Position numbers and translations under genes: made by a program. From a virus (lineage: Duplodnaviria; Caudoviricetes), in IMG/VR virus record IMGVR_UViG_3300031565_004587, positions 1 to 28,806 of that record: a DNA stretch of 28,806 bases; one strand, written 5' to 3'. Numbering within the stretch: the first letter of the stretch is position 1; every line of letters starts with the position of its first letter. This document shows positions 1 through 28,806 of this stretch, in pieces. The notes beneath the pieces were generated by a model that did no database searches, was not told where the DNA came from, and saw only the letters and a program-made list of their open reading frames with translations.

Positions 1-347
1 ATGAAGAGTGTTTTGGTTATTATATAGAAACTAAAGAATGGATGCCAGCATCTTACTCAAAACAAGAAACTGTATATCCAAGCAACAAAGATCTATTACC
101 TGATTGGGTAACAGCACCACTCTATCAACAAGCCTTTAGATGGTTTAGAGAGAAGTATGAACTTTACCAAGCTGTTTATGCAGATAAACGTGCAGATGAC
201 TTAACTCTTTTGTATAAAGTACATGTTTATAAGTTAGATGAGGAACTTAGTGAGTATGCTTATAGATGGGCAAAAACATATGAAGAAGCAGAACTAGCGT
301 GTCTTAAACAACTAATTAAAATAGTAAAGGAGAAGAACAATGACTAA
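1..347 (+). CDS. Hypothetical phage protein, 5'-truncated
   Basis: The frame of ORF 42..347 is open back to the window edge (EECFGYYIETKEWM...). APLYQQAFRWFREKY and TYEEAELACL resemble a small-protein family I recall from Bacteroidota phages. Confidence 0.7.
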   Translation, partial: EECFGYYIETKEWMPASYSKQETVYPSNKDLLPDWVTAPLYQQAFRWFREKYELYQAVYADKRADDLTLLYKVHVYKLDEELSEYAYRWAKTYEEAELACLKQLIKIVKEKNND

Positions 348-489
348 AATAGAAAGTGTATTAGTAGGAAGAACAAGAGAAGATAGGTTATTCATAATAG
401 GACTTATGATTATAATCTGTATTATCAGTAGAGAACTTCTTCCGGTACCCTGTTTTATAATTGGATATCAAATGGGTAAATTTAAATAA
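340..489 (+). CDS. Small hydrophobic protein (49 aa), not in the ORF track
   Basis: ATG 340 to TAA 489: MTKIESVLVGRTREDRLFIIGLMIIICIISRELLPVPCFIIGYQMGKFK. Fills the gap between neighbours exactly and has one TM-like segment. Confidence 0.55.
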   Translation: MTKIESVLVGRTREDRLFIIGLMIIICIISRELLPVPCFIIGYQMGKFK

Positions 490-490
490 T

Positions 491-784
491 ATGAAAGAAT
501 CAGAAGTACTTGAGCCAGAAGTGGACAAAGATGTAGAGCATGCCATAGATGAATTGGTAAACCCTACTAAAGCAATAATCCTCTATAATGATGATCATAA
601 TAGTTTCCCTCATGTAATCGAATGCTTGAGGAAGTATTGTGAACACTCTATGGAGCAAGCAGAACAATGTACCATATTGGTACACCATAAAGGTAAGTGT
701 GATGTAAAGAATGGTAGCTTTGAGAAGCTCCGCCCTATATGTGAAGCACTATTAGAGAATGGTTTAACAGCAAAAATTGAGTAA
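491..784 (+). CDS. clpS: ATP-dependent Clp protease adaptor ClpS
   Basis: IILYNDDHNSFPHVIECL...AEQCTILVHHKGKCDV...LLENGLTAKIE matches the ClpS core. ATG 491 is preferred over TTG 461. Confidence 0.92.
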   Translation: MKESEVLEPEVDKDVEHAIDELVNPTKAIILYNDDHNSFPHVIECLRKYCEHSMEQAEQCTILVHHKGKCDVKNGSFEKLRPICEALLENGLTAKIE

Positions 785-785
785 T

Positions 786-1064
786 ATGAAAACAGCAGAT
801 GATTACAGAAAAACATGGCCTAACAAAACTGATGACCAAATAATTGAATCATTAGGTAATGAGGTTAGGGATAAAGTTGAAACAATCCACGGTCTTTTAG
901 ATGATCTTAGCAGAAGAAAATATACAGAAGAAGATATGTTATTTGCTTTTGTACATGGAGGAACTAAGTTTGAAGAAAACAAAGATGCTGATACATTAGC
1001 TAAGAACTTTAAAGAGCTTATCAACTCACTAAATAAACAAGACAATGAAAATAAACCTAAGTAA
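786..1064 (+). CDS. Hypothetical protein
   Basis: ATG directly after the clpS stop; contains a YTEEDM-type motif seen in small phage proteins. Confidence 0.65.
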   Translation: MKTADDYRKTWPNKTDDQIIESLGNEVRDKVETIHGLLDDLSRRKYTEEDMLFAFVHGGTKFEENKDADTLAKNFKELINSLNKQDNENKPK

Positions 1065-1290
1065 ATTAGTACAGCAAAGAGCTATACTTCAAACAGTAGT
1101 CTCCGGATCAGCTGTGGTTGCTCCAGGAGGTATGAAAAAGATCAAAGAGCTCTTACGCTTTATAGAGGAAATAGAGACTGATCTAGAAATAGGTGGAGAA
1201 TCTATAGTAGAACTAGACAAAGAGCGCTTAGAAGCTATAGAAGAGCGTAATAAAATGCTTAAATTTATGAGGGAGGCTGATGATGTATGA
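1045..1290 (+). CDS. Hypothetical protein
   Basis: Packed ORF with ATGA overlap into the next gene. Confidence 0.6.
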   Translation: MKINLSKLVQQRAILQTVVSGSAVVAPGGMKKIKELLRFIEEIETDLEIGGESIVELDKERLEAIEERNKMLKFMREADDV

Positions 1291-1571
1291 GTATTCAAGT
1301 ATGTGCAGACTGTCATAAACCTTTTAATAAAGAAGGTCTATTTCCTAGTAATCTATGTAGCAAATGTGAGAGTAAAGAGAAGCAGGTTATAAGTAATTTT
1401 GACTCAGACAATTGGATAAAGTTTATTGAGAAATTAAGAGATAGAGATTGGAACTATGCACAGTTACATTGTAATAAGCATCAGTTTTTAAGAGTTCCTA
1501 AATCGGGTAAGTATTTAGGTATATCATTATGGAAGTGTATCTACTGTGACGGAGTTGTTCAATCAAGCTAA
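1287..1571 (+). CDS. Putative zinc-binding protein
   Basis: CADC, CSKC, CNKH and CIYC pairs, enough for two Zn ribbons. Confidence 0.6.
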   Translation: MSIQVCADCHKPFNKEGLFPSNLCSKCESKEKQVISNFDSDNWIKFIEKLRDRDWNYAQLHCNKHQFLRVPKSGKYLGISLWKCIYCDGVVQSS

Positions 1572-1585
1572 AAATATTATATTTA
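1554..1585 (+). promoter_or_regulatory. Putative Bacteroidota sigma-A-type promoter
   Basis: GTTG-N20-TATATTTA, close to the TTTG-N19-21-TAnnTTTG consensus, ending 4 nt before ATG 1590. Confidence 0.4.
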
Positions 1586-1589
1586 CACT

Positions 1590-1886
1590 ATGCCTTGTAC
1601 AGCTTTAAAGATTACAAAAGAAGACGGAACCATAGTTAGAATTAAGTTTCTAACTATATGGAATCCACCATTTACAGACATCGATCTGTTTACATGTAAC
1701 GAAGACTTTGGTCCAATTGGAAACCCCGGGATTACTCAGGTTGAAATGGATGAAGAATCTTATCATAAGAAGCTCAGAATCGATGCTTCTGCTAAAAATC
1801 AATATGTACGTGAAGAATCAACAGATCCTCAATGGAATCCTGGATACATAGAAACCCCCGAAGATGGAAATCAGAATCCCCTTTAA
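1590..1886 (+). CDS. Hypothetical protein
   Basis: 98-aa ORF in operon context. Confidence 0.65.
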   Translation: MPCTALKITKEDGTIVRIKFLTIWNPPFTDIDLFTCNEDFGPIGNPGITQVEMDEESYHKKLRIDASAKNQYVREESTDPQWNPGYIETPEDGNQNPL

Positions 1887-2175
1887 AGTAATATGCATCA
1901 ATGACAGTAATCGACCTAACGATATTCCTACTTCTAAGTGGGTAAAGAAGGGAGATGGGTATACTGTAATTGATGTAAAGAAGCTCCTTATACAAGGAGG
2001 TGCTCTTGGATTTAAACTTGAAGAGATTAATATTGATGACTGTTTTCCTTATCAATTCTTTAGCGCAAGTCGCTTTGGAATCCCCGTAGGAGAACTCATG
2101 AGACATGAAACAGAAGAAATGCTAGATAGGCTTTTAGAAGAAGCTAAAGAAGAAGCATTAACACCACGCCTTTAA
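1864..2175 (+). CDS. Hypothetical protein (small beta-rich domain)
   Basis: FKVICINDS...GDGYTVIDV...GFKLEE...FSASRF; overlaps the upstream gene. Confidence 0.7.
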   Translation: MEIRIPFKVICINDSNRPNDIPTSKWVKKGDGYTVIDVKKLLIQGGALGFKLEEINIDDCFPYQFFSASRFGIPVGELMRHETEEMLDRLLEEAKEEALTPRL

Positions 2176-2267
2176 TGAAAATAAAAATAACACCGAATTA
2201 TGAATACATTGGTATTCTGATTCTTGGTATATTATATACCTTAATTTCACACTATACAAATGACTGA
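2175..2267 (+). CDS. Possible 30-aa membrane peptide
   Basis: TAATG-coupled ORF MKIKITPNYEYIGILILGILYTLISHYTND that fills the gap before the ligase. Confidence 0.35.
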   Translation: MKIKITPNYEYIGILILGILYTLISHYTND

Positions 2268-3315
2268 AAGTATTGAATTATTCTACCGTGAAGGTAGCTC
2301 AGATAAAGTATATAAAGCAAATATTACAGAAGAGTCTAATGGATTTACTGTAAACTTTGCATACGGTCGTAGGGGTAACGCTCTTACAACCGGTAAGAAA
2401 ACTAATAAGCCTGTTTCATTACATGAGGCTCAGAAGATTTATAATAAGCTGATTCTAGAGAAGACAGCAAAAGGATACATTGAAGATCCACATGGGAAAC
2501 CCTTTACCGGAACAACAACAGAAGCGCGTGATACAGGAATACGCCCTCAACTCTTAAATGAGATAGATGAGAGACTTCTTGAAAAGTATATGACCGATCC
2601 TGAATGGTGTGCTCAAGAGAAATTTGATGGGCGCCGTAGAATGATCTGTATTAAGCCTGAATTAGTAGCTACTAACCGTAAAGGATTAGCTATAACAATG
2701 AGCAAAGAACTAGAATCAGAATTAATGGCAGCGTCTTTTGATGGAAATGTTCTTGATGGAGAAGATATGGGTGATCATATTATGATCTTTGATACAATAT
2801 TCTATCAAGAACCATATCAAACCAGATATCAACATTTAGCTGCACATTTTAGTAGAAACAATCATAAGTTGCTTAAGCTAGTACCTACTGCATGGACGCT
2901 TTCTGAAAAAAGAGCTTTGTATAAGCGCTTAGTAAAGAATAACGCAGAAGGAATCGTATTTAAGAATATCAATGCCTTTTATGTACCAGGAAGACCAAAC
3001 TCAGGAGGAGAACAGTTAAAGTTCAAGTTCGTGGCTACAGCCACTGTACAAGTAATTAAGACCAATCCTACTAAGCGATCAGTTACCGTAGCTGTATATG
3101 ACCTAAGAGGTAATGTAGTAGAAGTAGGAAACGTGACTGTTTATCCTAATCAACAAGTACCTAATCCGGGAAGCATAGTAGAAGTAAGATACCTTTATTA
3201 TTTCCCAGGTGGATCATTATTCCAACCAGTTCTTTTAGGAGAACGAGATGATATGACCATTGAAGACTGCACTCTTAGTCAATTAAAAGAAAAACGTGAA
3301 TCCATAGAACTATAA
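2260..3315 (+). CDS. WGR-domain / ATP-dependent DNA ligase fusion
   Basis: N-terminal SSDKVY...FAYGRRG...KTAKGY (WGR domain). Ligase motifs I QEKFDG, III LDGE, IIIa IFD, IV EGIVFK and V LKFK. C-terminal OB fold GSIVEVRY...QPV...RDD. Confidence 0.88.
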   Translation: MTESIELFYREGSSDKVYKANITEESNGFTVNFAYGRRGNALTTGKKTNKPVSLHEAQKIYNKLILEKTAKGYIEDPHGKPFTGTTTEARDTGIRPQLLNEIDERLLEKYMTDPEWCAQEKFDGRRRMICIKPELVATNRKGLAITMSKELESELMAASFDGNVLDGEDMGDHIMIFDTIFYQEPYQTRYQHLAAHFSRNNHKLLKLVPTAWTLSEKRALYKRLVKNNAEGIVFKNINAFYVPGRPNSGGEQLKFKFVATATVQVIKTNPTKRSVTVAVYDLRGNVVEVGNVTVYPNQQVPNPGSIVEVRYLYYFPGGSLFQPVLLGERDDMTIEDCTLSQLKEKRESIEL

Positions 3316-3317
3316 TT

Positions 3318-3452
3318 ATGCAAGAAAAAACACTAACCAAAGAACAAGAGCACGCTGTAAATAGCGAAAGATTTAAGAAAACTCCTCAGGAGAAAGAAAT
3401 TGCAAAAGCAGCTAAATCAGCTTGGAAGAAAGCTCAACCTAAAACAAAATGA
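3318..3452 (+). CDS. Small basic protein (44 aa), not in the ORF track
   Basis: MQEKTLTKEQEHAVNSERFKKTPQEKEIAKAAKSAWKKAQPKTK, with ATGA overlap into ORF 3449. Confidence 0.55.
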   Translation: MQEKTLTKEQEHAVNSERFKKTPQEKEIAKAAKSAWKKAQPKTK

Positions 3453-3850
3453 GTAAAAACGCCATATTTAGTACTATACTAAAGAAGTTTGGTGACAAAC
3501 TTATTTATGCAAAAGGGGTTGAAGAGATACTTTATAGAGAATTTGTAAATAAACTCGAAGAAGGACACCTAATCCAGGTGTTCTTCGATGCCAGTAAGGA
3601 TAATGGAACCTTGGCTCAAATAGCTAAGATCAAAGTATGTATTCGAGAACTTGCAAAAGAAGTTGGTAATACATTTGAAGACACAGAGCTTGATATAAAA
3701 AAAGCTTCTGGTCTATGTATAATAAAAGAAATGGATGGTGAAAAGTTTATATTCGTTAAATCCTTTGGTGACTGTTCAGTAGATGATCTTAGTTTAGCAA
3801 TACAAACTATAATTCAACGAGGGGACTTTGTAGGTATTAACTTTCGATAG
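3449..3850 (+). CDS. Hypothetical protein, possibly NinB/Orf-like recombination accessory
   Basis: TLAQ...IRELAKEVG and KSFGDCSVDDLSLAIQTI loosely resemble the NinB pattern. Confidence 0.5.
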   Translation: MSKNAIFSTILKKFGDKLIYAKGVEEILYREFVNKLEEGHLIQVFFDASKDNGTLAQIAKIKVCIRELAKEVGNTFEDTELDIKKASGLCIIKEMDGEKFIFVKSFGDCSVDDLSLAIQTIIQRGDFVGINFR

Positions 3851-4154
3851 GTGTAACTTCACCAGTCTCATCGTTGATATTTACATTTGCTGTTTTTGTC
3901 TTACCTTGTTCTTTAGCCTTTAATTCGATCTCATAGATCAATGCTGCTAAACTACGAATAGTAAGTTCAGTAGCATCTTTAGGAGGAACAGGCCCTTCTT
4001 TTGATAATGATTCTAGGATTTCTTTGAATTGCTCGGGTGGTAAAGTATTACCTACGCCCAATAAGTTATTAACTAATTGAGTGTAAAATAACCCGGATAC
4101 TTGGATATCAATAATTTGATCTTCTGGAATTGCTTGGTAACTAACTGCTCTCAT
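3837..4154 (-). CDS. Hypothetical protein (single-gene antisense island)
   Basis: 105-aa ORF fills the gap between + genes and has its own promoter-like element. Confidence 0.75.
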   Translation of the reverse strand: MRAVSYQAIPEDQIIDIQVSGLFYTQLVNNLLGVGNTLPPEQFKEILESLSKEGPVPPKDATELTIRSLAALIYEIELKAKEQGKTKTANVNINDETGEVTPIES

Positions 4155-4158
4155 ACTT

Positions 4159-4188
4159 CAAATATACTAAAAAAATGAAAAACACAAA
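4159..4188 (-). promoter_or_regulatory. Bacteroidota sigma-A-type promoter (-33/-7)
   Basis: Minus strand TTTG (4188-4185)-N18-TATATTTG (4166-4159), a perfect TAnnTTTG, 4 nt before ATG 4154. Confidence 0.65.
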
Positions 4189-4891
4189 TGAAATAGATCT
4201 TGAAGATGTGAAGATTAAACTTTACGAAAGACTCAGGTCTTCGGGATGGGGGGATAAACTTAAGACATTTATCTTGTCTAGTGATTTTGATAAGATATTA
4301 AACACCTTATTAAAAGAAGCCAGAGAAGGACAGCGTTTTACACCACCTCTTAAGCAGATCTTCAGAGTATTTGAAGAATGTCCTTATGATAAGCTTAAAG
4401 TAATAATACTTGGACAAGATCCCTATCCTCAACTCGGTGTTGCTGATGGTATCGCTTTTTCTTGTTCTAATACTAAGAAAGTACAGCCTTCATTAGCTTA
4501 TATATTTAAAGAGATAGAAGCTACCGTTTATCCTGATGGATACCGGTGGGATCCAGATCTTACAAGATGGGCTAATCAAGGAATACTACCAATAAACACC
4601 GCATTTACAACAGGAATAGGTACTGTAGGCAGACATTATGCTATATGGCAACCATTCTTAGCATTTCTTTTTGATATACTAACCTTCCAGAACCCTGGAT
4701 TAATATATGTATTCATGGGAGCTAAAGCTAAAGAATGGGCAGTATCCATACCTGACAATAATCATAAAATGTTTACTTCACATCCAGCATTTGCAGCCCA
4801 CACCAACAATGATAAGTGGGATTGTCAAGGGGTATTCAGTAACATAAGTTTAATAATAAAAAAACAATATAACGAAGACATAATATGGTAA
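4175..4891 (+). CDS. ung: Uracil-DNA glycosylase, family 1
   Basis: KVIILGQDPYP, ADGIAFS, QPSL, WANQGILPIN, VFMGAKA and SHPA motifs. Confidence 0.93.
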   Translation: MKNTNEIDLEDVKIKLYERLRSSGWGDKLKTFILSSDFDKILNTLLKEAREGQRFTPPLKQIFRVFEECPYDKLKVIILGQDPYPQLGVADGIAFSCSNTKKVQPSLAYIFKEIEATVYPDGYRWDPDLTRWANQGILPINTAFTTGIGTVGRHYAIWQPFLAFLFDILTFQNPGLIYVFMGAKAKEWAVSIPDNNHKMFTSHPAFAAHTNNDKWDCQGVFSNISLIIKKQYNEDIIW

Positions 4892-6285
4892 AAGATGGAG
4901 AAATTAAAAGGCTCAAAATAACACAAGGCCTTAGTCAAGGTCAGGCAGATGCATTGATGTTGATGATTGATTTTCTCAACATTGATGGGCCTGATATGTT
5001 TGTATTAAAAGGATATGCCGGAACAGGTAAAACCTTTATTGTAAAAAAACTGATAGAACACATTACTCATACGTATAAACATTGTAAGATTGCAGTAACT
5101 GCGCCAACGAACAAGGCTGTGCGCGTATTACTCTCTCGTAAAGAGTTTAACAATCGTAATGTGGTATATCAGACGATCCATAGTTTACTTGGATTAACAG
5201 AAACAATTACTGCTAATGGTCAAGTCTTCTTTACAGCTAAGAAGGGTGCTACAGGAGATATGGCTAAGATCGATTATCTCATAGTCGATGAGGTATCCAT
5301 GCTTCAAGATGATATTTTTAAACAGCTGGAGAAATTCAGTAGTGATACAAAGATCATTTTCATGGGAGATCCTGCACAAATACCTCCAGTAGGTCGGATT
5401 GATTGTATACCTTTTAAGAAATCTCTATCAGAGACGTATGAGGAAGGCTACACATTAACCGAAATCATGCGCCAGGCTAAAGGCAACCCTATTATCGAGT
5501 CTTCTTTTATATTGAGAAACAATCTCACTGTAGATGTACCGATTCCTGTAATAGAGACAAGACGTGATGCAGATGGTCATGGTATACACTGGATTGACTC
5601 GTCAACTGATAAAGATGGAATGCTAATGCTTCTAGAGAAGTATTTTGTATCCAAGAAGTTTGACGATAATCCTGATTATGCCAAATTAATAGCTTGGAGA
5701 AACAAGACTGTAGCCTCTGCTAATAACCGTATCCGAACTATGATCTATGGAGATGAACTTCAAAAGATAATGCCAGGAGAAAAACTATTAGCTAATAAGC
5801 CGATCTTTGATGAAGATGAAGAGATCATATTCAATACTTCTGAAGAGTTCCAGATACAATCTTATAAAGTAACTACCAAGGCTGTTGTATTTGGTCTTAA
5901 AAAAGCTTCTCTTAAGGTTTATCAATGCACTCTTGATAAGGCTACTCTAGGTAAAACATTATTAACCAATACTATTTATGTATTGCATGAAGACTCAGAG
6001 GAAACTTATAAGACGTTATTAGCAGATCTTAAGAAGCTGGCAACCGATAGTAGTAATAGAGCAGCGTGGGTTTATTTCTACAGAGCTTTAAAATGGCCAG
6101 CAGACATAGCTTACAACTATGCAATTACTGCGCACAAATCACAAGGTTCAACATATGAGAATGTCTTTATTATGGAAGATGATATCAATGCGAATCCTAA
6201 TGTGGTAGAACGTAACCGAATAAAGTATACTTCATATTCCCGAGCGTCACATAATTTATATGTATATCGGGCTAATCCTTTTTAA
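4885..6285 (+). CDS. Superfamily 1B DNA helicase (Dda/RecD/Pif1-like)
   Basis: GYAGTGKT, APTNKA, TIHSLL, IVDEVSM, GDPAQIPPV, LTEIMRQ, YAITAHKSQGST and YTSYSRA. Confidence 0.93.
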   Translation: MVKDGEIKRLKITQGLSQGQADALMLMIDFLNIDGPDMFVLKGYAGTGKTFIVKKLIEHITHTYKHCKIAVTAPTNKAVRVLLSRKEFNNRNVVYQTIHSLLGLTETITANGQVFFTAKKGATGDMAKIDYLIVDEVSMLQDDIFKQLEKFSSDTKIIFMGDPAQIPPVGRIDCIPFKKSLSETYEEGYTLTEIMRQAKGNPIIESSFILRNNLTVDVPIPVIETRRDADGHGIHWIDSSTDKDGMLMLLEKYFVSKKFDDNPDYAKLIAWRNKTVASANNRIRTMIYGDELQKIMPGEKLLANKPIFDEDEEIIFNTSEEFQIQSYKVTTKAVVFGLKKASLKVYQCTLDKATLGKTLLTNTIYVLHEDSEETYKTLLADLKKLATDSSNRAAWVYFYRALKWPADIAYNYAITAHKSQGSTYENVFIMEDDINANPNVVERNRIKYTSYSRASHNLYVYRANPF

Positions 6286-6331
6286 TATGAGTCTATTTAA
6301 GAAATAATAATTAAACAAAAACTAGGATAAT

Positions 6332-6523
6332 ATGATAAAATTAGGAGAAGCGGTTATCAGAATAATACTCACAGATGATAAAGAAAATAATGTACACATT
6401 GAATTTGACAATGGTGAGGGAAAAGGAAATGTTCCTGTAGATGCTGTTATAGCCGCATTAGAAGTTATCTTAGACGATGTAAAAAGAGTAATGAAACCTA
6501 AAGATAAAAAGGATATTAATTGA
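6332..6523 (+). CDS. Hypothetical protein
   Basis: 63-aa ORF converging on the minus-strand membrane cassette. Confidence 0.55.
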   Translation: MIKLGEAVIRIILTDDKENNVHIEFDNGEGKGNVPVDAVIAALEVILDDVKRVMKPKDKKDIN

Positions 6524-6923
6524 TCATAAAGTAAATGATCAAGGCAGCTTCCACTATTGCGGTGGCTGCCCATCCTACTTTAATCCATTTCTTTTGGTTA
6601 TTAAGCTTATGAATGGTCTTCTCTTTTACAGCTAAAGAATCTTCTCGGTTCTTGATCTGTTGATTTTTAAGCCCAACGGTTAGTGAGTATTGAGTGATTG
6701 TATAATCCTTCTCTTTAATCATTGTATCCCTATTGGCTATAATCTTCTTGGAAGTAGAGAGTAATGTATCACAAGTGTTTAAATCCACAGCAGTTTTTGC
6801 TATGTATCTAAGTTCTGTAAGCCCATAACACCGGCTAGTATCTGTTGATACTCCATGTTGCGCGAATGATGCTGTCCAGTTGATTAGGAGAAGCTGTATT
6901 AAATACAAATTTAGTTGTCTCAT
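6516..6923 (-). CDS. Exported coiled-coil protein with C-terminal TM anchor (spanin-like)
   Basis: Signal peptide ending TASFA-Q, coiled-coil middle and C-terminal hydrophobic WIKVGWAATAIVEAALIIYFMIN. Overlaps the upstream gene by 89 nt. Confidence 0.6.
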   Translation of the reverse strand: MRQLNLYLIQLLLINWTASFAQHGVSTDTSRCYGLTELRYIAKTAVDLNTCDTLLSTSKKIIANRDTMIKEKDYTITQYSLTVGLKNQQIKNREDSLAVKEKTIHKLNNQKKWIKVGWAATAIVEAALIIYFMIN

Positions 6924-7170
6924 GATTTCTATAAATTACACCAGGCTCTATTGCCAGGAGGCTATCATATTGATGTTGGATTTTGATCTGCCTAACTAGA
7001 CTACTATCAACATTAGATCGTAATAATACGATAGAGTCTCTAAGCTCCTTTTCTTTATCACCGATAAAGATTAGCTTAGGGTTCTTTACAATGATGTAAA
7101 CTAATAGTAAGAATACAAGTAGTAAAAGGGTTCCTATTACATAGGCTGTCTTAGTCGGTTTTGCCATCAT
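6835..7170 (-). CDS. N-anchored coiled-coil membrane protein (i-spanin/Rz-like)
   Basis: AYVIGTLLLLVFLLLVYIIV TM segment followed by helical heptads. Confidence 0.6.
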   Translation of the reverse strand: MMAKPTKTAYVIGTLLLLVFLLLVYIIVKNPKLIFIGDKEKELRDSIVLLRSNVDSSLVRQIKIQHQYDSLLAIEPGVIYRNHETTKFVFNTASPNQLDSIIRATWSINRY

Positions 7171-7462
7171 CTGGGGGTATTAAACTTTCTGCTCTTTCTA
7201 CTTTCTTATCATAATGATTACCGACAGTATTGGTAACAACAAGACTCACTATTAATCCAGAAAGTACTGTAGCCATTGTTACAGCATTGTTATTATCAGT
7301 AAATCTGATAGCAACCTCAGCAAGTACCCAGAATACACCTATAGATAACCATTTACGCAAGCTATGTCCGCCTGGTTTATTATTAAGAGCTTTGAAGAAG
7401 TTTCTTACAAAGCCGTATGAATCTGGCATGTTAGTCGCCATCCATCCTGAAAATGTTGCCAT
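7151..7462 (-). CDS. Putative holin (2 TM)
   Basis: Two hydrophobic helices (WLSIGVFWVLAEVAI; AVTMATVLSGLIVSLVV) and a charged C-tail. First gene of the membrane trio. Confidence 0.5.
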   Translation of the reverse strand: MATFSGWMATNMPDSYGFVRNFFKALNNKPGGHSLRKWLSIGVFWVLAEVAIRFTDNNNAVTMATVLSGLIVSLVVTNTVGNHYDKKVERAESLIPPDDGKTD

Positions 7463-7476
7463 AATAGTAATTTACT

Positions 7477-7508
7477 TCAATATACCTAAAATTAATGAAA
7501 AAAGCAAA
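7477..7508 (-). promoter_or_regulatory. Putative promoter for the minus-strand membrane cassette
   Basis: Minus strand TTTG-N20-TATATTGA; shares GTATATT(T)GAAGTA with the element at 4154-4167. Confidence 0.5.
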
Positions 7509-8001
7509 TCACCACGATATGGTAGATCTAGTCAAAAATATAGAAAAAGAAGTCGAGACCTTTATTAATGAGTTCTCAGACAAGTTTTATGGAAAGTTCG
7601 GGATTCGTCCAATGGTAACATACTCTTCTAAAGTTAATCTTATTGGAACAAATCTTATAGATCTAGAAAATGTTGCAAATTATTGTATTTATAGAGATCT
7701 AGATATAGATATTACAGGAGCCAGTATTAAAACCAGAACCAGACAAAGAACACTTGTTATTTATAGACAATGTATATTCAAGATGGCTAGAGATCTGGGG
7801 TATGGATTAGCCCGAATAGGTCACCATTTTGGCTATGATCATGCTACTGTTTTATATGCAACTAGGAATATAACCAATTTAGTAACTTGTAAGGATAAAC
7901 AAGTAATAAAGATCTTAAATAAACTTCAAAATGAGCTCGAAAAAAGATACAGGAATGATGGAGCTGCTCCATCTGATAGTGAAACAAAAATTGACACCTA
8001 A
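7495..8001 (+). CDS. Protein with DnaA C-terminal (domain IV) helix-turn-helix
   Basis: TRQRTLVIYRQ...ARDLGYGLARIGHHFGYDHATVLYATRNI matches the DnaA-IV signature (RQ...IG..FG.DH.TV..A). No AAA+ domain. Confidence 0.82.
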   Translation: MKKANHHDMVDLVKNIEKEVETFINEFSDKFYGKFGIRPMVTYSSKVNLIGTNLIDLENVANYCIYRDLDIDITGASIKTRTRQRTLVIYRQCIFKMARDLGYGLARIGHHFGYDHATVLYATRNITNLVTCKDKQVIKILNKLQNELEKRYRNDGAAPSDSETKIDT

Positions 8002-8548
8002 TCAATTCTATCTACTATATAGTATACAAGAGAATGTAGGTTCTTTATATATCAATATAGAACAGGAGATAAGAGCACTCAAGATTGATGACTGGATCAC
8101 AGAAGATCTTAAGTTACAACCTAAAGCTATTACTCTTATTCAACAAGTAGACGGGTTTTTCAAGGTTCAAAAGAAAAAGACCAGCACTCAATTATTGGGT
8201 GATGATTTTAATGTAAACATTGGGAAATATCAGCTGTTATTTCCCAAGAAGAAATTACCAAGTGGTAAGGCAGCGCGTTCAGCTCAGAGTAATGTTGAAA
8301 CTAACTTTAGATGGTTCTTTGAACACAATAAATTTAGCTGGGACACTATTCTTACTGCAACTGCTATGTATGTAGATGAGTATGAAAGAAAGAGTCCTGC
8401 TTTCCTCTATATGCGCACATCAGCTTATTTTATTCGCAAGACAGAACTGGACAAGAGTATAGTTTCAGATCTGGCTAATTATTGCGAGAATGTTGAATCT
8501 GGGGAAGCTCCTGAAAAGGATACTCACTTCTCTGACAAAGTAGTATAA
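7931..8548 (+). CDS. Putative replication initiator / helicase loader
   Basis: N-terminal HTH-like part; C-terminal LFPKK...ILTATAMYV...YMRTSAYFI resembles phage replisome-organizer C-termini. Lies upstream of DnaB. Confidence 0.5.
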   Translation: MSSKKDTGMMELLHLIVKQKLTPNQFYLLYSIQENVGSLYINIEQEIRALKIDDWITEDLKLQPKAITLIQQVDGFFKVQKKKTSTQLLGDDFNVNIGKYQLLFPKKKLPSGKAARSAQSNVETNFRWFFEHNKFSWDTILTATAMYVDEYERKSPAFLYMRTSAYFIRKTELDKSIVSDLANYCENVESGEAPEKDTHFSDKVV

Positions 8549-8549
8549 T

Positions 8550-8834
8550 ATGAAAAAGCAAGTAAAACATGAAAAAGTGCATGAATTGGTGATTACAATT
8601 TTATTAACAGTGGTATGTTATTTGACTGTTAATAACTTTATCGTATCAATGTCTGTGGGTGAATACTTATTGATTGAGTTTCTCTTGGTTGCAGTAGTAT
8701 TTTTTCATATGTTTGTCATGAAGAAATATTTCCCCTCCTCTTATACTAAACAAGAAGGTCCCCATAACGGAACCAGGGAAACTTATCCTCTAAAAGATAC
8801 CAATGACCCAACTAACAGGCAAAAAACCGAATAA
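8550..8834 (+). CDS. Two-TM membrane protein
   Basis: Hydrophobic LVITILLTVVCYLTV and YLLIEFLLVAVVFFHMFVM. Confidence 0.65.
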   Translation: MKKQVKHEKVHELVITILLTVVCYLTVNNFIVSMSVGEYLLIEFLLVAVVFFHMFVMKKYFPSSYTKQEGPHNGTRETYPLKDTNDPTNRQKTE

Positions 8835-9858
8835 ATGGACTAGTCAACGACAAGGATTTGTTGACTCTTTACATTATATGCGAGGACGAAAAAAAGGTGA
8901 AATTAAAAGCTTCCGAACACCATGGTCTAAAGTCAATGATGCAACTACTGATGGCTTTGAATGGCACAGTACTACCGTTATTGGTGGAAGACCTGGCACC
9001 GGGAAAACTCTAATCAAAGATCAGATCATCAGAGAAGGATTTATCCTTAATCCTGGTGATAACTTCCGAGTATTAGAATTCCAGTTTGAGATGCTAGCAA
9101 GGACATCCGCTATTCGTGAATACTCAAGCGTTATTGGTAGAACATACAAGTATTTATGCAGTGCAGAAGGTACAATATCTGAAGAAGACATACAGAAATG
9201 CTATGAATATGCCAAAGAACGTGTAAAATATCCAATCGATGTAGTAGAAACGCCGTGTACAGTAAAAGAGTTTAAAGAAACTATTATTGCGTACATGCAA
9301 GAGTATTCTGCATTAGAGATGGTAAAAGAAACCTATAAAGAAGGTGACGAGACCAAAGAAAGAGAAGTCCAGAAACGAATTTACAAGAAAACAGTGGTCA
9401 CCCTTGACCACTCCTTACTCCTTAAAAAGAATAAGCTAGAGGGCGAAAAAGACAAGCATGATACTCTATTCGCATTAGGGGAGGCTGTTACAGAGTTAAA
9501 GCGTAGGTATCCAATCCATTTTATAATCTTAAGTCAACTCAATAGAGGTATTGATAGTCCTGAGAGAAATGAAGATGGTAAATACGGTAATTACGTATTA
9601 GAATCGGATATATTCGGTTCTGATGCTTTACTACAACATGCTGATACCTTAATTGGTCTTAATAGACCCGGTAAACAAAAAATCAGATATTATGGACCTG
9701 ATAGGTTTATAATAGATGATGATACTGTAATGGTTATGCACTTCCTTAAATGTAGAAATGGAGATACTCGTATGAGTTTCTTCAAATGCATGTTTAAAGA
9801 AATGAAGATTGTTGAAATGCCTACTCCAGGGCAACAAGAAAAAAGATTAAAAACATGA
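8803..9858 (+). CDS. dnaB: DnaB-like (SF4) replicative helicase, ATPase domain only
   Basis: TPW, GGRPGTGKT, FQFEM, TLDH, ILSQLNR, SDIFGSDALLQHAD and KCRNG. Confidence 0.92.
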   Translation: MTQLTGKKPNKWTSQRQGFVDSLHYMRGRKKGEIKSFRTPWSKVNDATTDGFEWHSTTVIGGRPGTGKTLIKDQIIREGFILNPGDNFRVLEFQFEMLARTSAIREYSSVIGRTYKYLCSAEGTISEEDIQKCYEYAKERVKYPIDVVETPCTVKEFKETIIAYMQEYSALEMVKETYKEGDETKEREVQKRIYKKTVVTLDHSLLLKKNKLEGEKDKHDTLFALGEAVTELKRRYPIHFIILSQLNRGIDSPERNEDGKYGNYVLESDIFGSDALLQHADTLIGLNRPGKQKIRYYGPDRFIIDDDTVMVMHFLKCRNGDTRMSFFKCMFKEMKIVEMPTPGQQEKRLKT

Positions 9859-10427
9859 CAAATATATCAACGAAAGAATCCGTAGATCAAGGCAGTCCTA
9901 AGCCTGAAAATAAAAAGGATAACTTGAAAAAGCTCCGAGACTTTCATCAACCTTTGATGAATCTCCTTGGACTATCTGATGCCACATTCATACCAAAACT
10001 GGCTTATGTGCCACATGGTAAAAATGAGCGGTATAATGCATTATTTTATAGCGAAATTAGTAAGGGTACAGATGTTTGTATAGCCTTTGCTGATTCAAAC
10101 AACTTAGTACAAGTCATTCCAGAAGATGAAGGATTTACTGAGAACGCGCTTTATAGATGGAAGTTCAATCCTCACTATGAAGAAGAATATGAAAAAACAG
10201 AACCAAATGTCACAACAGGACATTCCCGTTACTTGATACCTGTATCAGAATTAATAAAGTTAGAGTACCCGACTGCTCCAGAGGCTATCGAGGATACTGA
10301 CTTTACTATTGCAGATCCTGATCAAGATTTACCAATGACTCAAATGACAATGAGAGATTATGCAGCAATTCATATGCGTAAACCCGTTAGTATGAAACCA
10401 TGGTTAAATGATATAATCACCAAGTAA
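9855..10427 (+). CDS. Hypothetical protein
   Basis: ATGA-coupled to DnaB; C-terminal MTMRDYAAI motif. Confidence 0.75.
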   Translation: MTNISTKESVDQGSPKPENKKDNLKKLRDFHQPLMNLLGLSDATFIPKLAYVPHGKNERYNALFYSEISKGTDVCIAFADSNNLVQVIPEDEGFTENALYRWKFNPHYEEEYEKTEPNVTTGHSRYLIPVSELIKLEYPTAPEAIEDTDFTIADPDQDLPMTQMTMRDYAAIHMRKPVSMKPWLNDIITK

Positions 10428-10438
10428 TCAATATAAAG

Positions 10439-11089
10439 ATGGCAAAAACCACAATACCTGAAGTAGTAGCTGCACAAGAAGCTCCTCAGAGTGAAATACA
10501 AAAGTTCTTAGGAACATTGATCACATCAAAACAACTTCCTACACACATTAAAACTGTAGCAGAGGCATTTACAATTGCTCAAATGGGCAAAGAGTTAGGA
10601 TTTCCAACAATGCAGGCATTTCACTATATCATACCTATTCAAGGTAAGTTGAGTTTAAGTGCTAAAGCTATTGGCGCCCTATTAAGAAAAGGTGGAATAA
10701 GATATATTACACAAGAAGATGGTGTTTGGGTATATGCAGATGGTACAACCTCTGCTATTATCAAACCGGGAGACGAAAAACCGATCGATCAAAGAACTAC
10801 AATATTATTCTTGAGAGATGGTATGGAAGAAAGATGTTCTTTTACATGGAAAGATGCCGAAAAACAAGGCCTCACCACAAAAGACAACTGGAAAAGAATG
10901 CCAAAAGAAATGTTATATGCTCGTTGCGTTGCAAAGGGTGCTAACAGAATTGGCTCAGATTTATTATTAGGATTATATGCAGTTGAAGAACTTGCAGATA
11001 GTTTCAGTATCAATGAATCTCACATAACTAGAAACGAAGATGGTACTATATCATCAATCATAGATACAGAAGCAACAGTCGTAAAATAA
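10439..11089 (+). CDS. RecT/Red-beta-like single-strand annealing protein
   Basis: GKELGF..MQA...I..IQGK.SL, FTWKDAEKQGL, NWKRMPKEMLYAR and GLYAVEE. Confidence 0.75.
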   Translation: MAKTTIPEVVAAQEAPQSEIQKFLGTLITSKQLPTHIKTVAEAFTIAQMGKELGFPTMQAFHYIIPIQGKLSLSAKAIGALLRKGGIRYITQEDGVWVYADGTTSAIIKPGDEKPIDQRTTILFLRDGMEERCSFTWKDAEKQGLTTKDNWKRMPKEMLYARCVAKGANRIGSDLLLGLYAVEELADSFSINESHITRNEDGTISSIIDTEATVVK

Positions 11090-11110
11090 TAATCCTTTAA
11101 AAACAAATAT

Positions 11111-11803
11111 ATGAGTGGTAAATTAAACACAAAAGACATCAAAACAGGTGGAGGCGGAATACCGAAAACCTTAGAACCAGGTAACCAGCACTGTAAAATA
11201 AATAGCGTAGCTCTTGAAGAGTTTAAGCTTAAAGAAGGAGCATACAATGTTCTATTGTATATGGAAGGTCCAGATTTAGGTAAAGACTTTGAAGGCTTCT
11301 TTATTAACAAAGAAAATGAATCCTTAGGGCGCCATAAAGGTGCTGTAGGAAGAGTGAAAGCTGGTGAATGGGCTTTTGCTGATGGTACAACTAAAAGTGG
11401 TGTCCAAGTATCAAGAGATCAAGATATTCTTAAATTTCTAAAGAGTATCTGTACTGCACTAGGGATTGTTCCTTGGTTAACAGCTCAAGATGATAAACAT
11501 GCTACAATTGAGAGCTTAATCACAGCCTTCAATGATGAACAACCATTCAAAGACAAGTATATCAACTGTTGTATTGGTGCTAAGGAGTATAAAGATAAGA
11601 ATAACTATACTCGTTATGATCTACACTTTCCAAAGTTCAGCAAAGATGGTGTACCGTTTGAATCTCTTACAGCTAAACCAAGCAAGCTTTTAAGGTATAA
11701 TGATGCAACTCATTTGAAAAAAGCTAAAGTAATAGAGGTAACTGAATTCGGTGCTAGCGAAACTCCATTAGGAGATGATAGCAAATCCGATTTCCAACTA
11801 TAA
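11111..11803 (+). CDS. Putative single-stranded DNA-binding protein
   Basis: LEPGNQHCKINSV OB-like start and acidic-aromatic tail DDSKSDFQL. Sits between the annealing protein and primase and is followed by a terminator. Confidence 0.6.
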   Translation: MSGKLNTKDIKTGGGGIPKTLEPGNQHCKINSVALEEFKLKEGAYNVLLYMEGPDLGKDFEGFFINKENESLGRHKGAVGRVKAGEWAFADGTTKSGVQVSRDQDILKFLKSICTALGIVPWLTAQDDKHATIESLITAFNDEQPFKDKYINCCIGAKEYKDKNNYTRYDLHFPKFSKDGVPFESLTAKPSKLLRYNDATHLKKAKVIEVTEFGASETPLGDDSKSDFQL

Positions 11804-11822
11804 TCATTATTTAATTATTAAG

Positions 11823-11849
11823 AGGCGGGCAATACATGTCCGCCTTTTT
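11823..11849 (+). terminator. Rho-independent terminator
   Basis: AGGCGGGCA-ATACA-TGTCCGCCT stem-loop followed by a T run. Confidence 0.75.
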
Positions 11850-11871
11850 ATGCTTATACAACCAGAGACAT

Positions 11872-12861
11872 ATGATTCGTACTAAATCTATAATATCAAG
11901 TGTAAATGAAATCCCAAGAGAATGGGTGTTTGAGTTCTATCTCAAATGTGAGAAATTGTGTGGACAAGATGTAAAACTTAAATCAGTATTTAGTACTGAA
12001 GATAAGACACCATCTATGTTTGTCTACTATTGTAAAACTGCAGGATATTACAAGTTCAAAGATTTTTCAGCTGGTAAATCAGGTGATGGAGCAACCTTTG
12101 TTCAAGAATATTTTAAGCTTACCACGAGAGGCGAAGCTGCGCATAAAATTATTGAGGATTATAACCAATACATCCTTACAAATAAAGAAGATTACAGTGT
12201 ACGAGAGTTTAAAGTCCAACAGCGTTATAAAGTAAGCGCTTTTAACACAAGACCTTGGACTACTCTAGATCAAAAGTACTGGACTAAGTTCCATATTGGT
12301 TCTAAGAAATTAGCAAAGTATAATGTAGTTCCTTTAAGCTCTTATAAGATGACAAAGGAAGAAGATGGTGAAACCAAGGAATTAAACGTAATAGGTAGAC
12401 ATTATATCTATGGTTATTTCCGCACTGATGGTACATTATTCATGATCTATCAGCCGATGGTTAAGGATTGTAAATTTATTAGAATCAAGGATTATATCCA
12501 AGGTACTGATCAATTAACCTTCAAAGTACCTTATCTGATAATCACGAGTTCTTACAAAGATCTAATGGATTTTGATACATTAGGTTACTCTAATGCAGAA
12601 TCTGTTGCACCTAATAGCGAGAATACATTAATCCCTGAACACATCATATCCGCGTATAAGTTAAAATACAAAGCTATTTGTACATTGTTTGATAATGATA
12701 AAGCAGGTATTAATGCCATGGATAAGTATAAAGAAAAGTATGGTATACCGGGAGTTCATCTCGAGTTATCCAAAGATCTTTCTGATTCTATACGAGATCA
12801 TGGTATTCACAAAGTAAAAGAAGTACTAACCCCGTTAATAAAAGAACAATTAAGTAAATAA
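11872..12861 (+). CDS. dnaG: DnaG-type (Toprim) primase, crAss-like
   Basis: EDKTPS...FKDFSAG..GD...FV (degenerate Zn-ribbon region), LIITSSYKD, LFDNDKAG and KDLSD. Start set at ATG 11872 because ATG 11836 lies inside the terminator. Confidence 0.85.
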   Translation: MIRTKSIISSVNEIPREWVFEFYLKCEKLCGQDVKLKSVFSTEDKTPSMFVYYCKTAGYYKFKDFSAGKSGDGATFVQEYFKLTTRGEAAHKIIEDYNQYILTNKEDYSVREFKVQQRYKVSAFNTRPWTTLDQKYWTKFHIGSKKLAKYNVVPLSSYKMTKEEDGETKELNVIGRHYIYGYFRTDGTLFMIYQPMVKDCKFIRIKDYIQGTDQLTFKVPYLIITSSYKDLMDFDTLGYSNAESVAPNSENTLIPEHIISAYKLKYKAICTLFDNDKAGINAMDKYKEKYGIPGVHLELSKDLSDSIRDHGIHKVKEVLTPLIKEQLSK

Positions 12862-12881
12862 TCTTTAAAAATAAATACCAT

Positions 12882-13310
12882 ATGAGTTGGCTATATAATG
12901 GAAAAGTGTTTTGCCAAGAGGGTATACCCCACGGGGCTGTAGGTTTCATATACAGCATGACAGCTATTATAAATGGAACTTCAGTAGCTTATATTGGTAA
13001 GAAGAACTTTTATGCAAACGTTAAAACAAAACTGAGCAAAAAAGCTATGCCTACTGACAAAAGGCTCAAGAAATACAAACGCGTTACTAAAACATCATAC
13101 CAAGAATACTATAGTAGTAATGATGTACTTAAGAAAGCTCATAAAGACGGAGTTACTATCAGAAGAGAAATCTTAATGATATGCTTCAGTAAAACAGAGT
13201 TAACTTACCAAGAGGTAAAACATCAATTTAAGTACGAGGTATTAGAACATGATATATATCTTAATGGTAATATCCTCGGTAGATTTTATAAACAAAGAAA
13301 TAACACATGA
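12882..13310 (+). CDS. GIY-YIG superfamily nuclease-like protein
   Basis: GFIY...YIGKK, YYSS, REIL..C, E...QF and YLNGNI. Confidence 0.7.
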   Translation: MSWLYNGKVFCQEGIPHGAVGFIYSMTAIINGTSVAYIGKKNFYANVKTKLSKKAMPTDKRLKKYKRVTKTSYQEYYSSNDVLKKAHKDGVTIRREILMICFSKTELTYQEVKHQFKYEVLEHDIYLNGNILGRFYKQRNNT

Positions 13311-13762
13311 CCAGTAATCCAGAAACAATCAAATTAACAGCAGAGACTCACGATAATATCGTAGAGATGATGAACTCAATAGATCTTGAGAATAGAGTAG
13401 TAGCTCTAAACTGTATAGAAAATGTAGATTTTAATGAAAATCTAGTGTATATATTACTCCTTAAGAAACAAGGAGGTGCTAGTTCTAGTGAATGGAGTAC
13501 ACACGCTCCTAATACATCCAAATTACTCAAAGGAATAGGTATTAATCTTGATACCTCTCTTACTTGGAAACAGTATCTAGAGATACTAATTAAAAGAGAT
13601 ACTACACCTGATAAGATTCAATTCTATCTTGATCGGTTTGTAGCAGTAATTCATAAATCAATAACCGCTTTAGGGTATGACTTCATTGAGACCCTCGAAG
13701 TAAAAGTAAAACTAAAGACGAAACATGGTGAACAGAGCGGAACAATTAGCGAAAGCGTCTAA
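13307..13762 (+). CDS. Uncharacterised helical protein, paralogue 1 of 3 around vWA-MoxR
   Basis: Residues 10-52 align without gaps to segments of ORFs 16457 and 16927. Confidence 0.8.
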   Translation: MTSNPETIKLTAETHDNIVEMMNSIDLENRVVALNCIENVDFNENLVYILLLKKQGGASSSEWSTHAPNTSKLLKGIGINLDTSLTWKQYLEILIKRDTTPDKIQFYLDRFVAVIHKSITALGYDFIETLEVKVKLKTKHGEQSGTISESV

Positions 13763-14936
13763 AGACTTAATGCTGAAGGAACCATTCTATGGAATGTTCC
13801 TGATAATGCTTAACAAAACATGGGATAATAAAAAAGTCTCAACAGCAGGTGTAGGTAGAAATGGTATTAACTATAATCTCTTTTTAAACGAGACTTTCTG
13901 GGATATTCTCCAAGAACGTCAGAAAAGAGGATTGTTAAAGCATGAACTATTACACATTGCATTCATGCACTTAACTGACTTTGCTCATTTAAGCGATCAT
14001 ACTTTAGCTAATATCGCACAAGATATTGAGATAAATCAGTATATCGAATTAGATGATTTACCACCAGGCCCTCAACTCATATCAACGTATCCTGAACTAA
14101 ACCTTGAGCCTAAGAAAGGTAGTAATTATTACTATGAAAAGCTACAACAGGGTAAGAAAGCAGGTAACTGTCCTAATCTTAATGCAATGATCGCAGCTGC
14201 AGAAGCCGGTCAACAAATATGCATTACAGCAGGGTCAGGTGGGGATCAAGAAACACAAGTTCCTGATCACACTACTCATGAAGAGTTTGCAGGATTAGAT
14301 GAGGCTAGTCAACGACTTCTTAAAGCTCAAACCGAGCATTTAATTAAAGAAGTAGCTGATTCAGTATCTAAATCGCGTGGACTTATTCCTGGTGAATTTC
14401 AATCTATATTAGATCGGATTAATACCACTGAGCCAGCCAAGTTCGATTGGAAAGGATATCTCAGAAGATTCACAGGAGGCTCTCAGAAGGTTTATACCAA
14501 AAAGACAAGGCGGAAGTTCAATAAAAGATATGAAGACAACCCAGGGCTTAAAATCAAGCCTAAGAGACATATCTTAGTTGGTGTAGATACATCAGGTTCT
14601 GTAAATGCAGGAGAACTTAAGGAATTTTTCCATGAGATCCATCATATGTATAAATCCGGTTCTGATGTAACCGTTGTTCAGTGTGATGCTGCTATTCACG
14701 ATGTAAGCCCTTATAACCCTAAACATGAGATAAAACTTCATGGTAGAGGAGGTACAGAGTTTCAACCGGTAATAGATTATTACAATGAACACAAACACAA
14801 ATTCACTTGTCTTGTATATTTTACAGATGGTGAATGCGGTGCACCCGATAATGCACGAGGAAGTATTTTATGGGTATTATCAAGTACCTCACAAGAAAAC
14901 AACGATCTACCAGGATCAGTAATCAAATTAAACTAA
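13725..14936 (+). CDS. Metallopeptidase-vWA protein (DUF2201-like)
   Basis: EPFYG, TAGV, KHELLH (HEXXH), NIAQDIEINQ. The vWA part has VDTSGS (MIDAS), GRGGTEF and YFTDG. Confidence 0.9.
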   Translation: MVNRAEQLAKASKDLMLKEPFYGMFLIMLNKTWDNKKVSTAGVGRNGINYNLFLNETFWDILQERQKRGLLKHELLHIAFMHLTDFAHLSDHTLANIAQDIEINQYIELDDLPPGPQLISTYPELNLEPKKGSNYYYEKLQQGKKAGNCPNLNAMIAAAEAGQQICITAGSGGDQETQVPDHTTHEEFAGLDEASQRLLKAQTEHLIKEVADSVSKSRGLIPGEFQSILDRINTTEPAKFDWKGYLRRFTGGSQKVYTKKTRRKFNKRYEDNPGLKIKPKRHILVGVDTSGSVNAGELKEFFHEIHHMYKSGSDVTVVQCDAAIHDVSPYNPKHEIKLHGRGGTEFQPVIDYYNEHKHKFTCLVYFTDGECGAPDNARGSILWVLSSTSQENNDLPGSVIKLN

Positions 14937-16456
14937 TGGCAAAAGCAGAAGCAAAACAAGTAAACTTAAATATTGAGGAGTTAAAGACATTCTTAACTCA
15001 TATTGTAACTAATAACAGATACCTACAAGAGTCGGGGAAAACACCAGCAGCGGTTGAAATCCAAGGTGATTCAGGTATTGGGAAGACTAGCGGTGTATTA
15101 CAGTTAGCAAATGAATTAAAGTTAAACTTCGTAAAGTTAAACTTAGCTCAGATTGAAGAGTTAGGAGATCTAGTAGGATTTCCGGTAAGACAGTTTCAAT
15201 TATGTAAACCAGAAGGTATAATAACAACTCCTGTAATTGATGTAGCTCCTGCTATTCCTACCATGATCAAAGTAAAGAAAATGGTAAAAAAGATAGTTAA
15301 CCAAGAGGTTACTGTCATGGAAGAACAAGAGGTAGAAGATTTTACAATAACTATTACCAAAAAGCAAGTTCTTGAGGCTGGAAAGTTCATTACTAAAGAT
15401 ATTGAGACTAAAACTCCTATCAAGGTAAAGAAAGAGGTTCCTGTACAAAAGATGATGGATGTAGAGATTGAAGAGGAGGAAGAAGTAGAAGTAGAGAGCT
15501 CAACACCTGTAAAACAAGCTGTTCAAGCTGGTATAGTTAATAGTGCAGAATGCCTTTGGGTAGATGAACAAGCTATTGATGAATATACCAAACAAGGGTA
15601 TTCATTCACCGGCTTAAAACGTATGTCTTATTGTCCACCAGAATGGATTGCTGATAAACAAGGAGGAGGAATTCTAATCTTAGATGACTGGAATCGTGCT
15701 GACATCCGATTTATTCAAGCCGTAATGGAATTGGTAGATCGTCAGGAGTATATCTCTTGGAAGTTACCTAAGGACTGGCATATCATGTTAACTGCAAATC
15801 CAGACAATGGAGAGTATTTAGTTAACAGTATTGATAATGCACAAAGAACTCGTTTCATCAGTGTCAACTTAAAGAGTGACGTTGATGTATGGGCTAAATG
15901 GGCAGAAGTCCAGGGTATTGATGGTCGTTGTATCAACTTCTTATTAATGCATCCTGAATTGGTGACTAACAATATCAATCCAAGAAGTATCACCACATTC
16001 TTTAATGCAATCAGTTCTATTAAGGATTTCGCAGCAGAGTTACCATTGATCCAGATGATTGGCGAAGGTAGTGTAGGGCCTGAGTTCTCTCAGATGTTCG
16101 TACTATTTATCAATAATCGTATGGATAAGTTGATAACCCCTAAGGATATCTTATTACATGATAACGAAAGTCATGTATTAGGAGAAATGAGGAAAGCTAT
16201 TGGTACCGATAACGATTATCGCGCTGATATAGCAAGCATTCTTACAACCAGGGTAATTAACTATGGTTTACACTATGCAGAATCAAACACGATCTACCAA
16301 AAGACTGTAGATAGATTAATAACACTAGCGACTCATCCGGATACATTAACTGATGATCTTAAGTATATTCTTGTTAAGAAGTTCTTAAACGGGAATAAGC
16401 AAAAGTTTCAAAAGATGATGATTAATCCAGACGTTGTTAAAATGTCAATGAAGTAA
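14936..16456 (+). CDS. MoxR-type AAA+ ATPase with large insertion
   Basis: Walker A GDSGIGKT, DLVGFP, PPEW, Walker B ILILDDWNRA, TANP, DNAQRTRF and NPRS. Start at the TAATG overlap, 14936. Confidence 0.9.
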   Translation: MAKAEAKQVNLNIEELKTFLTHIVTNNRYLQESGKTPAAVEIQGDSGIGKTSGVLQLANELKLNFVKLNLAQIEELGDLVGFPVRQFQLCKPEGIITTPVIDVAPAIPTMIKVKKMVKKIVNQEVTVMEEQEVEDFTITITKKQVLEAGKFITKDIETKTPIKVKKEVPVQKMMDVEIEEEEEVEVESSTPVKQAVQAGIVNSAECLWVDEQAIDEYTKQGYSFTGLKRMSYCPPEWIADKQGGGILILDDWNRADIRFIQAVMELVDRQEYISWKLPKDWHIMLTANPDNGEYLVNSIDNAQRTRFISVNLKSDVDVWAKWAEVQGIDGRCINFLLMHPELVTNNINPRSITTFFNAISSIKDFAAELPLIQMIGEGSVGPEFSQMFVLFINNRMDKLITPKDILLHDNESHVLGEMRKAIGTDNDYRADIASILTTRVINYGLHYAESNTIYQKTVDRLITLATHPDTLTDDLKYILVKKFLNGNKQKFQKMMINPDVVKMSMK

Positions 16457-16930
16457 ATGACGGAAGAAGTAATCACTAAGACGGTGCCCGGTAAACTGGG
16501 TACCGTTCTTACTGAACCTGAATATGACACTCTTAATGCAATGCTATCTAGCAGGGATGAAGGGGATCATAGAATGGCTCAGGCAATATTAAATCAATGT
16601 GATATAAAAACATCCATTTATTGGATATGGAAATTAGCAAGAACCCATTCTCATAAGATGGTATATCTTCGTACTAAAGCAAGTAGAGAATTTAGAGATG
16701 CTACTGATTTATTTTCGCTCGGTTATATGAAGTATACCCCATTTGCTTTAGCAATGCATGAAAAAGGATGGCTTACACCAGAAATATATGCAAGAATCAA
16801 ACCTGGTATTTTAGACGAGCTTATTGAAAGAAATAAAAATAATAATGTTTATAACATTCATGTAACAATCAAAGACGCGTTCTTAAACTATGATCAAGAC
16901 GACCAACTCTTACAATTAACCAACTTATGA
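16457..16930 (+). CDS. Uncharacterised helical protein, paralogue 2 of 3
   Basis: LTEPEYDTLNAMLSSRDEGDHRMAQAILNQCDIKTSIYWIWKL; starts immediately after the ATPase stop. Confidence 0.8.
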   Translation: MTEEVITKTVPGKLGTVLTEPEYDTLNAMLSSRDEGDHRMAQAILNQCDIKTSIYWIWKLARTHSHKMVYLRTKASREFRDATDLFSLGYMKYTPFALAMHEKGWLTPEIYARIKPGILDELIERNKNNNVYNIHVTIKDAFLNYDQDDQLLQLTNL

Positions 16931-18036
16931 AAGACTCCATTCATTCACTAGTTCTTACCGAAATGGATACTAAGACTAGAATTATAAAATATGAACACAT
17001 CTGGGTAATTCCAGGTTCTGTTCAAAATCTATCAAATACTGTAATTAAAGGGAATACCTACACCCCTACAAAAGGAGATCGTATCTGGTTTTATCCAGGA
17101 TGCGATGTTCCTAGATTTAAAGTAAAACAGTTCTGTGTGAAAAATGATATAGCTGTTGTAAAATATGCAGATAAAGCCAATGTAAAATTCATTGGCCCAG
17201 AAACACTCAAGGGAATAATCGATAGTCAGTATATATACAATGTACCAAAAGTAGATTTTCTTAAATGGTTTGATACCATAATGTGTAATGCTTATATAGA
17301 AATAAGAGAATTGATTGTAAACTCTCCTAACGAGGTTATATATTTAGAGTACGATACTCGTGAGTATTTTACAGAAAAAGAGTTTTTTGGTAAAAATATA
17401 TTAGACACTGATCTTATTGATCATAATAATATACTATACAGTACTGAAGAAAATCATGAAAAATTATTAGTACTCCAACAAGATCCTAAAATAAAATCAC
17501 AAGATGATATCTTAAGCTTGTTGAACACTGGTATCATATTAGATGAACAGATGTATAACGATGTTCACAGATTGTTCGAAAGTTCTGATAAAGAGAATAC
17601 AAAAGTGGCTATGGAAGCCATGGCGAATTGTGATTTTCAAAAATCTGCTGTATATTTGCTGCTCTTAATGAAAGAATACGGTCAGAAGATCTCAGACTCT
17701 GGAAATAAACATCATGTTAACTTCAAGTCTCTGATTAAATATTTTAAGATTACTAATCTCGAAAATATGACAGTAGATAATATGATCAATTCATTAAGAG
17801 GTCAAAAACTATTAAGTGTAGATAATCTTAACAGGCTAATGCCCTTAGCCATGAAGAGAATTAGAGAAAAAGGAGATATGAACAACATCAAAATCAAAGA
17901 TGTTGAACTATCTGAAGAAGCGGAGTTAAGTGTTGCTGAGAATATATTAGATCAGCAAATCCCTATCCCTTCTGTTCCTGTACCGGAAACGCTAGAACAC
18001 AACACTCTTTTTACAGATGTAAAAGAACCTTTTTAA
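16927..18036 (+). CDS. Uncharacterised protein: possible BRCT-like N-domain plus paralogue 3 helical domain
   Basis: LDEQMYNDVHRLFESSDKENTKVAMEAMANCDFQKSAVYLLLL at residues 205-247; ATGA-coupled. Confidence 0.8.
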   Translation: MKDSIHSLVLTEMDTKTRIIKYEHIWVIPGSVQNLSNTVIKGNTYTPTKGDRIWFYPGCDVPRFKVKQFCVKNDIAVVKYADKANVKFIGPETLKGIIDSQYIYNVPKVDFLKWFDTIMCNAYIEIRELIVNSPNEVIYLEYDTREYFTEKEFFGKNILDTDLIDHNNILYSTEENHEKLLVLQQDPKIKSQDDILSLLNTGIILDEQMYNDVHRLFESSDKENTKVAMEAMANCDFQKSAVYLLLLMKEYGQKISDSGNKHHVNFKSLIKYFKITNLENMTVDNMINSLRGQKLLSVDNLNRLMPLAMKRIREKGDMNNIKIKDVELSEEAELSVAENILDQQIPIPSVPVPETLEHNTLFTDVKEPF

Positions 18037-18045
18037 ACTACATAA

Positions 18046-19056
18046 ATGGTATCAACTACTGAAAAAACACCCGCAGAACTCCAACAGGAGTTTTATTCAA
18101 AACCTCTTTACTTAAGTTATTCGGCTTTAAGTAAAATGATGTATTCACCTTCGCTGTTCTATAGACACTATGTCTTACAACAAAGAGAAGAAAAACTAGA
18201 TACGTATCTCATAGATGGTAAGGTTATTCATTGTCTATTATTAGATGATGGAAGCTTTGACAAACAATTTATGCTGATGCCTTCTGCAGTACCGACCGGA
18301 AACACCAAATTAGTAGTAGATAAGGTATACAATATCGTTAAAGAGGCTCCTGGCATCCTCGGAGACTATACTGTAGAAATTATTGAAATACTACAAGAGA
18401 TCAAGTTACATCAGGCTCTTAAAACAGATGCCCAACGTATAGATAAAATAGTCACAGCAGAAACTAAGTCATACTTTGAGTTCTTAAAAATCAAAGGTGG
18501 TAAAGATCTTCTTGATGAAGAAACTATGAAGAGATGTAACGAAGCGGTAACGGCTATTCGCAATAATGAACTATGTAGTGGTTTATTAGGTCTTGTTAGA
18601 CACGAAATGGAAAATCTTGATGTGTTTAATGAGACAGCATTAACCTCAGAACCTTTTGAAGACAAGTATCCATTTGGTCTCAAGGGTATACTAGATAATA
18701 TTAAGGTAGATTATGATCGTAAAACGATTTATGTCAATGACCTTAAAACAACTGGTAAAACCATTGTAGACTTTAAAGACACAGTAGAGTATTTCAACTA
18801 CTGGGCTCAAATGGCTATTTATGAGAGATTAGTGAGAGAGGCCTTCAAAGAGTTATTAACAGAAGAATGGGTTCTTGAGTTTCACTTTGTGGTAGTAGAT
18901 AAGTACAATCAGGTATACCCGTTTAAGGTATCTCGTGAAACTATGGATCTATGGCAACAAAGACTGAATGTTAAACTAACTGAATTCGCCTGGCACTACA
19001 AAGAAAAAAGATATGAGTTGCCATATCAATTTGCAAGCAGCAACGTAATACTTTAA
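18046..19056 (+). CDS. PD-(D/E)XK nuclease (RecE/ExoVIII/RecB-like)
   Basis: LSYSAL, GKVIHCLLL, LKGILD, NDLKTT and QMAIY. Confidence 0.85.
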   Translation: MVSTTEKTPAELQQEFYSKPLYLSYSALSKMMYSPSLFYRHYVLQQREEKLDTYLIDGKVIHCLLLDDGSFDKQFMLMPSAVPTGNTKLVVDKVYNIVKEAPGILGDYTVEIIEILQEIKLHQALKTDAQRIDKIVTAETKSYFEFLKIKGGKDLLDEETMKRCNEAVTAIRNNELCSGLLGLVRHEMENLDVFNETALTSEPFEDKYPFGLKGILDNIKVDYDRKTIYVNDLKTTGKTIVDFKDTVEYFNYWAQMAIYERLVREAFKELLTEEWVLEFHFVVVDKYNQVYPFKVSRETMDLWQQRLNVKLTEFAWHYKEKRYELPYQFASSNVIL

Positions 19057-19060
19057 AACA

Positions 19061-19627
19061 ATGGCTATCCAATCTTTATACAAAGATTATTTTCAAAAGA
19101 GTAAGGTATTTTTATACCCTGTTTTGGATATTAAAAGAGTTGTTAGTGTAGTCCCAATAGATACTTATGCTTTTTGGGAAGGACATTACAACATGGGTGA
19201 TTGTAAGCTGTCATGCTTATATCATTTACGCACAGATCCAGAATTCAGACAATTCGAGAAGATAAAACTATTTGGTAATAGGTTATTTCATGACTTTAAA
19301 CAAACAGCAGATAATAAAGGTATTTATATCTTTGACTTTAGCCCGTTTAAAGAAGATTGGAATAATTTCCTTAGAGGTAAGTACTCATTAATGAGTGCTG
19401 CCCATAAGTCTAAAATCAAATCTTTTTATGGTCAGAATAGTCGCAATTATGCATACATAGAAAGTTTTCTACATCCAGAAAAGTACTATAGTATGTATTC
19501 AGAAATAATAAATGTCAAAGAAGAAGTGCTTAAAGATGTAGGCCAATTGTGTGATAGACCAGATTTTGTAAAGGAAACCTTAACTGTTTCTGTAAAATAT
19601 TTGGATTTACAACAAAAAACTACTTAA
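19061..19627 (+). CDS. Hypothetical protein
   Basis: 188-aa ORF with FLYP and F..GKYS segments. Confidence 0.75.
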   Translation: MAIQSLYKDYFQKSKVFLYPVLDIKRVVSVVPIDTYAFWEGHYNMGDCKLSCLYHLRTDPEFRQFEKIKLFGNRLFHDFKQTADNKGIYIFDFSPFKEDWNNFLRGKYSLMSAAHKSKIKSFYGQNSRNYAYIESFLHPEKYYSMYSEIINVKEEVLKDVGQLCDRPDFVKETLTVSVKYLDLQQKTT

Positions 19628-19631
19628 TTTG
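19600..19631 (+). promoter_or_regulatory. Putative Bacteroidota-type promoter
   Basis: TTTG-N20-TTAATTTG upstream of ATG 19655; one mismatch to TAnnTTTG. Confidence 0.4.
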
Positions 19632-19654
19632 CATACACTAAAAACCAACAAACC

Positions 19655-20077
19655 ATGTCTACAATTCAAAAATCAATGTTGCTTATCTCTTCGGAAAGAT
19701 CAGGTTATCCAACATTTAGAATGATCCCACTTACTATTGATTGCCCATTCGGTGAAATAGTATTTGTACCAGATGCAAGAGCATTGCAAATCCTATATAA
19801 ACATACAGTAGAAGGGCTTCATATGATGCCTAAACTGGATGATAATGGGAATCCAATGATCAACGCTAAAGCACCAAAAGGATCTAATCCTTACAAACAA
19901 GAAAGAAAAACATTATCTGTACCTCAGGATGCATACATCCACAATCCAAAAGAGATTGAAGAGTTCGTAGAAATGTTCGCTATCAATGATAAGTTCGACT
20001 ATAAAATATTTATGGTAGAGCCGAAAGCACCAATCATTGAACAACCAGAGATTCCTAAACTAATATTACCTAGCTAG
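19655..20077 (+). CDS. Hypothetical protein
   Basis: 140-aa ORF between a promoter-like element and a terminator. Confidence 0.75.
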   Translation: MSTIQKSMLLISSERSGYPTFRMIPLTIDCPFGEIVFVPDARALQILYKHTVEGLHMMPKLDDNGNPMINAKAPKGSNPYKQERKTLSVPQDAYIHNPKEIEEFVEMFAINDKFDYKIFMVEPKAPIIEQPEIPKLILPS

Positions 20078-20100
20078 GTAATTTAATATACATCACAGTA

Positions 20101-20128
20101 AAAAGGCAGGCGTAATAACCTGCCTTTT
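20101..20128. terminator. Rho-independent terminator, possibly bidirectional
   Basis: AAAAGGCAGG-CGTAATAA-CCTGCCTTTT, a perfect 10-bp inverted repeat. Confidence 0.8.
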
Positions 20129-20146
20129 CTGTCTAATCCAATTAAC

Positions 20147-22072
20147 ATGATCCACTGGGTACACGATTATGAAACCTTATCCAATTGCTTTATTGCAGTA
20201 TTTGAACACTACAAGGAAGATGAACGTAAGATATTCGTAATACATACACTTAGAGATGATAGAGTAGAGCTGTTTAATTTCCTACAACAAAACAAGAAGA
20301 AAAAAGAATGGCATATCTCATTCAATGGTCTTGCATTTGACTCTCAGATAACTGAGTTTATAATGCGTGATAAAAAGCTTCTCAAAATGACACCGGAAGA
20401 AGCAGCTAAAGCGATCTATGCTGTAGCTCAAGAAACCATTACAAAATCAAATAACCGAGAATTCGCAAAGTATCCTGAATGGCAACTAAGCATCGGACAA
20501 ATTGATATTTTTAAACTCAATCACTGGGATAATCCTAACAAAAGATCAAGTCTTAAGTGGTTACAGTTTGCAATGGATTGGCCTACCGTACAAGAAATGC
20601 CTATAAGTCATACCTATAATGTAAGAACCCTAGCTGAAATCGATATAATAATCTCTTATTGTATTAATGACGTTAGGTCAACCAAGAAGCTAATGCTTCT
20701 ATCCAAGCCTCTACTGGATGTGAGATCTCGTATCAAATCAAAATACGATCTTAAATGCTATAGCTATTCTAATACAAAGATGGGAAGTGAACTACTTCTC
20801 AAACTGTACTGTGATGCTACTGGTCAAGATCCAAAAGAGGTAAAACACTACAGAACATTTAGAGATCAAATAGAGATATCTGATATAGTATTTCCTTATC
20901 TTAAGTTCCAGAGCCTAGATTTAATCGGGTTTTATGAAATGCTAAAGGGTAAAGTAATCAAGAATACTAAAAAAGACTTCGTTTATACCCTTAAGTACAA
21001 GGGTTATGAGTTTCACTACGGTGCTGGGGGTATTCATCAGTGTATAGAACGTGGGATTTATAAAGCAGATGATCGGTTTATAATCAAAGACGCAGATGTA
21101 GGTTCCCAATATCCAAGCATAGCTTGTGTAAATGGAATGTATCCAGCTCATCTTGGACCACAGTTCTTTAAAGTGTACAAGGAAGGTATTGTAGACGTCA
21201 GGATGGCTGAAAAAAGAAAGAAAGAAGGAAAGGACATGGCAATCATTGAAGGCTTTAAAGAGGCTGCAAATGCTTCTTATGGTAATAGCAATAGTAAGTT
21301 TTCCTGGTTATATGACCCGAGATATACTATGCAAACCACCATTAATGGTCAATTATTGATCACCATGCTTGTAGAAGATATCCTTTTAAACATTCCTGAA
21401 GTTCAATTACTACAAACCAATACTGATGGATTTACCATGAGATTTCCAAAAGAACACCTACCTAAATACGAAGAGATATGCAAAGCATGGGAACAAGTAA
21501 CCAAACTGAGCCTCGAGTTTGCAGACTATGCCGCAATGTATATCTGGGATGTAAACAATTACATGGGTCACTATTTAAGTGGTAAAACCAAATGTAAGGG
21601 TAGATTTGAATGGGAAGATCTTCAAAACCACAAAGTAACACACTTAAACAAGAACAAGAGTCATCTAATAGTATCCAAAGCACTCTATAATTACTTTATC
21701 AAAGATGTCCCACCTGAAAGATACCTGGCCGAGAATAGAAATATCTATGACTATTGTGCCGGTATAAAGATCAAAGGGGATTGGAAGTTTGTCCAGAGCT
21801 GTTACAAGAGTACAGGAATGGTAGAACAGGATCTTCAATCAACCTTAAGATACTATATATCTGAGAAGGGGTGTAAGATCATCAAAAGAAATATCCTTGA
21901 TGGAAGAGAGATTCAAGTTGAAGCCGGAATATGGCTCCAACAAGAATTCAACACCTTTCAAGAGAAACGCTGGGAAGATTATCATGTAGATGAGTCTTAT
22001 TACCTAGAAGAAATATACAAAGAAATCAACAATTTAGTACCTAAAATCAACCAATATAAACTCGAATTCTAA
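20147..22072 (+). CDS. Family B DNA polymerase with 3'-5' exonuclease
   Basis: Exo I HDYET, Exo II SFNGLAFD, Exo III YCINDV. Polymerase motifs A DADVGSQYPS, B KEAANASYG and C QTNTDG. Confidence 0.93.
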   Translation: MIHWVHDYETLSNCFIAVFEHYKEDERKIFVIHTLRDDRVELFNFLQQNKKKKEWHISFNGLAFDSQITEFIMRDKKLLKMTPEEAAKAIYAVAQETITKSNNREFAKYPEWQLSIGQIDIFKLNHWDNPNKRSSLKWLQFAMDWPTVQEMPISHTYNVRTLAEIDIIISYCINDVRSTKKLMLLSKPLLDVRSRIKSKYDLKCYSYSNTKMGSELLLKLYCDATGQDPKEVKHYRTFRDQIEISDIVFPYLKFQSLDLIGFYEMLKGKVIKNTKKDFVYTLKYKGYEFHYGAGGIHQCIERGIYKADDRFIIKDADVGSQYPSIACVNGMYPAHLGPQFFKVYKEGIVDVRMAEKRKKEGKDMAIIEGFKEAANASYGNSNSKFSWLYDPRYTMQTTINGQLLITMLVEDILLNIPEVQLLQTNTDGFTMRFPKEHLPKYEEICKAWEQVTKLSLEFADYAAMYIWDVNNYMGHYLSGKTKCKGRFEWEDLQNHKVTHLNKNKSHLIVSKALYNYFIKDVPPERYLAENRNIYDYCAGIKIKGDWKFVQSCYKSTGMVEQDLQSTLRYYISEKGCKIIKRNILDGREIQVEAGIWLQQEFNTFQEKRWEDYHVDESYYLEEIYKEINNLVPKINQYKLEF

Positions 22073-22896
22073 TGGGAAAAAGATCAATAACAACAACCAA
22101 AGATTACTTAATAAATGCAGCATTACCTCAGTTCAAAGAGAGCTATACTGTAATTGAACACGGCTTTGTAATCAATAAAACCTTAGAGCTATTAGCTTCT
22201 AAGGGTTTTGCTGTAAGGAATGAGCTTTACAGATGTAACGAAAATGCACAAATAGCCCAAGGAGTATACCATTTAGATTATGGTAACGATCCTGATATGG
22301 GAATGATGTTCGCCTGGAGTAACTCATATGATAAATCGATGAGGTTCAAGTGTGCTATCGGAGGATACGTATTTATCTGTATGAACGGAGTTGTATCCGG
22401 AAACATGGGGTCATGGGGTCGTAAGCATACAGGAACCGCTGATGAGGATACACAGGAACAAATGACACAGCAAATCGATTCAGCTGATATTTACTTCAAC
22501 CAACTGGTTCAGGATAAAGCGAGCATGCAAACTGTAAATCTATCTGTACAAAATCGTGCTGAGTTAATGGGTAGATTGTTCTTTGAACATAAGCTTGTTA
22601 CTCTAGAACAGTTATCGATCGTACGACAAGAAGTTCAGAAACCATCTTATCAATACACAGGCGGACCTGATACTTTATGGGCCCTTTATAACCATATCAC
22701 GCATGCTTTGAAAAGTTCACATCCTAGGTTATGGATGGATCAGCAAAGAATGGTTCACTGGTTTATAACAGACACCTTTGGAATACAGACTACTCCTAAC
22801 ATGACTGTAGCAATACCTACTCCACAAGTTGTATCAAATCAGATAACTATAGAACAAGTAATTGCTGAAGTTGAAGGTACTGATGGTAGCGCCTAA
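22072..22896 (+). CDS. DUF932-like protein
   Basis: NSYDKS, GGYVFICMNG, RKHTG and TLWALYNHIT; TAATG-coupled to the polymerase. Confidence 0.75.
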   Translation: MGKRSITTTKDYLINAALPQFKESYTVIEHGFVINKTLELLASKGFAVRNELYRCNENAQIAQGVYHLDYGNDPDMGMMFAWSNSYDKSMRFKCAIGGYVFICMNGVVSGNMGSWGRKHTGTADEDTQEQMTQQIDSADIYFNQLVQDKASMQTVNLSVQNRAELMGRLFFEHKLVTLEQLSIVRQEVQKPSYQYTGGPDTLWALYNHITHALKSSHPRLWMDQQRMVHWFITDTFGIQTTPNMTVAIPTPQVVSNQITIEQVIAEVEGTDGSA

Positions 22897-23248
22897 AATA
22901 TCTGTTTTTAATACACCTTTTAGTAAAGTATCTATGGTACATAATCCTATGTTTGATGAACCCCATTCACCAGCAAAAGTGTCTAAATTAATCCCTCCTT
23001 ATTTTTTAGGAACCGGGAAAGATTTTGACTCTTTTATGGTGTTTCATGAAGGTCATGCTTTACATCCGGGAGATGTAATGAGCTGTGGTAAAGTAAATAT
23101 AAGAGTGATGGCAAATTCAGCTGTAGAAGAAGATTTTTTCGAAGATATCTATATAACTACAGTTCAGATTGTCACTAACGACCCTCAAGTAGAAGTAGAT
23201 ATTAATACCAGAACACTAGAACATATGTATTCTGCAACAACAAAATAA
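22883..23248 (+). CDS. Hypothetical protein
   Basis: ATG 22883 is preferred over TTG 22862. Confidence 0.6.
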   Translation: MVAPKISVFNTPFSKVSMVHNPMFDEPHSPAKVSKLIPPYFLGTGKDFDSFMVFHEGHALHPGDVMSCGKVNIRVMANSAVEEDFFEDIYITTVQIVTNDPQVEVDINTRTLEHMYSATTK

Positions 23249-23267
23249 TTCTTATCTTAGTATTAGA

Positions 23268-23597
23268 ATGCTTGAAACTATAAAATTCCAATGCTATTAT
23301 TGCAGGGAACAGCTAACTGATACTACGAGAACCCGGGACCATGTCTGGCCCAAATCCAAAGGAGGTAAACTTTACAAGAAAAATAAAGTCTATGCTTGTA
23401 GATCCTGTAACAGATATAAAAGAGACCTAACCATTGAAGAATGGCTAGAAATATTAATAACCTTAAAACAAACAAAGAAGAATCAAAAGATCTGGGCCAA
23501 AAAGGAGACAATTATTGTTATCTTGCGCTCATTAATTGAATATCTAAAATATAACAATCATGAAAACACAGTTAAAACAAGTAGAAGAGTTTCATAA
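23268..23597 (+). CDS. HNH endonuclease
   Basis: CYYC, TRDHVWPKSKGG and N.VYACRSCNRYK. Confidence 0.88.
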   Translation: MLETIKFQCYYCREQLTDTTRTRDHVWPKSKGGKLYKKNKVYACRSCNRYKRDLTIEEWLEILITLKQTKKNQKIWAKKETIIVILRSLIEYLKYNNHENTVKTSRRVS

Positions 23598-23940
23598 TGC
23601 TTTTGGGCAGGTGAATGGAACTGAACCTCAACTACTGGAAGAAAAAACCTTTGAACTAAGATACCGTTTGATGGCTGAGGAGAATGAAGAATACAAGGAA
23701 GCTTGTATGAATGGTGATATTGTTCAAATCGCAGATGCATTGGGTGACCAATTATATATATTATGCGGAACTATACTTAAGCATGGACTTCAAGACAAGA
23801 TCGAAGAGATTTTTAATGAGATCCAAAACAGTAATATGAGTAAATTAGATGCGGAAGGGAAACCTCTCTTGAGAGATGATGGTAAGATCCTTAAAGGACC
23901 TAACTATTTCCCACCTAACATTTTTAAAATACTTGAGTAA
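23560..23940 (+). CDS. MazG-like / all-alpha NTP pyrophosphohydrolase
   Basis: VEEFHNAF, LMAEENEEY, ADALGDQLY, SNMSK and DGKILKGPNYFPP. Confidence 0.88.
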   Translation: MKTQLKQVEEFHNAFGQVNGTEPQLLEEKTFELRYRLMAEENEEYKEACMNGDIVQIADALGDQLYILCGTILKHGLQDKIEEIFNEIQNSNMSKLDAEGKPLLRDDGKILKGPNYFPPNIFKILE

Positions 23941-23948
23941 TAAATTAG

Positions 23949-23976
23949 AGGCATCCTTCGGGGTGCCTTTTTTTTT
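23949..23976 (+). terminator. Rho-independent terminator with cUUCGg tetraloop at the convergence of the two genome arms
   Basis: AGGCATCC-TTCG-GGGTGCCT followed by T8. Confidence 0.88.
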
Positions 23977-24652
23977 ATTTTACCGCTTCATAGAGGTTAT
24001 TAACTACACACTCGTGAATGACTTGCATTGTTAGAAGATCATCAGTAAACTTAATACCTGCTTCACTATCATTCCTACAACGATATGCATGCCCTGGTGT
24101 AATTACTTTAGAAGGATGGTATGACTGGATAGTTAAAGAAGTATCCCATGGGAACTTATCTTTAAGAATCATTCCTATATGAACATCCTCTACTCCTGAT
24201 CTTAGTGTAGTATTGCTTTTAAAATCCTTAACCAAATATTGTACAACATCACGAGATAATGCCATACCTTCTCCCCATAAAAAAGGAGCTGTTTTAGCAT
24301 AAGTAGTTTGATAGAAGTGACCCCCGTAATAATCTTCTCGAGGTTTATTACGCAGTAGTTCAACTAAGCGCTCTTTATCGATATATGTAGAGTTATCTGT
24401 TTTAAAGATGTAGTCCCACTTGTATTTAAGTAGGGTTTCAAAAGCGATCATGGTCTTATTATAAAAATGACCGTGTAATTCTGGAATATCTACATGAAGC
24501 TTATTACCTATAAGAGCGGTTTTGTAACTTGAATAGTAAAAGATAGTCTCTATCTCCTTAGAGTGATTAGCATCCCAGGTAGTCTGTTGTGCTAAGACTA
24601 GTTCTGGATACCTCTCTAGTTCTGAAGACATGACTAATATCACTACTTTCAT
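23975..24652 (-). CDS. GT-A glycosyltransferase, GT31 (galactosyltransferase/Fringe)-like
   Basis: TTW, KTMIAF, YIFKTDNSTYID, YYGG, FLWGEGMALSRDVV and EDVHIG. Confidence 0.78.
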   Translation of the reverse strand: MKVVILVMSSELERYPELVLAQQTTWDANHSKEIETIFYYSSYKTALIGNKLHVDIPELHGHFYNKTMIAFETLLKYKWDYIFKTDNSTYIDKERLVELLRNKPREDYYGGHFYQTTYAKTAPFLWGEGMALSRDVVQYLVKDFKSNTTLRSGVEDVHIGMILKDKFPWDTSLTIQSYHPSKVITPGHAYRCRNDSEAGIKFTDDLLTMQVIHECVVNNLYEAVK

Positions 24653-27600
24653 TAGAATCTACTCTGCATTGCTGTGAATGACTTACCACCTTTGATAATA
24701 TCTACATCTGAACCAGTTAAGCCGGCTGTTCTAAAGATATGATTCCAGATCTTAGCAGAACCTTTTTGTTGCCAAGGATATGGACCTGTTGTTCTCTTAT
24801 AGAATAATGATTCATCATCACCTGGCGCCGCATGCATTGCAATGTCTGTTAGTAATTGCGCGTACGTAGTAATAGTTGGGCCAAATGCTACAGAAGTTAC
24901 AGTAGACATTCTAGTATAATCATTTAATCCAAACCCCGGTAAAGGGATAAAGGTCTCATTCTCATTAGAAGTCTTTAATAACATTACCAGTAAATGATTG
25001 GCCAAGAAACCATCTAAGTGGAAATTTTCATCCCCAATTGCACCACTTCTAGCTTTCATTTTATTCCATCTGTCTGGATCATCGTCATCGTATCCAAACA
25101 TTAATGAAGTGATTGCAGAAATGATCAAGATAGTACTTACTTCAGTCAGTAGCTTTTTCATAGCGGCTTTCTCAGTAGGCTCCATCATATTAATATAGTG
25201 ACCATACGATCCTATAATCTTACTAATACTCTTAATTGACTCAATATAAAAGCCAGTTGTAACATCATTAGTGATTATACTACCACGTTGCTTCGCGAAG
25301 CGTGCCATGAACATGGAAGTAAAATACCTACGCATGAACATTACTAACCTGTATGTAAAATGTGCTTGAGCCTGAGGAGATTCGAAGTTAGCGAACGCAC
25401 CATTCAAATGCTTAGATTGTTCGTGGATCAAGTTCTTAAAATCAAGATACTTTCTTCCGCCTACTTCATACTCTCTATCAACGATATCTTTATTCAAAAC
25501 CATTAACTTACTTACGGGATCGATTTCAAAGGCCTCCATGTAAGGAACCTCAACAATCTTACCATTCACATTCTTCTCAACTTTCTTATGAATCATCATT
25601 CCTCCAAATAATTGGAAGGCTGCTTCAAGTTCCATAAACTTTCTAGGACTGTACATCCAAGATAAACTGGCAATATCACCCTCTTTACTACGACTAGCGT
25701 GACTTCCAAAAACCTCAGATAACTTACCTTGTAACGGATCAAAGAACATAAGCATTTGATTGTTCAAAGTATAATTATCTCCACCGTAGATATGATTCAT
25801 CCAATCTTTTTGTGCGCTGATTGACCAAACCTTAGCCTTCAGGTAAGATCCTGGAGACATATGTTCACCGGCCGCTGCTAACATTCTCATCTGCCATAGT
25901 GCACCCCAATAGTTCTTGGTTGCTGACGGTAGATTTAAAGCAAAGTAGCTAAAGGAGGCGCCTTTCATTAATTTACCGGTAATCTTATTTAAAAAATCTA
26001 AGTGACGTTCGCTATAGATTTTTCCTTTGAACTCACGGTTATATAAAGCATTCATTCCTGAGGCTCTTATATTCTCTTGTACTTCATTGTCTTTTTTACT
26101 AAAGATCTTTCTCTTAATAGAATTACCATTAGCCATATCTATACCATCTTTCTTGATCTTATTTTTAGGATTGTTCACCGTATTAAGGATAGCCTTGGCT
26201 ATGTGATTAATCTTAGTAAACTGTCTCTGCTTTTCAGCACTCAGTCCATATACATTAAGCACGCGTAATACATCTCGGGATGTTTCTTCAAGTTCCATAT
26301 TAGCAGTACCACTCACAGGAAGTCTATCTATTACAGAACCTTCACTGATAGAGTTCATAAAATCTATAGAATGTAAAGTCTCATCCATAGCAGCATCACC
26401 AGTTCCTTCTTCGAAATCACCGGCTTCACGCGTAAGAGCATTCACTTCTTCACGAGAAGCACCTTTAGCAAAAGCAGTAACCCCTTCTTTTAATTTTTTA
26501 AGTGTTTTGACTTTTTCACCTACTAATCTACCAGATTGTATTTGCTCTAAAGTATCATTTCTCTGACTTCCAATTCTCATTCTAGGAAGATCAAGATATA
26601 ACCTGCTCTTGTAATCGATTTCTTTTTGATTTGCAAGGTGATATTCTTTAAGATATTGTAATAACTCAGCATGCTTAGGGCTTGTTTGTTGAAGTTTATA
26701 ATAAGCCTCATTAATATACTCACTATCGATTACTTTTCCTGTAATATCTCTAGCGGGTTTTTTAGCATAATCTTCTTTATTCTTAGGTAAAAAATTACCT
26801 TTATTATCAATCCTTACACCAAGATATAACTTATTCCTTTCTTCCACATCCATCCCATACGGTATAGTACGGTACTGATCTCGTACCACTCTAGTCTTAT
26901 ACTTCATTGACGGAGTTCTACCAGTCATTGTTTTCTCTTCTACTTCTCCTGTTGTAGGATTAGTTACCTGATACTTAAAAGTTGCAAGATGACTTAATAA
27001 TTTAGGGCTCGGGGCACTCCACGCGCTTAATCGTTGGTAATTGTGAACTAAGTCTCCATCATTATTAACGTATTCTCTTCTTACATGATTAGCCATGAAC
27101 CATTTTTCAAACTCAGGACTTCTAGCCATAATTTTATCTGCAGGTACTTCCCTTTTATCTCCAATACCTTTTCCTCTAATAAAATCAGCTGCAGTAGATG
27201 CTGTTAACTTAGCATAAGGAACACCTTTGATATCATCCAGTAGATTATTAACTTGATCGATATAATGAGTTGTAGCTTCTTTTCCACGTAACTGAGCTAA
27301 CATATCAAAGATCTCAGCTCGTTCCTCACGCATTTCTACACTTAATGTAGAAAGAACTCCAGATTTTTTGATAGCTTCTTCTTTAACAATCAAAGCTTCC
27401 TGAACTCTCTTCAACTCAATCATTTTCTTTTCAGGAACTATAGAACCATCCGGTTGACCTAAGGCGTCTTTATATCCCATAACTAAACTACCCATAGCAG
27501 TAAACTCTTCAGATACATCTAGCTTCTGCTTTACTCCAGCTGGTAAATTTGCCATCCATGTATCAAGTCTTAGGAATGTTTTAGCAACATCGTTCCAATA

Positions 27601-28806
27601 CTCTTCTGTGTATCCAGGAACTGTATTCTGTTCTATCCATTTATCAATAGTGGTTTTGTATTCATCACTAGTTCTAGATAATCCTTTATTATTAATAAGA
27701 TCATCTTCAAACGCACTTAATGCACTATTAAACGCTTCTTTCTTATCAACGTATTTATAATATTTGGATGTTCTTCTTCTATGGGCATTCAAAGCCTCAG
27801 CTTTAAGTAGATCATCGCCCGTTTTCATGGTACCATTGGCATTATGGATGGAGTAAAGCTGGGCATATTCCTTCCATCGCTCGGCCATGTTATCCGCCTC
27901 TTCAAAATTCTCATATTCAGAGAACATTAGATTAGCTTCTGCACTAATCTTAGCCAGAACTTCATTTCTTTCCAACCAAGCAGCTAATCCAATATCAGTC
28001 TTTAGTAACTCATCCTGTGCTTCATACACTTCTTTATCATAATCCTGCCACCAGAAATTGGTCTTCTCAGTAGATAATGCTTTATACGCTGTACGTAATA
28101 CTTCCTTAGCAGCTTTGATTTCCTGATCTGTTATAGCGTTAGTAACACCAGTTTTAGCTTCCTCGATCTTAACTTCAAGCTCTTTTATCTTCCATCGTCC
28201 ACTGATAGTCGGGGCTATAAAGGAAAGAACCTTTTTCTCAACAAATACACCATCTTTTTTCTCAAAAGTACTATCTTGAGATAAAGCAAAATCCCAAGTC
28301 TTCTCAAGATTTGTTCCTGTAATATCAAGCTCCTTAAGTAATGGTGATATCTTAGCCATAAAAGCCATTTCATTTCTAATAGCTTCTGCCTCAATATTAG
28401 AGATTGTATCTTTAATGAACTTAGCAAAACCACCTACAATAGGATCCGGATTAGTAGTATAAGATTCAAACATAGTTGACCACCAACTGGCGTCTCCTAT
28501 TTTACCTTGAAGCATATCTCTAACTTTATCCTTACTTAAATAAAACTTTTGATGTTTATCTGTAGCTGCCTTTAAAGCCTTTACTGCAGTTGCTTTCTTT
28601 ACCCCTGAAGAATTTGCTATAATACCCTCAAGTTCTTTTTTTCTAGCATTAAATTCGGTATCCCTTTTTTTATTGGATTCCTTTACCCATTCGTTATAAA
28701 TATTAACAGTACCCTCTTCTTGAATCTCTCCATACAATTCAAGACCAGTCTCGATATTATCACCCAGGTTGGCCATGAACTTCTTCATAGTACTATCCTG
28801 AGGGAT
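24652..28806 (-). CDS. Very large virion/ejection-type protein, 5'-truncated (>1380 aa)
   Basis: Frame is open to the window edge (IPQDST before M at 28788). Mostly helical with C-terminal hydrophobic segments (EVSTILIISAITSLMFG), resembling the giant internal proteins of crAss-like podoviruses. Confidence 0.65.
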   Translation of the reverse strand: MPQDSTMKKFMANLGDNIETGLELYGEIQEEGTVNIYNEWVKESNKKRDTEFNARKKELEGIIANSSGVKKATAVKALKAATDKHQKFYLSKDKVRDMLQGKIGDASWWSTMFESYTTNPDPIVGGFAKFIKDTISNIEAEAIRNEMAFMAKISPLLKELDITGTNLEKTWDFALSQDSTFEKKDGVFVEKKVLSFIAPTISGRWKIKELEVKIEEAKTGVTNAITDQEIKAAKEVLRTAYKALSTEKTNFWWQDYDKEVYEAQDELLKTDIGLAAWLERNEVLAKISAEANLMFSEYENFEEADNMAERWKEYAQLYSIHNANGTMKTGDDLLKAEALNAHRRRTSKYYKYVDKKEAFNSALSAFEDDLINNKGLSRTSDEYKTTIDKWIEQNTVPGYTEEYWNDVAKTFLRLDTWMANLPAGVKQKLDVSEEFTAMGSLVMGYKDALGQPDGSIVPEKKMIELKRVQEALIVKEEAIKKSGVLSTLSVEMREERAEIFDMLAQLRGKEATTHYIDQVNNLLDDIKGVPYAKLTASTAADFIRGKGIGDKREVPADKIMARSPEFEKWFMANHVRREYVNNDGDLVHNYQRLSAWSAPSPKLLSHLATFKYQVTNPTTGEVEEKTMTGRTPSMKYKTRVVRDQYRTIPYGMDVEERNKLYLGVRIDNKGNFLPKNKEDYAKKPARDITGKVIDSEYINEAYYKLQQTSPKHAELLQYLKEYHLANQKEIDYKSRLYLDLPRMRIGSQRNDTLEQIQSGRLVGEKVKTLKKLKEGVTAFAKGASREEVNALTREAGDFEEGTGDAAMDETLHSIDFMNSISEGSVIDRLPVSGTANMELEETSRDVLRVLNVYGLSAEKQRQFTKINHIAKAILNTVNNPKNKIKKDGIDMANGNSIKRKIFSKKDNEVQENIRASGMNALYNREFKGKIYSERHLDFLNKITGKLMKGASFSYFALNLPSATKNYWGALWQMRMLAAAGEHMSPGSYLKAKVWSISAQKDWMNHIYGGDNYTLNNQMLMFFDPLQGKLSEVFGSHASRSKEGDIASLSWMYSPRKFMELEAAFQLFGGMMIHKKVEKNVNGKIVEVPYMEAFEIDPVSKLMVLNKDIVDREYEVGGRKYLDFKNLIHEQSKHLNGAFANFESPQAQAHFTYRLVMFMRRYFTSMFMARFAKQRGSIITNDVTTGFYIESIKSISKIIGSYGHYINMMEPTEKAAMKKLLTEVSTILIISAITSLMFGYDDDDPDRWNKMKARSGAIGDENFHLDGFLANHLLVMLLKTSNENETFIPLPGFGLNDYTRMSTVTSVAFGPTITTYAQLLTDIAMHAAPGDDESLFYKRTTGPYPWQQKGSAKIWNHIFRTAGLTGSDVDIIKGGKSFTAMQSRF

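Follow-up and report, generated by a model that had tools for sequence, protein, structure and literature searches.

Members of the MoxR clade of AAA+ ATPases are defined by a β-hairpin insert in helix 2, termed H2i (PMC7159879, PMC13036017). The best comparisons for the protein described here are NorQ (9qh8/9qh4) and CbbQ (5c3c), which belong to the same fold class, have the same insertion site and have an adjoining vWA partner with a MIDAS motif. The H2i of NorQ is described as a short hairpin that lines a 15 Å pore and grips a finger of the vWA protein (PMC13036017). Among phages, the ATPase and its partner belong to PHROG 1297 and PHROG 1314, and the same families, arranged as the same gene pair, are present in group 2.2 jumbo phages and as gp24/gp25 of N4. 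The jumbo-phage MoxR/metallopeptidase-vWA pair was proposed to act as a virion-assembly chaperone and peptidase (PMC7824862), and in N4-like phages the pair is listed among core genes with no assigned function (PMC4193335). The accessible text of these two reports describes no insert in the ATPase (PMC7824862, PMC4193335). In RavA, a further member of the clade, the accessible account has the LARA domain binding anionic lipid and LdcI, and not the vWA partner ViaA (PMC9489729). By analogy, LARA may be taken as a precedent for an accessory targeting part on a MoxR ATPase. LARA is a globular domain carried on a C-terminal helical arm, and not a β-ribbon in H2i.

The window analysed here, a 28,806-nucleotide stretch of viral DNA, is a phage replication region containing genes for a ligase, a uracil-DNA glycosylase, a Dda-like helicase, a DnaB helicase, a RecT-like protein, a primase, an exonuclease and a DNA polymerase. 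The context of the ATPase gene is formed by the annealing protein (RecT-like), helicase, primase, exonuclease and polymerase genes, so that the pair, unlike its proposed virion-assembly counterpart in jumbo phages, sits among replication genes. Its immediate surroundings are as follows.

13307..13762, + strand: 151-aa gene without a family match, with a module common to the 157- and 369-aa genes
13725..14936, + strand: partner protein, a zincin-like metallopeptidase (HELLH) fused to a vWA domain with MIDAS motifs (DUF2201_N and DUF2201; PHROG 1314)
14936..16456, + strand: MoxR-type AAA+ ATPase, 506 aa, PHROG 1297 family (profile and homologue searches, AF2, motifs)
16457..16930, + strand: 157-aa gene (short form) without a family match
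16927..18036, + strand: 369-aa gene downstream of the ATPase, without a family match, with homologues in most loci

The start of the ATPase (506 aa) is most likely at 14936 rather than at 14870, because the stop codon of the upstream gene overlaps that ATG and the homologues align from there. The metallopeptidase-vWA gene lies directly 5′ of the ATPase gene, and its DUF2201 domain has the DxSGS, T and D motifs of a vWA MIDAS. The PHROG 1297 and PHROG 1314 profiles match the adjoining genes with E-values of 4.5e-32 and 5.6e-60. Profiles of the 151-, 157- and 369-aa genes cross-match one another.

The ATPase displays the features of the MoxR clade (clade 7), namely the motifs, the H2i, similarity in fold and profile, and the adjoining vWA partner with MIDAS. 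Walker A begins at residue 44, with Walker B at residue 248, sensor 1 at residue 286 and the arginine finger at residue 304, and the key AAA+ motif residues are invariant in 104 homologues. The AAA_5 and AAA_3 profiles each match 26 of 32 arm-less homologues (E up to 0.01). NorQ 9qh8 is the top Foldseek match of the full AF2 model (E 2.5e-7), which also matches phage AAA proteins; in VIA, CbbQ and NorQ (Z 12.3-13.0) are found beside the AAA+ domains of dynein and the clamp loader, at similar Z. When solved structures were searched by sequence, only Midasin was significant, in an alignment ending at the start of the H2i. A hexameric ring, ATPase activity and binding of a vWA finger are presumed for the phage protein from its family.

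The relatives of the ATPase come from uncultured viral contigs, many of ∼120 kb. Cultured phages contributed 13 records matching at 25-34% identity, none of them over the insert. The nearest cellular homologues are from Bacteroidota MAGs (34-43% identity; 13 of 18 loci), and the remaining 5 of the 18 cellular-bin loci look like phage contigs in bins. Saprospiraceae and Raineyaceae MAGs (L324-L336) encode cellular ATPase homologues with a plain H2i; judged by sequence these may hint at a Bacteroidota link, and are not host evidence.

The H2i of the phage ATPase is laid out between Walker A and Walker B as listed here.

15065..15088, + strand: Walker A, residues 44-51 (motif)
15185..15205, + strand: first H2i strand, residues 84-90 (AF2 strand; same place as the plain hairpin of cellular homologues)
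15209..15262, + strand: N-terminal linker, Pro/Ala/Thr-rich, predicted disordered (pLDDT <50 at residues 95-112; linker pN/pS 0.67)
15263..15376, + strand: predicted ribbon, outgoing strand, residues 110-147 (register; AF2 strand 112-147; stalk part also in single-sequence AF2)
15359..15397, + strand: conserved basic/hydrophobic tip with a motif of the KKQVL-E-x-G-KF type (homologue conservation, selection)
15377..15382, + strand: two-residue turn A148-G149 (AF2; xG turns or four-letter G-bulge turns in homologues)
15383..15496, + strand: predicted ribbon, returning strand, residues 150-187, with Pro at two non-H-bonded sites (register; AF2 strand 150-185)
15497..15547, + strand: C-terminal linker, predicted disordered (pLDDT <50 at residues 183-202)
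15551..15631, + strand: phage-specific H2i knob (strand 206-210, helix 211-219) and second H2i strand (223-231) (AF2, homologue comparison)
15671..15691, + strand: Walker B, DD variant, residue 248 (motif)

An initial annotation of this DNA had described a 113-aa insert at 15209-15547, lying between Walker A and Walker B, with a 78-aa core at 15263-15496. Both segments translate as claimed and the placement stands, with the correction that the insert lies in the H2i specifically and is carried there on disordered linkers. The anchors are the AF2 strands 84-90 and 223-231, which follow helix 70-79, and in cellular homologues only a short hairpin is found between the same two anchors (5 of 5 compared). 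Phages add a knob of ∼35 aa to the H2i, and some add the ribbon within the knob. The phage ATPase H2i, unlike that of NorQ, comprises a 35-aa knob and, on flexible linkers, a predicted ribbon that can reach ∼130 aa. The Pro/Ala-rich linkers that had been noted on either side of the core are indeed flexible by prediction (pLDDT <50). No match to the insert was found in Pfam (E up to 0.01) or PHROG. An intein or mobile DNA insertion was rejected on these negative searches, the graded lengths of the insert, the lack of an inverted repeat and the lack of any Rfam match in the window.

The core had been proposed to fold back on itself as a charge-zippered hairpin, and all 14 of the residue pairs named in that proposal lie on i+j=79 (core numbering) in the sequence. 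The charge zipper itself is only part of the pattern. Eight of the 38 core pairs are of opposite charge, two are like-charged (E21-E58 and K34-K45), and seven are hydrophobic, including six V/I-V/I pairs; a Val/Ile ladder fills the other face. Val and Ile are one-faced in this sequence (18/37 vs 3/38; Fisher p 9e-5), and many charges are present on both ribbon faces. The best register score of the core, 13, is shared by i+j=79 and 77 and was reached by 560 of 5000 shuffles; for the whole 113-aa insert the best score, 16, was reached by 35 of 2000. The register from this single sequence is modestly beyond chance and is not compelling alone, and the decisive support for the putative ribbon comes from homologous sequences and from AlphaFold modelling. 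That the symmetry stems from a DNA or RNA hairpin was rejected, with 0 inverted repeats, seven short two-copy direct repeats and a fold z of 0.27.

AF2 run with 104 sequences predicted two strands, residues 112-147 and 150-185, joined by the turn A148-G149 and paired exactly on i+j=79, with pLDDT values of 74-86 in the ribbon and <50 in the linkers. The turn is the one proposed initially (core A39-G40). Two 36-residue strands at 3.3-3.5 Å per residue give a predicted length of ∼12 nm before coiling, in keeping with the 12-13 nm first suggested. With the single sequence of residues 84-232, the stalk strands of the best model (110-133 and 164-187) are of equal length and agree with i+j=79, and its tip forms a short helix (142-147) and not a hairpin; three of the five models reached only ∼40 pLDDT. 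The β stalk is therefore predicted with and without an alignment, whereas the tip hairpin appears only with one. Taking the models and the homologues together, the 78-residue segment is very probably a two-stranded antiparallel β-ribbon.

Homologous inserts range from 7 to 131 aa when length is taken between fixed anchors, a scale on which the insert of the window measures 118. Symmetric change in length on the two strands had been suggested as a check on the fold. The position of the turn was assigned by motif and not by symmetry. Among the 157 distinct inserts of a first set, 118 could be given a turn and 39 were unresolved, and the two arms were within five residues of each other in 114 of the 118, a count that includes seven very short inserts with doubtful turns. 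A pooled set held 262 distinct inserts, of which 129, under 30 aa or of an Ala-rich type, were left out; the turn was found in 132 of the remaining 133, and the arms agreed within five residues in 124 of the 132 (r 0.93, slope 0.92). Of the eight outliers, one comes from a miscalled motif (L113), and two are genuinely asymmetric, with arms of 58/44 (P0011) and 63/50 (P0089). In P0011 one side is 16 residues shorter than in P0002, and in P0089 the N-side is replaced by Pro-rich sequence; both may be intermediates or assembly errors. When the insert was left out of tree building (111 taxa), the contrasts of one arm correlated with those of the other (r 0.90 raw, 0.65 standardised), and 42 of 45 large contrasts had the same sign in both arms, which was matched by 0 of 10000 permutations. 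Indels in the stalk were even in 31 of 37 cases and odd in six (from 76 nearest pairs). The sequence counts among homologues share ancestry and are not independent events.

The pairing pattern was also examined across 98 inserts read outward from the turn. Here i+j=79 shows the highest fraction of opposite-charge pairs (0.137), the lowest of like-charge pairs (0.020) and the highest of V/I-V/I pairs (0.119). Neighbouring registers on the same face come close, and per sequence 79 and 77 tie (best offset in 24.3 vs 24.0 of 98). Mutual information behaves similarly, with z of 1.54 at 79, 1.40 at 77 and 0.16 between them, the top pair being K33-D46. The covariation check suggested for i+j=79 does not separate these two registers, and neither does V/I pairing; AF2 picks 79. 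Even positions carry the V/I pairs, and odd ones most of the salt bridges. The charges at the E23-K56 site occur either way round (0.20 and 0.22), and the charge of a six-residue block is anticorrelated with that of the block facing it (r -0.92, positions 13-18).

By the general rules of β-sheet structure, proline fits only the non-H-bonded sites of a strand, and blocks edge pairing. A two-residue turn fixes which sites of the ribbon these would be. Across 110 stalks, prolines fall on 239 non-H-bonded and only seven H-bonded sites, a bias that persists after weighting at 50% identity (60 vs 3), whereas in the outer 20 residues the counts are 198 vs 103. Val and Ile show the opposite preference (1459 vs 212 on opposite faces; n=110). 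Proline is present in 109 of the 110 stalks. Equal arms, in-phase alternation and prolines at non-H-bonded sites are thus all found in the homologues.

Selection on the insert was estimated from eight locus pairs drawn from 20 long-arm loci. The values of pN/pS were 0.15 for the AAA body, 0.24 for the tip, 0.30 for the stalk and 0.67 for the linkers; on these values purifying selection acts on the stalk. The net charge of the tip is positive in 127 of the 131 inserts and at every arm length, with Q at 92% and K at 91% at tip positions, whereas all other blocks average negative and the rest of the insert becomes more acidic as length grows. The K34:K45 site is like-charged in 87% of weighted sequences. 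By alignment, an uncompensated basic tip is the most conserved charge feature of the insert; the charge is small (∼+2) and could reflect a preference of the turn or of solubility.

The arm is labile. At least 11 changes between long and not-long forms were counted on a fast tree of 157 taxa, whose sampling favours relatives of the query, and short forms are nested among long ones. Among the 157 distinct locus inserts, 77 are of the Ala-rich and 43 of the short type. A separate clade (L022, L026, L032 and about 75 similar loci) has, at the same site, an Ala-rich insert of 35-43 aa that begins and ends in a short Lys-rich strand and may form a helix on a short stalk. Arm-less relatives and unrelated Ala-rich inserts would be as compatible with a site that tolerates insertion as with a functional arm.

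Because the relatives lengthen and shorten both strands together and keep the basic tip, the ribbon may well act as a tether. The reading that we favour, with a confidence somewhat short of an even chance, is of an accessory, likely monomeric arm with a polyanion-binding basic tip. The arm would be accessory because it is labile on the tree and a separate clade carries the Ala-rich insert at the same site, and monomeric because prolines in 109/110 stalks should block edge pairing. A stiff, edge-protected ribbon on flexible hinges would present the basic tip for binding to a polyanion; DNA in the zone of phage replication is the likeliest, with a membrane or an acidic client as alternatives. 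DNA is the putative first target only because of the tip charge and the gene neighbourhood. Six arms of the presumed hexamer would project from the face opposite the vWA-peptidase docking face, and so would point away from a partner that does not vary in length with the arm (rho -0.03, n=62). Through avidity the arms would keep the motor close to its client, and the conserved H2i base would do the remodelling work. Among the functions suggested initially, a capture arm or antenna fits best.

The same observations could be produced by a folded, nearly functionless expansion, in which insertions are tolerated in the H2i knob and selection acts only on their compactness and solubility, which would force them to grow symmetrically and in phase. 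The range of lengths, their lability on the tree, the second, Ala-rich type at the same site and the constancy of vWA length all sit comfortably with this idea, which is harder to reconcile with a tip more constrained than the stalk and basic at all lengths, with the persistence of a K:K pair whose like charges should not add to stability, and with the retention of ∼110 extra residues in many lineages. We consider it unlikely. Disorder has also to be considered, since the composition of the insert (V 18%, E 15%, K 13%, T 9%) and the three low-confidence single-sequence models would suit a PEVK-like segment that folds only on binding and serves as an entropic brush or spring, and single alveolin domains are predicted to be disordered (PMC12465100). 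A coil would not be expected to show arm symmetry, proline parity, even-numbered indels or compensation between facing charges, and such a segment is improbable.

Two further possibilities concern how the six copies would work together. The regular V/I ladder on one face might allow the ribbons to join over the pore as a barrel, needle or cage, or else to link one ring to another, so as to give the client a conduit or chamber; the H2i hairpins of NorQ converge at the pore (PMC13036017), and Val/Pro-rich alveolin repeats are predicted to pair with partners as twisted ribbons (PMC12465100). This assembly is decidedly unlikely given stalks whose prolines would block their edges, linkers predicted to be disordered and faces that are both heavily charged. 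Graded arm lengths also raise the prospect of a molecular ruler setting a distance, for example to a cleavage site of the partner peptidase or to a virion dimension. In beta-type loci two neighbours do lengthen with the arm, the 369-aa gene with rho 0.54 (n=27) and the 151-aa gene with rho 0.45 (n=24), values corrected neither for kinship nor for the 12 tests made. However, the former trend is gone once arm-less loci are added (rho 0.01, n=57), the vWA, exonuclease, primase and 188-aa genes show no trend, arm-less relatives retain the same partners, and flexible 20-residue linkers would blur any measure. No ruler partner emerged from these correlations of neighbour-gene length, so that the ruler in the initial list of functions finds no support there and is most improbable. 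The 157-aa neighbour is of the short form (∼160 aa) in 9 of 12 long-arm loci and in 0 of 45 shorter beta-type or arm-less loci, and in Ala-rich loci it has a form of ∼350 aa in 52 of 53 and is short in one; as the counts ignore kinship, any association of the short gene with long arms is a lead only.

Returning to the arm that tethers through its tip, a fuller and more tentative form of the idea, which we rate as less likely than not, is that the pore-side hairpin of a phage AAA+ motor would have become six self-supporting 12-nm β-ribbon arms, acting as tunable spacers whose basic tips capture DNA, a membrane or a client for the motor-peptidase. If true, the arms would be an all-β counterpart of coiled-coil arms, and the natural length ladder, from 0 to ∼60 residues per side, would show a ribbon growing in paired, even-numbered steps. 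More than 130 natural length variants in one scaffold would offer a test set for the stability and design rules of β-ribbons, and the conserved tip would be a small bait for the target of a widespread, unexplained phage MoxR/peptidase-vWA machine.

The ATPase/peptidase-vWA pair is already known from jumbo and N4-like phages. When the model of the insert was compared with 48,161 PDB chains the best Z was 2.6, which does not prove novelty; to our knowledge, few solved structures contain a long free two-stranded ribbon. Against BFVD nothing was found at E up to 0.001, and the best hit, a potyvirus P1 fragment (E 0.04), was taken as chance. A phmmer search with the ribbon over 1.84 billion representatives gave three matches, all in this ATPase family, and a search with the region from a 129-aa variant gave 10, all already known. 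The ESM Atlas held no usable match for the ribbon, and an NCBIfam search gave nothing useful. When 1917 locus ORFs were ranked by a ribbon score, the top 13 were all this ATPase. No description of the ribbon insert was found in the literature searched; the supplements of PMC7824862 might annotate such inserts. Val/Pro/charge repeats of alveolins (IMCp) are predicted to form twisted β-ribbons, some of them intramolecular (PMC12465100), and the composition is similar to that of the insert, a likeness that we take as analogy only. Alveolins are eukaryotic cytoskeletal filaments, whereas the insert is part of an enzyme. Membership of the alveolin/IMCp family was rejected, there being no Pfam match (E up to 0.01) and no EKIVEVP-type heptad array.

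Some observations were made in passing. Two homologous ATPase genes are interrupted: one is split by a group I intron (L321:1467-1724; Rfam RF00028, 91 bits), and the other, after about residue 74, by ∼1 kb (L137:3731-4775) that has no Rfam match at gathering score and contains a 271-aa GIY-YIG/NUMOD1 endonuclease ORF. Elsewhere in the window, a 1378-aa ORF at 24652-28788 (- strand), without a convincing Pfam, PHROG or NCBIfam match, adjoins a galactosyltransferase-like gene at 23975-24652 (- strand). A 168-aa phage protein encoded at 7495-8001 matches the C-terminal helix-turn-helix of DnaA above the Pfam cut-off (E 9e-10), and the gene at 2260-3315 encodes an ATP-dependent DNA ligase with a WGR domain at its N-terminus.
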